Assembly (NCBI GenBank): GCA_963749705.1
Contig: CAVVNQ010000002.1
Coordinates: forward strand, 96,001-160,000
DNA: 64,000 nucleotides
Reading direction: 5' to 3'
Source: an uncultured Chloroflexia bacterium
GTDB taxonomy: Bacteria; Chloroflexota; Limnocylindria; Limnocylindrales; CSP1-4
Part shown: positions 1 to 64,000 of the stretch, one piece after another
Layout of the letters: each line of letters starts with the position of its first letter
Position numbering within the stretch: position 1 is the stretch's first letter
Position numbers and translations under genes: made by a program
Notes under the pieces: generated by a model
Databases searched by the model: none
What the model was told of the DNA's origin: nothing
The model's input: the letters and a program-made list of their open reading frames with translations, nothing else

Positions 1-2
1 CG

Positions 3-665
3 GTATCGCGCCGCCTGCCGGAGCTGCTGGAGCTGCAGGCGGAGCGGACCTGGCAGCCGCTCGAGGCGCGCGAGCTGCGCGACGTGACGGTCGGCATCGT
101 CGGGCTGGGCTCGATCGGGCGGGCGGTGGGTGCCCTCGCGACGGCGTTCGGCTGCCGGGTGATCGCCACGCGACGGCGGCCCGAGGCCGGCAGCGGCACG
201 GCCGACGCCGCAGGCGATGAGCCGTTCCTGGGTTCCATGATGCTCGACCGGGTCCTGCCGCCGGAGCGGCTTCCAGAGCTCCTCGCCGAGTCCGATTTCG
301 TGGTCCTCGCGGCACCGCTCACCGCGGACACCCTGGGGCTCATCGACGACGACGCCATCACCCGGATGAAGCCCGGGGCGTGGGTCATCAACGTCGCCCG
401 GGGCGAGCTGGTCGATGAGTGGGCGCTCGAGCGCGCGCTGCGCGACGGACGGCTCGGTGGTGCCGTCCTGGACACCTTCCGCGAGGAGCCGCTGCCCCCG
501 AGCTCCGCGCTGTACGACATGCCCAACCTCATCCTCACGCCCCACACGTCCTGGTCGTCCAGCCGGGTGCTGGACCGTTCCGTGGAGCTGTTCTGCGACA
601 ACCTGCGCCGCTACGCCGCCGGCGAGCCGCTGGTCAACGTCGTGGATCCCAACGCGGGCTACTGA
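3..665 (+). CDS. D-isomer-specific 2-hydroxyacid dehydrogenase (5'-truncated by window edge)
   Basis: GIVGLGSIG Rossmann motif, INVARGELVDE, LDTF.EEPL, LTPHTSW; the frame is open to the window start. Confidence 0.9.
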   Translation, partial: VSRRLPELLELQAERTWQPLEARELRDVTVGIVGLGSIGRAVGALATAFGCRVIATRRRPEAGSGTADAAGDEPFLGSMMLDRVLPPERLPELLAESDFVVLAAPLTADTLGLIDDDAITRMKPGAWVINVARGELVDEWALERALRDGRLGGAVLDTFREEPLPPSSALYDMPNLILTPHTSWSSSRVLDRSVELFCDNLRRYAAGEPLVNVVDPNAGY

Positions 666-731
666 GGCCCGCTCCCCGGGCGATCGCCGGGCGCTCGCCG
701 CCGCGCCCGCCGCGCCCGGTAGCATCAGGGC

Positions 732-1835
732 ATGCAGATCGCGATCGTCGGGCTGGCCGGATGCGGCAAGACCACCGTGTTCAACACCCTCACCCGAGGC
801 CATGCGGAGACGGGCGGCTACGGCGGTCTCCAGCTCAACGTCGGCGTGGTCAAGGTTCCCGACGAGCGTCTGGACCTGCTGGCGGCGGTGTTCAAGCCCA
901 GGAAGATCGTCCATGCCGACGTGACCTACGTGGACCTTCCCGCGCCGCCCGCGTCATCCGAAGGGCATGTCGGGACCGAGGAGCTGCCGGCCGAGCACCT
1001 CGCCCGGCTGCGCGAGGCGGACGCGCTCATCCACGTGGTCCGTGCCTGGGACGACGCGGCCCATCCCCACCCGGCCGGGTCGGTGGATGCCGCCCGCGAC
1101 CTGGAGCAGCTGGACCTGGAGTTCATCCTCGCCGACCTGGCCATGGTGGACCGCCGGCTGGAGCGGCTGGCCAGCTCGGGGCGCCACGGGACGCCGGCCG
1201 AGCGCGAGGCGAACGAGCGCGAGGAGGCCGTCCTTGCCCGGCTCAAGCCCGGGCTCGAGGCGGGTCGCCCGATCCGGGACGAAGACCTGGACCCCGACGA
1301 CGAGAAGCTCCTGCGCGGCTTCCGGTTCCTGACCCAGAAGCCCGCCCTGGTCCTGCTCAACGTCGGCGAGGGGGACATTGCGGCCGCCCCGGCGCTGGTC
1401 GACGCGATCCGCTCGACCTACCAGCACCGGCACGTCATGGTCGATTCGCTGTCGGCGAAGATCGAGATGGAGCTCGGCGAGCTCGAGCCGGACGAAGCCG
1501 CGGTGTTCATGGACGAGCTCGGCATCGGCGAGTCCGGTCTCGACCGGGTGATCGCCTTGTCGTACCGGCTGGTCGGCCTGATCTCGTTCCTCACGGCGGG
1601 GCCCGACGAGGTTCGGGCCTGGCCGGTGCCGGACGGCTCGAATGCCGTCGATGCCGCCGGCGCGATCCACACCGATCTCGCCCGGGGGTTCATCCGGGCC
1701 GAGACCATCGGCTACGAGGAGCTGCTCGCGGCCGGGTCGATGGCCGAGGCGAGGAAGCACGGACGCGTGCGATCCGAGGGCAAGACCTACCGGGTCCGCG
1801 ACGGCGACGTGATCGAGATCCTGTTCAGCCGGTAG
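732..1835 (+). CDS. ychF: YchF/Obg-like ATPase
   Basis: P-loop GLAGCGKTT, VKVPDERLD, FLTQKP, AAGAIHTDLARGFIRAE, EGKTYRVRDGDVI (TGS domain). Confidence 0.92.
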   Translation: MQIAIVGLAGCGKTTVFNTLTRGHAETGGYGGLQLNVGVVKVPDERLDLLAAVFKPRKIVHADVTYVDLPAPPASSEGHVGTEELPAEHLARLREADALIHVVRAWDDAAHPHPAGSVDAARDLEQLDLEFILADLAMVDRRLERLASSGRHGTPAEREANEREEAVLARLKPGLEAGRPIRDEDLDPDDEKLLRGFRFLTQKPALVLLNVGEGDIAAAPALVDAIRSTYQHRHVMVDSLSAKIEMELGELEPDEAAVFMDELGIGESGLDRVIALSYRLVGLISFLTAGPDEVRAWPVPDGSNAVDAAGAIHTDLARGFIRAETIGYEELLAAGSMAEARKHGRVRSEGKTYRVRDGDVIEILFSR

Positions 1836-1856
1836 GGAGCCGGCCGGGCGCGGTGG

Positions 1857-2201
1857 TCAGTTCGGGCGGCCGTCGCCCGTCTGGAGATCCGCGAGGATCT
1901 CGAGGTAGTCCACGCTGTCCTCGGGCGCATCGAGGTCGGCGAGGAAGTTCTCGTCCTCCTCGCGGGACACGTTGACCGCGGCGGACAGCCGCTCGTCCGT
2001 GATGGCGATGAACCCGTAGTCACGCTCGAGCTCGTCGGCGATCGCCTGGACCAGCGTCTCCTGCTCGAACGTGTCGATGATGCGGCGCCGGACGGACTGC
2101 ACGAGCTCGAAGAAGTCCTCGGGCTCCATCTCCTCCTCGCGGGCGAGCAGGAGATCGGCGAACACGTCGTCGTCGCCCTCGTGGAGTTCGTAGAAATGCA
2201 T
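1857..2201 (-). CDS. small, very acidic hypothetical protein (114 aa)
   Basis: C-terminal part of ORF 1857..2924; ATG at 2201 preceded by GAGG; normal codon usage; starts MHFYELHEGDDD. Confidence 0.75.
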   Translation of the reverse strand: MHFYELHEGDDDVFADLLLAREEEMEPEDFFELVQSVRRRIIDTFEQETLVQAIADELERDYGFIAITDERLSAAVNVSREEDENFLADLDAPEDSVDYLEILADLQTGDGRPN

Positions 2202-2303
2202 GATTGGACCTCGGTCGGAAGCGGCCGCTGGGGCCGGGGCCGCGCGATCCCGCGCGGGACGGCCAGTATAGGGCGGGGCCGTTCCGGCTCCCGTGGAGGC
2301 TGA

Positions 2304-3218
2304 ATGGACGAGACGCCGTCGGTCGTGGTCGTCGGGGCGGCAAGCCGGGACCTCACCGACGACGACGAGCGCGGCTGGCGCCTCGGCGGCGGCGTCTGCT
2401 ACTCGGCGCTCGCCCTTGCCCGGCTCGGCCTGCGGGTGGGTGCGCTCGTCGTTGCAGATCCGCCTGCCGCGGCCTCGCGCGAGATCCGGATGCTGCGTGA
2501 GGCAGGCGTCCAGGTCGCGATCGTGCCCGACACCCGAGGCCCGATCTTCGTCAACATCGAGACCCCGGACGGACGGATCCAGCGAACGCCGCAGGTCTCG
2601 GATCCCGTCGATCCGGGGGCGCTGCCGCCCGCATGGCGGAGCGCCCGAGCGTGGCTGTTCGGCCCGGTCGCCGGCGAGGTCCCGGAGGGCTGGGCGTCCG
2701 TGCCGCCCCCCGATGCGCTGGTCGCGCTCGGCTGGCAGGGGCTGCTTCGCGTCCTGCGCGCGGGCGAGCCCGTCCGGCACCTGGCACCCGCGGCGTCCGA
2801 TGTCGTCCGCCGCGCAGACCTGATCGGCGTCGGGCGTGACGACGTGGATCCATCGGTCCGTCCGGGCGACCTGCTGTCGCTGATGCACCCGGGCGCGACG
2901 CTGCTGTTCACCGACGGCATCCATGGCGGGGTGGCGCTCGATGCCGGGCCGGACGGGCAGCCGACGCGCCGGCGTCCATGGCGCAGCATCCCGGCGGAAC
3001 GCTACGTGGATCCGGTCGGCGCGGGGGACACCTTCCTCGCCGGTGTGTTCGCGGCCCTCGTCGACCCGAGCCTGGTCGCGGGCTGGCCGGGCGCGGATCC
3101 GGAGCTTCGGCTGGGTGCCGCGTGCGGGTCGCTGGTCCTCGAGGGACCCGGCCTGTTCGGGGTCCCGGATCTCGGCGCGGCGCTGCGCAGGATGGGCGGC
3201 GGATCCAACCCGGACTGA
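2304..3218 (+). CDS. PfkB/ribokinase-family carbohydrate kinase
   Basis: N-terminal GGGVCYSALALARLG and C-terminal DPVGAGDTF anion-hole motif. Confidence 0.85.
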   Translation: MDETPSVVVVGAASRDLTDDDERGWRLGGGVCYSALALARLGLRVGALVVADPPAAASREIRMLREAGVQVAIVPDTRGPIFVNIETPDGRIQRTPQVSDPVDPGALPPAWRSARAWLFGPVAGEVPEGWASVPPPDALVALGWQGLLRVLRAGEPVRHLAPAASDVVRRADLIGVGRDDVDPSVRPGDLLSLMHPGATLLFTDGIHGGVALDAGPDGQPTRRRPWRSIPAERYVDPVGAGDTFLAGVFAALVDPSLVAGWPGADPELRLGAACGSLVLEGPGLFGVPDLGAALRRMGGGSNPD

Positions 3219-3224
3219 GCCCGC

Positions 3225-4718
3225 TCAGTAGGCGCGCGCGAACACCGCCGTCGCTGCCGCCGGCGCACCACAGCGGACGCAGGCGGTCGAGGGTTCACCC
3301 TCGTCGAGCTCCGCGTCGAACGGGATGACGCGCAGGGTGGCGCCGGTCGTGGCCTGGACCTCACGTTCGCAGTCGGGCGAGCCGCACCAGCCGCTGACGA
3401 GGAAGCCGCCGTGCGCACCGTTCACGGCGACGAGCTCGTCCCAGCCGGAGATCCGGTGCGTGTTGGCCCGCCGGAACGCGATCGCCCGCTCCAGCAGGCG
3501 GGCCTGGATCCGTTCGAGGCGCGAGGCGACGTCGCCCGCAAGCTGATGGACCGGGACCGACGCCTTCGCGCCCGGGCCGTCCGTCGCGGGTCGCCGCTCG
3601 GCCACGACGACCGTGCCCGCCGCGACATCCCGTGGCCCGACCTCGAGCCGGACCGGGACGCCGCGCAGCTCCCAGTCGTTGAACCGGTAGCCGGGCGTCA
3701 GGTCGTCGCGCCGATCGACCCGCACCCTGATCCGCTGGTCGCCGAAGACGGCCTGTGCCCGCAGCGCGTCCTCGACCGGTGCGATGGCCGCCTCCACGAC
3801 CGCCCGCTCCTCGGTCGTTCGCCAGATGGGCACGACCACGACCTGGATCGGGGCGATGCGTGGTGGCAGCACGAGGCCGCGCTCGTCGCCGTGGACCATG
3901 ATCACCGCGCCGATCGTCCGCCACGAGAAGCCCCACGATGTCCCGAACGGGTGCCGTCGCTCGTTGTCGCGGTCGAGGAAGCGGATGTCGAACGCGCGCG
4001 CGAAGTTCGAGCCGAGGTCGTGGCTGGTGCCCATCTGCAGCGCGCGCCGGTCGCCCATCAGCGCCTCGCCGGTCAGCGTCACCTCGGCGCCCGGGAACTT
4101 CTCCGATTCGCTCTTGCGGCCCGAGATCGTCGGGATCGCGAGCCAGTCCTGCCAGATCTCGCGGTACACGCCGAGCATCCGCTCCGCTTCCTCGCGGGCC
4201 TCGGCCGCGGTGGCGTGGAACGTGTGGCCTTCCTGCCACAGGAACTCGGCCGTGCGCAGGAACGGCCGCGTGCGGAGCTCCCAGCGGACCACGTTCGCCC
4301 ACTGGTTCACGAGCACGGGCAGATCGCGATAGCTCTGGATCAGGTCGCGGTAGACGGCCCCGACCATCGCCTCCGAGGTGGGCCGGATCGCGAGGCGCTC
4401 GGCGAGCCTGTCGGCGCCGCCGTGGGTCACCCAGGCGACCTGCGGGCTGAACCCTTCGACATGCTCCGCCTCCGTCTCCAGGAGGCCCTCGGGTACGAGC
4501 AGCGGCAGGTAGATGTTCTCGTGACCCGTCTCCTTGATCCGGCGGTCGAGCGCGTCGCGGACGTGCTCCCACAGGGCGAAGCCGTACGGGCGGACGACGA
4601 TGCAGCCCCGGACGGGCGCATAGGAGGCGAGCTCGGCGTCGCGGACGACGTCGAGATACCACTGGCCGAAGTCGGCCGATCGGGATGCACGGGAATGGTT
4701 GGATGCAGGCGCGGGCAT
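3225..4718 (-). CDS. proS: proline--tRNA ligase, archaeal/eukaryotic type
   Basis: DFGQWY, VRGC, EAEHVEGF, RPTSE, QWANVVRWE, FLWQEGHT, GTSH, C-terminal Zn-binding Cys and FARAY end; GAGGAG RBS before ATG 4718. Confidence 0.96.
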   Translation of the reverse strand: MPAPASNHSRASRSADFGQWYLDVVRDAELASYAPVRGCIVVRPYGFALWEHVRDALDRRIKETGHENIYLPLLVPEGLLETEAEHVEGFSPQVAWVTHGGADRLAERLAIRPTSEAMVGAVYRDLIQSYRDLPVLVNQWANVVRWELRTRPFLRTAEFLWQEGHTFHATAAEAREEAERMLGVYREIWQDWLAIPTISGRKSESEKFPGAEVTLTGEALMGDRRALQMGTSHDLGSNFARAFDIRFLDRDNERRHPFGTSWGFSWRTIGAVIMVHGDERGLVLPPRIAPIQVVVVPIWRTTEERAVVEAAIAPVEDALRAQAVFGDQRIRVRVDRRDDLTPGYRFNDWELRGVPVRLEVGPRDVAAGTVVVAERRPATDGPGAKASVPVHQLAGDVASRLERIQARLLERAIAFRRANTHRISGWDELVAVNGAHGGFLVSGWCGSPDCEREVQATTGATLRVIPFDAELDEGEPSTACVRCGAPAAATAVFARAY

Positions 4719-4848
4719 CGGGAGAGCTCCTCGAGTCTGGGCGATCGGGGCCAGCGGCTCTAGCCGTGTCGGCGGTGCCGACGCTGTTCGACTAGAGCCC
4801 GATCGGGGTTCGGAGGAGTCTCGGATGGCGCATGGTCGGCGCATCGTA
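4716..4848 (-). promoter_or_regulatory. proS leader: -10 box, 13-codon uORF and long hairpin masking the proS RBS and AUG
   Basis: TACGAT at 4848-4843; uORF 4833..4792 (MRHPRLLRTPIGL*); nested complementary segments CAUC/GAUG, GAGA/UCUC, CUCCU/AGGAG, CGAUCGG/CCGAUCG, GCUCUAG/CUAGAGC, GUCGGC/GCCGAC. Confidence 0.6.
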
Positions 4849-4902
4849 CCGCATCTGGAGCGCCTGCCCCGGGCCGCTCACCGTCACCGCGGCACGCGTC
4901 CG

Positions 4903-6447
4903 TCAGGCACGTCCGGCAGCGGTGCCCGGCGACGCCGGAGCCCCGGTCTCTACCCGGCGACGGGCCCGGCCCGCCGTCGACGCCGCGGATCGCCGCCGGA
5001 TCCGGGCACCGAGCCGCGCCGCCCGACGCACGAGGTCGGCTTCGAGCCTCGGGTGTGGACGTCCGAGCAGACGGATCCGCTCGAGCAGCCGTGCCGCGGC
5101 CCGGGTGGCGACGAGGGCCCCCACCGGGTCGTTGAGGCGGTGCTCGCGAAGCTTGGCGACCTCGATCCAGGCGATCGCTCCGAGCCCGTCACCGGCCGCC
5201 GCAGCGGTCTGCCATGCCTCGGCGGCCTCCGCCCACCGCCCCAGGCGCTTGAGCACCCGCGCTCGCTCGGCGGCCAGGCGCTCGTCCGTCCAGCGCGATG
5301 CCGCGTCCCAGCTGCCCGCGCCCGGCGACGGGCCGAGCGAGCCGCCGCGTCCATTGGCCAGCGGTCCGCGCCAGCCGCCGCGGGGTGGGGTGCCGCCGTA
5401 GTGCGGACGATGGCGCGGCATCCACCACGCGTCGCGCTCTTCCTCGAGGGCCTCCCGGACCATGGCCGGGCGGACGGGCGACAGCCCGAATGGGTTGCGG
5501 ATCGGCGCCGGCGCCGCCAGCGCGTCGTCGAGGCAGTCGAGCGCCTCCTCGTGGCGGTGCTCTCGCCCGAAGGCCCGGGCGAGCCCCGACAGGTCCCCCC
5601 GGGGCGCCCCGTGGCGCGCGGCGCGGTCGCCGAACCGGTGCTCGACATGGGCGAGCAGCAGGCCCAGCGAGCGGACGTCCTTCTCGTTGTGGACGACCAC
5701 GCCCGCGAGCAGGTCCACCGGACCGCCCCGCAGGACGTCGAGGTAGATCCCCGGGATCTCCCAGCCCTCGACATCGCCGACCCGGCTGACGCCGAGCAGC
5801 TGCTCCTCGACCGTGCGCAGGCGCGCGTCGTCCATCCGGTGACGGAACACGCGGCGCACGAACGGCAGCAGGTCCAGGTGGCCCGCGTGGGTCGGCGCGG
5901 GCTGGCCGGCCAGCCGGAAGCGTGCCTCGATCAGGGGCCAGTCGAAGCCGCGGCCGTTGTAGCTGACCAGCCACGTGTCGGGCGTGACCCAGCGGCCGAT
6001 CTCCGACAGCAGCGCCGCCTCGTCCGCATGATCCGGCAGCAGCAGCTGCGTCTGCCGGAACGCGTCGCCGTCCCAGCGAGCCAGGCCGACCAGGAACGCG
6101 AGCGTCCCGGCGGCGGTCGCGAGGCCGGTCGTCTCGGTGTCGATGCAGACCAGGGGAGCGTCGCGCGGCGGCTGGCCGGGCAGGCGGGCAAGCCGGTCAC
6201 GATCGATGGCGATGGTGACGGGCGGCACGACCCTCCGGACGAGGGTCCCGGCCGGCGTCTCGTCGACGTCCGCGCCGAGCGCCAGCGCGAGCCTGGCCGC
6301 GAGGACACGGCTGCTCCGACCCGCGAACGGCGCCCGGGCCGGGAGCTGGTCCGGACCGGCCGGTGGGCCGCTCCCGCGAGCGAGCGTCGCCCGCAGGTTC
6401 GCCAGCCGGCGCTCCCGCGTGACCGCGGTGGACGGCTCCGCCGTCAT
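4903..6447 (-). CDS. RNase H-like DEDD exonuclease with TPR-like C-terminus (YprB/MrfB family)
   Basis: CIDTETTGL, SYNGRGFDWP, HLDLL, HNEKDV; overlaps the upstream DUF1998 helicase by 4 nt. Confidence 0.85.
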   Translation of the reverse strand: MTAEPSTAVTRERRLANLRATLARGSGPPAGPDQLPARAPFAGRSSRVLAARLALALGADVDETPAGTLVRRVVPPVTIAIDRDRLARLPGQPPRDAPLVCIDTETTGLATAAGTLAFLVGLARWDGDAFRQTQLLLPDHADEAALLSEIGRWVTPDTWLVSYNGRGFDWPLIEARFRLAGQPAPTHAGHLDLLPFVRRVFRHRMDDARLRTVEEQLLGVSRVGDVEGWEIPGIYLDVLRGGPVDLLAGVVVHNEKDVRSLGLLLAHVEHRFGDRAARHGAPRGDLSGLARAFGREHRHEEALDCLDDALAAPAPIRNPFGLSPVRPAMVREALEEERDAWWMPRHRPHYGGTPPRGGWRGPLANGRGGSLGPSPGAGSWDAASRWTDERLAAERARVLKRLGRWAEAAEAWQTAAAAGDGLGAIAWIEVAKLREHRLNDPVGALVATRAAARLLERIRLLGRPHPRLEADLVRRAARLGARIRRRSAASTAGRARRRVETGAPASPGTAAGRA

Positions 6448-8750
6448 GCGACCGCCGCGCGGTCGCGAGCGCCGGCCTCAAGGGCGTCGAGCAGCCGGAG
6501 CGCGAGCGCCTTGCCGTCCACGTCGGGCTCCAGCCGGGGGCCGGTGCAGGCCGGACAGCCCGCATCGCAGGGGCACGCCCGGATCAGCTCGGCGGCCCCC
6601 GCGACCAGCTCGTCGTGTCGCGCGAACAGCCGCTCCGACAGGCCGACCCCACCCGGCATCGCCTCGTACAGGTAGATCGTCGGGGCTTCGTGGTGGGGTG
6701 ACCGGACCTGGGAGACGAGCCCCAGGTCCCGCGGATCGACCATCAGCAGGACGGCGGCCACGGCCTGGATCGCGCGCCCGGCGCCGATCAGCGCGACATC
6801 GAGCTGATCCCGGCGCCAGCCGGTCGCCGCGGTCTCGGCCGTCAGCCAGTAGGCGGTGGTCTGGAGCTCGAGCTCCGGCAGGTCGATCGGTCCCCAGCCG
6901 ACGTTCTCGTCGGTGATGAACTTGAGCTTCTTGTACAGCGTCACGAGGCTCGCGACCATGACCTCGCCGTGCACCCGGGTGCCCCCGACGGCCGGCGCGG
7001 CGGCGAACACGTCGAGCGGCTTGAGGGTCACCGCCCGATTGGCGTAGGTGTAGTGGTCGGCATCGATCCGGTGGACGTACGCCTTGCGCTCGCCCCATTC
7101 CAGCCGGTCCACGTGGTACTGGACGGAATCGTGCATGTAGATCGCGTGCTCGTGGACGAGGACCTGGGCCGAGAACAGGTCAACCTCGCCCAGCACGCGC
7201 GGCCGGTCCGGGCTGGTGTCGATGATCACGACGTTCTCGGGTGCCGCGGACCGCAGCGAGATCTCCGACGCCGGGAAGTTCTCCGAGCTCCAGTACCAGC
7301 GCCCGTCGTCTGCCTGGCGCACCTGCCCGCCCTCGCCCAGGTAGGCGAGCAGGTCGTCCGCGGGGCCGGGTCCGAACCACTCGCCCGGCTCGAACGGCAG
7401 CTCGAACGTGGCCGCGCGGATGTGCGCGAGCAGGACGTGGAGGTTGTCCGGGTCAAGCCGCGCCTCCTCGGGGCTCCCGCCGAGGACGAACTCCGGGTGG
7501 TGGATCACGTACTGGTCCACGGGCGCCGCCGACGCGACCACGATCGCGACGCTGACGTCGCCTCGCCGGCCGGCGCGGCCCATCTGCTGCCAGGTGCCGG
7601 CGATCGAGCCCGGGTACCCGGCCAGCACCGCGACGTCGAGCCGGCCGATGTCGACGCCCAGCTCGAGGGCGTTGGTGCTGACGACGCCCAGGATCTCGCC
7701 GTCCCGCAGCCCACGTTCGATGGACCGCCGCTCGGTGGGCAGGTAGCCGCCTCGATAGCCGCGGACGCGGCTGCGCGGCCCCAGGTCCAGTCGCAGTGCC
7801 TCCCGCAGGTTCGAGAGCATGATCTCGACGGCGACCCGGGACTTGCCGAACACGACGGTCTGGCGTCCCGCCCGCAGGAACGGCAGCGCCCAGCGTTCCG
7901 CGAGGGTCAGGGCCGAGCCGCGCGCGCCGGTCGACCCGTCCAGGATCGGCGGATCCACCAGCAGGACGTGCTTCTCACCCGACGGCGCCCCGTTGCGGTC
8001 GATGAGGCGCGACGGCCGGCCGGTCAGCGTCCGGGCGAGCTCCGCCGGGTTGCCGATGGTCGCCGAGCAGCACACGATGACCGGGTGGCTGCCGTAGTGG
8101 GCGCACAGCCGCAGCAGGCGCCGCAGGACGTTCGCGACGTGGCTGCCGAACACGCCCCGGTACGTGTGCAGCTCGTCGATCACGATCACGCGCAGCTGCT
8201 CGAACAGCTGGAACCATTTGGTGTGGTGGGGGAGGATGGCCGAATGGAGCATGTCCGGGTTGGTCACCACGACCTGGCCGGCCTTGCGCACGGCCGAGCG
8301 GATCGGTGCCGGCGTGTCCCCGTCGTAGCAGGCCGATGACACCTCGAGGCCGGCGTCGCGCACGAGCTCCGACAGCTCCGCCACCTGGTCCTGGCCGAGC
8401 GCCTTGGTGGGAAACAGGAACAGCGCCCGTGCGGACGGGTCCTCGGCGAGCGCCTGCAGCACCGGGACCGTGTAGCACAGCGACTTGCCGGACGCGGTGG
8501 GCGTGACCACGACGACGTCCTCGCCTGCGTGGACGGCCTCGATCGCATCCGCCTGGTGGACGTAGGGCCGCTCGATCCCGCGCTTCGCGAGGCCGCCGCG
8601 GATCCTGGGGTCCAGCCACTCCGGCCAGTCCGAGAACACCGCATCGCGCGCGGCGAGGATCTCGTGGTGGACGACGCCGCGAGCGAGCGACGGCTCCTCG
8701 AGCAGCCCGTCGAGCACGGTTCTCGTGGGGGTGGGCGCATAGGTTCGCAT
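6444..8750 (-). CDS. DEAD/DEAH-box helicase with DUF1998 Zn domain (YprA/MrfA/Hrq1 family)
   Basis: TPTASGKS, DELH, SATIGNP, STNALELGVDIG, QQMGRAGR, C-terminal CPCDAGCPAC. Confidence 0.92.
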   Translation of the reverse strand: MRTYAPTPTRTVLDGLLEEPSLARGVVHHEILAARDAVFSDWPEWLDPRIRGGLAKRGIERPYVHQADAIEAVHAGEDVVVVTPTASGKSLCYTVPVLQALAEDPSARALFLFPTKALGQDQVAELSELVRDAGLEVSSACYDGDTPAPIRSAVRKAGQVVVTNPDMLHSAILPHHTKWFQLFEQLRVIVIDELHTYRGVFGSHVANVLRRLLRLCAHYGSHPVIVCCSATIGNPAELARTLTGRPSRLIDRNGAPSGEKHVLLVDPPILDGSTGARGSALTLAERWALPFLRAGRQTVVFGKSRVAVEIMLSNLREALRLDLGPRSRVRGYRGGYLPTERRSIERGLRDGEILGVVSTNALELGVDIGRLDVAVLAGYPGSIAGTWQQMGRAGRRGDVSVAIVVASAAPVDQYVIHHPEFVLGGSPEEARLDPDNLHVLLAHIRAATFELPFEPGEWFGPGPADDLLAYLGEGGQVRQADDGRWYWSSENFPASEISLRSAAPENVVIIDTSPDRPRVLGEVDLFSAQVLVHEHAIYMHDSVQYHVDRLEWGERKAYVHRIDADHYTYANRAVTLKPLDVFAAAPAVGGTRVHGEVMVASLVTLYKKLKFITDENVGWGPIDLPELELQTTAYWLTAETAATGWRRDQLDVALIGAGRAIQAVAAVLLMVDPRDLGLVSQVRSPHHEAPTIYLYEAMPGGVGLSERLFARHDELVAGAAELIRACPCDAGCPACTGPRLEPDVDGKALALRLLDALEAGARDRAAVA

Positions 8751-8894
8751 GGCGGGCTCCCGCGCTGATATCGAACGGATGAGCTATTTGACGCGGAGTG
8801 TACGACACGCTGGCCGGCGGTTGTGACAGGTCCGCTGTCACGACCCGTGCGCGGCCGTGCCATGTGGCCCCTCCAGCGCACGGCAGAGCGCAAG

Positions 8895-8923
8895 TTGACA
8901 GCGGAATCGAGCGCAGCTACCCT
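8895..8923 (+). promoter_or_regulatory. sigma70-type promoter, probably leaderless, of the divIC-like gene
   Basis: TTGACA (8895-8900), 17-nt spacer, TACCCT (8918-8923), then 7 nt to ATG 8931. Confidence 0.75.
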
Positions 8924-8930
8924 CGCCCCG

Positions 8931-9467
8931 ATGCCTCGACGCGCCGATCGCCAGACCGCCGCTGACACCGAGCCGGACGCCGTCGAGCCGACGTCACCCG
9001 GACCCACCGGCGCGCCCCTGACGCCGGCTGCCGCGGGCGCGCTGGGGAGCCTCGCGGACCTGCCCGTCGCGGGGCTCACGCGACGCCGCATCGCCCTCCT
9101 GATCGGTGCCCTCGTGGCCGCCTGGGTCCTGGTCCTGTTCGCCCGCCAGGTCGGCGAGGCAGGCGAGGCGACGGCACGCGCGGATGCCGCGCGGATGTCG
9201 AACGCGGCGCTCGCTGCGAACGTGGTCGACCTCCAGCGGGAGCTCCAGCTGATCCAGCGCGACGCGTACATCGAGCAGCAGGCCCGGACCTACCGCCTGG
9301 GGACGCCGCAGGAGATCCCGTTCACGCTGGAGGACGGCGCTCCGTCGCTCGCGCCCGACGCACCCGGTCAGGCCGCCGTGCGCCTGGGCGCCGTCACCAC
9401 GCGGCTCAGCCCGCTCGACGCCTGGCTGGACCTGCTGTTCGGCGCGTCCGCATCGTCCGGGCCCTGA
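8931..9467 (+). CDS. septum formation initiator (FtsB/DivIC-like) protein
   Basis: single TM helix, coiled coil, YIEQQARTYRLG..PQE motif. Confidence 0.7.
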   Translation: MPRRADRQTAADTEPDAVEPTSPGPTGAPLTPAAAGALGSLADLPVAGLTRRRIALLIGALVAAWVLVLFARQVGEAGEATARADAARMSNAALAANVVDLQRELQLIQRDAYIEQQARTYRLGTPQEIPFTLEDGAPSLAPDAPGQAAVRLGAVTTRLSPLDAWLDLLFGASASSGP

Positions 9468-9613
9468 CGCGGCCGCCGATCGCCGCCGATTCTCCTTCCC
9501 TCGGCGGCACCTGCAGCCTATCCTGAGTCCATCGCACCGGCGTCACGGACGCGTGCGTCATCGCGCGTCGGCCCTTCGGGCTGCCGTTGCCCGGGAGGAG
9601 GGGTTGGCCACGC

Positions 9614-10168
9614 ATGGTCACGATCGCCGTTGAAGACTGGGTGTTCGGTGTGGCGGCCCTCGTGGGTGGCGTCCTGCTGCTGATCAACGTCGTCCTCGAC
9701 GACGTCATCGGTGGGGTCCTTGACGGAATCGGGATCGATTTCGGGGGCACCTCGATCACCCCCATCCTGCTGGGCTTCGTGGGCATGTTCGGGGCCGGCG
9801 GGCTGTTCGCCACGCAGGTGCTCGATGTCCATGGCGCCCAGGCCGCGATCGTGGGTGTCGTGTCGGGGACGGGCGGCGCCGCGCTGTCCGCAGGCCTGTT
9901 CCGCGTCCTCCAGCGAAGCGAGAGCGGTGAGCCGTTCAATCTGGCCGACCTGGTCGGTGGCTCGGCGTTCGTCAGCGTCGGCATCCCGGCGGGACGCATG
10001 GGCAGCGTGCTGGTGAAGGCCGAGGGGCAGACCCACGAGTTCAGCGCAACAGCCGAGCAGGACGTCGCGGCCGGTCGGACGGTCGCCATCGTGGGCATTG
10101 CCGGCAACGGGCTCATCGTTCGAGAAGTGCCGGCCTCCGCGAGCGCGGCGACCGAGCAGGAGGGGTAG
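9614..10168 (+). CDS. short NfeD-family membrane protein
   Basis: 3-4 TM helices plus OB-fold-like C-terminus (IPAGRMGSVLV); GGAGG RBS; directly upstream of a flotillin. Confidence 0.8.
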   Translation: MVTIAVEDWVFGVAALVGGVLLLINVVLDDVIGGVLDGIGIDFGGTSITPILLGFVGMFGAGGLFATQVLDVHGAQAAIVGVVSGTGGAALSAGLFRVLQRSESGEPFNLADLVGGSAFVSVGIPAGRMGSVLVKAEGQTHEFSATAEQDVAAGRTVAIVGIAGNGLIVREVPASASAATEQEG

Positions 10169-10172
10169 GGGA

Positions 10173-12284
10173 ATGGACCAGCTGGTCGAAGTCCTGGGCG
10201 GCAGCGTCGTCGCCGTCATCGTCCCGATCATCATCATCGCCCTGCTGTTCGCGTACGCGACGAGCCGGGTCAAGGTCGCCGGTGCCAACGAGGCGCTGGT
10301 CCGCACCGGCGGCGTGTGGGGCGGCGCGCCCGCCCAGCTCAAGGTCGTCCGCGCCGGGCGCGTCATCGTGCTGCCGCTGGTCCACAAGCTGGGTCGCGTC
10401 CACCTCAGCGCCCGCCAGATCAACATCGCGCTCTCGGACGCGGTGACCAAGCAGGGCATCAAGGTCGCCGTCCAGGGTGTCGCGACGGTCAAGATCGGCG
10501 GCGACGACGACTCGATCCGCAATGCCGCCGAGCGCTTCCTCGACAGCGAGCAGCTGCTCGACTCGATCGTCAAGAACGTGCTCGAGGGCTCGCTCCGCTC
10601 GATCGTCGGCACGCTGACCGTCGAGGAGCTCAACTACGACCGGCAGAAGTTCCAGCAGGAGGTCCAGAGCGCGGCCAAGGCCGACCTCGCGACGTCGGGC
10701 CTCGCGATCGACAACTTCACGATCCAGGCGATCCGCGACGAGGTCGGCTACATGGACCTCATCGGCCAGCAGGAGACGGCCCGCCGCGAGCGGGACGCCC
10801 GGATGGCCAAGGCAACGGCCGACCAGGAGGCCGCCGTCCGCGAGGCGGAGTCGCAGCAGATCAAGCTCAATGCCCAGCGCGACGTCGCGCTCCGCCAGGC
10901 CGATGTCGAGGCGCAGACGCAGTCCGCGAACGCGAAGGCGGCACAGGCCGGCCCACTGGCGCAGGCCGAGGCGCAGCAGGAGGTGGTCCGGCGCCAGACC
11001 GAGCTCGCCCAGCTCGAGGCGGACCGGACGCAGAAGGAGCTGATCGCCAGCACCGTCCGACCCGCGGAGGCCGAGGCGGAGGCGCAGGTCCGTCGGGCCG
11101 AGGGCGACAAGGGGGCCCGGATCGCCCAGGCCCAGGCCGAGGCCGAGCGGGTCAAGCTCGCCGGGTCGGCGGAGGCCGCGGTGCAGGTGACCAAGGGCGA
11201 GGCGCTCGCGCGGGTCACGTTCGTCAACGCGGAGGCGGAGGCGAAGAAGACGACCCTCGAGGGCACCGCCGAAGCCGGCATCGTGTTCACCAAGGGCGAG
11301 GCCGAGGCCAAGGCGCTGGCGCTCCGCGCGGATGCGTATCGCCAGTTCAACGAGGCGGCCATCATCACGACCGTCCTGTCGCTGCTGCCGGACATCGTGC
11401 GCGCGGCCGCCGAGCCGCTGGCGTCGATCGACAACCTGACGGTGCTCTCGTCGGACGGCGCCTCGGACGTCGTCAAGACCACCACCCGGACCGTTGCCGA
11501 AGCCGCCACGACCGTCAAGGGACTCACCGGGATCGACGTCCCGCAGCTGCTCAACAACGCACTCGGAACGTCGGCCGCGGGCGCGGGTGCCTCGGCTCCG
11601 GAGCCGCCCCCGGCGTCGCCTGGTCGGACCCGAGCGCGACAGCCACGGCGCGGATCGGGCGGGGGATCGGGCGGTTCCTCGCCCGCGACCGGCGGCTCGG
11701 CCAGGTCGGGCTCGTCAGCTGCGTCCGGTGGTTCGACGTCCGCCGCCGGTCCGACGCCCGCCGACGGCGCCCAGGCCGCACCCGACGCTGCGTCGGCGTC
11801 GCCCGCCGCTGCCGTCGCCGGATCAACGCCGGAGCAGCAGCTCGCGCAGGCCAGCGACGTCATGCGTTCGGCGGCCACGGGCACCGTCACCCCGGGCGCC
11901 GTTACCCCGGGCGCCGTCACCCCGGGCGCCACCGCGCTCGGTGGGCTCACATCGGCCCTGCCACCGCATCCGCCCGTCTCCGACCTCCGCCCCGGTGACA
12001 CGCGGCGGGTCGCCGATGCACCTGCCGCCGGCGCCGGGATCGGGCGAGCGACGACGCTCGATGACGCGGCCGCGCGGCTCGCCCAGGAGCTGAGCCGGAT
12101 CCCGGGGATCGAGCGGTTCGGCACCACCCGGCTGTCAGATCTGGAGCGCAGCGGGCCCAGACCGCTGCGGGCGCTGTGGGGCGCCGCACGCGGCCAGCTC
12201 AAGAGCCGCTACGGCGACCTGACGATCGGGGCGTTGCTCGACCGGTATGAGCACCGCGGAGACGGACCCGGCCAGGCCGGCTGA
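10173..12284 (+). CDS. flotillin-like SPFH protein with long C-terminal extension
   Basis: N-terminal TM, SPFH domain (AVTKQGI, NAAERFL, LEGSLRSIVGTLTVEE), AEA-rich coiled coil, then low-complexity linker and tail. Confidence 0.9.
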   Translation: MDQLVEVLGGSVVAVIVPIIIIALLFAYATSRVKVAGANEALVRTGGVWGGAPAQLKVVRAGRVIVLPLVHKLGRVHLSARQINIALSDAVTKQGIKVAVQGVATVKIGGDDDSIRNAAERFLDSEQLLDSIVKNVLEGSLRSIVGTLTVEELNYDRQKFQQEVQSAAKADLATSGLAIDNFTIQAIRDEVGYMDLIGQQETARRERDARMAKATADQEAAVREAESQQIKLNAQRDVALRQADVEAQTQSANAKAAQAGPLAQAEAQQEVVRRQTELAQLEADRTQKELIASTVRPAEAEAEAQVRRAEGDKGARIAQAQAEAERVKLAGSAEAAVQVTKGEALARVTFVNAEAEAKKTTLEGTAEAGIVFTKGEAEAKALALRADAYRQFNEAAIITTVLSLLPDIVRAAAEPLASIDNLTVLSSDGASDVVKTTTRTVAEAATTVKGLTGIDVPQLLNNALGTSAAGAGASAPEPPPASPGRTRARQPRRGSGGGSGGSSPATGGSARSGSSAASGGSTSAAGPTPADGAQAAPDAASASPAAAVAGSTPEQQLAQASDVMRSAATGTVTPGAVTPGAVTPGATALGGLTSALPPHPPVSDLRPGDTRRVADAPAAGAGIGRATTLDDAAARLAQELSRIPGIERFGTTRLSDLERSGPRPLRALWGAARGQLKSRYGDLTIGALLDRYEHRGDGPGQAG
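11886..11930 (+). repeat. 3 x 15-nt in-frame tandem repeat (VTPGA)3
   Basis: gtcaccccgggcgcc / gttaccccgggcgcc / gtcaccccgggcgcc. Confidence 0.9.
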
Positions 12285-12305
12285 TCCTGCCCAGGCGTCC
12301 CGCGG

Positions 12306-13010
12306 ATGACGGCGGATCGGGTGAGGTCCCTGCTCCGGGTCGAGGACTTCGTGCTCGGCACGATCGCGCTGATCGGGCTGCCCCTGTTCGACCGGCTCAC
12401 CGGGAGCGCGAGCGGATCAGGCACGCCGGCCGATACCCCGGCGCCGCTCACCGGCGTCATCGGCCTGGTCGCGATCCTCGGGGTGCTCGCGTGCCTGCTC
12501 ACCCGCGGCGCCGGCGAGCCGCCGCCGTTCGGGGACGGCCAGCTGACCCTCCAGGGCTGGGCCCGGTTTCCGCTTGCCGCGGGTGTCGGGATCGTGGGCA
12601 TCGAGACCCTGCCCGGGATCGGGCTGGACGGCGACCCGTTCGTCGGGCTGACGTTCCTGGTCGTGTTCGTGAGCGTCATGGTCCCCGGTCGTCTGCCGGT
12701 CGTCCCGGTCGCGGCACGACGCGCGCTGGTGACCCCGATGGCGATCCTGGCGACGGGCGTCTTCGACCGGATGCTGGGCTCGGGCCTGGGCGACATGGTG
12801 GGCGGGGTCGTGCGCGGCGAGGCACCGCCCGAGCTCGCGGGCTTCCTCCCGCTGATCATCGGCGCGGTTGCGGCGATGTACGCGATGCTCGTCGTGGCGC
12901 CGCGGGCCATCGCGGATCCCGGAGCCGGCGGTGTGGCCTGGGTTGTCCGGTTCCTGTTCCTGCTGGCCGCGCTTGCGACCGGCAACGTCCTGTTCGGGGT
13001 GGTCGGCTAG
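12306..13010 (+). CDS. hypothetical polytopic membrane protein
   Basis: about 7 hydrophobic segments; 21 nt downstream of the flotillin, likely co-transcribed. Confidence 0.7.
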   Translation: MTADRVRSLLRVEDFVLGTIALIGLPLFDRLTGSASGSGTPADTPAPLTGVIGLVAILGVLACLLTRGAGEPPPFGDGQLTLQGWARFPLAAGVGIVGIETLPGIGLDGDPFVGLTFLVVFVSVMVPGRLPVVPVAARRALVTPMAILATGVFDRMLGSGLGDMVGGVVRGEAPPELAGFLPLIIGAVAAMYAMLVVAPRAIADPGAGGVAWVVRFLFLLAALATGNVLFGVVG

Positions 13011-14125
13011 GGGAGGATCCGGGCGGCGAGACCCTGCGCCGTCGCGCAGATCGAGGGCGCCGTCACGACGCCGTCGTCGGTGATCCCGAAGTCGGGCGTG
13101 GACCCGTCCGACGGACCGCTCAGGCTCACGTACACCAGCGTGTCGCCCTTGCGCACGAGGACCCCGGCCTGGATCGCCGGGGACACGCCGGTGCAGAACG
13201 CCTCGTCGCCCAGCCCGCTCACGTCGCCCGCGAAGTAGCCACTGTTCTCGACCGAGACCCCGCCCCCCTGATCCTGGGAGGTCGGCGCGGCACGCTGGCG
13301 CTCGGCCTGGAACACGCTCGCCGCATCGCTGCCCTCGTATCTCGCGATGCGGCCGACCGGGGTCGACTCATCGGCCGTGATCCAGCAGTCGTACGCATCG
13401 GGCAGCACGCGCTTGTCGAGGATGATCCCGATCGTCGCGTCATAGAAGCCGGTCAGCTCGATGGCCTCGGCATTGCCCCCCAGCTGGTCGCGGAGCGTCG
13501 CGTTGTCGATGATCGTGCACGCCTTGCCGATCGTCCCATCGCCGTTGACGCCCACCTCGTCGGCGAGCCGGTTGCCGAGGATGACCAGCCCGGCGATCAG
13601 CAGGAAGAACCCGATGGCGCCGATGGCGACCAGGATCAGGATGATCTTGAGGCAGCCGCTGGAGCCCGACGACTGGGCGGGCTGCGGGTTCCAGGTGCCG
13701 GGTGGCTGGCCGCCGGCACCGGGTGCGGCCGGAGAGCCGCCCCAGCCGGGCTGTGGTCCCGACGGAGGCGGTGGCGCGGCCGGGCTCTGGCCCCATCCCG
13801 TTGGGGGCGACGTCGGGGACGGCGGGGCAGCAGGCACGCTGGTCGGTGGCGCGGCCGGCACGGCTGCCGGGGCCGGTGCCTCGACCGGTGCCGACGTGGG
13901 CGGCGATGCGGCCGGTTGGCCCCAGCCAGGAACCTCTCCGCTCGATGGCGTGGGTGCCCCGCCGGATGGTTGAGCGGGGGCCTGACCCCAGCCCGGGATT
14001 GCGCCGCCGGCTGGAGCCGGTGCCGCGGCCGGGGGTTGGGTAGGCGGCGTCTGGTCCGATGGATCCGGTTGTGGCTGGCCCCAGCCGGGAACGGCCCCCG
14101 GCCTCGGCGGTTCAGTCGACATCAT
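13007..14125 (-). CDS. Pro-rich single-pass membrane protein with GWGQ repeats and a Cys-containing extracytoplasmic domain
   Basis: repeated (P)GWGQ in a Pro/Ala-rich N-terminus, TM LKIILILVAIG, globular C-terminus; GGGGAGAGGG RBS-like sequence. Confidence 0.8.
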   Translation of the reverse strand: MMSTEPPRPGAVPGWGQPQPDPSDQTPPTQPPAAAPAPAGGAIPGWGQAPAQPSGGAPTPSSGEVPGWGQPAASPPTSAPVEAPAPAAVPAAPPTSVPAAPPSPTSPPTGWGQSPAAPPPPSGPQPGWGGSPAAPGAGGQPPGTWNPQPAQSSGSSGCLKIILILVAIGAIGFFLLIAGLVILGNRLADEVGVNGDGTIGKACTIIDNATLRDQLGGNAEAIELTGFYDATIGIILDKRVLPDAYDCWITADESTPVGRIARYEGSDAASVFQAERQRAAPTSQDQGGGVSVENSGYFAGDVSGLGDEAFCTGVSPAIQAGVLVRKGDTLVYVSLSGPSDGSTPDFGITDDGVVTAPSICATAQGLAARILP

Positions 14126-14157
14126 CCCTCTCCCCGTGGAACGCGATGGTCCGCGGC

Positions 14158-14186
14158 ATTCTGCGCGGTTCCGCGCGTTCGCTCAA
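14158..14186 (-). promoter_or_regulatory. putative sigma70 promoter of the Pro-rich membrane protein gene
   Basis: TTGAGC, 17-nt spacer, CAGAAT on the minus strand. Confidence 0.5.
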
Positions 14187-14405
14187 TCCCCGATCTTGGT
14201 CGTGCGCCGCCGGACCCACGCCGCGATGCCGCTGCCCGCGCACATTTGGTCTCCGTCCTTGGCGCGTCTCGGAGCAGCCGACTCGTCCGCGCGCCAATGC
14301 GGTGAGACGGGGTAGATCGATCAGGTCACGACGGGCGCGTCGAGGCCTCAGGCGTCGGCGCGTCATGCGTGCAGCCGGCGCACCACCTGGCACCGGCGGG
14401 CGAGC

Positions 14406-16211
14406 TCACTCGACGATGCACAGGTCGAAGTGGTCGGATCCCGGCGGTGGGTCCACCCGTATCGTCCAGTGCAGAACCTCGCCCAGGTAGAACGGGCCGA
14501 TGTCGTACCACTGACCAGGCGTCAGATAGCTCGTCCGGACGACGGTGCCAAAGACCGGGGTCAGCACTCGCCCGTAGACCTGAAACGCTCGCTGTCCGTC
14601 CGTGCGCACGAAGATACGCGACGTCGGCACGAGACCACGGAGGACGACGAATGGGTCCGATCCGGTGACGACGTAGGAAGCACACGCTCCGTCCCATTCA
14701 TCGAGCACGAGATGGTGGTGCTCATAGGGGGGCTGAGGACGACTCTGAACCGGAGCTGGCGGCCCGCCCACGAGCCGAGGATCCAGCTGGTCACCGTGCA
14801 ACCGCCCGAGCATCTCGTCCACGGCAACGCGCTCGTCGGGTGTCGCGTGCGTCAGTGTGCCCCCGTCGACCCCGCCCACCTTACCCAGAGCATCGACCGC
14901 GGCATAGTAGTCCCCGGCCGTCAGCCCGAAGAAGAACGACCGGTCGATCACGCGTCGATCAGTCGACGGCGTGATGGCGTCCCGGGTCGCATCGAGGGCG
15001 GCGAGCTCGGCGCGAATCGTGGCTGCGCGCTCTTGCCAGACTGGTTCCGATCGCATCGCCTTGTCGACGTCACCGGCAATGATCGCGAGCACCCACACTC
15101 CGGTCAGGATCCAGAACCGGCCACGATGGGTCGAACGGCGAAGCCTGTCGACGGTCGGCATGATCGCCAACAGGGCTAGAGCAAGCGCCGGATACGCATA
15201 CCGCGGCGCCGCGGCGCCGGTGGCTCCGAATGCGGCTGCCCTGCCCACGCCGATCAGCAGGTAGAGGATAAACAGTCCGCTCGTTGCGCCGACAACGATC
15301 GGGTCCAGCACCCACCTCCGACTCCCGACGACGATGCCGGCAAGCACACACACCATCGCCAGCGCCGGCAGCTGGAACCGGTGGTCGAGGCCGAATAGGG
15401 GGGCCGCAAGGGTCGAGAGTCCCGTCGCGACGAACGGAAGCAGGACCGCCGGATCGACGCCGGTCAGCGTATCCGCGGCCCGCGACCCTTCGCCGAATGC
15501 AAGGAGCCAGGCGACGAAGACGAAGCCACTCGCGGTGGGCCACGCGAGGTCGCGGACAGGCCGTCGGGCAGCAATCATCCAGATCGCCGCGAAGGCGAGC
15601 ATGGCCAGCGCGACCCCGCCGGATGCCAGCGCCAGCACCATGGAGATCGAACCCGTCACCCGCGCCAAGGTTCCGCGCCGCTCCCAGAACACACACGCGA
15701 GCAGTCCGAACGCAACTGGCAGCGTGAAGCTGAGGTTCACGGGCCACAGAAGGACTTCGTCGCTCCAGAAGAACATGAGAAGGAACAGCGAGCCAACAAC
15801 CGCCAGGGTCGGATGGACTCGGGGTCGGAGGAGGACGTAGAGGACGCCTGCCGCAGCCAGGTGACCGCCAACGCCGGCGGCAGCAAGCAGACCGTAGCTA
15901 TGCAGGCCCCGCAGCCAGAATGCCACCTGGTAGACGAGGATCGGCAGCGTCTCCCAGTGAACGTTGTAGGGCGTGAGGAGAGTGTCCGGGGAGATGGCCC
16001 TGCGCCCCAGCACGAACGCCCACTCATCCTGGAAGAACACGAGCCCGCGGACGACGAGCAACAGGTGCAGGCCGACGGCAGTCATGATCACGGCGAGAAC
16101 TGCGAGTGCGACCACGGCCGGACGCGCCAGGGCAGGTGCGAGCCGCTGGAGATGCGATCCAGTCTCGCCGGGCTCTGCCGCGCTCATCGACCGGTCGGCC
16201 ATTGGCGCCAC
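14406..16211 (-). CDS. polytopic membrane protein, probable GT-C-fold glycosyltransferase-like (start uncertain)
   Basis: FFQDEW acidic loop after TM1, PYNVHW, many TM helices, APRYAY motif, soluble C-terminal domain; codon usage more AT-rich than neighbours. Confidence 0.6.
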   Translation of the reverse strand: MAPMADRSMSAAEPGETGSHLQRLAPALARPAVVALAVLAVIMTAVGLHLLLVVRGLVFFQDEWAFVLGRRAISPDTLLTPYNVHWETLPILVYQVAFWLRGLHSYGLLAAAGVGGHLAAAGVLYVLLRPRVHPTLAVVGSLFLLMFFWSDEVLLWPVNLSFTLPVAFGLLACVFWERRGTLARVTGSISMVLALASGGVALAMLAFAAIWMIAARRPVRDLAWPTASGFVFVAWLLAFGEGSRAADTLTGVDPAVLLPFVATGLSTLAAPLFGLDHRFQLPALAMVCVLAGIVVGSRRWVLDPIVVGATSGLFILYLLIGVGRAAAFGATGAAAPRYAYPALALALLAIMPTVDRLRRSTHRGRFWILTGVWVLAIIAGDVDKAMRSEPVWQERAATIRAELAALDATRDAITPSTDRRVIDRSFFFGLTAGDYYAAVDALGKVGGVDGGTLTHATPDERVAVDEMLGRLHGDQLDPRLVGGPPAPVQSRPQPPYEHHHLVLDEWDGACASYVVTGSDPFVVLRGLVPTSRIFVRTDGQRAFQVYGRVLTPVFGTVVRTSYLTPGQWYDIGPFYLGEVLHWTIRVDPPPGSDHFDLCIVE

Positions 16212-16638
16212 CGGCGCGCTAAGCCATCAAAGCAAACAGCTGATCGCGTAGCGGGCCCCGCCTTGCGTCGTGCGTTGCGCACCTGGGCGTCGCGGGGTAG
16301 TCACCCTGCGTTCGAATACCCACATCCCGACACTACCGGTAGTGGCCTGTTGTGACAAGCGGACAAGCAAGATCCCCTTGTCGGTGGCGTGAGGTGACGA
16401 ACGCGTCGGCTGTTGACATTGCGCCGAACCCCGGGCGCCGCCGCAGCCCGGACGCTCCCGTGCCGGCCACGGAGCTCCCATCGCTGCCGGCCGCAGTCAG
16501 GAGGCGACATGCCATCGATCGACCCGTGCTCAAGTCCGTAACGATCTCCGGACGGCCGCCGATGACGGTTCGTGCGGCGCACGGCGCCAGGCCGCGCCCG
16601 TTAGTGTGTGCCGGATCGAGCCACGAGGCGTCCCAACG

Positions 16639-17877
16639 ATGACCAGCAGCTCCAGCGCCAGGATCGACGGCGCGCACCCGCGACCGGTGGATCCGGCGAT
16701 GGTCCCGCCCCGCGGGCTCGCGCCGGCCGGCCGCCTGCTGGTGATCGTCGCCCTTGCCGCAGGGATCGCTCTGACCCTGCCCGATCCGTTCGCCGTGCTG
16801 TTCTTCGGGTCGAACGCCGCGATCGGTGCGCTGCTCGCCATCCGGCGGCCCCGCAACCCGATCGGGTGGCTGCTGCTGGCGATCGCCTTCGGCTTCGTCG
16901 GCACCACGAAGGAGCTCCGCTATCCGGTCGGGCCGTTGCTGGACGGGTCGGCGCCGCTGGTCGAGTTCCTGTGGGTGTGGACCAGCGCCTGGAGCGGCTA
17001 CGCGACGTTCACGCTCCTGCTCGTCCTCACATTCCTGTTCCCCTCGGGACACCTCCCGTCCGGCCGATGGCGGCGCCCGGCCATCGCGGCGGTGGCGCTC
17101 GGGCTTGCCTGTACCGCCCTCGCCGCCGCGGGGCCGCAGCTGGGCTACAACCCGAACAGCAGCGCCGTCATGGTCCTCGTCCCGAACCGGCTCGCCGTCC
17201 TGCCCGATCTCGCCCTGTGGGCCGCCGTCCCCTTCGACGCCCTGATCTTCCCGATCGCCGGCCTGCTGGTCGCCGCCGCCATCGGGATGATCGTGCGCTA
17301 CCGGCGCTCGGCCGGGATCCTCAGGCTGCAGCTCCGCTGGCTGGTCGCGTCGATCGCGCTCGTCGTCGTCGGCCTCGTCGCCGGTCTGGCGTCGTCCGCG
17401 GTATTCGGGGACATCGGCGGGCTCGCCTGGCTGGGCACGATCGTCGCGATCCCGGCGGTCCCGGTCTCGATCTACGTCGCTGTCACCCGCCACCGGCTGT
17501 ACGACATCGACCGCATCATCAGCCGCACGATCGGCTGGCTCGTCGTCACGGTCGTCCTCAGCGCGGTGTTCGCCGCGGCGGTCGTCGGCCTCCAGGGCCT
17601 GCTCGTGCCCGTGATCGGCGGTGACAGCCTCGCCGTCGCGGGGTCGACCCTGGTGGTCGCGAGCCTGTTCCAGCCGGTCCGGCGGCGGATCCAGGACGGC
17701 GTCGATCGGCGGTTCGATCGGGCGCGGGTTGATGCCTCGCGCGTGGCCAGCCGGTTCGCCGTGCAGCTCCGGGCCGACTCCGATCTCGATGACGTCGGCG
17801 TCAGGCTGAGCGCGGCCGTTCGCGAGACGCTCGGTCCGGCGCAGTACGCGATGTGGGTCCGGAGGCGACCGGCATGA
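16639..17877 (+). CDS. multi-TM protein resembling a histidine-kinase membrane input domain, with no kinase domain
   Basis: RRPRNPIGWLL, FLFPSG.LPS.RWR, QLRWL, RHRLYDIDRIISRT, FQPVRRRIQ.GVDRRFDR; ends after a short helical segment. Confidence 0.75.
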   Translation: MTSSSSARIDGAHPRPVDPAMVPPRGLAPAGRLLVIVALAAGIALTLPDPFAVLFFGSNAAIGALLAIRRPRNPIGWLLLAIAFGFVGTTKELRYPVGPLLDGSAPLVEFLWVWTSAWSGYATFTLLLVLTFLFPSGHLPSGRWRRPAIAAVALGLACTALAAAGPQLGYNPNSSAVMVLVPNRLAVLPDLALWAAVPFDALIFPIAGLLVAAAIGMIVRYRRSAGILRLQLRWLVASIALVVVGLVAGLASSAVFGDIGGLAWLGTIVAIPAVPVSIYVAVTRHRLYDIDRIISRTIGWLVVTVVLSAVFAAAVVGLQGLLVPVIGGDSLAVAGSTLVVASLFQPVRRRIQDGVDRRFDRARVDASRVASRFAVQLRADSDLDDVGVRLSAAVRETLGPAQYAMWVRRRPA

Positions 17878-18009
17878 GCCGGCGGGTCCTCCCGGGCAGC
17901 CTCGCCGCGTCGTGCCGCCACTCGCCGCGGCGCTGATCCCCGCGGGCCATCGGTGCGGTTCGACGATGGCCAAGGTCCGCGGCTAAACTGCCACCGAGCG
18001 TGAACCCTC

Positions 18010-18084
18010 GGCGGAGTAGCTCAGTGGTAGAGCAGGGGACTCATAAGCCCTTGGTCGGTGGTTCGAATCCGCCCTCCGCTACCA
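18010..18084 (+). tRNA. tRNA with CAT anticodon, probably elongator Met (Ile2 not excluded)
   Basis: acceptor stem GGCGGAG/CTCCGCT, D arm TAGCTCAGTGGTAGAGC, anticodon loop CTCATAA, GGTTCGAATCC, encoded CCA; no initiator C1:A72 mismatch. Confidence 0.93.
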
Positions 18085-18284
18085 AACGATCGAGACGCCC
18101 GGGCCACTGCGCCTGGGCGTTCCCGCGGGTGACGGCCCTGGTGCCGGCGGCGGGTTCGGATTCCTGAACCTCGTTTCAACCTCCCCCTAGTCATCCGCAC
18201 ACGTCCTGCGCACGTACACCTGATAGGTTCGATCGCGGGACCGCACATGCGGTCGCCACGAACCCCGGCGGTATACTCGCCGGA

Positions 18285-20270
18285 ATGCCGGCCAACGCCG
18301 GCTTGTCGGACTCGGAGGCTCCCCGTTTGAACGCCAAATTCATGCGCAACGGGATCGTCATGCTCGTCCTCGTGGCGGGCACCGTCGCGCTGCTCTACAC
18401 CTGGGTGAGCTCGTCCACGCCTCAGAACACGACGGGCTACTCCGCGTTCTACTCGGACGTGAAGGCGGGCAGCGTCACCAAGGTCGTCCAGGATGGCGAG
18501 ACGCTGACCGTGACCAAGAAGGACGGCTCCACCTACAACGTCGTCGTGCCGAACTCGATCACGGGCGACGTCTACGCCGACATGCAGAAGGCGGCGGCCG
18601 AGGGTGGCACGACCGCCCAGCTGACGAAGGACATCTACACCAAGGACAAGACGGCCGATACGTCGTGGATCGGGCTGCTGCTCACCGGGCTGTTGCCGCT
18701 GATCGTCATCGGCGGGTTCATCTTCTTCATGATGCGCCAGGCCCAGGGCACCAACAACCAGGCGATGTCCTTCGGCAAGAGCCGGGCGCGCATGTTCCTG
18801 GGCAACAAGACCGTGGTCACGTTCGCGGACGTCGCCGGGGTCGACGAGGCGAAGACCGAGCTCCAGGAGGTCGTCGAGTTCCTCAAATACCCGGAGAAGT
18901 TCAACTCGCTCGGCGCGCGGATCCCGCGTGGCGTGCTCCTGGTGGGACCTCCGGGCACCGGCAAGACGCTGATGGCGCGAGCCGTGGCAGGTGAGGCCGG
19001 GGTGCCGTTCTTCAGCATCTCCGGGTCCGAGTTCGTCGAGATGTTCGTGGGCGTCGGCGCGAGCCGCGTGCGCGACCTGTTCGACCAGGCCAAGCGCAAC
19101 AGCCCGTGCATCGTGTTCGTGGACGAGATCGACGCGGTCGGCCGCCAGCGCGGCGCGGGCCTCGGCGGCAGCCACGACGAGCGCGAGCAGACCCTCAACC
19201 AGATCCTGGTCGAGATGGACGGCTTCGACACCAACACCAACGTGATCGTCGTCGCCGCGACCAACCGGCCGGACGTCCTCGACCCGGCGCTGCTCCGGCC
19301 CGGCCGGTTCGACCGCCAGGTCATCCTCGACCGGCCCGACATGCGCGGCCGGCTCGCGATCCTGAAGGTCCACACCAAGGGCAAGCCCCTCGACAAGACG
19401 ATCTCGGTCGAGGAGGTCGCCCGCCAGTCGCCCGGCTTCTCGGGCGCGGACCTCGCGAACCTCGTCAACGAGGCCGCGATCCTGGCCGCGCGTCGCAACA
19501 AGAAGGTCGTCGGGCAGAACGAGTTCGCCGAGGCGCTCGAGCGAATCGTCGCGGGCCCGGAACGCAAGAGCCGGGTCATCTCCGATGAGGAGAAGAAGAT
19601 CATCGCCTACCACGAGGGCGGTCACGCCGTCGTGCAGCGGATCCTGCCCAAGTGCGATCCGGTCGCGAAGGTGACCATCATCAGCCGCGGCATGGCCCTG
19701 GGCTACACGATGGCCCTGCCGACCGAGGACCGCTACCTGCAGAGCAAGACCGAGTTCGAGGACAAGATCGCGGGCCTGCTCGGCGGCAACGTGTCGGAGC
19801 GGTTGGTGTTCGGTGACACGACCACGGGCGCCAGCAACGACATCGAGAAGGCGACCGACCTCGCCCGGCGCATGGTCACGGAGTTCGGGATGAGCGACCG
19901 GCTCGGGCCGCTGGCCTTCGGCAAGCGGGACGAGATGGTGTTCCTCGGTCGCGAGATCGGCGAGCAGCGCAACTACTCGGACAACGTGGCGATGATGATC
20001 GACGAGGAAGTGCGCGCGATCATCGACCGCGCCTACGACCGGGCCACCGAGGTCCTCACCACCCACCGCGACCGTCTCGACCGGCTGGCCGAGAAGCTGA
20101 TCGCGGAGGAGACGGTGGACTCCGACGACTTCGAGCAGCTGTTCACCGACCTGCCGCCGAAGGAAGGTCGCCATGCCGGCATCCCGCGCGTGATCGCCCC
20201 CGGCACCGATGGCGGCACCTCGCCCGGCCCGGCCGCGCCGGCGCCCAAGCCGTCGCCCCAGCCCGCCTAG
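18285..20270 (+). CDS. ftsH: ATP-dependent zinc metalloprotease FtsH
   Basis: 2 TM helices, [42 protein letters not shown]. Confidence 0.98.
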
Positions 20271-20439
20271 ACCCGGAGGGCCCACCCCGAGGGCCCACCC
20301 GCGGCCCCGGCCCGGTCCGGGAACATGTCACCGCAAGGGCGGACCGCCGGTCCGCCCTTCGTGATTCCCGGTGCCGCTACCCGCGCATGGTGACGGCGCT
20401 ACGATCCATGGCATCGACGCCGCATCCATGGAGAACCGA

Positions 20440-21852
20440 GTGACCGACCTCAGCGACGTGCCCGAGACCCCGCCGATCGATGCCGCGGTGGAGGCTGCTC
20501 TCCAGGCGTCCACAGACGCGCGCCGCGAGTCGCTGCTCGAGCTTGCCCGCATTCCCAGCATCTCCGCGCTGCCCGCCCATCGCGACGACATGGTCGCGGC
20601 GGCCGAGTGGGTCGCGGACCGGCTGCGGCGGGTGCGAGCGACCGATGTCTCGGTCGAGGTGACCGCAGGCCACCCGATCGTCTACGGACGCATCCACGAG
20701 GCCGTGGGGGCACCGACCGTCCTGGTCTACTGCCACTACGATGTCCAGCCCGTCGACCCCATCGACCTGTGGGAGACGGCGCCGTTCGAACCCTTCGTCC
20801 GCGACGGCAGGTTCGTGGGCCGCGGTGTGGCCGACGACAAGGGTCAGCTGGTCATGCACCTGAGCGCGATCGAGGCCCTGCGCGCGGCGCACCACCAGAT
20901 CCCGGTCAACCTGACGTTCGTGTTCGAGGGCGAGGAGGAGTTCGGCTCCGACAACCTGCATGCATGGATCGAGGCCAACCGCGACCGCCTGGCCGCGGAC
21001 GCTGCGATCATCAGCGATACGGGCTACTTCGAGGGCAACACCCCGGCGATCACGGTGGGCCTGCGCGGGATCATGTACGCGCAGATCGATGTCGAGCTGT
21101 CGCCCGTCGATCTCCATTCGGGGAGCTACGGGGGCGTGGTCGCGAATCCGGCGAACGCCCTGGCCTCGATCATCACCGCCCTCAAGGGCCCCGACGGGCG
21201 CGTCCGGATCCCAGGCTTCTACGACGACGTCGTGCCGCTCAGCGACGAGGAACGTGCGGCGATGGCCGAGCTCCCGTTTGACGAGGAGGCGTACCGCGCC
21301 TCGATCGAGGTGCCGGCCCTGGTTGGCGAGACGGGCTGGACGGTCCTCGAGCGCAAGGGTGCCCGGCCGACGTTCGATGTCAACGGGATATGGGGCGGCT
21401 TTCAGGGCGACGGCGTCAAGACGATCATCCCCGCCCATGCCCATGCGAAGGTGTCCGCCCGTCTGGTCGCGGACCAGGACCCGCAGCGGGTGTTCGATGC
21501 GCTCCGCGATCACGTGGCGCAGATCGCCCCGCCCGGCGTCACCGTCACGACCACGTACCTCCACGGCGGCAATCCCAGCCTGACACCGACGGACCATCCC
21601 GCCACCCAGGCGGCCGCCCGGGCAATCGAGGCGATCTACGGCAGGCCGCCGGTCTACGTCCGCGAGGGCGGCTCGGTCCCGGTCACCTCGGCGTTCGATC
21701 ACACGCTCGGGCTGCCGGTCGTCCTGCTCGGCTTCACGCAGCCGAACGACAACGCCCACGCACCCAACGAGTGGCTCCTGGTCGACAACTTCGAGCAGGG
21801 CACCCGCGTCATCGTCCGCCTGTGGGACGAGCTGGCGGATCTGCCGCGCTGA
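20440..21852 (+). CDS. M20 family dipeptidase (ArgE/DapE-like)
   Basis: YCHYDVQP, GRGVADDKGQ, EGEEE, DLHSG, AHAPNE; start either GTG 20440 after GGAG or ATG 20428. Confidence 0.9.
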   Translation: MTDLSDVPETPPIDAAVEAALQASTDARRESLLELARIPSISALPAHRDDMVAAAEWVADRLRRVRATDVSVEVTAGHPIVYGRIHEAVGAPTVLVYCHYDVQPVDPIDLWETAPFEPFVRDGRFVGRGVADDKGQLVMHLSAIEALRAAHHQIPVNLTFVFEGEEEFGSDNLHAWIEANRDRLAADAAIISDTGYFEGNTPAITVGLRGIMYAQIDVELSPVDLHSGSYGGVVANPANALASIITALKGPDGRVRIPGFYDDVVPLSDEERAAMAELPFDEEAYRASIEVPALVGETGWTVLERKGARPTFDVNGIWGGFQGDGVKTIIPAHAHAKVSARLVADQDPQRVFDALRDHVAQIAPPGVTVTTTYLHGGNPSLTPTDHPATQAAARAIEAIYGRPPVYVREGGSVPVTSAFDHTLGLPVVLLGFTQPNDNAHAPNEWLLVDNFEQGTRVIVRLWDELADLPR

Positions 21853-22010
21853 TCTGGCCGGCGCGCTGATCTGGCCGGTGCGCGCGCGCCACACCTGACG
21901 CTGGAGGCGGTACCTTCGGCCCATGCCCGCCATCGAGTCGGGTCGCAGACCATCGTGAACCCGGTGCTAGGATGCACCCAAGGGTATCGCTGGCGGGAGG
22001 ACGCACGTAC

Positions 22011-23081
22011 GTGACGACGGAGACGGGGGCAACGCCGAGGGCCACGTGGCGCCTCGAGGGTCCGAACGGGAGCATGCAGCCGCGATCGGCGATCGACGTG
22101 CTCGTTGACCTTAACGACAAGGTCACGACGGGAAAGGTCGGCGAGTACCAGCCCGTGCCCCTGGGCTTCACGCCGCTTGACAAGACGATCGGGACCGGCC
22201 TCCGGGCCGGGGAGCTCCTGCTCATCGGTGGCGCGCAGGGCACGGGCAAGACGACCATGGCGCTCCAGATGGCCAGGAACGTGGCCTCGGGCGGCCAGGC
22301 CAACGTCCTGTACGTGTGCTTCGAGCACGACGAGCTGTACCTGCTCAACCGGCTCATCGCGGCCGAGTCCGCGCTCGCGCACCTGCCCCACAAGACCGGC
22401 GCGATCAAGATCCAGGACGTCCGCAAGGAGATCCTGGGCACCTGGATGGCCGAAGGTGGGGGCGCGGCGCAGCTCGCGTCCAACCCCCGGCTGCGACCGT
22501 CGCTTGACCGGATCGCGCGCTATGGCCAGAACCTGTTCCTGCTCCGTGGCTCGCAGACCGCCAGCACGATCGACGGCCTGCGCGAGCTGATCCGCCAGCA
22601 TCGCGAGCTGTCGGGCGATCGCCGGCTGATGGTCGTCGTGGACTACCTCCAGAAGGTCCCGGTGATCCCCGAGCCGGAGAACGAGTCGGAGAAGGTGACG
22701 TACGTCATCAACGGGCTCAAGGACATCGCGCTGTCCGAGGACGTGCCGATGATCGCGATCGTCGCCGCCGACAAGGAGGGCCTCAAGGCGTCGCGCCTGC
22801 GGAACTACCACCTCCGCGGGTCATCGGCGATCAACTACGAGGCCGACATCATCCTGATCCTCAACGAGAAGTACCAGATCGTCGCCAAGGTCAACATCGA
22901 GTTCAACCCGTACCAGGCGCAGCGGTTCCGCGACTGGGTGATCGTGTCGGTCGAGAAGAACCGGGGCGGCCAGGACCAGGTCGACCTCGAGTTCGAGAAG
23001 CACTTCGAGTTCTCCTGCTTCGACCCCAGCGGTCGGACGGTGCAGGAGAAGCTGATCGAGGAGCGCCTCTACAACGATTGA
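22011..23081 (+). CDS. DnaB-like helicase C-terminal (RecA-fold) ATPase lacking the DnaB N-terminal domain
   Basis: LGFTPLD, GGAQGTGKT Walker A, VVDYLQ Walker B, LRGSSAINYEAD, VEKNRGG; GGGAGG RBS before GTG 22011. Confidence 0.8.
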   Translation: MTTETGATPRATWRLEGPNGSMQPRSAIDVLVDLNDKVTTGKVGEYQPVPLGFTPLDKTIGTGLRAGELLLIGGAQGTGKTTMALQMARNVASGGQANVLYVCFEHDELYLLNRLIAAESALAHLPHKTGAIKIQDVRKEILGTWMAEGGGAAQLASNPRLRPSLDRIARYGQNLFLLRGSQTASTIDGLRELIRQHRELSGDRRLMVVVDYLQKVPVIPEPENESEKVTYVINGLKDIALSEDVPMIAIVAADKEGLKASRLRNYHLRGSSAINYEADIILILNEKYQIVAKVNIEFNPYQAQRFRDWVIVSVEKNRGGQDQVDLEFEKHFEFSCFDPSGRTVQEKLIEERLYND

Positions 23082-23265
23082 GCGCGCCGCTGATCCGGCT
23101 CGCTGCGGCGTTGTCGCCTCCGGATCCTCGCTCGCGCACGTACAAGTGCGCTCGCTGCGGGCCTCGGCTCCGCCTTGCATCGCGCCCGGCTGAGCGGCGC
23201 GCTCGGTCCAGTCCGGGCTGATCCGGCGCCTCGGCGGCGTTGTCGCCTCCGGATCCTCGCTCGCG
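23080..23265. repeat. REP/MITE-like hairpin element plus partial second copy
   Basis: terminal inverted repeat gagcgcgccgct...agcggcgcgctc (23080-23204); exact 32-nt direct repeat at 23105-23136 and 23234-23265. Confidence 0.75.
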
Positions 23266-23562
23266 ATCCGTCGCGGTTCACGCGCCGTGGCCTGCCACGC
23301 CACGAAATCGAGCCCGGGCACATCGCGGCGCTTCAGATGCTGGACTTCGTGGTCTCCGCGACCACGGTACGGGGCTGATCGAGCCCATCGGCGCCCGAAT
23401 CAAGGGATGTTGGGAGGTTTCGTGGCCTGACGCGCCACGGCGGACGCTGGGCCGTCAGGCGGAGTGCGGCCGACATGGCTGACGAACGGACGACCGCTCG
23501 CGCCGTGCCGACGAACGACGTGCGAGCTCCGCTCGGAAACCGGGCGGGGTATCGTTCAGCGC

Positions 23563-24081
23563 ATGACCAGCCGCCACATCGCCGACTTCCCCGATGTCGT
23601 CGAGATCGTCGTCGAGATCCCTCGCGGCAGCCGCAACAAGTACGAGTTCGACGAGGTCGCCGGCGTGTTCCGGCTGGATCGCGTGCTGTCCTCGGCCGTG
23701 TTCTACAACTTCGACTACGGGTTCATCGAGGGCACCCGCGCCGACGACGGCGACCACACCGACGCGCTGCTCGTGATCGACGAGCCCACGTTCACCGGCT
23801 GCCACGTCTGGGCACGCCCGATCGGCGGACTCGAGATGCGCGACGAGAAGGGCTTCGACTTCAAGACGCTGTGTGTCGCCCTCGCGGATCCTCACCAGCA
23901 GCACATCGAGCGGCTCGAGCAGATGCGCCCCCACCGCCTGGTCGAGATCGAGCACTTCTTCGAGACGTACAAGATGCTCGAGGACAAGGATGTCGACGTG
24001 CTCGGCTGGCGCGAGCGGGAGCGCGCGCTCGAGGTGCTGGCCATCGACCGCGGCCGGTTCAACCGCGAGCACGGTGCCTGA
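23563..24081 (+). CDS. ppa: inorganic pyrophosphatase, family I
   Basis: EIPRGSRNKYE, LDRVL, YGFI, DGDHTDAL, IEHFFETYK. Confidence 0.95.
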   Translation: MTSRHIADFPDVVEIVVEIPRGSRNKYEFDEVAGVFRLDRVLSSAVFYNFDYGFIEGTRADDGDHTDALLVIDEPTFTGCHVWARPIGGLEMRDEKGFDFKTLCVALADPHQQHIERLEQMRPHRLVEIEHFFETYKMLEDKDVDVLGWRERERALEVLAIDRGRFNREHGA

Positions 24082-24658
24082 CGGCGAGATCCGACTGTTC
24101 ATCGCGCTGCCGGTCCCGGCTGCGGCCGTGGACGCGTGCCGGACCCTCATCGACAGCGTTCGGACACACGAGGCGTCGGCCGCCGTCCGCTGGGTCCGGC
24201 TCGATGGCCTCCACCTGACGATCCGCTTCCTCGGTCCGACGGCGCCAGACCGGGTGGCGGCGGTCACGGAGGCGATCCGCGACGCCGTTGCGCGGCCGCC
24301 GTTCGCGGTCACCCTGGCGGGCGCCGGCGCGTTCCCCTCGGCGGCGCGACCCCGCGCCCTGTGGCTCGGGATCTCGGACGGTGCCGCTGAGCTGGCGGAG
24401 ATCGGCACGCGCCTCGATGCGCCGCTCGGCGGCCTCGGCTGGCAGCCGGAGGTGCGCCCGTTCCGGCCGCACCTCACCATCGCCCGGACCGACGCCGTGC
24501 CCATCGCGCTCGGTGCCTCGATCGCGGACGCGCTGATGCGCGCCGCCGCAGGCTGGCAGACCACATTCGAGGCGGACCGCGTCGTGCTGTACCGGAGCCA
24601 TCTCGGCCGCGGCGCACCACGCTACGAACCGGTGGCCGAGCTCGCACTTCACGGTTGA
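24074..24658 (+). CDS. thpR: RNA 2',3'-cyclic phosphodiesterase (2H phosphoesterase)
   Basis: RLFIAL start, two HxT motifs (HLTIRF, PHLTIAR), GAFP, LYRS. Confidence 0.9.
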   Translation: MPDGEIRLFIALPVPAAAVDACRTLIDSVRTHEASAAVRWVRLDGLHLTIRFLGPTAPDRVAAVTEAIRDAVARPPFAVTLAGAGAFPSAARPRALWLGISDGAAELAEIGTRLDAPLGGLGWQPEVRPFRPHLTIARTDAVPIALGASIADALMRAAAGWQTTFEADRVVLYRSHLGRGAPRYEPVAELALHG

Positions 24659-24723
24659 TGCACCGCGGCGCAACGCGCTAGGCTCTGCGCACCCCCGTTG
24701 CCGTCACCCGAGGAGTCGCTTCG

Positions 24724-26097
24724 ATGACCCAGGTCGTTCCCCGCCGGACCAAGTTCGTGCTCGACGAGGATCGGATTCCGCGGGCCTGGTACAACGTCAT
24801 CGCGGACCTCAAGACGCCACCACCCCCGCCCCTCCACCCCGGCACGCACCAGCCGATCGGCCCCGCCGACCTTGCGCCGCTGTTCCCCATGGCGCTCATC
24901 CTCCAGGAGGTGAGCACCGATCGTGAGATCGAGATCCCGGATCCGGTTCGCGAGGCGTACGCGCTGTACCGCCCGTCGCCGGTGCACCGCGCGTACCGTC
25001 TCGAGCAGGCGCTCGATACCCCGGCGCACATCTACTACAAGTACGAGGGCGTGAGCCCGGCCGGCAGCCACAAGCCCAACACCGCGTTGGCGCAGGCGTT
25101 CTACAACAAGCAGGAGGGCGTCAAGCGGCTGGCGACCGAGACCGGCGCGGGGCAGTGGGGGAGCGCGCTCGCATTCGCAGGCGCCGTGTTCGGCCTCGAG
25201 GTCAAGGTCTACATGGTACGCGCCAGCTACGACCAGAAGCCGTACCGGCGGATCCTGATGGAGACCTACGGCGCCTCGGTCGTCGCGAGCCCCAGCCCGG
25301 ATACGAACTATGGGCGCGCGGTCCTCGCCGCGACGCCCGACTCGCCCGGCTCGCTGGGCATGGCGATCAGCGAGGCCGTCGAGGACGCCGCCACCCGCGA
25401 CGACACCAGGTACTCCCTCGGGTCCGTGCTCAACCACGTGCTCCTCCACCAGACGGTGGTCGGGCAGGAGGCGATGGAGCAGATGGCGATGGCGGGCGAG
25501 GAGCCCGACGTGCTGATCGGCTGCGCCGGGGGTGGCTCCAACTTCGGCGGCTTTGCGTTCCCGTTCATCGGTCGGATGCTCCGTGGCGAGGCGAGCTACC
25601 GGGTGATCGCCGCCGAGCCGGAGGCTGCGCCGTCACTCACGCGGGGCGTCTACGCGTACGACTTTGGCGATACCGGGCACATGGCACCGATCGTCAAGAT
25701 GCACACGCTGGGCAGCGACTTCATGCCCGAGCCGATCCACGCCGGCGGCCTTCGCTACCACGGCATGGCGCCGCTGGTGTCGCAGCTCAAGGACGAGGGG
25801 TACCTCGAGGCGCGCAGCGTCCACCAGCGCGCCGCGTTCGAGGTCGGGGTCCAGTTCGCACGTGCCGAGGGCATCCTGCCGGCGCCCGAGAGCACGCACG
25901 CGATCAAGGTCGCCGTGGACGAGGCGCTGGCGGCAAAGGAGGCCGGCGAGTCGCGGGTGATCCTGTTCAACCTGTCCGGCCACGGCCACTTCGACCTGTC
26001 GTCCTACGAGCGGTACCTCCAGGGCCGGCTCGAGGATTACGAGTACCCGGCCGAGCGCGTGGCAGCAGCGCTGGCGGCACTGCCCGTCGTGGGCTGA
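24724..26097 (+). CDS. trpB2: TrpB2-type tryptophan synthase beta-like PLP enzyme
   Basis: GSHKPNTA, TETGAGQWGSAL, GGGSNF, IHAGGLRYHG, FNLSGHG. Confidence 0.93.
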   Translation: MTQVVPRRTKFVLDEDRIPRAWYNVIADLKTPPPPPLHPGTHQPIGPADLAPLFPMALILQEVSTDREIEIPDPVREAYALYRPSPVHRAYRLEQALDTPAHIYYKYEGVSPAGSHKPNTALAQAFYNKQEGVKRLATETGAGQWGSALAFAGAVFGLEVKVYMVRASYDQKPYRRILMETYGASVVASPSPDTNYGRAVLAATPDSPGSLGMAISEAVEDAATRDDTRYSLGSVLNHVLLHQTVVGQEAMEQMAMAGEEPDVLIGCAGGGSNFGGFAFPFIGRMLRGEASYRVIAAEPEAAPSLTRGVYAYDFGDTGHMAPIVKMHTLGSDFMPEPIHAGGLRYHGMAPLVSQLKDEGYLEARSVHQRAAFEVGVQFARAEGILPAPESTHAIKVAVDEALAAKEAGESRVILFNLSGHGHFDLSSYERYLQGRLEDYEYPAERVAAALAALPVVG

Positions 26098-26164
26098 GCT
26101 CGATCGGTCGGCCCGACCCATCGGGGGTCGGGTCGCCGGGCTCGCCGACCGCTACGATGCGCTG

Positions 26165-26431
26165 GTGCCAAAGCTCGCCTGCCGCGCCTGCGGTCGCCAG
26201 ATCTACACGGTGTCGCCGCTCGATTCGCTGTTCGCCGAGGAGCGACGCTGCCCACGTTGCGGCGCGCACCTCGATACCGAGCGGCGGGAGGCCGATCGGC
26301 GCGAGGTGAACCGCCGCATCGCTTCGCCCGAGGATCCGGGTCCTCCCGTGGGGCTCGGCGAGCGCCGGCAGGCCGAGCGGCGACGCCAGCGCCGGCGTGG
26401 CGGTGACGGTCCGGGGTGGGCGACCGGCTGA
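26165..26431 (+). CDS. small Zn-ribbon protein with Arg-rich ERR/DRR repeats
   Basis: CRAC...CPRC; TACGAT 6 nt upstream of GTG; stop overlaps the tyrA start. Confidence 0.7.
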   Translation: MPKLACRACGRQIYTVSPLDSLFAEERRCPRCGAHLDTERREADRREVNRRIASPEDPGPPVGLGERRQAERRRQRRRGGDGPGWATG

Positions 26432-27294
26432 TGCGCATCGCCTTCCTCGGGCTCGGGCTGATCGGAGGGTCGGTCGCGCGCGCCCTGCGTGAGGCGTCCG
26501 GGACGCCCTGGTTCATCTCGGCGTGGACGCCGAGCGGCGCCGGGCCCCGAGCGGCGCTCGCGGCGGGTGTCGTGGATACGGCCCCGACCGCCGCCGCCGA
26601 GGCGATCGAGGGCGCCGAGCTGGTGGTGCTCGCGGCGCCGCCGATCGCCTGCCTCGACCTCCTCCGCGACCTCGCCGGCCCGCTGCGCCCGGCCCTCGGG
26701 CCAGATACGGTCGTGACCGACGTGGCGAGCACGAAGCAGGCGATCGTGGCCCGCGCCCGCGACCTGGACCTGCGGTTCGTCGGCGGTCATCCGATGGCCG
26801 GGCGCGAGACGGCCGGCTTCGTGGCCTCGGACCCGGCGATGTTCAGGGGACGCCCGTGGGTCGTCGTCCCGGCCGATGACGCTCCCGCCGTCGCCCGTGT
26901 CGAGGCGCTCGCGGTCGCTTGCGGGGCGCGCGCGGTCCGGATGGACGCCGCGGACCACGATACGGCCGTGGCCGGCATCAGCCATCTGCCGCTGGTCCTC
27001 GCGGCGGCGCTCGTCGAGGCCGTGGCGGGAGGGCCCGGACAGGCCCGGCCGGACTGGCCCACCGCGGCCGGGCTCGCGGCATCGGGCTGGGCCGGCATGA
27101 CCCGCCTCGCGCGCGGCGACGTCACGATGGGCACCGAGATCGTGGCGACCAACGCCCCGGCGATCACGGCCCGGCTGCGAGACTACCGGGACCGGCTGGA
27201 CGAGTGGATCGAGTGGCTCGAGACCGAGGGTGGACCCGATGCCGAGAGCATCCGGTTGCACCTCGCCGCGGCGAAGTCGCGGCTCGGCGACTGA
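26431..27294 (+). CDS. tyrA: prephenate/arogenate dehydrogenase
   Basis: GLGLIGGS, TDVASTK, GGHPMAGRE, HD.AVA.ISHLP, MTRLA. Confidence 0.92.
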   Translation: MRIAFLGLGLIGGSVARALREASGTPWFISAWTPSGAGPRAALAAGVVDTAPTAAAEAIEGAELVVLAAPPIACLDLLRDLAGPLRPALGPDTVVTDVASTKQAIVARARDLDLRFVGGHPMAGRETAGFVASDPAMFRGRPWVVVPADDAPAVARVEALAVACGARAVRMDAADHDTAVAGISHLPLVLAAALVEAVAGGPGQARPDWPTAAGLAASGWAGMTRLARGDVTMGTEIVATNAPAITARLRDYRDRLDEWIEWLETEGGPDAESIRLHLAAAKSRLGD

Positions 27295-27295
27295 G

Positions 27296-27874
27296 GTGGG
27301 CAATCCCGACGAGCAGGTCCTGGTCGTGCCACGGGCATCGATCATCGAGGGCGCCGGGTGGCTTGGGATCCGCCGCGACGGCGTTGCCGAGGCGCTCGCG
27401 ACGATCGCCCGCGAGGGAACGTTCTCGCGGCGTGCCGACGCTGAGGACGACCCCGCGTACAAGCAGGTGATCCCGTACCTCGTACTCCGCGATGGCGAGC
27501 GCTGGTTCCTCATGCGCCGGACCCGGGCCGGCGGCGACGCCCGCCTCCACGACCTGTGGTCGATCGGGGTCGGTGGCCACCTCAACCCGGGCGATGGGGA
27601 CGTGCCCGGCGGGCTCCGACGCGAATGGTCCGAGGAGCTGGTCGCGGACTTCGAGCCCACGTTCACGCCGGTCGGCCTGCTCAACGACGACACGACCCCG
27701 GTCGGCGCGGTCCACGTGGGGATCGTGTACCTCGCCGATGCCGGAGGCCGCCCGGTCGAGATCCGCGAGACGGAGAAGCTCACCGGCAGCTTCGTGAGCA
27801 CCGAAGCGGTGTCACGCGTGCGCGACGCGATGGAGACCTGGAGCCGGCTCGTGTTCGACGCGCTCACCGGCTGA
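27296..27874 (+). CDS. NUDIX-like phosphoesterase
   Basis: AEDDPAYKQVIPY, SIGVGGHLN, GLRREWSEEL, NDDTTPVGAVH, METWS. Confidence 0.85.
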   Translation: MGNPDEQVLVVPRASIIEGAGWLGIRRDGVAEALATIAREGTFSRRADAEDDPAYKQVIPYLVLRDGERWFLMRRTRAGGDARLHDLWSIGVGGHLNPGDGDVPGGLRREWSEELVADFEPTFTPVGLLNDDTTPVGAVHVGIVYLADAGGRPVEIRETEKLTGSFVSTEAVSRVRDAMETWSRLVFDALTG

Positions 27875-27963
27875 TCCCGCCGGATGGGGCGGAGCGGCAC
27901 GCACGCGACGAGCGGTGCGGCACGCGTCCCGCTGAGCGGGGGTGCGATACTCGAACCGGTCCA

Positions 27964-29352
27964 ATGATCGATCGAACGCACGTCGTCGGTTATCGGCTCT
28001 CGCTGAGCCTGGTCCTGCTGGGCCTGGCGATGGCCGTGGGCGCCAGTCCCGGACGGGCAGCGCAGCCCGAGGTCGTGGTGCTGCCCGCGACCGGGGTGAT
28101 CGACAACGTCCTGGCCGGCTACCTCGCCGACGGGATCCGGACGGCCGAGGACGACGGCGCCGCCGCGGTCGTGATCCAGCTCAACACGCCGGGCGGGAGC
28201 CTCGACGCCACGCAGCAGATCACGGGCGCGCTGCTCGAGGCGCACATCCCCACGATCGTGTGGGTGTCGCCGGCGGGCGGCCGCGCGGCGAGCGCGGGCA
28301 CGTTCATCACGCTCGCCGCGAACCTCTCGTACATGGCGCCCGGGACGAACATCGGCGCCGCCTCGCCGGTGGGCAGCAACGGCGAGGACATCCCCGGCAC
28401 GCTGGGCCAGAAGGTGCGCAACGACGCGATCAAGAACATCACCGCGATCGCCGAGGCGCGTGGACGCCCGGTCGACTGGGCCGTGTCGACCGTGGCCGAC
28501 GCCGCCTCCTACGCGGCCAGCGAGGCAGTCGCCGCGGGTGCCGTCGACGGGATCGCGGACACCATCGACGCCGTGATCGCCGATGCGAACGGGCGCGAGA
28601 TCACGATCGGGGGCAGCACGATGGTGGTCGATCTCGGCGGCGCGACTCCGCGGGAGGCGGCCATGAACCCCCTCCAGGGGTTCCTGCACCTCCTGTCCGA
28701 CCCCAACATCGCGTTCCTGCTGTTCACGATCGGCGTGTACGGGCTGATCTTCGAGGTCATGAACCCCAACTTCGTGACCGGCATCCTGGGCGCGCTGGCG
28801 ATCATCCTGGCGTTCGTCGGGTTCGGCAGCCTGCCGCTCAACGTGGCCGGGCTGCTGCTGCTCGGGCTGGGCGCGGTGCTGTTCGTGCTCGAGGTCCAGA
28901 TCACCAGCCACGGCCTCCTGTCGCTGGGCGGGATCGTCTGCTTCGCGCTTGGCGCGTCGGCGCTGTACACGCAGCCCGGCGGCGATCCGACCGTGCCCCT
29001 GGTCCAGGTTGCGACCCCGGTGATCGTGGTCACGACGGCGACGACGGCGATCATCATGGGCATGATCACCGTGGCCGCGATCCGCAGCCGGACGATGGCC
29101 ATGCCGGCGGGCAGCGTCGGCTCCTCCGTGCCGGCGGGGACGCCGGGGGTCGTCCAGGCACCGCTGGAGCCGCAGGGCACCGTGTACCTGGGCGGCGAGC
29201 CATGGAGCGCTCGGTCGATCGATGACACCTGGCTCCCCCGCGACACTCCCGTTCGCCTGGTCAGGTTCGAGGGCCTGACCGCCATCATCGAGCTCGACCT
29301 CGAGCGTCAATCAACCTCGCCGGCGGCCCGCGCGTCCGCCGACCGGCCCTAG
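27964..29352 (+). CDS. long NfeD family protein (ClpP-like protease, TM region, OB fold)
   Basis: signal peptide, LNTPGG, AASAG, MAPGTNIGAASPV, TM block, G.VYLGGEPWSARS. Confidence 0.9.
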   Translation: MIDRTHVVGYRLSLSLVLLGLAMAVGASPGRAAQPEVVVLPATGVIDNVLAGYLADGIRTAEDDGAAAVVIQLNTPGGSLDATQQITGALLEAHIPTIVWVSPAGGRAASAGTFITLAANLSYMAPGTNIGAASPVGSNGEDIPGTLGQKVRNDAIKNITAIAEARGRPVDWAVSTVADAASYAASEAVAAGAVDGIADTIDAVIADANGREITIGGSTMVVDLGGATPREAAMNPLQGFLHLLSDPNIAFLLFTIGVYGLIFEVMNPNFVTGILGALAIILAFVGFGSLPLNVAGLLLLGLGAVLFVLEVQITSHGLLSLGGIVCFALGASALYTQPGGDPTVPLVQVATPVIVVTTATTAIIMGMITVAAIRSRTMAMPAGSVGSSVPAGTPGVVQAPLEPQGTVYLGGEPWSARSIDDTWLPRDTPVRLVRFEGLTAIIELDLERQSTSPAARASADRP

Positions 29353-29367
29353 CACCCGGAGGCATCC

Positions 29368-30288
29368 ATGGACCTGGCCGTCACGCTTTCGATCGTCGCG
29401 TTCGTCGTGGTCGTGGCGCTCGTGCTCCTGTATCTCTCGGTCCGCGTGGTCCAGCAGTACGAGCGGATGGTCGTGTTCCGACTGGGACGCACCAACGAGT
29501 CCAAGGTGCGGGACCCCGGCCTCCGGTGGCTGTGGCCGATCATCGATCGGCCGGTGAAGGTGGACATGCGCGAGCAGTTCATCGAGGTCCCGAGCCAGAC
29601 CACCATCACCAAGGACAACGCCCCGATCAACGTCGACTTCCTGATCTACTGGCGGATCGCCGACGCGCTCAAGAGCGTGGTCAACGTCGCCTACTTTGCG
29701 GGTGCGCTCCAGGGCGTCGCCACGACCACCCTGCGCGCGGTCATCGGCGACATCCTGCTCGACGACGTGCTGTCCAAGCGGGAGCAGATCAACGAGGTCC
29801 TGCGGACCAAGCTCGACGAGGTCACCGAGCGCTGGGGCGGCAAGATCACGACCGTGGAGATCCGCGAGATCACGCCGCCCCGCGACGTCCAGGACGCGAT
29901 GAACCGGCAGCTGTCGGCGGAACGGACGCGCCGCGCCGTGATCACCGAGTCCGAGGGTGCCCGGCAGTCGGCGATCAACGTGGCCGAGGGCCAGAAGCAG
30001 TCGGCGATCCTCCAGGCGGAGGGCGACCGGCAGGCTGCGATCCTGCGTGCCGAGGGTTTCAGCCAGGCGCTCGAGCGGATCTACGCGGCGGCCAAGGGCA
30101 TCGACGAGAGGACGATGTCGCTCCAGTACCTCGAGGCGCTCAAGGCGCTCGGGGCGAGCCCGTCGACCAAGTTCGTGATCCCCACCGAGTTCACGCGCCT
30201 CGCCGACCGCATCGGCGGGTACGTGGCCCAGGGAATGGGCGCGCAGCCGGGCGGCGAGCCGGGTGACGCGGGCTCCGGGGGCCGGTGA
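29368..30288 (+). CDS. SPFH/stomatin-like (band 7) protein
   Basis: QYERMVVFRLG, ITKDNAPINVD, QLSAERTRRA, LQYLEALK. Confidence 0.93.
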   Translation: MDLAVTLSIVAFVVVVALVLLYLSVRVVQQYERMVVFRLGRTNESKVRDPGLRWLWPIIDRPVKVDMREQFIEVPSQTTITKDNAPINVDFLIYWRIADALKSVVNVAYFAGALQGVATTTLRAVIGDILLDDVLSKREQINEVLRTKLDEVTERWGGKITTVEIREITPPRDVQDAMNRQLSAERTRRAVITESEGARQSAINVAEGQKQSAILQAEGDRQAAILRAEGFSQALERIYAAAKGIDERTMSLQYLEALKALGASPSTKFVIPTEFTRLADRIGGYVAQGMGAQPGGEPGDAGSGGR

Positions 30289-31334
30289 TCCGGCGGCTCC
30301 TGCTGGTCCCGGCGGCGCCGCTCATCGCGGTCGCCGCCGTCGGACCGGTCGTCGACCGCCTTGCCAGGCGGCTCGCGGACGCGCCTCGGCGGCTGCCCGC
30401 GGAAGCCGGGATGACGGCGGCCCTCGACGCCCTCGGAGGCGAGGTCGTCCGCCTCCGGGCACGCGATGGTGTCCGCCTCACCGGACGCTGGCTCGCGGTC
30501 GACGCGGTCACCGACGGCCGGCCGCCGGGCGACCCGCGTCCGAACGGTGAGGGTGCTTCGGCCGACGACGAGCCGCTCGACGCCCGGTGGGTCCCGGACC
30601 CGCGGGAGGCGATCCTGCTGCTCCACGGCTACAGCGGGTCGGTGACGCCCGACCTGCTCGACCTTGCCCCGTTCCTGCGCCGCACCGCGGGGGTGCTGGG
30701 GCTCGACTTCCGGGGCCATGGTGGCTCGGACGATGCCCCCACGACGTTCGGGCTCGACGAGGTCGAGGACGTTGCCGGCGCGCTCGGCTGGCTCGGCGAG
30801 CGGGGGGTGACGCGCGTCGCCCTCGTCGGGTCGTCGATGGGCGGCATCGCCGCCATCGCCGCGGTCGCGATCCTGGGCGATGGGCGGCTCGCCGCCGCCG
30901 ACATCGATCCCGACGCGCCCGCCGCACCCGGGCCGCCGCCGCGACCGCGGATCGTGGCGGTGGTCGGCGACTCGGTCGCGCCCGAGCTGTCGGTCGTGGT
31001 GGCCAGCCGGCTGGCGATCCCGCTCGGACGACTGGTGGCCGATCGGGCGTTTGCGCGCATGGCGCGCCAGGTCGGGGGCGATCCCCGGCGGACGCAGCCG
31101 ATCGCGATGATCGGCCTCCTCGAGGACGTCCCGCTGCTGCTGATCCACGGCGATGCCGACCGGACGGTCCCCATCCGCGACGCCCGGCGGCTGGTCGCCG
31201 CCGCGCCCGCGGGCACCCGGCACGTCGTCATCGCGGGCGCCGACCACACGCAGGGCCACCGCGTCGACGCCGAGGGATACGAAGCTGCCGTGACCGCCCT
31301 GCTGCGCGAGGCGTTCGCGGCCGGTCGCGCCTGA
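30285..31334 (+). CDS. alpha/beta hydrolase
   Basis: LLHG, DFRGHGGS, nucleophile GSSMGG, IHGDADRTVP, GADH. Confidence 0.88.
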   Translation: MIRRLLLVPAAPLIAVAAVGPVVDRLARRLADAPRRLPAEAGMTAALDALGGEVVRLRARDGVRLTGRWLAVDAVTDGRPPGDPRPNGEGASADDEPLDARWVPDPREAILLLHGYSGSVTPDLLDLAPFLRRTAGVLGLDFRGHGGSDDAPTTFGLDEVEDVAGALGWLGERGVTRVALVGSSMGGIAAIAAVAILGDGRLAAADIDPDAPAAPGPPPRPRIVAVVGDSVAPELSVVVASRLAIPLGRLVADRAFARMARQVGGDPRRTQPIAMIGLLEDVPLLLIHGDADRTVPIRDARRLVAAAPAGTRHVVIAGADHTQGHRVDAEGYEAAVTALLREAFAAGRA

Positions 31335-31430
31335 CCGGGTCCCACGCCCGCTCACCCCTATACTGCGCGGAGGCATCTCGGGACGGCCGCTCGCACGGGC
31401 GGCGATGCCGGTGCTATGTCAGGAGAACGG

Positions 31431-32597
31431 ATGGCCGGGAAGGTTCTCGTCGTCGACGACGATGCGAGCGTCCAGCGACTGCTCCAGTACACCCTCAAGC
31501 AGGAGGGGTACGAGGTCGTGATCGGCGCGGACGGAAACGAGGCGCTGCGGCTGTGGGAGACCGAGGTTCCATCGGTCATCCTGCTCGACGTCACGCTCAA
31601 GGGCCTCGATGGCTATGAGGTCGCTGCCCGGATCCGGGCCGGCGAGAAGGGCGGCCACACCCCGATCATCATGCTCACCGCGGATCGCGATGTGCAGCAG
31701 CGCGTCCGGGCCCTCCGCGCGGGCGCCGACGACTACCTGATCAAGCCGTTCCATCCAGCCGAGCTGCTGGCGCGCCTCAAGAGCCTCGTCGCGCGGTTCT
31801 CGCCCACGGACCTGCTGGTCGGCCGCCCCCCGCTGGGCCGGGTCCATGCCTACTACGGCGCCAAGGGCGGGGTCGGCACGACGACGATCGCGATCAACGC
31901 CGCGATCGCGCTCCAGAGCCTCGGCCGGCGCGTGTGCCTCGTGGACGGCAACCTGCAGTTCGGCGACCATCGCGTGTTCCTCGACCTCGGGCTCGACCGC
32001 AAGAGCATCGTCGACCTGGTGAGCGCGCCGTCGATGGACACGGACCTGGTCCGCAAGATCGTCCAGACGCACGAATCCGGCGTGGACCTCCTGCTCGCGC
32101 CGCCGTCGCCGGAGTCGGCCGACCTCGTCAGCGCCCAGCACATGCACCAGATCATGGAGCTGCTGCGCGAGATGTACGACTACGTGGTCGTGGACATCGA
32201 CAAGCGGCTCGACGACATGAACCTGATGGTCCTCGACATCGCGGACACCATCTTCGCCGTCATGACCGCGGACCTCTCGTGCCTCAAGAACGTCCGGCTG
32301 GTGCTCGAGACGATCGGCCACCTGGGCTACGAGCAGGGCAAGCTCAAGCTGGTCCTCAACCGCTCCAACGCGTTCACCGGGATCAACGTGAAGAGCGCCG
32401 AGGGTGCGCTCAAGCGCCCGATCGAGTTCCAGATCGTCAACGAGTACCGGGGCGCGATCTCCGCGCTCAACACCGGCGCCCCGTTCATGGCCGAGAAGGC
32501 CGACTCGATCCTGGGCCGGTCCGTGCTGGACTTCGCCCGCGCGGTCGACAAGCCGGACGGATCGCTCCCGCAGCTGGCGCCCGTCGCCGGCCGCTGA
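31431..32597 (+). CDS. receiver domain fused to a CpaE/MinD-like ATPase
   Basis: VLVVDDD...LLD...GADDYLIKPF receiver; GAKGGVGTTT deviant Walker A, DGNLQFGD, VLNR; AGGAG RBS. Confidence 0.85.
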   Translation: MAGKVLVVDDDASVQRLLQYTLKQEGYEVVIGADGNEALRLWETEVPSVILLDVTLKGLDGYEVAARIRAGEKGGHTPIIMLTADRDVQQRVRALRAGADDYLIKPFHPAELLARLKSLVARFSPTDLLVGRPPLGRVHAYYGAKGGVGTTTIAINAAIALQSLGRRVCLVDGNLQFGDHRVFLDLGLDRKSIVDLVSAPSMDTDLVRKIVQTHESGVDLLLAPPSPESADLVSAQHMHQIMELLREMYDYVVVDIDKRLDDMNLMVLDIADTIFAVMTADLSCLKNVRLVLETIGHLGYEQGKLKLVLNRSNAFTGINVKSAEGALKRPIEFQIVNEYRGAISALNTGAPFMAEKADSILGRSVLDFARAVDKPDGSLPQLAPVAGR

Positions 32598-32660
32598 CGC
32601 GCTCCTCGGGCAACGCCGGCGGGATGCCGGGTAAGCCCGAGGTGAGCCGGCGGCCGTACC

Positions 32661-34241
32661 GTGCGGTTCGTGCTTGCCACCCTCCTGTCCGCGACGCTCC
32701 ACGGGATCACGGGCCGCGTCGTGCGGGTCGAGGTCGATGTCGCGCCCGGGCTGCCCGGGTTCACGATCGTCGGCCTCCCGGACGCCGCGCTCTCGGAGGC
32801 GCGTGAGCGGGTCCGCGGTGCGCTCCGGAACGCCGGCTTCCACCACCCGCCACGCCGGATCACCGTCAACCTCGCCCCGGCAGAGCTGCGCAAGGCTGGC
32901 GCGTCGCTGGACGTGGCGATTGCGCTGGGCATCCTCCTCGGCTCGGAGCAGCTGCGAGCGGACCCGGGTCGCGTGGGCCTCATCGGGGAGCTCGGCCTGG
33001 GCGGGGACGTGCGGCCGGTCCCGGGAATCCTGGCGATGTGCCTCGCGCTGGCGCGGCAGGGCGTCGCTCGCGTGGTCGTTCCCGTTGATGCGGCCGCCGA
33101 GGCCCGACTCGCGCCGGGGATCGAGCCCGTGGAGGTGGCGACCATCGCGGACGCCGCGGCCGCGATCCGCGGACGGCGCTCGCGCCGCCCGGTTCCGGGC
33201 CCGCTGCCGCGAACCGGGGTGCCCTCGAGCCTCCAGGCCGTGCCCGAGCCACGCCCGGTCGCATCCCCACCGTATCCGCCTGTGGACCTCGCGGACGTCC
33301 GGGGCCAGGCGGCCGCCCGCCGGGCGCTCGAGATCGCGCTGGCCGGCGGTCATGCGCTCCTGCTGATGGGGCCGCCCGGGTCGGGCAAGACGCTGCTCGC
33401 CCGGACGATCCCCGGGCTGCTGCCGGACCTCGGGCCCGAGGCGGCGCTGTCGGCAACGGTGATCGCTTCGGTGGCCGCGGCCCAGCCGCTCGCCTCGCTC
33501 GTCCGCCGGCCGCCGGTCAGGATGCCCCACCACACGATCTCGTACGCCGGAATGGTCGGTGGCGGCCCCCGGCTGTCGCCGGGCGAAGTGACCTTGGCGG
33601 ACCAGGGAGTCCTGTTCTGCGACGAGCTCGCCGAGTTCGGGCGCGACGTCCTTGAGGCGCTGCGCCAGCCGCTCGAGGACGGGAGCATCAGCGTCGTCCG
33701 CGTCGGTCGCGCCGAGACGTTCCCGGCGCGGTTCACGTTCGTGGCGGCGATGAACCCGTGTCCGTGCGGCCAGTCCGGGGCGGCCGATCGGGCGTGCTCC
33801 TGCCCGCCCGGAGTCCCGGAGCGCTACCTGCGCCGGGTCTCAGGTCCGCTGCGCGATCGGATCGACCTGTGGGTGACCGTGAACCGCGTCCCGCCCGCGG
33901 CCCTGATCGGCACGTCTGCGCCCGAGCCGTCGGCGATCGTGGCGAGGCGAATCTCCGCCGCCCGAGAGCGCCAGCGAGCGCGCACCGGGGAGCGGACGAA
34001 TGCCACGATCCGCGGCCGCGCGCTGCAGGCCGTGTGCGCGCTGGATCGGACCGCGAGGTCGCGGGCAGTGCGCCTGGCGGAGCTCGAGGGCCTGTCGGGC
34101 CGGGGGACCGAGCGGCTGCTCCGGGTCGCGCGGACGATCGCCGATCTCGAGGGAGCTGCGACCGTGGCGTCCGGCCATCTCGACGAGGCCGCGAGGTTCC
34201 GATCGCCCGTGGATCGACTCGCGATGCGGCTGGCCGGGTGA
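32661..34241 (+). CDS. comM: YifB/ComM Mg-chelatase-like AAA+ ATPase
   Basis: VGLPDAALSEARERV, NLAPA, GPPGSGKT, PHHT, MNPCPCG, SGPLRDRID. Confidence 0.92.
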   Translation: MRFVLATLLSATLHGITGRVVRVEVDVAPGLPGFTIVGLPDAALSEARERVRGALRNAGFHHPPRRITVNLAPAELRKAGASLDVAIALGILLGSEQLRADPGRVGLIGELGLGGDVRPVPGILAMCLALARQGVARVVVPVDAAAEARLAPGIEPVEVATIADAAAAIRGRRSRRPVPGPLPRTGVPSSLQAVPEPRPVASPPYPPVDLADVRGQAAARRALEIALAGGHALLLMGPPGSGKTLLARTIPGLLPDLGPEAALSATVIASVAAAQPLASLVRRPPVRMPHHTISYAGMVGGGPRLSPGEVTLADQGVLFCDELAEFGRDVLEALRQPLEDGSISVVRVGRAETFPARFTFVAAMNPCPCGQSGAADRACSCPPGVPERYLRRVSGPLRDRIDLWVTVNRVPPAALIGTSAPEPSAIVARRISAARERQRARTGERTNATIRGRALQAVCALDRTARSRAVRLAELEGLSGRGTERLLRVARTIADLEGAATVASGHLDEAARFRSPVDRLAMRLAG

Positions 34242-35605
34242 TGCTCGGCATCGGGCGAGGCGGTCCGCTCGGTGATGCGGATCCCGCGGGCGGCGCAGCG
34301 CCCGCGACCGCGGCCGGCGATGCGGCGACGGTCGGCGACGCGACGGACGCAGCGCCCGCGACGATCGACGATGTCGAACGCGACGCGTGGGTCGTGCTCG
34401 CCGGTGTCCATGGCGTCGGTCCGGTCTCGTTCGAGCGACTCGTGGGCACCTTCGGCAGCGTCGCGACCGCGTTCACGGTCGCGCGGACCCGGGGGGCGGT
34501 GCCGCGGCTGGTCGCGGCATCGTGTGGGCCCGGTGGCGAGTCCCCGACGCTCACCACCGAGGCGGCGAGGGGCATCGTGGCCGCGGCGGGGGAGATCGAC
34601 CGCCGGCTCGCCGTGGTGCGCGCGTCGGGCGTCACCATCGTCACGCTGGCCGACGAGACGTATCCGAGGCGTCTGCGCCGGATCGACCTGCCGCCGCCCG
34701 TGCTGTTCGTCCGCGGCGATGTCGCGGCGCTGGATCGGGCACGAGCGGTGGCCGTGGTCGGGACGCGACGGCCCACCGAGGCCGGACGGGCGCTCGCGGG
34801 ACAGATCGCCGACGCCGTCGCCGGCCTCGGTGCCACGGTGATCTCGGGGCTGGCCGTCGGGATCGACGCCGCCGCCCACGAGGCCGCCGTCCGTGGCCGG
34901 CGACCCACCGTCGCGGTGATCGGCGGTGGCCACGACCACCTCTACCCGGCCGCGAACCGCGGCCTCGCCGCCTCGATCGTCCGGGGCGGCGGCGTGGTCG
35001 TCAGCGAGTTCGCACCCGACACGGAGCCGAGTCGCGGCACGTTCCCGCGACGAAACCGGATCATCAGCGGGCTGGCGGACGCGACGGTCGTGGTCGAGGC
35101 GGGGTCGCGGAGCGGCGCGCTGACCACGGCCGCCTGGGCGCTCGAGCAGGGCCGCGGCCTGCACCTCGTGCCCGGCCGGGTCGGTGACCCGACGGTGGCC
35201 GGTTGCCTGGCGTTCCTGCGCGAGGCAGCGCCGGAGGCCCGGATCGTCGCGGGCGTGGCCGAGCTGATCGAGGACCTCGGCCTGCTCCAGCCGCACGCGG
35301 CGACGCACGGGACCGGCACCACCGGTCAGCAGCTGACGACGGACGCCCTGCTCGCCGCTCTCGGGCCGGCGGAACGCGCGCTCGCCGCAGCGCTGGCCGG
35401 CGGCAGCGCCTCGGTCGACGAGCTGATGGTCGCCACCGGGAGCCCTGGAGCCGCGGTGCTCGGGGCGCTGACATCGCTCGAGCTTCGCGGCCTCGTGTTC
35501 GAGGCATTCGGCCGCTACCGCGCGGCCGGCCAGCTGGCACCCGGGCGGAGCGACGGCGCAAAGGCGCGCGTTCGGCGCGGGGCGGGCGTACATCGCGCGG
35601 CGTGA
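34241..35605 (+). CDS. dprA: DNA-processing protein DprA (start approximate)
   Basis: YPRRL, AVVGTR, SGLAVGIDAAAH, FPRRNRIISGL, VVEAG.RSGALTTA, winged-helix C-terminus. Confidence 0.93.
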   Translation: MLGIGRGGPLGDADPAGGAAPATAAGDAATVGDATDAAPATIDDVERDAWVVLAGVHGVGPVSFERLVGTFGSVATAFTVARTRGAVPRLVAASCGPGGESPTLTTEAARGIVAAAGEIDRRLAVVRASGVTIVTLADETYPRRLRRIDLPPPVLFVRGDVAALDRARAVAVVGTRRPTEAGRALAGQIADAVAGLGATVISGLAVGIDAAAHEAAVRGRRPTVAVIGGGHDHLYPAANRGLAASIVRGGGVVVSEFAPDTEPSRGTFPRRNRIISGLADATVVVEAGSRSGALTTAAWALEQGRGLHLVPGRVGDPTVAGCLAFLREAAPEARIVAGVAELIEDLGLLQPHAATHGTGTTGQQLTTDALLAALGPAERALAAALAGGSASVDELMVATGSPGAAVLGALTSLELRGLVFEAFGRYRAAGQLAPGRSDGAKARVRRGAGVHRAA

Positions 35606-35742
35606 TGCGCGCTTGGCGGCGTCCCACCGTCGATGCTACGCTCCCACCGACCCCGGCCACCCGGGCCCGCGCCAACACTGCCCGCCGGGTGTCGTGGCCG
35701 CGTCCCCGGCTGGAACTGCGGCGGCGACTGGAGGACGACCTA

Positions 35743-37365
35743 TTGCGGAAGCTCGGCGCGCTCGTGCTCGGGATCCCGGTGCTCATCATGGTCTACGTCG
35801 CGTCGCTGCTGCGGCGGGGCGGGATGGCTCGGATCAGCGCCGGACTCGCGGCGGTCGCGGTCATCGGCCTGGTCGTGGTCGCAAGCCTGCCGCCCGCACC
35901 CACCACGGCGATCCCCGCCTCCGGCAAGCCGGCACCCGTCGCCGCGTCGCTGATGGAATCGGTCCGGACCGGGCATGGCCTGAGCTCCCCGTTCGTGGTG
36001 GAGTTCTCGGCGCCGATGGATGCCGCGACGGTCGCGGCGGCCCTGCGGATCGAGCCCGATGCCGCCGTCTCGCTGAGCTGGGACCCGTCGGTCTCCGTGC
36101 TCACGATCACCCCGGTGGACCACTGGCAGCCTGACACCCTGTACTCGGTGACCGTGGATGCCCTCGCGCGCGCCGCCGACGGCGGGGCGCTCAAGGCGCC
36201 GGTGCGAGCGGTCGTCCTGACCGCCGCGGCGGGGAGTGCCAGGATCGAAGCCACCCGTCCCGTCGAGCAGCGCGTGCGGACCGATACGGCGTTCCTGCTG
36301 ACGTTCGATCGCGATGTCTCCGTCGACGCCGTCCGAAGCGCCCTGCGCAGCGACCCCGTCATTCACGGTGATGTGACGGCGACCGACACGCCCGGCGAGC
36401 TGCTGCTCACGCCCTACGGGCCGCTCGCGGCCGACACCACCTACCGGGTCTCGTTTGAGGACCTCCGCGACACGGACGGGATCCCGTTCGGGACGACCCC
36501 CGGCATCGAGGTGACGACGGCGGCAGCACCGCGCGTCGTCCGGTTCCGGCCCAGGAACGGGACCGGCGATGCCGATCGGAGCTCGGTCCTCTCGGTGCGC
36601 TTCACGGAGCCGATGGACCACGCCAAGACGGCCGCGGCCTTCAGCGTGAAGGTGGGCGACAAGGAGGTCGCCGGCAAGGTCTCCTGGGCCGAGGGCGACA
36701 CCGTGCTGGTGTTCGATCCGACCTCAAACCTCGCGTACTCATCCAAGGTGAGCATGACCGTTGACCTGCGTGCGATGTCGCAGGCGGGCGTGCCCATCGG
36801 CAAGGTCGCGACCGCCACGTTCACCGTCGTCGCGAAGCCCAAGCCCAAGCCGGTCGCCACCAAGGCCCCCACGACGACCATCCCAAAGTCGGGCGGCAGT
36901 GGTGCGGTCAGTGGCAGCTGGACCGCCGTCGAGAGCTACTACCTCAAGCTCATGAACTGCACCCGAACCGGCGGCTGGGTGACGTCGACGGGCGCCTGCT
37001 CATCGCCGGGCGGGCGGAACGTGGCAGCCCTCAAGCTCGACGCCGGGATCAGCTCCAAGGTGTCCCGGCCGTACGCGAAGCTGCTCGCCACCCGGGGGCT
37101 GTGCGATCACTTCATCGGCGGCACGCCGGGTGATCGGCTGAAGAAGGCGGGGTACACCAGCTACCACTGGGCCGAGAACCTCGGCTGCCGCTCGGGCGAT
37201 CCGTACGCCGCGGTGCTCGGGTCGCACCTCTTCTTCCAGAATGAGAAGTCGACCAACGGTGGCCACTACGTGAACCTGATGAACGCCGCCTACGATCGGG
37301 TCGGGATCGGCGTCTGGGTGTCCAGCGGCCGGGTCCGGCTGGTGGTGGACTTCTACCACCCCTAG
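35743..37365 (+). CDS. membrane-anchored protein with Ig-like (Big_5-type) repeats and a C-terminal CAP/SCP domain
   Basis: N-terminal TM helices; three F..(PM)D...Y.V Ig-like units; AENLG, GHYVNLMN..YDRVGIG CAP motifs; GGAGG before TTG 35743 (alternative ATG 35605). Confidence 0.75.
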   Translation: MRKLGALVLGIPVLIMVYVASLLRRGGMARISAGLAAVAVIGLVVVASLPPAPTTAIPASGKPAPVAASLMESVRTGHGLSSPFVVEFSAPMDAATVAAALRIEPDAAVSLSWDPSVSVLTITPVDHWQPDTLYSVTVDALARAADGGALKAPVRAVVLTAAAGSARIEATRPVEQRVRTDTAFLLTFDRDVSVDAVRSALRSDPVIHGDVTATDTPGELLLTPYGPLAADTTYRVSFEDLRDTDGIPFGTTPGIEVTTAAAPRVVRFRPRNGTGDADRSSVLSVRFTEPMDHAKTAAAFSVKVGDKEVAGKVSWAEGDTVLVFDPTSNLAYSSKVSMTVDLRAMSQAGVPIGKVATATFTVVAKPKPKPVATKAPTTTIPKSGGSGAVSGSWTAVESYYLKLMNCTRTGGWVTSTGACSSPGGRNVAALKLDAGISSKVSRPYAKLLATRGLCDHFIGGTPGDRLKKAGYTSYHWAENLGCRSGDPYAAVLGSHLFFQNEKSTNGGHYVNLMNAAYDRVGIGVWVSSGRVRLVVDFYHP

Positions 37366-37452
37366 GCGACCCTCCGCGCGGGCAGGGGACCACCCGCCCG
37401 GGGGGACCATCGGGCGGGTGACGGGCGGCAACGGGCGGGCGACGATGGTTCC

Positions 37453-37854
37453 GTGATCCGCAACGTATGCATCCACGTGAACAACGAGCAGCCGCTGCTC
37501 GCCGACCTGTTCGACCTGCCCGTCTCGACCGACGCCGGGCTGCTGTGCACGAACGTGCGCACCCTGGACGGCAAGCGCCCCGTGTTCATCGACACGATCG
37601 AGGCGACATTCTTCTTCCCGTACCACGTGGTCCGGTTCATCGAGATCCCGGTGGGCGCCCTCGACGGCCGCGCCCCGACCCCAGCCACGGATGCCGGTAA
37701 CGCAGGACCCGATGATGCGGCCCAGGCGCCGATCACCCCGCTCCCCGAGGAGCAGCGCCTGCCCGTCCCCGTCGGAGCAGGATCCGATGCGGACGACGAC
37801 GACGGCGAGCTCGAGATCGACGAGGAATTCCTCCAGCGCATCCGCGACATCTGA
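37453..37854 (+). CDS. hypothetical protein (beta-rich N-terminus, acidic tail)
   Basis: 133-aa ORF with host-like codon usage filling the gap before topA. Confidence 0.7.
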   Translation: MIRNVCIHVNNEQPLLADLFDLPVSTDAGLLCTNVRTLDGKRPVFIDTIEATFFFPYHVVRFIEIPVGALDGRAPTPATDAGNAGPDDAAQAPITPLPEEQRLPVPVGAGSDADDDDGELEIDEEFLQRIRDI

Positions 37855-37905
37855 GGACGGCGCCGCAACCGGGACGTAAGGAACCCGGTGCTACACTCGG
37901 CCGCC

Positions 37906-40323
37906 ATGCCCAAGCACCTCGTGATCGTGGAATCGCCCGCCAAGGCGCGGACGATCGAGCGCTACCTCGGCGATGACTACCAGGTCCTCGCGTCGTACGG
38001 GCACGTGCGCGACCTGCCCGAGAACCCCGGCAAGGGGAAGTTCGGGGTCGACGTGGACCACGACTTCGCGCCCGAGTACGAGATCACGGAGGATCGCCGG
38101 AAGCAGGTGTCCGCGATCGAGAAGGCCGCCCGGAGCGCGACGGACGTGTGGCTCGCGACGGACCTCGACCGGGAGGGAGAGGCGATCGCCTGGCACGTGG
38201 CGGAGGCGGCCCACGTGCCCGAGAGCAAGACGCACCGGGTCACCTTCAGCGAGATCACCGAGGGCGCGATCCGCGACGCCTTCGCAAACCCGCGCGGGAT
38301 CGACCACGACCTCGTCGATGCCCAGCAGACGCGCCGGATCGTCGACCGGCTGGTCGGCTACACGCTGAGCCCGCTGCTGTCGCGCAAGGTCCGGGGCGGC
38401 CTGTCCGCGGGGCGGGTCCAGTCGGTCGCCGTCCGGCTCGTCGTCGAGCGCGAGCGCGAGATCCGCGCGTTCACCGCCCGCGAGTACTGGACGCTGGAGG
38501 CGCTGCTGAGCACCGCGGCCGGGGACGGGTTCACGGCGGACGTGGTCCGGATCGACGGCAAGGCCGTCGACGTGGGCGATGGCGAGACCGCGGCGGGTCA
38601 CGCGGCGGCGCTCCGGGACCAGCGACCGGTGGTGGAATCGGTGGCCACGCGGCCGTCGAAGCGCAACCCGGCCCCGCCGTTCACCACCAGCACGCTCCAG
38701 CAGGAGGCGAGCCGCAAGCTCGGCTTCAGCCCCAAGCGCACGATGTCGATCGCGCAGCGACTGTACGAGGGCGCGGACACGCCCGACGGGCACGTCGGCC
38801 TGATCACGTACATGCGGACCAATTCGACGGCGATCGCCACGGTCGCCATGGCCGAGGCGCAGCAGGTCATCGTCGACCGGTTCGGGGAGCGCTACGGCAC
38901 CGGCAAGGGTCGCGTGTACAAGACGAAGCAGAAGGGCGCCCAGGAGGCGCACGAGTCGATCCGCCCCACGTCGTTCCTGCGCGACCCGGAGTCGATGCAG
39001 GGTCACCTCAAGCCCGAGGAGCACCGGCTGTACCGCCTGATCTGGCAGCGCGCGATCGCGTCCCAGATGGCGCCCAAGCAGCTGGAGACGACGACGGCCG
39101 AGCTCACGGCCGGAAGCTACCGGCTTCGCGCATCGGCGACGCGCACCGTGTTCGACGGGTTTGCGCGCGTCTACACCGAGGGCCAGGACGACGCCCCGGA
39201 GGAAGCGGAGCGCACGCTGCCGCCGCTGGCCGCGGGCGACGTGACCACGGTCGAGACGGTCACCCCGACGCAGCATTTCACCGAGCCGCCGCCGCGGTTC
39301 ACCGAGGCGACGCTGATCAAGGCGCTCGAGGAGCACGGGATCGGGCGTCCGTCCACGTACGCCGCCACGATCTCGACGATCCTCGACCGCGGCTACGTGC
39401 GGGTCGAGGAGCGCCGGCTCCGCCCGGAGGAGATCGGCGAGATCGTGACCGACTTCCTGGTCCAGCATTTCGGCCGCTACGTGGACCTCGCCTTCACCGC
39501 CCGGATGGAGCTGGAGCTGGACGAGGTCGCCGGTGGCCAGCGGGCGTGGGTCCCCCTCCTGCGCGAGTTCTTCGGGCCCCTCAAGGACCGCGTGGACGAG
39601 GTGCGCAAGACCGTCAAGCGAAGCGACGTCACCACCGAAGCCAGCGACGAGGTCTGCTCCGAGGGTCATCCGATGGTGATCCGCCTGGGGCGCAACGGGA
39701 AGTTCCTGGCCTGCTCGACCTACCCGGACCACAAGGAGACCCGGCCGCTGCCGGGCGACGAGGCCCCGGTGCTGGAGGGCGATGGCGAGCCCTGCCCGCA
39801 GTGCGGCGAGGGGGTGCTCACCACCAAGCGCGGCCGGTTCGGCGCCTTCGTCGGTTGCTCCCGGTATCCCACCTGCACCTACATCCGGCGCGACGGCCCG
39901 CCACCGCCGGATCCGCTCCCGTTCGAGGTCGTGTGCCCCAAGAATGGCGACGGCACACTGGTCGCCCGTCGCGCGCGACGAACCGGCAATGTGTTCTGGG
40001 GATGCTCCAAGTACCCTCGATGCGACTTCACCACCAACTTCGAGCCCACGGGGGCCATCCACGATGCGCACGACGACGGCAAGGGGGCGGTTGCCCGCAA
40101 GGGCGACACGGGCCTGTGCCTGACCTGCGGCGCGACGGTCCCGCTCCCGGACGGGCCGCTGGCCGGCCTGCGGCTGCCGGGTGGTCCACCGGATCCCGCC
40201 GCGCTCCAGCGGCCGGCCAGGGGTGGCGCCCGGCGGGGTGGGGCCCGGGCCGGTGCCCGGGCGGGGCGCGGCTCGTCGTCGTCCGCTCGGTCGGGGGCCG
40301 GAGCTCGGCGAAGCGGGGATTGA
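37906..40323 (+). CDS. topA: DNA topoisomerase I with Zn ribbons; conserved Asp after the catalytic Tyr encoded as Asn
   Basis: [38 protein letters not shown] (canonical TDS), [20 protein letters not shown]. Confidence 0.97.
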
Positions 40324-40339
40324 CCCTCGGAGCGGCCGC

Positions 40340-41326
40340 GTGACGGGGAGCGAGGCGCTCCGGCGGTTCCTGCGCTCGATGGACGCGCGTGACACGTCGC
40401 CCAACACCCATCGCTCGTACGAGACATCGATCGCCGCCTACCTCGAGTGGCTCGAGACGCGTGGGGAAGACTGGCGGGCGCCGTCGCGGGCGATCCTTCG
40501 GGCATATCTGACCGAGCTGACGGACGGCCACGCAAAGAGCACGGTCGCCCAGCGAATGGCGGCGCTCCGCGCGTTCCACCGGTACGCCGCGAGAGCCGGC
40601 ATCGCGCCCGGCGACCCGTGGGGCGCGATCTCCACGCCGCGCCTCCCGCGGCGGCTGCCGAAGGTGCTCGAGGTGGAGCAGGTGGAGCGGCTGATCGCGG
40701 TCGTCGACGCGGACCTGGACGCGGCGGCCACCACCGTCGCGCACGGTCCGCGGGATGCCGCGCTGGTCCGGGCACTCGCCCTCCGGGACCTCGCCCTGAT
40801 CGAGACGGCGTATGCGGCCGGCCTGCGGATCAGCGAGCTGGCGGCCGCCGACCTGGGCAACCTCGACCTGCGACGGGGCGAGCTGCGGGTGCTCGGCAAG
40901 GGGCGCAAGGAGCGGATCGGGCTCCTGGGCCGGCCCGCGCGCGAGGCGCTCGCCGCGTACCTCGACACGGGACGCCCGGTCCTCGCGGCGCGCCACGCCG
41001 GCCACGCCGGGCAGCCCGCCGACCGCACCGAAGGTCCGTCCACGGCGGTGTTCCTCAACCACCATGGCGACCGGCTCGGGGTGCGCGGCCTGCGATCCCG
41101 GCTGGACCGGCTGCGCCGCCTGGCCGGTCTGCCCGCCGGGATCACGCCGCACACCCTCCGTCACAGCTTCGCCACGCACCTGCTCGAGGGCGGCGCAGAC
41201 CTGCGGGTCGTCCAGGAGCTGCTGGGCCACGAGAGCCTGGCGACCACCCAGGTCTATACCCACGTGTCGCCGTCGCGGCTGCGCGACGCCTACCGCATGG
41301 CCCACCCGCGGGCAAGATCCGGCTGA
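40340..41326 (+). CDS. xerC: tyrosine recombinase XerC/XerD
   Basis: [39 protein letters not shown]; typical position after topA. Confidence 0.88.
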
Positions 41327-42963
41327 TGGACGACACGGGCGACGACCTGGTCGGGAGCGAGGAGGCGGTCGCCGTCGCGGCGCGCCGTGCCGGATCGCCG
41401 ACGACGCGGGCGCTCGCGCGGGCCGGGCTGATCGTCACCGGCCTGTTCCTCGTGTCGAGGATCCTGGGCTATGTCCGGACCGTCGCGATCGCCGCCGCGG
41501 TCCCAGTCGACCAGCTGGGGCCGTTCTTCGCCGCGTTCCGGATCCCGGACTTCCTGTTCCAGCTGGTCGCGGCGGGCGCGCTGTCGTCGGCGCTGATCCC
41601 CGTCATCACGGCGTTGTTCGCGACCGACGAGGAGGCGCGCGCCTGGCGGGTCGTGTCCACGGTCACGACGCTGATGCTCTCGGCGCTGCTCGTCCTGGCG
41701 GCGATCGTCCTCGTGCTTGCGCCGCAGCTGGTGGCGATCATCGCGCCCGGCTACGACGAGCAGTTGCGCGCCCAGACCACGGACCTCACCCGGATCATGG
41801 TGCTTTCCCCGCTGTTCCTCGCGGCCGGCTCGGTCGCGACCAGCGCGCTCAACTCGCGCGGCCGCTTTGCCGCCTCGGGCATGGCGCCGCTGGTGTACAA
41901 CCTCGCGATCATCCTGGGTGCCGTGCTCCTCGTGCCCGTGTTCGGCATCCCGGGCCTGGCGTACGGCGTGGTCGCCGGCGCCGTCGGCCACCTCCTCGTT
42001 CAGCTGCCGGCGCTGGTCCGGGAGGGTGCGCGGATCCGGCCCCGGATCGACCTCGGCGATTCCCAGGCCCGGCTCGCCCTGATGCTCATGGCACCCCGCG
42101 CGGTCGGCCTCGGAGCGACCCAGATCGTGTTCCTGGTCATGACCAGCCTCGCCACCACGCTCGGCGACAGCGCGCTGGCGGTGTTCAACTTCGCGTTCTC
42201 GCTGCTCCAGATCCCGATCGGCGTCATCGGCGTGCCGCTGGGCGTCGTGCTGCTGCCGTCGCTCGCTCGCGAGGCCGCCACCGGCGGCACCGACGCGTTT
42301 CGGCGGCTGCTCGTTCGTGGTCTGAGCCTGCTCGGCTACGTCATGATCGGGCTCGCGGTGCTGGGCATCGTCGTGTCCGAGGACGTCGTCCGGCTGCTGT
42401 TCGGGTTCGCGCACATCGGCGAGAACGCGACCGTGTCGACCGCCATGACCCTCGCGGTGTTCCTGGTCGGGCTGACGGCGCACTCGCTGATCGCCGTGCT
42501 CGCGCGGGCCTTCTATGCGCTCCAGGACACGCGGACGCCGGTCCTCGCCGCGCTCGTCGCGGTGGCGGTCAACATCGTGGTGGCGAACGTGCTCGTGGGG
42601 CCGCTCGGCCTCCAGGGGCTGGCGCTGGCGATCGCCGTCGCGGCGTGGCTCGAGACGCTGACGCTGTTCCTGCTGCTCGGCCGGCGCGTCCCGGGGCTGG
42701 GACTGGCCCGGGTGGGCGATGTGATGGCCCGGTCGCTCGTGGCCGCGCTCGCGGGTGCGGCGGTCGCGTTCGGCATCGAGCAGGGGTTGCGGGGGGCATG
42801 GGGCACGGATCCCGGCTTCGTGCTCGTGCTCGTCCGCGTGACCGTTGCGGTCGCGGCCGGCGGCACCGTGCTGCTCGGCGCGTCGATCGCGTTGCGGATC
42901 CAGGAGCCGCGCACTATCGTCGGCGTCGTGGTCGACCTCATCCGCCGCCGCGGCCGCGCGTGA
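41326..42963 (+). CDS. murJ: lipid II flippase MurJ/MviN
   Basis: SRILGYVR, AAFRIPD, GALSSALIP, FYALQDTRTP, multiple TM helices. Confidence 0.93.
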   Translation: MDDTGDDLVGSEEAVAVAARRAGSPTTRALARAGLIVTGLFLVSRILGYVRTVAIAAAVPVDQLGPFFAAFRIPDFLFQLVAAGALSSALIPVITALFATDEEARAWRVVSTVTTLMLSALLVLAAIVLVLAPQLVAIIAPGYDEQLRAQTTDLTRIMVLSPLFLAAGSVATSALNSRGRFAASGMAPLVYNLAIILGAVLLVPVFGIPGLAYGVVAGAVGHLLVQLPALVREGARIRPRIDLGDSQARLALMLMAPRAVGLGATQIVFLVMTSLATTLGDSALAVFNFAFSLLQIPIGVIGVPLGVVLLPSLAREAATGGTDAFRRLLVRGLSLLGYVMIGLAVLGIVVSEDVVRLLFGFAHIGENATVSTAMTLAVFLVGLTAHSLIAVLARAFYALQDTRTPVLAALVAVAVNIVVANVLVGPLGLQGLALAIAVAAWLETLTLFLLLGRRVPGLGLARVGDVMARSLVAALAGAAVAFGIEQGLRGAWGTDPGFVLVLVRVTVAVAAGGTVLLGASIALRIQEPRTIVGVVVDLIRRRGRA

Positions 42964-44078
42964 CGGCCAGCTCCGCGGGCGGCGTCCACCTCGTTCCGGC
43001 AGGCGCGGACCCCGCGATCGATGCCGCCGCCTGGGACGCGTTCGTCGAGGCGAACCCGCGCGGCTCCTATCTCCAGCTCGCGGGCTGGGCCAGGGTCAAG
43101 GCCGTGAACGGCTGGACGGCGACCCGGCTGTTCGATGCCGCCGGCCCGGGCCTGGGCGCCCAGGTCCTGCTCCGTCGCCCCGGGCCGCTGCCGTGGGCGT
43201 TCGCCTATGCGCCCCGTGGCCCCGTGCTCGACACCTGGGACCGGGGCTCCGTTGAGCGGCTGACGGCGCTGGCCCGCGAACGGCTGCGAAGCACGGCGCG
43301 CGTGAGCCACCTGCGGATCGATCCCGAGATCGAGCGGGGGACCGGCCCGGACGAGGACGGCGCGGTCGTCGTGGCGCTCCGCGCGGCGGGCTGGCGGTCC
43401 GCACCGCCGATCCAGCCGGTCTCGTCGCGGGCGATCGATCTCACGGCCGACGAGGACGCCCTGTGGGGCGACCTGCGCAAGAAGTGGCGCCAGTACGTGA
43501 ACAAGGCCAGGTCCGGTGGGGTGCGGGTCGTGGACGCGGGCCCGGAGCGCCTCGACGACTTCTACCGCATCTACCGCGAGACGGCGGACCGGGCCGGGTT
43601 CCTGATCCGCGCCGCGTCGGCGTACCGGGACGTGTGGGACGCGTTCGGCCCCGACGGCCGGGCACGGCTGCTGTTCGCGGAGCTGCCGGACGGCACGCCG
43701 GTGGCGACGCTGTTCCTGGTGCGCGCCGGGGCCCGGGTCGTGGAGCCGTACGGCGGCATGACCGGTGCCGGCGCGGACAGCCGGGCGAACTATCTCCTCA
43801 AGTGGGAGGCCATCAGGAGCTCGAAGGCGCAGGGCGCCACCAGCTACGACCTGTGGGGCCTGGCGCACGCCGGGATCGCCCACTTCAAGACCGGGTTCGG
43901 CGGCCGCGAGATCGGGTACATCGGGGCGTGGGACCTGGTGCTCGATCCGTTCGGCCGTCGCACGTACGCCGTCGCGCAGCGCGCCCGCGTCCGCGTGGAG
44001 CGGCTCCGCCACGGGCTTCGCGGCCGTGGTGCCTCGACCGCGGCCGGGTACGCGGGTGACGCGGGAGCCGACGGATGA
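42960..44078 (+). CDS. FemABX-family peptidoglycan bridge aminoacyl transferase
   Basis: YLQ...WARVK, YAPRGP, RIDP, KKWRQYVNKA, NYLLKWEAI, YDLWG, FKTGFGG. Confidence 0.9.
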   Translation: MTASSAGGVHLVPAGADPAIDAAAWDAFVEANPRGSYLQLAGWARVKAVNGWTATRLFDAAGPGLGAQVLLRRPGPLPWAFAYAPRGPVLDTWDRGSVERLTALARERLRSTARVSHLRIDPEIERGTGPDEDGAVVVALRAAGWRSAPPIQPVSSRAIDLTADEDALWGDLRKKWRQYVNKARSGGVRVVDAGPERLDDFYRIYRETADRAGFLIRAASAYRDVWDAFGPDGRARLLFAELPDGTPVATLFLVRAGARVVEPYGGMTGAGADSRANYLLKWEAIRSSKAQGATSYDLWGLAHAGIAHFKTGFGGREIGYIGAWDLVLDPFGRRTYAVAQRARVRVERLRHGLRGRGASTAAGYAGDAGADG

Positions 44079-44133
44079 GCGGGACACCTCGAATGACGGC
44101 GGCGACGACCCGGCGGCCGATCGCGAGCCTCGC

Positions 44134-45267
44134 ATGACCGCCGCCATCGTCACCCTCTCGCCGGCGCAGCTCGACGACTGGGACGCGGCAGCCGTGGATG
44201 CGCCGGGCGGCCACGTGTTCCAGTCGCGGGCGTGGGCCGCGCACCGGGCCGCCCAGGGCTGGCGACCGCGGTTCCTCGCGGGCGGCGACGTCCGGGCGCT
44301 CGTGCTGAGCCGCCGCTGGCCGGTGATCGGCGGGGCCTCGGCGTATGTGCCGCGCGGGCCGGTGGGGCCGGGTGAGCCGTGGGCCAACGACGGGTCCGGC
44401 GCGGCGATCGGCGCGGCCGCGGTGGCGGTCGCAGACCACCTGGCCACCGTCGGGGTCGATGTCGTCGCTGCCGATCCCGAGGTCGCGGCGGAGGACGTCG
44501 ACTACCGCGCCACCCTCGATGGGGCGGGGTTCCGGCCGATCCCCGAGATCCAGCCGTCGCGACACCGGATGGCGCTGGCGCTGCCCGCCGACGGGGATCC
44601 GGCCACGGTCCTCGAGGGCGTGGCCAAGGCGACGCGCCAGCGGATCCGTCGGGCCGAGCGTGACGGTCTCGTCGTGCTGCGCCACGACCTTCGGACGACC
44701 GACGTGGAGGGCGTGCAACCCGCGCACGAGCCAGCCGAAGCCGCGCTGGGTCGCTTCTACGACCTGCTGCGCGCCACCGGCGAGCGACGCGGGTTCGAGT
44801 TCGGCGGTCGCGCGGACTTCGTCGGCTGGTGGCGGGCCGCCCTGGCCGCGGGACACCTGGTCTACCTCGAGGCGCGTGAGGGGACCGCGGCCGGCTCGGT
44901 GCTCGGCGGGCTGCTGCTGTACCGCCACGGCTGCCGGATGTCGACGGCCCACTCCGCCGACGACGCCGCGCGGCGGCGCGACCAGCCGGGCACGATGCAC
45001 CTGCTGCGCTGGCGCGCGATCGAGCTCGCGCTCGCGGAGCGACGCACCGAGATGGACCTGGGCGGCGTCGATGTCGCGGGCGCCCGCCGCCCGCCGGAGC
45101 CCGGCGAGCCCACCCACGGGCTGTACGAGCACAAGCGATCGTTCGGGGCGGAATGGGTCGAGCTGTCGGGGGCGCACGAGCGGGTCGCGAGACCGTGGCG
45201 CTACGCCGTCGGCCGGGTGACCGCCCGGATCGCCCGGGGGATGCCGGGCCGGGAGCGCGGCGAGTGA
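44134..45267 (+). CDS. second FemABX-family aminoacyl transferase
   Basis: FQSRAWA, YVPRGP, RQRIRRAER, HLLRWRAI, DLGG, GLYEHKRSFG. Confidence 0.85.
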   Translation: MTAAIVTLSPAQLDDWDAAAVDAPGGHVFQSRAWAAHRAAQGWRPRFLAGGDVRALVLSRRWPVIGGASAYVPRGPVGPGEPWANDGSGAAIGAAAVAVADHLATVGVDVVAADPEVAAEDVDYRATLDGAGFRPIPEIQPSRHRMALALPADGDPATVLEGVAKATRQRIRRAERDGLVVLRHDLRTTDVEGVQPAHEPAEAALGRFYDLLRATGERRGFEFGGRADFVGWWRAALAAGHLVYLEAREGTAAGSVLGGLLLYRHGCRMSTAHSADDAARRRDQPGTMHLLRWRAIELALAERRTEMDLGGVDVAGARRPPEPGEPTHGLYEHKRSFGAEWVELSGAHERVARPWRYAVGRVTARIARGMPGRERGE

Positions 45268-46967
45268 CGGCCACGGAGCCGACGGTCGGGTCGCTGATCG
45301 CCGCGGCAGAGCCGACCGACCCGCTGCCGCTGGGCGACCTCGTCGCCCGGCTCGAGGCACACGACCTGGTCCGCGGGGCGTGGGTCGACGGCGGACTCGG
45401 GACGTCGGCCCCCGCCGGAACCCCGGTCGCGGCCGGCACCCCGCCCGTTGCCGGACCTTCGGGCCTCGCCGCGCTCTCGGGGCTCGAGGTGCGCGGCGTG
45501 ACCGAGGATTCGCGCGCCGTGGCGAAGGGAACGCTGTTCGTCGCCGTGCCCGGCTTCCACGTCGATGGCCACGACTTCCTCGACCGGGCGGCGGCAGCCG
45601 GCGCGGCCGCCGCCATCGTCGAGCACCCCGTGCCCGGCGCCCGGGTGCCACAGCTGGTCGTGGCGGCGGCGCGGCCGTCGCTGGCCAGGGCCGCGGCGTG
45701 GTGGTACCGGGACCCGTCGCACGAGGTCGCGACCATCGGGGTCACCGGCACCGACGGCAAGACCACCACCTCGTTCCTGGCCGTGGCGGCGCTCGAGGCC
45801 GCGGGCATCTCGACCGGGCTGATCGGGACCGTCGAGACCCGGGTGGGCGCCGCGCTCGACCGCCACGAGGCGCACGTCACCACCCCGGCCGCGCACGAGC
45901 TGCAGGCAACGCTCCGGGCGATGCACCGCGCCGGCAACACCGCGGCGGTGGTCGAGACGACCTCGCATGCCCTCGAGCTGGACCGGGTCCTCGACGTCGC
46001 CTACGACATCGCGCTGTTCACCAACCTGACCCACGAGCACCTCGAGCTCCACGGCTCCTTCGAGCGCTATCGGGCGGCCAAGCTGCGCCTGTTCGAGCGA
46101 CTGGGGGCGGGGCCGGACAACCCGGTCAAGACGATCGCGGGACGCGCGTGGCCGAAGGCCGCCGTGGTCAACCGGGACGACCCGTCCGCGCCCTGGTTCG
46201 AGGCGGCCGCCAGGGCCGCCGGCGCCCGGGTCGTGACGTACGGGGTCGATCGGGACGCGGACATCCGGGCGACCGGCGTCGACGAGGACGCCCGACGGCT
46301 CCGCGTCCGCTATGCCGCGCCGTCGGGTGATGGGGTCCTCGACCTCCGGCTGGCCGGCAGGTTCAACGCCCACAACGCGCTCGCGGTCGTCGCGCTGGGC
46401 GAGGTCCTGCGGCTCGATCCCGCCGCGGTCCGGGCCGGCCTCGAGGCCGTGACCGGCGTCCCCGGCCGGATGGAGCGCATCGAGGGCGGCCAGCCGTTCG
46501 GCGTGATCGTCGACTACGCGCACTCGCCGGCGTCGCTCCAGGTCGTGCTCGACCTCCTGGCCCCGATCGCGGCCGCCCGCGGGGGCGGCCTGATCGCGGT
46601 GTTCGGCTCGGCCGGCGAGCGCGACACGGCCAAGCGGGCCGCGATGGGCCGGATCGCCGGCGAGCGCTGCCGGCTCGTCGTCGCGACCGACGAGGATCCC
46701 CGCGGCGAGGACCCGATGGCGATCATCGACGCCATCGTGGGCGGGGCGGAGACCGCCGGGCGCAGCCGCGGGACGGACGTGCTCGCGATCCCGGACCGCC
46801 GCGCGGCGATCGAGACGGCGTTCGAGCAGGCCCGGCCGGGCGACGTCGTCCTCCTGGCGGGCAAGGGACACGAGCCGTCCATCCTGTACGCCGACGGGCC
46901 GGTGCCCTGGGACGAGGCGGGTGCCGCGCGGGCGGCGCTCGCCGCGCTCGGCCACACGACCCCATAG
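45264..46967 (+). CDS. murE: UDP-MurNAc-tripeptide synthetase MurE
   Basis: DSRAV, VTGTDGKTTT, ETTSHAL, FTNLTHEHL, VPGRME, VDYAH, EDPR, AGKGHE. Confidence 0.93.
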   Translation: MTATEPTVGSLIAAAEPTDPLPLGDLVARLEAHDLVRGAWVDGGLGTSAPAGTPVAAGTPPVAGPSGLAALSGLEVRGVTEDSRAVAKGTLFVAVPGFHVDGHDFLDRAAAAGAAAAIVEHPVPGARVPQLVVAAARPSLARAAAWWYRDPSHEVATIGVTGTDGKTTTSFLAVAALEAAGISTGLIGTVETRVGAALDRHEAHVTTPAAHELQATLRAMHRAGNTAAVVETTSHALELDRVLDVAYDIALFTNLTHEHLELHGSFERYRAAKLRLFERLGAGPDNPVKTIAGRAWPKAAVVNRDDPSAPWFEAAARAAGARVVTYGVDRDADIRATGVDEDARRLRVRYAAPSGDGVLDLRLAGRFNAHNALAVVALGEVLRLDPAAVRAGLEAVTGVPGRMERIEGGQPFGVIVDYAHSPASLQVVLDLLAPIAAARGGGLIAVFGSAGERDTAKRAAMGRIAGERCRLVVATDEDPRGEDPMAIIDAIVGGAETAGRSRGTDVLAIPDRRAAIETAFEQARPGDVVLLAGKGHEPSILYADGPVPWDEAGAARAALAALGHTTP

Positions 46968-46969
46968 CC

Positions 46970-47683
46970 GTGCGCGGCTGCCTGTTCGTCCTGGCCGCGG
47001 GCCTGATCGCTGGGGTGCTGCTGGTGGTCGTCGGGCTGCCGGCGTTCGCCGCCGGTGCGCTCACGGCGGGCGTCGGGGCGGCCGGTCTCGAGGCGGCTGA
47101 CACCACCGTGACCCTGACCAGCGATCCACCGACCGACCTGCTCGGGCTGCATGCCGACGAGGTGCGTATCCGGGCGACGCACGCCACGTTCCGCGGCCTG
47201 GCGATCGGCAGCATCGACGTCACCCTCACCGACGTCGCGCTGGTGGACCGCTCCGCGGCCACGGTCGAGGGCCGCCTCGACGACGTCGTCGTCGAGATCG
47301 GCGGTGCGCCGCTGGAGCTGGCCTCGATCGCGCTCTCGGGCGGCGGGACGTCGGTCATCGCCACCACGACGATCGATGCCGCCGCGGCCCGGACGCTGAT
47401 CATGGGCGTGGTGGCCGACAAGCTCGGCGCGGCGCCCAGCAGCGTGACCCTGGCCTCGCCCGACCGGCTGACCGTGGACGTGGGCGTCGACGTCCACGGG
47501 CGGTTCGTGGCGACGCCCTCCGGCGATCTCGTGGTCCGCGTGCTCGACGGCCCCGCGGCCGGCGACGAGATCGTGCTGCTCCGGGGCGGCCGCGACCTGC
47601 CCGTCCGGATCACGGGCGTGAGCGTGACCTCGGGCGGCGCGCTGCGGCTGGTGGGCGAGCTGACGGTGGGCCTGCTCGGGTAA
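46970..47683 (+). CDS. exported or membrane-anchored beta-rich protein (LmeA/DUF2993-like)
   Basis: N-terminal TM, DPPTDLLGLHADEVRI pattern, beta-rich body. Confidence 0.55.
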   Translation: MRGCLFVLAAGLIAGVLLVVVGLPAFAAGALTAGVGAAGLEAADTTVTLTSDPPTDLLGLHADEVRIRATHATFRGLAIGSIDVTLTDVALVDRSAATVEGRLDDVVVEIGGAPLELASIALSGGGTSVIATTTIDAAAARTLIMGVVADKLGAAPSSVTLASPDRLTVDVGVDVHGRFVATPSGDLVVRVLDGPAAGDEIVLLRGGRDLPVRITGVSVTSGGALRLVGELTVGLLG

Positions 47684-47757
47684 GCGACGGCCTGCGCACC
47701 GGCATCCGCGGGTCCCACCGGACCGATCCCGACCCGCCCCGCGGTAGACTCCGAAGC

Positions 47758-50043
47758 ATGGCCGAGCCCGTTGTCCGCGATCCCGAGACCCCGCTTGCCG
47801 CCGGGGAGGCGGTGGCGGAGCGTCGCGCGCGCCGCGGGCCACGGCGCGACGCGACCCCGGGCCGCGCCACCGGTCGCACCGCCGCCCGGCGTCCGGTCGA
47901 CCTCGAGGCGATGCGGCGCACGCTCATCGACACGCTTCGCGAGCACCACGCGCAGAGCGACCTCGAGATGGTCGACCGCGCGTTCGACCTTGCGGTGGAG
48001 GCGCATCGACCGCAGGTCCGCGCGTCGGGCGAGCCGTACGTCACCCACCCGATCGCCTCGGCCCAGATCCTGGCCGACCTGGGCATCGACCCGGTCGCGG
48101 TGGCGGCCGCGCTCCTGCACGACGTCCCCGAGGACACCGAGTACAGCCTCGCGGACGTCGAGGAGCGGTTCGGCCCCGAGGTCGCCCAGCTCGTCGACGG
48201 TGTCACCAAGCTGTCCAAGTTCAGCACCCACAGCCACGAGCAGCAGCAGGCCGAGAACATCCGGAAGATGTTCCTCGCGATGGCCGAGGACATCCGGGTC
48301 GTCCTGATCAAGCTCGCCGACCGCCTCCACAACATGCGCACGCTGGGTGCGCTGCCGGAGGACAAGCAGCAGCGGATCGCCCGCCAGACGATGGAGATCT
48401 ACGCGCCGCTGGGCGAGCGGCTGGGGATCTGGCAGATCAAGTGGGAGCTCGAGGACCTGTCGTTCAAGGCGCTCGAGCCGGCGGCCTACCGCGAGCTCGC
48501 GAAGCTCCTCGACACCCGGCGCCGGGGTCGCGAGACGTACATCGAGCGGGCGATCGCGGAGCTGCGCCCCAAGCTCGAGGCGGCGGGCATCGAGGCCGAG
48601 CTCCAGGGCCGGCCCAAGCACCTGTACAGCATCTGGAAGAAGATGGAGCGCAAGTCCGCCGAGTTCGGCGAGATCTACGACGTCTACGCGATCCGGCTCC
48701 TGGTCGACGACGTGCGGGACTGCTACGCGGCGCTGGGCATCGTCCATGCGCTGTGGCGCCCGATCCCCGGCCAGTTCGACGACTACATCGCGGTGCCCAA
48801 GAACAACCTGTACCAGTCGCTCCACACGGCCGTGATCGCGCTGGATGGCAAGCCGCTCGAGATCCAGATCCGGACGCACGCGATGCACCAGGTGTCGGAG
48901 GTTGGCATCGCCGCCCACTGGCGGTACAAGGAAGGCTCGAAGGCCGAGCGCGACTACGACGCCAAGCTCGCCTGGCTGCGCCAGCTCATGGAGTGGCAGC
49001 GCGACGTCAGCGAGTCCGACGCCACGGAGTTCGTCGAGGGCATCAAGCTCGACATCTTCCAGGACCAGGTGTTCGTGTTCACGCCGCGGGGCGACATCAA
49101 GGACCTGCCCGCCGGTGCGACCCCGCTCGACTTCGCGTACCGGATCCACACCGACATCGGGCACCGCACGATCGGCGCCAAGGTCAACAACCGCCTGGTC
49201 CCGCTCGACTACCGGCTCAAGAACGGCGACATCGTCGAGATCGTGACCACCAAGGGCGAGCACGGCCCGTCACGCGACTGGCTCAACCTGGTCCGCACGT
49301 CGCACGCGCGGGAGAAGATCCGGCAGTGGTTCAAGAAGAAGGACCGCGCCGAGAACATCGTCCACGGGCGGGAGGCGCTCGAGCGCGAGCTGCGCCGCCT
49401 CGCGCGGACCAACGTCCAGACCATCGGCCTCGACCGGATCGCCGAGACCGCGAAGACGTACCAGCACGAGACCGTCGACGACTTCTTCGCCGCGATCGGG
49501 TACGGGGCGATCTCCGCCCAGCAGGTGGTCATGCGCCTGGGCGTGCTCGACGACGGCGAGATCACGCTGCCGACCGTCGCGCCGCCGCAGCCCGCGCGCG
49601 TCGGCGGCGTGCGCGTGAAGGGGGTGGGGGACCTCCTGGTCCGCTTCGCCCGCTGCTGCCACCCGATCCCGGGCGACCCGATCCAGGGCTTCATCACCCG
49701 CGGCAAGGGCATCACGGTCCATCTCAAGTCCTGCCCCACCGTGCGCAACGAGCGCGAGGTCAGCCGCCTGATCGACGTGGAGTGGGAGGACGCGCCCCAG
49801 CAGACCTACCCGATCGCCATCCGCGCGGAGGCGTATGACCGGACCGGCCTGCTGTCCGACATCACCCAGGTCATGGCCGAGAACAAGGTCAACATCCTGG
49901 CCGCGAACGTCGCCGTGAACCAGGATCACACCGCGGTCGTGGCGATGACGATCCAGGTGGCGTCGGTGGCCCAGCTGGCCAAGGTGATGAGCCGCGTGGA
50001 GCAGCTCAAGGACGTCCTCAACGTCCAGCGCGAGCTGAGCTGA
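47758..50043 (+). CDS. relA: bifunctional (p)ppGpp synthetase/hydrolase Rel
   Basis: SGEPYVTHP, LHDVPED, KLADRLHNMRT, GRPKHLYSI, YQSLHT, TGS, CC.P.PGD and ACT domains. Confidence 0.96.
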   Translation: MAEPVVRDPETPLAAGEAVAERRARRGPRRDATPGRATGRTAARRPVDLEAMRRTLIDTLREHHAQSDLEMVDRAFDLAVEAHRPQVRASGEPYVTHPIASAQILADLGIDPVAVAAALLHDVPEDTEYSLADVEERFGPEVAQLVDGVTKLSKFSTHSHEQQQAENIRKMFLAMAEDIRVVLIKLADRLHNMRTLGALPEDKQQRIARQTMEIYAPLGERLGIWQIKWELEDLSFKALEPAAYRELAKLLDTRRRGRETYIERAIAELRPKLEAAGIEAELQGRPKHLYSIWKKMERKSAEFGEIYDVYAIRLLVDDVRDCYAALGIVHALWRPIPGQFDDYIAVPKNNLYQSLHTAVIALDGKPLEIQIRTHAMHQVSEVGIAAHWRYKEGSKAERDYDAKLAWLRQLMEWQRDVSESDATEFVEGIKLDIFQDQVFVFTPRGDIKDLPAGATPLDFAYRIHTDIGHRTIGAKVNNRLVPLDYRLKNGDIVEIVTTKGEHGPSRDWLNLVRTSHAREKIRQWFKKKDRAENIVHGREALERELRRLARTNVQTIGLDRIAETAKTYQHETVDDFFAAIGYGAISAQQVVMRLGVLDDGEITLPTVAPPQPARVGGVRVKGVGDLLVRFARCCHPIPGDPIQGFITRGKGITVHLKSCPTVRNEREVSRLIDVEWEDAPQQTYPIAIRAEAYDRTGLLSDITQVMAENKVNILAANVAVNQDHTAVVAMTIQVASVAQLAKVMSRVEQLKDVLNVQRELS

Positions 50044-50103
50044 CGGCGGCCGCCCGCGCGGCGGCCCACCGCGGCGACACCCGGCGAGCCGGCCCGGACG
50101 CCG

Positions 50104-51447
50104 TCAGCGCGGGCGCGCAGCCGCGGGCAGGGATTCCAGCGTCGCGCCGGGTTCGGCGTCGGACGAGCCCGGCGCCGCGAGCCGCCGGCGGATGCGCCGG
50201 AGCCACACGAACGCCGCGAGCCCGACCAGCAGGCAGCTGACCCCCGCCACGGCGAGCGAGGCCTCGACGCCGAACCGGGACGCGATCCAGCCCATCAGCA
50301 GCCCGCCGACCGGCGTCGACCCCGCGAACACCGTCGTGTACACGCTCAGGACCCGGCCGCGCAGCGCGTCGGGCACCGCCAGCTGGATCGTCGTGTTGGC
50401 GGTCGCGGCCATCCCGATCGCGCCCAGCCCCACGAACGCCATCGCGACCATCGCCAGCGGGAACACGTGGATGACGGCGGCCGCGAGCTCGGCGATGCCG
50501 AGCAGCATCGCGCCGCCGGCGATGATGCCGGGAACCGAGCGTCCTGAGAAGGCGATCCCGAGCGCGGCCGCCAGCGAGCCGATGCCGGACGCGGCCATCA
50601 GGAACCCGTACCCGGATGCGTCCGTGTTGAGGACGTCCCGCGCGAGCGCCGGGATCACCACGTTGAAGTTCATGCCGAACGTCGCCACCAGCCCGATGAC
50701 CAGCGTGGCCAGCAGCACCAGCTCGGTCGAGCGCACGTACTGCAGCCCTTCGGCGAGCGTCGTCCGGATCTCGGCCACGGAGGTCGGCCGCAGCATCGGT
50801 GGCGGTGACTGCAGCTCGTCCTCGCGCATCTGCGAGTAGGCCACGATGACGGCCAGGAAGCTCAGGCCGTTGATCAGGAACGCGATGCTGATGTCGAACG
50901 CCCCGATCGTCAGGCCGGCGACCGCGGGGCCCACGATCCGGGCGGCGTTGAAGGTGGCCGAGTTGAACGCGATCGCGTTGGCGATGTCCTCGCGGCCGAC
51001 CATCTCGACCGCAAACGCCTGACGGGTCGGCATGTCCACGGCGTTGGTCACGCCCAGCAGGGCGGCCAGCAGGATGATGTGCCAGATCTCGACCAGCCCG
51101 CTGACGACCAGCCCGAACAGGATGAACGCGAGCACCATCTGGATCGCCTGGGTCGCGATCAGCGTCCTGCGCTTGGGCAGGGCGTCGGCGATGAGGCCGC
51201 CGAACAGGCCCAGCACGAGCACCGGCAGGAACTGGACCGCCGCCACGACCCCCAGCAGGAACGGGTCGTTGGACAGCTGCAGGACCAGCCATGCCTGGGC
51301 GACCTGTTGCATCCAGGTGCCGACCAGCGACACGCCCTGGCCACCGAAGAACAGCCGGTAGTTGCGGTGCCGGAACGCCCTCGCCCCGTTCGGCAATGCG
51401 AAGCCGATGCCGGGACGCAGGGTGGGTCGATCGGGACGCGTCCTCAT
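50104..51447 (-). CDS. MFS transporter (DHA3-like)
   Basis: RNYRLFFGGQ.VS..GTWMQ, GGLIADALPKR, DMPTRQAF, FNAARIVGPA, about 12 TM helices. Confidence 0.92.
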   Translation of the reverse strand: MRTRPDRPTLRPGIGFALPNGARAFRHRNYRLFFGGQGVSLVGTWMQQVAQAWLVLQLSNDPFLLGVVAAVQFLPVLVLGLFGGLIADALPKRRTLIATQAIQMVLAFILFGLVVSGLVEIWHIILLAALLGVTNAVDMPTRQAFAVEMVGREDIANAIAFNSATFNAARIVGPAVAGLTIGAFDISIAFLINGLSFLAVIVAYSQMREDELQSPPPMLRPTSVAEIRTTLAEGLQYVRSTELVLLATLVIGLVATFGMNFNVVIPALARDVLNTDASGYGFLMAASGIGSLAAALGIAFSGRSVPGIIAGGAMLLGIAELAAAVIHVFPLAMVAMAFVGLGAIGMAATANTTIQLAVPDALRGRVLSVYTTVFAGSTPVGGLLMGWIASRFGVEASLAVAGVSCLLVGLAAFVWLRRIRRRLAAPGSSDAEPGATLESLPAAARPR

Positions 51448-51950
51448 GGGCGATCGGCGTCGCGGCCGTGGAACGGGTCACGCCCCGCGTCGAGGTCGGC
51501 GAGGTGGCCCGAGAGGTGTTCACGCCGCAGGTCTGCCTCGGCGACCATGCCCTCCAGGCGCTCGATCTTTCGCCGGAGCGTGGCGATCTGGCGATCAACC
51601 CGCTCCAGCGCGTCGATCACGATCCGCCGGCGCTCGCCGGCGTTGCGGGACGTCCGGAACTTGACCCGGTTTCGGGTGCGCGCCTGCTCGTCCTCGAGCA
51701 GCTGCCCGATCTCTGCCAGCGAGAACCCCGCGTCGTCGCGCAGGCCGCGGATGAACCGGAGCCGCTCGAGGTCCTCGGCGTCGTACAGGCGGTAGGCGCC
51801 CTCGGACCGCGCGGCGGGCGCGAGCAGGCCCAGCTCCTCGTAGTAGCGGATCGCTCGCGGCGTGAGGCCGGTCTCGGCCGCGACGTCGTGGATTCGAAGC
51901 AGCGCTGCGGCAGGCGCCGCCGACGGGCTGGGGGATGCGGTGTCGGTCAC
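51444..51950 (-). CDS. MerR-family transcriptional regulator
   Basis: LRIHDVAAETGLTPRAIRYYEELGLL.P, YRLYD, GFSLAEI, coiled coil. Confidence 0.93.
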   Translation of the reverse strand: MTDTASPSPSAAPAAALLRIHDVAAETGLTPRAIRYYEELGLLAPAARSEGAYRLYDAEDLERLRFIRGLRDDAGFSLAEIGQLLEDEQARTRNRVKFRTSRNAGERRRIVIDALERVDRQIATLRRKIERLEGMVAEADLRREHLSGHLADLDAGRDPFHGRDADRP

Positions 51951-51957
51951 TCCGCCA

Positions 51958-51995
51958 AGTCTATCGCAACCTTGCCGTGCACGTGAACCTTGCCG
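51958..51995 (-). promoter_or_regulatory. promoter and probable MerR operator of the merR-MFS operon
   Basis: TTCACG, 18-nt spacer, TAGACT, 7 nt, GTG; palindrome cgtgcacg (51976-51983) flanked by two copies of aaccttgccg. Confidence 0.55.
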
Positions 51996-52147
51996 CCGGG
52001 GCAGGGCCGCCAGGTGACGCCGTCGAACATTTGTGCTACGATTCCGCTCTCACGGCCTTTCGCCGTGATGCGCCGCGTGGTCGACCTCTCTCTTCGAACG
52101 GACCGTGCACCAGCGCCGTTGCGGTTCGGGGAGCACAGGAGGCCCAC

Positions 52148-52351
52148 ATGGCCACCGGTACCATCAAGCGCATCGTCGCCGATCGTGGCTTCGGATTCAT
52201 CGCCGCCGAGGATGAGAAGGAGTACTTCTTCCATCGCGGCGGGCTTGACAGCACGCTCGACTTCGACCGCCTCGTCGGCGGCGAGAAGGTCGAGTTCGAC
52301 GCCGAAGCCAGCCCCAAGGGCCCGCGCGCCAATCGCGTTCGAGCCGCCTGA
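52148..52351 (+). CDS. cold-shock domain protein
   Basis: TGTIK...DRGFGFI, YFFHR, KGPRA; AGGAGG RBS and a 5' UTR of about 100 nt. Confidence 0.93.
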   Translation: MATGTIKRIVADRGFGFIAAEDEKEYFFHRGGLDSTLDFDRLVGGEKVEFDAEASPKGPRANRVRAA

Positions 52352-52353
52352 TC

Positions 52354-52388
52354 AACGGGGCGCCCGCCACTGCGGCGGGCGCCCCGTT
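52354..52388 (+). terminator. hairpin terminator after the cold-shock gene
   Basis: perfect 15-bp stem AACGGGGCGCCCGCC / GGCGGGCGCCCCGTT followed by CTCGTTT. Confidence 0.8.
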
Positions 52389-52450
52389 CTCGTTTCGACC
52401 GCTGCGCGCACCAGGGCGCGCGAGCCGGCCCCTTCCGGAGAGGAGCGATC

Positions 52451-53614
52451 GTGATCCGGACGGCGTTCGTATCGACCTATCCGCCCCGTCAGGGTGGTGT
52501 CGCCACGTTCACCCAGCACCTGGCGGCCGCCGTCGGTGGGCGTGAGATCGTCGCCATCCATGCCGAGGATCTGCCGGCGCCCTACCCGCTGGAGGTCCAT
52601 CACCGGATCCGTCGCGACGAGCTCGACGACTATCCCCGCACCGCCGAGGCGCTGAGCGTGTGTGCGGATGTCGTCGCCATCCAGCACGAGTTCGGCCTGT
52701 GGGGCGGTGAGCACGGCGAGAGCGTGCTCGATTTCGCGGCCGCGCTCAACGTCCCGGCGATCGCCACGCTCCACAGCGTGCCCGCATCGCCCACCGGTCC
52801 GCAGCACGACGTCCTGGCCGAGCTGGTCCACCGGGTCGCCGCGACGGTCGTCATGTCGCCATCCGCCGCGGCCTTGCTGGTCGAGCACTATGCGGCGGAG
52901 CCACGGCGCATCCACGTGATCCCGCATGGCATCCCGGACCTGCCCCTGCAGGACGCCGAGACGCTCAAGCCCGCGGTCGGCATGGCCGGCCGGGACCTGC
53001 TGCTGAGCTTCGGCCTGCTCGCGCCACGCAAGGGATACGAGCTCGTCCTCGCCGCCCTGCCCGAGATCGTCGCCGCGCGCCCCGAGGCGACCTACGCGAT
53101 CCTGGGCGTCACCCACCCGGATGTCGCGGTGACCGACGGCGAGGCATACCGCGAGTCGCTGGTCGCCGAGGTCAAGCGACGCAAGCTCGGTGGCCACGTC
53201 CAGTTCGTCGAGCGGTTCGTGGGCCGGGTCGAGCTCACCCGCTGGCTCGAGGCATCGGACGTCATCCTCGCGCCCCACACCGATGACGGCCACCGCGCGT
53301 CCGGGACGCTGGCCTACGCGATGGGCGCTGGACGCGCGATCGTGTCCACACCCCACCCCTACGCCCTGGACCAGCTCGCCGACGGCGCGGGCGTGATCGT
53401 GCCGGCCGGCGACCCGTCGGCGCTTGCCGCGGCCGTCATCGAGCTCCTGGGCGACCCGGAGGCGCGCGACACGATCGGCCGGACCGCGCACGATCGCAGC
53501 CGCTCGATGACCTGGTGGAACGTCGCCGCCCAGTACCGCACGCTCCTCGCGCGCGTCCAGGCAAACCCGGTCCGCGGCCGGACCTCCAGCCGATCGATCG
53601 CGCTCCCGACCTGA
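52451..53614 (+). CDS. GT4-family (GT-B) cytoplasmic glycosyltransferase
   Basis: STYPPRQGGVATFT, IQHEFGLWGG, VIPHG, FGLL.P.KGYE, SGTLAYA.GAG.AIVSTP. Confidence 0.9.
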   Translation: MIRTAFVSTYPPRQGGVATFTQHLAAAVGGREIVAIHAEDLPAPYPLEVHHRIRRDELDDYPRTAEALSVCADVVAIQHEFGLWGGEHGESVLDFAAALNVPAIATLHSVPASPTGPQHDVLAELVHRVAATVVMSPSAAALLVEHYAAEPRRIHVIPHGIPDLPLQDAETLKPAVGMAGRDLLLSFGLLAPRKGYELVLAALPEIVAARPEATYAILGVTHPDVAVTDGEAYRESLVAEVKRRKLGGHVQFVERFVGRVELTRWLEASDVILAPHTDDGHRASGTLAYAMGAGRAIVSTPHPYALDQLADGAGVIVPAGDPSALAAAVIELLGDPEARDTIGRTAHDRSRSMTWWNVAAQYRTLLARVQANPVRGRTSSRSIALPT

Positions 53615-53686
53615 TCGCGGGCGGCGGCCCGCGCGATCGCGAACGCGACCCTCGCCGGCGACGCCGACCGCTCTAGACTTCGAGCG

Positions 53687-54979
53687 ATGCCGACCTTCCG
53701 CGCCCCCCGGGGCACCCGTGACCTGCTGCCCGATGAGCGGATCGTGTTTGACCGCCTCCGTCGCGTCGCCGACGACCTGACCGCGCGATATGGCTATGCC
53801 CCGATCGAGACCCCGCTGTTCGAGCAGGCGGCCGTGTTCGAACGGGGGATCGGCGAGGTCACCGATGTCGTCGAGAAGGAGCTGTTCCGGATCGCGCCGC
53901 GCAGCGACGAGAAGGAGACCTGGGCGCTCCGGCCCGAGCCCACGGCGGGCATCGTCCGCGCCTATGTCCAGCACGGGATGCAGACCCTGCCGCAGCCGGT
54001 GAAGCTGACGACGACCGGGCCGATGTTCCGCTACGACCGCCCCCAGGCCGGCCGCTACCGCCAGTTCTGGCAGTTCGACGTGGAGGCCATCGGAGATCCC
54101 GGGCCTGCGGTCGACGCGGAGGTCATCGAGCTCGCGACACGGTTCTTCACGGAGGCCGGCGTCACCGGGGTCGAGGTCCTGCTCAACTCGATCGGCGATC
54201 CGGCCTGCCGGCCGGCATACCTCGCCGAGCTGACCGCGTACTACCGGGCCCATGCCGCGGCGCTGCCCCGGACCGAGCTCGACCGGCTCGATCGGAACGT
54301 GCTCCGGCTGCTCGATTCCAAGGATCCCGCGATGGCCGAGCTCAACGCCTCGGCGCCGCGGATCACGGACCGGCTGTGCGATGCCTGCGACGCCCACTTC
54401 GGGGTCGTCCGGGCGCACCTCGACGCGGTCGGCGTGAGCTATCGCGTCGAGCCCGGGCTGGTCCGCGGGCTCGACTACTACACCCGCACGGCGTTCGAGC
54501 TGTACGTCACCGGTCGCGAGGGCCAGCAACAGGCGTTGGGCGGCGGCGGCCGCTACGACGGCCTGGTCGAGCTGCTGGGTGGCCGGCCGACGCCGGGGAT
54601 CGGGTTCGGCCTGGGGATCGACCGGGTGGCGCTGGTGCTGGCCGAGCAGGCCGGCGGGGACGCCGCACCGGCGGCCGAGGGACCGGTCGCGGTCGTCGTC
54701 GGGGCCGATCCGGAAGCCACGATCGAGCGGCTGCGGGTCGCAACGGACCTGCGGGCCTCGGGCCTGCGCGCCCGCGCGGAGCTGGGGCACCGCAAGCTCG
54801 GCCGCCAGCTCGAGGCCGCGGTCCGGGATGGGGCGCACTTCGCGGTGATCCTGGGCGACGAGCTTGCCGCCGGCCACGTCCAGGTCCGGGATCTCCTTGC
54901 CGGCACCCAGCGAGCGGTCGCGATCGGCGACCTGGCCCGGGAGCTGGCCCGGGCCGAGGCGAGCCACCGGCACGGCTGA
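53687..54979 (+). CDS. hisS: histidine--tRNA ligase
   Basis: PRGTRD, LRPEPTAG, FRYDRPQAGRYRQF, LVRGLDYY, GGRYDGL. Confidence 0.97.
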   Translation: MPTFRAPRGTRDLLPDERIVFDRLRRVADDLTARYGYAPIETPLFEQAAVFERGIGEVTDVVEKELFRIAPRSDEKETWALRPEPTAGIVRAYVQHGMQTLPQPVKLTTTGPMFRYDRPQAGRYRQFWQFDVEAIGDPGPAVDAEVIELATRFFTEAGVTGVEVLLNSIGDPACRPAYLAELTAYYRAHAAALPRTELDRLDRNVLRLLDSKDPAMAELNASAPRITDRLCDACDAHFGVVRAHLDAVGVSYRVEPGLVRGLDYYTRTAFELYVTGREGQQQALGGGGRYDGLVELLGGRPTPGIGFGLGIDRVALVLAEQAGGDAAPAAEGPVAVVVGADPEATIERLRVATDLRASGLRARAELGHRKLGRQLEAAVRDGAHFAVILGDELAAGHVQVRDLLAGTQRAVAIGDLARELARAEASHRHG

Positions 54980-55091
54980 GACGGCTGATACGAGCCACCG
55001 GCACCTCCCAGGCCCGTCACCGGCCCGCCGGACCACCGCGGGCGCGCGTCCCGTGACATACGATGAGACCCGTCACACCTGCAGTCCGGAG

Positions 55092-56969
<1,878 letters not shown>

Positions 56970-57004
56970 TCGCAACCTGGTCGCGCGTCCCCCGGGCGCT
57001 CTCG

Positions 57005-57916
57005 ATGGACGACATCGCCTCGCGGCCGAGGCTGGCCGCGGTCCTGGGCGCCCTGGCCATCGCGTTCTCGGGCATCTTCTACCGTTGGTCGGGCGTGTCG
57101 CCCTCGACCGGCGTCCTGTTCCGCTGCCTGTACGGGCTGCCGATCCTGCTGCTGGTCGCGACCGCCGAGTCACGCCGGCTGGGCGGCATGAGCCGTCGCG
57201 CCGTCGGCGTCAGCGCCATCGCGGGCGTGCTGTTCGCGGCCGATCTCCTCTCGTTCCACTACGCGGTCGACCACATCGGGGCGGGGCTGGCCACGGTGAT
57301 GGGCAACCTGCAGGTCGTGATCGTGGCGGTCGCCGCCTGGCTGCTGTGGGGCGAGCGGCCGAGGCGCGAGGTCCTCGTCGCGCTGCCGATCATGCTGGTG
57401 GGCGTGGTCCTGATCTCGGGGATCGTCGGCTCCGGAGCCTATGGTGTGGACCCGGGCGTGGGTGTCCTGATCGGGCTGGTCACGGCCGTGTCGTACGCCG
57501 GGTACCTGCTGGTGATCCGGCGGGCGAGCCCCGACCATCGTCCCGCTGGCCCGGTCGCGATCGCGACCGCGGTCACGGCGATCATCGCGGTCGGGTTCGG
57601 CAGTCTCGCGGGCGACCTGGATGTCGTGCCGTCGCTGCCGGCGCACGCCTACCTCCTCGCGCTCGGCGTCCTGTCGCAGTCGATCGGGTACCTCGTGATC
57701 CAGGCGTCGCTGCCCAGGCTGCCATCGGTGATCACGTCGGTCCTGCTCCTGGTCCAGCCCGTCGCGACGGTGGTCCTGGGCGCCATCCTGCTGGCGGAGC
57801 TCCCGTCCCTCGCGCAGCTGGGCGGGATCGTGCTGGTGATCGGCGGCATCGCGCTTGCCTCGGGCTCGCTGCGCCGGGTCCGAACGGCCCTGATGGTCCG
57901 CGGCGCGACAGGGTAG
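57005..57916 (+). CDS. DMT/EamA-family transporter
   Basis: about 10 TM helices in two EamA repeats, LWGERP, LLVQPV. Confidence 0.88.
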   Translation: MDDIASRPRLAAVLGALAIAFSGIFYRWSGVSPSTGVLFRCLYGLPILLLVATAESRRLGGMSRRAVGVSAIAGVLFAADLLSFHYAVDHIGAGLATVMGNLQVVIVAVAAWLLWGERPRREVLVALPIMLVGVVLISGIVGSGAYGVDPGVGVLIGLVTAVSYAGYLLVIRRASPDHRPAGPVAIATAVTAIIAVGFGSLAGDLDVVPSLPAHAYLLALGVLSQSIGYLVIQASLPRLPSVITSVLLLVQPVATVVLGAILLAELPSLAQLGGIVLVIGGIALASGSLRRVRTALMVRGATG

Positions 57917-57952
57917 GCTCCGCGCAGGATGTCGTGACCGACGGTTGGCGGC

Positions 57953-58504
57953 ATGGAGGTGGGTCTGGTGACGGAGGCTGGGAACATCGCCGAGCGTGGC
58001 CCGCAGGCGAGCGAATCATGGTCCCGGTTCGATCGCTGGGCGAGCAACCTGTTCCTGGTCCTCGCGCTCATCGGGGTTGTCTCCGCCTTGATCATCCTCG
58101 GTGCCGTGGCGTCGTCCAACCTGCCGGCGTGGCTCGTCGTCTCGTCGTTCGCGATCGGGATCGGGCACACGGGGTTGCTCTACGGGACGTCGATCGCGAT
58201 CGACCGTGGCCGCCCCTGGGCCCGGGAGACGTCCATCTACCTCCTGTACGTGGTGGTCCTGATCGACGCGGTCCAGGCGAGCCTGGAGCTCCTCCAGGGC
58301 TCGCTATGGATCCCGCTGGGAGCGATCCTGGCGATCGCGGTGCTCCGCCAGCGGCCCGGAGCGCTGGCGGCCGCTTCGGCGCGGGATCGGCAGATCGCCC
58401 TGGCGCTCGGTGGGTTGTTCCTCGCCCTGAGCCTGCCCGGACTCGCGCCGTTCTCGATCTCGCTGAATGCTCCACCGGTCGGGATGCTGCTGGGTTGGGG
58501 GTGA
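57953..58504 (+). CDS. hypothetical membrane protein
   Basis: about 5 TM helices with an RGRPWAR loop. Confidence 0.65.
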   Translation: MEVGLVTEAGNIAERGPQASESWSRFDRWASNLFLVLALIGVVSALIILGAVASSNLPAWLVVSSFAIGIGHTGLLYGTSIAIDRGRPWARETSIYLLYVVVLIDAVQASLELLQGSLWIPLGAILAIAVLRQRPGALAAASARDRQIALALGGLFLALSLPGLAPFSISLNAPPVGMLLGWG

Positions 58505-58559
58505 CCGTGGCCGACCGCGGGCACGTGGGCCGGCCGGATCCGGCGGAAGGATCGGGCGG

Positions 58560-59237
58560 CTAGAGCCGGGGTGCACCCTCGACCGGCGCGTCGTCCGGTG
58601 AATCGGCCGCGGCCGCGCCCCACTCGTGGGCATGGGCGTCGGCAGGCTCGGGCGGGCCGTCGTAGGGCGGCAGGTCCGCATGCGCCGTCGAGACGTCCAG
58701 GCTGACCCCCGGGTCACCCGTCTCGACCAACCGCAGCGGGATGCCGACGGCCGCGAGGTCCTCGATGAGGTCGCCCGGCATCCGATCTGCCGCGAGCCCG
58801 CGCAGGACCTCCAGGTGCGCGACGGGGATCAGCACCGGCCAGCCGGGGTCGCCGCGCCAGGACGGGCGGATGACGACGTCGCGGTCCGCCCCGTGCGCGG
58901 CGATCAGGGTGGTGACGGTCTCGGCGTCGACCCAGGCCATCCGGGCCGGCCAGACCATCGCCGCGTCGGTCTCGGCGACGAGCCGGAGGGTGGCGTCGAT
59001 GCCGTTGGCGATCTGGCCCACGGGACCATGCTCGGGCGCCACGGGCTCGACCAGGGTCACCTCCGCGTTGGCCAGCGCCTGACCGACGGTGTCATCGGGG
59101 TCGAAGGAGCACACGACGACCGGCGTGGCCCCGCCCGACCACGCGACGTCGGCAAGGCGTCGGACGGCCGGCGTCCCGTCGGCGTCGGCGAGCGCCGACT
59201 CGGGCGAGGCGGCGAGGATCACGGCGGCAACGGTCAT
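58560..59237 (-). CDS. MobA/MocA-like nucleotidyltransferase family protein (degenerate)
   Basis: VAAVILAA start, GWPVLIP, DPGVSLDVST; the usual LAAG.S.R loop is truncated. Confidence 0.65.
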   Translation of the reverse strand: MTVAAVILAASPESALADADGTPAVRRLADVAWSGGATPVVVCSFDPDDTVGQALANAEVTLVEPVAPEHGPVGQIANGIDATLRLVAETDAAMVWPARMAWVDAETVTTLIAAHGADRDVVIRPSWRGDPGWPVLIPVAHLEVLRGLAADRMPGDLIEDLAAVGIPLRLVETGDPGVSLDVSTAHADLPPYDGPPEPADAHAHEWGAAAADSPDDAPVEGAPRL

Positions 59238-59398
59238 GGGATCTCCTGGTGCACGCCGCGGAGTGTAAACGCCCGATGGCGCGCCGATGGCCGCGGATCG
59301 CGACGGTCGCCGGCACGGCCGCAGGACCGGGGAATCGCCCGCCGCGCCGGCATGTGCGACACTCAGGCTCGCCCATGAACCAAACCCCCGGCGCCGCC

Positions 59399-61315
59399 AT
59401 GCCCTCGACGTTCACCCACAGCGCCGCATCCGCGCGCGTCCGAGAGGACCTGCGCAACGTCGCCATCGTGGCCCACGTCGACCACGGCAAGACGACCCTG
59501 GTCGACGCGATGCTCCGTCAGACGGGGGTGTTCCGCGACAACCAGGCGGTCGTCGATCGCGTGATGGACTCGATGGACCTCGAGCGTGAGAAGGGCATCA
59601 CGATCCTGGCCAAGCAGACGAGCATCGAGGTCGGCGGCGTCCGGCTCAACATCGTGGACACGCCCGGCCACGCGGACTTCGGCGGCGAGGTCGAGCGCAG
59701 CCTGCTGATGGTGGACGCGATCCTGCTCCTGGTCGATGCCTCCGAGGGCCCGCTGCCGCAGACCCGCTACGTGCTCCAGAAGGCGATGGCGCGCCGGCTG
59801 CCGGTGGTCGTCGCGCTCAACAAGATCGATCGCAGCGACGCCCGGCCGGCGGAGGTCCTGGACGACGTCTACGAGCTGTTCATGGACCTCGGGGCGGACG
59901 AGCACCAGATCGAGTTCCCGGTGGTCTACACGAACGCCAAGCGCGGCACGGCGACCCTCGACGTCGACGTCCCGGGCACGGACCTGCGGCCGCTGCTCGA
60001 CCTGCTGGTCGAGGTCACGCCGGCGCCGGTGTTCGAGCCCGGGCACCCCCTGCAGCTGCTGGTGACCAACCTGTCCGCCAACGACTACGTGGGTCGGATG
60101 GCCGTGGGCCGGATCCGCAACGGGACGATCCGGGTCGGCCAGCGGATCGCCGTGCTTCGCGAGGAGGCGGACGACACCTCCGGCGCCATCGAGCCCGGTC
60201 GCACGGTGACGCTGTCGGGGACCGTGACCAGCCTCCAGACCGCGAGCGGCGTGGAGCGCGTGGACATCCCCGAGGCCGGCCCGGGCGAGATCGTCTCGGT
60301 CGCGGGCCTGCCCGAGGTCACGATCGGCGACACGATCACGGATCCCGGCGATCCACGGCCGCTGCCGCGCCTCGATGTGGACGCGCCGACGCTGCGGATG
60401 ACGTTCGGCGTCAACACCTCGCCGCTCGGCGGCCGCGACGGCAAGTTCGTCACGTCGCGCCAGATCAAGGCCCGGCTCGAGCGCGAGGTCCTGGGCAACG
60501 TCTCGATCGAGGTCTACCCGACCGACTCCGGCGACACGTTCGAGGTCCGCGGCCGTGGCGAGCTCCAGCTCGCCGTGCTGATCGAGCAGATGCGCCGCGA
60601 GGGCTACGAGCTCACCGTCAGCCGGCCCGAGGTCATCCTGCGCACCGTCAACGGCGAGGTCCAGGAGCCGTACGAGCGGATCACGATCGACATCCCCCCC
60701 GACTACATCGGCGAGGTCCAGCAGGCGCTGGCGGGGCGCAAGGGTCGGCTCGAGCAGATGACCACGGACGCCGACGGACGGGTGCGGCTGGAGTTCGTGC
60801 TCCCGGTCCGCGGACTGATCGGGTACCGCGGCCAGCTGCTCACCGACACGCGCGGGACCGCGCTGCTCCACCAGATCGGCGAGGGCTACGGCCCGTGGGC
60901 GGGCGACGTGACCCACCGCACCAACGGGGTCCTGGTGAGCGACCGGACCGGGGTCTCGAATGCCTACGGGCTGTTCAACCTCCAGGAGCGCTCGGAGCTG
61001 CTGATCGGGGCCGGCGAGGACGTGTACGAGGGGATGATCGTCGGGGAGAACGCGCGGTCGGGTGACATGGACGTCAACGCGACCAAGGAGAAGAAGCTGA
61101 CCAACATCCGGACGCATGCCCACGACGAGGCGCTGCGGCTGACCCCGCCGCGCCCACTGACCCTCGAGAGCGCGATCGAGTTCATCGGGACCGACGAGCT
61201 GGTCGAGGTCACCCCGTCGGCGATCCGGCTGCGCAAGCGCCTGCTGGCCAGGCAGGATCGCGAGCGGGAGCGCGGCCGGGCGTACGAGCAGGCACGGGCA
61301 GGCGCGAGAGGCTAG
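59399..61315 (+). CDS. typA: translational GTPase TypA/BipA (alternative start 59375)
   Basis: [52 protein letters not shown]. Confidence 0.97.
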
Positions 61316-61398
61316 TCAGGCTGGTCTCACCACGGACCGGCGCCGCGACGGCCGTGCCGGGGGAGCCCCGCGGGACCCCGACGTACAATCCCGGGACC

Positions 61399-62610
61399 AT
61401 GGCGATCTACCTCGACCACGCCGCCACGACGCCGCTGCGACCCGAGGTGCTCGCGGCGATGACGCCGTACCTCGACGGCGTGTTCGGCAACCCGTCCTCG
61501 GCGCACGTGTTCGGCCGCGCCGCGCGCGAGGCGCTCGACGACGCACACGCGCGGCTCGCGCGGGCGATCGGCGGTGACCTCCGCGAGGTCGTGTTCACCA
61601 GCGGCGGCAGCGAGGCCAACAACCTGGCGCTCAAGGGCGCCGCCTGGGCCGGGCGCGCCAGGGGCCACCGGATCGTCACCACGCCGATCGAGCACCACGC
61701 CGTCGGTCACTCGCTGTCACACCTCGAGAAGTTCGGGTTCGAGGTCCACGAGGTGCCGGTGGACCGGTACGGCCGCGTGGACCCGGCGGACATCGAGCGC
61801 GCGATCACCGATCGCACGATCCTGGTCTCGGTCATGCTCGGCAACAACGAGGTGGGCACGATCCAGCCGATCGCGGACATCGCCGCGATCGTGCGGGCGC
61901 ACCGCGGGATCCTGTTCCACGTGGACGCCGTCCAGGCGGCGCCGTGGCTGGACCTCGACGTGTCGACGCTGGGCGCCGATCTGGTGGCGCTCGCTGCGCA
62001 CAAGGTCGAGGGGCCCAAGGGGACGGGGGCGCTGTGGATCCGCAAGGGCACCCACATCCTCGCCCAGCAGCACGGCGGCACGCAGGAGCGCCACCGGCGC
62101 GCCGGCACCGAGAACGTGGCCGGCGCGGTGGGCATGGCCACGGCCTTCGAGCTGCGCGCGGCCGAGCGGGCGCCGCTGGCGGCCCGCGTGCGCGAGCAGC
62201 GGGAGCGGCTCCAGGCCGCGATGCTCGCGGTCGACGGCGTCGAGCTCACGGGTCACCCGGTCGACCGCCTGCCCCACATCCTGTCCGTCATCGCGCACGG
62301 CACCGACGGCGGCTCGGTGGCCCAGGCATTGGACCTCGCCGGGATCGCCGTGTCCACCGGATCCGCGTGCACGACCGGCTCGACCGAGGTCAGCCACGTC
62401 CTGTCCGCGATGGCGTACCCGGACGAGGAGGCTCGTGGGTCGCTGCGGGTGTCGCTCGGCCGGACGACCACCGACGCCGACATCGACGAGGCGATCCGGA
62501 TCGTGCCCGGCGAGCTGCGGCGGATGATGACGGTCGGCACGGCCACCCGGCAGCCGGAGGGGTCCGTGCCCGTCCCGGTCGGACCGGGACCGGTGGTGAC
62601 CGCCACGTGA
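61399..62610 (+). CDS. iscS: cysteine desulfurase (IscS/NifS type)
   Basis: [44 protein letters not shown]. Confidence 0.93.
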
Positions 62611-63806
62611 GCCGGATCCTGGTCGCGATGTCAGGCGGCGTCAATTCATCGGTCGCCGCGGCGATCCTCCACCAGCAGGGGCACGAGGTGGTCGGCGTGT
62701 GGATGCGGCTCCACGAGGTCGCCGACAGCTACTCCGAGTTCCGCAAGAGCTGCTGCTCCGCCGACGCCGCCGACGATGCCCGCCGGGTGGCCGCGCGGCT
62801 CGGGATCCCGTTCTACGTGATGAACCTCGAGCGCGAGTTCGCGGCGGGCGTGATCGAGCCGTTCATCGCGGCCTATCTCGGCGGCCGGACGCCCAGCCCG
62901 TGCGTCGACTGCAACAGCTACGTCAAGTTCGGGGCGTTGCTGGGCAAGGCGCGGCACCTGTACCAGTGCGAGGCCGTGGCGACCGGGCACTACGCGCGGC
63001 GGGTGGTGGTCGACACGCCCGACGGACCGCGGGCGACGCTCGCCCGGGCGGCCGACGCGGACAAGGACCAGACGTACTTCCTGTACGGGCTCAGGCAGGA
63101 CCAGCTGTGGCACAGCCGGTTCCCGCTGGGCGACCTGACCAAGCCCGAGGTTCGGGACATCGCGAGGTCGCTGGACCTGGTCACCGCGGACAAGCCCGAG
63201 AGCCAGGAGATCTGCTTCGTCCCGGGTGGCGACTACCGCGACGAGCTGCGGACGCGCGGCGGCTGGACGCCCGAGCCCGGGCCCGTGTACGACGCCGACG
63301 GGAGACGAGTGGGGGAGCACGACGGGTCCGCCGGCTACACCGTGGGCCAGCGGAAGGGCATCGGCGTCGCGCTGGGTGAGCCGCGCTACGTGTCGCGGAT
63401 CGACCCCGCCACCAATGCCATCGTGCTCGGCCGCCGGGAAGACCTCGAGACGCGCGAGATCCCGCTGGAGGGGGGCACCTTCGTCGCCGGCGAGCCGCCA
63501 GCTGGACGGGGACCCGACGGCGCCCGGCGGTCGTTCCGTGCCCTTGTCCGGATCCGTCACCGGGCGCCGCTGATCGAGGCGGAGGTCCACCCGGCGTCCG
63601 CCGACGAGCCCGCACGGGGCGGCCGCTGGATCGTGCGGACGGAGCGTCCGGTGTGGGCGATCGCGCCGGGCCAGGCATGCGTGCTCTATGACGGGCACAC
63701 GTGCCTCGGTGGTGGGCGCATCGCGTCAGCGGCGGCAGCCGGCGCGCCGGACGCCCGACCCGGCACCGAGGCCGGCGCGCCATCGCTCGTGTCCGGGCCG
63801 GCATGA
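62607..63806 (+). CDS. mnmA: tRNA 2-thiouridylase MnmA; PP-loop Asp encoded as Asn
   Basis: AMSGGVNSS (canonical SGGVDSS), [42 protein letters not shown]. Confidence 0.96.
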
Positions 63807-64000
63807 TCATTCCGACCGCGCTGCCGCTGGCGCTGCTGGTCGGCCTGTTCCACACCGCGCTGTACGTCCTCATCCGGGGTGACGCGGGCAGTCGCCTGCC
63901 GCTCACCTACCTGGCCGCCGTGCTGGGTGCCTGGGCGGGCGCGGCGATCGGCGGCCGGATCGGGCTCGACATCCTCGCGATCGGCGACTTCCAGCTGATC
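63803..64000 (+). CDS. small membrane protein, 3'-truncated by window edge
   Basis: ATG overlaps the mnmA stop; [21 protein letters not shown]... is hydrophobic and open to the window end. Confidence 0.7.

Follow-up and report, generated by a model that had tools for sequence, protein, structure and literature searches.

The window, by which the whole stretch of 64,000 nucleotides analysed here is meant, belongs to the genome of an uncultured soil bacterium of the Chloroflexota (G000 below) and carries towards its end mnmA, the gene for the tRNA 2-thiouridine(34) synthase, together with a gene for a cysteine desulfurase immediately upstream. The features needed for what follows, numbered from the first letter of the window, are these:

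61354..62610, + strand: IscS/NifS-like cysteine desulfurase (PF00266, 1.1e-76)
62607..63806, + strand: mnmA, tRNA 2-thiouridine(34) synthase of the C-type (CC-CxxC-C), 399 aa, GTG start
62631..62648, + strand: PP-loop motif, SGGVNS here and SGGVDS in the family (from the sequence and the comparison with homologues)
62643, + strand: single private base, A here where all relatives have G (codon GAT or GAC), in the context GTC-[G>A]AT

The mnmA reading frame extends from the GTG at 62607 to the stop codon at 63804-63806, and its product matches PF03054 (4.1e-71), PF20259 (2.3e-16) and PF20258 (4.2e-12). The HUP (PP-loop ATPase) domain, the PRC-barrel and the C-terminal beta-barrel of MnmA/TrmU proteins are all present, and the curated equivalog cut-offs of NCBIfam were exceeded for both MnmA models, with 384.1 bits against a cut-off of 284 for NF001138 and 313.6 against 236.95 for TIGR00420. 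Alignment with the MnmA of E. coli (2DER) covered residues 3-373 (E 5.7e-63) and placed N13 opposite the aspartate of SGGVDS. The cysteines, which the initial annotation had described as intact, are indeed C49, C50, C99 and C102 (CVDC) and C203 (EICF), i.e., the CC-CxxC-C pattern of Fe-S cluster binding by which the C-type, Fe-S-dependent MnmA was defined by Shigi et al. 2020 (PMC7025502). Only one MnmA match was found in the genome, which comprises 3.6 Mb in 22 contigs and is 88% complete. Judged by sequence, the gene is thus an ordinary single-copy C-type mnmA (with a [4Fe-4S]-type motif) and an mnmA orthologue, the protein of which, as assembled, is without one catalytic residue.

Two characterized enzymes provide the closest points of comparison. 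The C-type MnmA of Thermus thermophilus has the same three-domain architecture and the same CC (49, 50), CxxC (99, 102) and C (203) cysteines, and the numbering of the residue at which the PP-loop begins is identical; a cysteine desulfurase gene directly upstream also counts among the common features, and the difference lies in residue 13. The D-type MnmA of E. coli (2DER, 2DET, 2DEU) shares with the window protein the PP-loop, the GHY and DQ(T/S)YFL blocks and the C-terminal barrel, whereas a DxxC motif (Asp99) stands where the window protein has CxxC, the CC pair is absent and the loop reads SGGVDS.

The desulfurase gene ends in a TGA that overlaps the GTG start of mnmA by 4 nt (GTGA), and mnmA is expected to be translationally coupled to it. 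A class-V PLP desulfurase gene thus adjoins mnmA on the same strand, as in sulfur-relay pairs of the iscS-mnmA type, and the residues of the desulfurase are in place (HK at 216, GSAC at 336), so that the pair is as complete as had been initially annotated; the best NCBIfam rows for the desulfurase were NifS and IscS, both below their cut-offs. As to the U34 substrates, tRNA-Lys(UUU) and tRNA-Gln(UUG) are both encoded in the genome, and no tRNA-Glu(UUC) turned up in the assembly, which is 88% complete.

The asparagine codon in the PP-loop

The nucleotides 62631-62651 read TCA GGC GGC GTC AAT TCA TCG in frame, so that SGGVNS stands at residues 9-14 in place of the SGGxDS that characterizes MnmA; the codon of N13 is the AAT at 62643-62645. 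The replacement had been pointed out from the sequence before, along with the part that the aspartate plays in the ATP-binding PP-loop, and both statements were borne out. Asp13 was described as strictly conserved in both types of MnmA, C and D, by Shigi et al. 2020 (PMC7025502), in whose work a D13A variant of the Thermus thermophilus enzyme kept its Fe-S cluster, iron content and spectrum but lost all 2-thiolation activity; the residue that is inactivating there when replaced by alanine is the very one that is Asn in the window assembly. A limited literature search on the PP-loop and MnmA returned no test of D13N, the available text of PMC7025502 describing D13A and not D13N.

The asparagine is private to the window assembly. 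All 120 homologues listed (78-92% identity) have SGGVDS with aspartate at this position; 119 of them entered the alignment, and the remaining one (P0058, a 657-residue desulfurase-MnmA fusion call) was examined separately. Aspartate was likewise found in 23 of 23 loci of the same genus that hold the N-terminus (24 genomes were available, one of which, at L024, is without it) and in 5 of 5 loci fetched from the neighbouring sister family. Only three residues of the window protein, N13, I20 and H364, are absent from all 119 aligned homologues, and I20 is common to the sister genome G020. Public sequencing runs were searched as well, and none was found to contain the source, the best covering a share of 0.22 of the words. 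In four runs compared at 90% likeness, the sole contig spanning 62643, from run X3 and belonging to a relative about 91% identical, has G there; a contig from X1 begins one base past the site.

The codons around the change are rare for this genome, which has a G+C content of 71.5%: among 520,831 codons of GC3-filtered open reading frames, AAT accounts for 6.8% of the Asn codons, TCA for 2.8% of the Ser codons and GAT for 19.4% of the Asp codons. The rarity of AAT is as expected of a recent, unadapted change. The initial annotation had drawn attention to a run of AT-rich codons in a GC-rich gene, which holds as far as the rarity of the codons is concerned; the run itself is mostly inherited, since the sister genome shares GAT-TCA (GTC GAT TCA TCG in G020; G009 has GTC GAT TCG TCG). 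Because G020 has GAT at this position, AAT can be reached by one G>A transition. Within 62631-62651, the G>A at 62643 and a synonymous TCC>TCA at 62633 are the only private changes. A further private change lies 30 nt downstream of the Asn codon, at 62673, where GAG>CAG gives E23Q at a base that is invariant in 10 of 10 relatives; the three changes (62633, 62643, 62673) fall within 41 nt, which is above the regional density of 57 in about 44 kb.

The suggestion that SGGxNS might be sought in other PP-loop enzymes of the same genome led to none: GuaA (SGGVDS), ArgG (SGGLDT) and NadE (SGGIDS) are canonical, and TilS/TtcA, QueC and AsnB had no Pfam match in the 88%-complete genome.

SGGVNS MnmA genes in other genomes

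When 185,579 species genomes were scanned at the DNA level with a pattern of ten residues, 21 loci were returned, namely 17 MnmA homologues and 4 chance matches. Eleven of the 17 came from a single MAG series (isolate names MFDnnnnn.bin; loci L034, L037-L041, L043, L045, L049, L051 and L052), and their record titles range over Alphaproteobacteria, Planctomycetia, Dormibacteraeota, Binataceae, delta proteobacteria and Chloroflexia. The series was obtained from Nanopore-only metagenomes by Flye assembly with one round of Medaka polishing, with a median of 20 contigs per MAG, and is described as adding 15,314 species to a taxonomy of 113,104 (PMC12313526). If the series makes up about 8% of the scanned collection (an estimate, not a count), the binomial p for its share of 11 in 17 is 9e-9.

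In each of the 11 MAGs the Asn gene is the sole mnmA locus (weak PF03054 matches of 30-37 bits lie elsewhere in two of them), with the same codon and the same G>A as in the window. The context GTC-AAY, which is also that of the window, was found in 10 of the 11 and in none of the six SGGVNS genes from outside the series (Fisher p 0.0006). By title, the 11 genes belong to lineages other than that of the window gene, and their products are 40-82% identical to the window MnmA; four of them are also split by frameshifts, whereas the window gene is intact. Relatives were compared for two of the 11 MAGs, and the asparagine was private in both, aspartate being present in 10 of 10 relatives of G049 and in 11 of 11 relatives of G046, one of the latter at 91% identity.

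The six SGGVNS genes outside the series belong to four Listeria sensu lato genomes, one Clostridia MAG and one Bacteriovoracaceae MAG, and in all six genomes a canonical SGGVDS MnmA accompanies the Asn copy. These paralogues (L042, L046, L048, L054, L053, L047) are full-length MnmA-like reading frames with Asn at the same PP-loop position as in the window. They are, however, second copies, and in Listeria the asparagine is conserved among relatives, whereas the window gene is a sole copy in which it is private; neither of the two traits that mark the Listeria-type paralogue, a conserved Asn and a canonical second copy, was found for the window gene. The same pattern was also sought in 241 million metagenome records, which gave 10 loci, six of them MnmA-like (five distinct), and none more than 51% identical to the window MnmA over at least 200 residues. 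A sole-copy Asn MnmA was thus seen in one long-read-only series and in the window, and nowhere else in these scans.

The Listeria genes deserve a remark of their own. Listeria newyorkensis, L. grandensis and L. rocourtiae (two genomes) carry the second MnmA-like gene (L042, L046, L048 and L054; also L060-L062 and L064), in which all four retain SGGVNS and P(C/D)xxCN is lacking; the canonical D-type copies (L055-L058) have SGGVDS and PDVMCN. One of the two L. rocourtiae genomes has the paralogue in two pieces. The gene may code for a pseudo-enzyme that has been conserved, or for a paralogue put to a new use. The SGGVNS proteins of the Bacteriovoracaceae MAG (L047, with L086) and the Clostridia MAG (L053/L059, with L063) keep PCIxCN, the canonical SGGVDS copy lying elsewhere in each genome.

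Assembly type and changes on the branch

The 22 contigs of the window's assembly, the largest of 647 kb, include a full-length 16S gene inside a 395-kb contig, beside tRNA-Ile(GAU), and the assembly looks like one of the long-read type (Nanopore and HiFi not being distinguishable). The branch leading to G000 was followed over 40 kb, for which the syntenic DNA of 10 relatives in the genus was anchored on the window, the sister G020 being 92.4% identical. At bases invariant in the genus (13,813 for G000, each invariant in at least 7 others), there were 57 private changes in G000 and 80 in the sister; the count of 57 leaves out 62643 itself, due to a misplaced blastn gap in G014. Private replacements numbered 20 in 4,384 genus-invariant protein columns for G000 and 11 for the sister in a first count (Fisher p 0.004), and 10 and 7, respectively, after doubtful overlapping frames were dropped and the changes were polarised with G009. 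Private replacements at genus-invariant residues are therefore ordinary, and one is to be expected in a protein of 399 residues; N13 is unusual solely by its position, at a residue that is invariant across the whole family.

Polarised by G009, the same 40 kb gave totals of 1,064 changes on the G000 branch and 1,078 on that of the sister, with non-synonymous to synonymous ratios of 113/461 and 117/427 (p 0.46, underpowered), and 5 versus 7 changes of the type C>T or G>A at TCGA sites (likewise underpowered). The rate implied for an error at this codon, a few per thousand GTCGAY sites, would yield fewer than one event over 40 kb, such that these branch tests neither support nor refute an error.

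Reading frames of the relatives were also aligned to the window, which gave four split matches near 41.3, 47.7, 55.8 and 61.4 kb, each with one of five relatives. At about 41296-41327 and 47701-47739, single G009 frames align to two frames of the window, which was seen with none of the four remaining relatives; these splits may be frameshifts in the window or in G009. The mnmA of the sister (G020:C7:323460-324652; L025, L067) has two single-base insertions, 9 nt apart, corresponding to window positions 63273 and 63282, which divide it into two frames (residues 1-224 and 222-399). The split may reflect an error of assembly or genuine decay of the gene.

Origin of the asparagine

The recurrence of a sole-copy change in 11 unrelated Nanopore-only MAGs points to a consensus error, and N13 is probably the product of a long-read consensus error that recurs at GTC-GAY. 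With the change private to one assembly, repeated in one MAG series and found in an assembly of the long-read type, an error at 62643 is the most likely explanation. The G>A would then be absent from the DNA of the organism and would represent an error recurring at this codon in long-read-only metagenome assemblies, while the real enzyme would have a normal SGGVDS loop and would adenylate and thiolate U34 as other MnmA do. The clean state of the rest of mnmA and the intact operon and cysteines were counted in favor of an error, as were the importance of the residue, the retained tRNA substrates, the lack of a second mnmA and the canonical copy that accompanies every Asn gene outside the series. 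Several points speak against it: an assembly from HiFi reads would not share the error; over 40 kb, changes of the proposed kind are not in excess on the G000 branch (an underpowered comparison); a mechanism such as methylation or basecaller bias would be required; and the neighbouring private changes, E23Q (62673) and TCC>TCA (62633), are not G>A.

Alternatively, the A could be a real and recent private allele of mnmA, a loss-of-function or strongly hypomorphic one that is fixed or frequent in the sampled population, which is possible although distinctly less probable than an error. It is, after all, the base present in the assembly, and this branch is rich in private replacements at residues that do not vary in the genus (20 in 4,384 columns, or 10 when polarised). 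A rare AAT codon fits a single recent step, the signature of an error went undetected in 40 kb (again underpowered), and the frameshifted mnmA of the sister could mean that selection on the gene has been relaxed in this small clade; that frameshift, however, fits an assembly error just as well. The absence of any sole-copy Asn MnmA outside one long-read series among 185,579 species genomes, and of an Asn MnmA of the window's lineage from 241 million metagenome records, argues against such an allele, as do the lack of further decay in mnmA, the retention of tRNA substrates and the in vitro inactivity described for D13A (PMC7025502). That the asparagine is real but the enzyme still works, either because an Asn-type PP-loop binds Mg-ATP well enough or because the role of the protein has shifted, seems quite improbable. 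The SGGVNS conserved in the paralogues of the four Listeria sensu lato genomes, and encountered also in the Clostridia and Bacteriovoracaceae MAGs, indicates that Asn is tolerated there in some folded MnmA-like proteins. Each of those genomes, however, keeps a canonical SGGVDS MnmA, the Listeria paralogues are devoid of the (C/D)xxC motif, D13A abolishes activity (PMC7025502), and an asparagine private to one genome does not demonstrate selective retention. It is very unlikely that a soil Chloroflexota lineage truly has Asn in its only MnmA and either lives without s2U34 or lets Asn replace the Mg-ATP aspartate.

An earlier proposal placed the AAU in the loop of a small hairpin. A-to-I editing in such a loop would turn the codon into IAU, to be read as Asp, and would thus recode it in the RNA. 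This hairpin is absent from the minimum-energy fold of 62622-62668, in which two different small stems flank the AAU in an unpaired linker; the stability of the fold is unexceptional (z -0.50), 49 of 200 shuffled sequences folding at least as well. The known bacterial mRNA-editing enzyme, TadA, uses a UACG loop, and the context here is CAAUU; moreover, the relatives simply encode GAY, and the locus was found in none of the public RNA runs. Recoding of this kind is scarcely credible, and the hairpin was rejected, its fold being no better than that of shuffles. The implication that the active site is a meaningful or recoded variant was likewise not upheld, given an Asn that is private to one assembly, the canonical loops of GuaA, ArgG and NadE and the same sole-copy change in 11 unrelated Nanopore-only MAGs. 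N13 is thus most likely an assembly error or, failing that, a recent private mutation, and not a new kind of enzyme.

For the biology of the organism, little is at stake, the gene being a standard mnmA in which the odd residue is probably absent. For the use of such assemblies, the occurrence of the same Asp-to-Asn change in 11 unrelated long-read-only MAGs means that single-residue “active-site variants” in them need confirmation at the level of the reads, and it looks as though a context-specific error could also affect other conserved GTC-GAY codons. Should the allele be real, it would offer a natural test of the dispensability of the PP-loop aspartate and of s2U34; as a loss-of-function allele, it would leave little or no s2U34 on tRNA-Lys, tRNA-Gln and tRNA-Glu, and if the Asn enzyme were functional, it would be linked to the conserved SGGVNS paralogues of Listeria sensu lato.

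A side observation concerns the tRNA-Ile lysidine synthetase family (TilS/TtcA, PF01171), which was matched in 14 of 14 control genomes and in 0 of 25 genomes of the genus, including one 3.6-Mb genome in a single contig. The genome under study encodes a tRNA-Ile with the anticodon UAU (G000:C21:40431-40507, outside the window) and only two CAU tRNAs. The genus therefore probably reads AUA without lysidine, as a few bacteria reportedly do.
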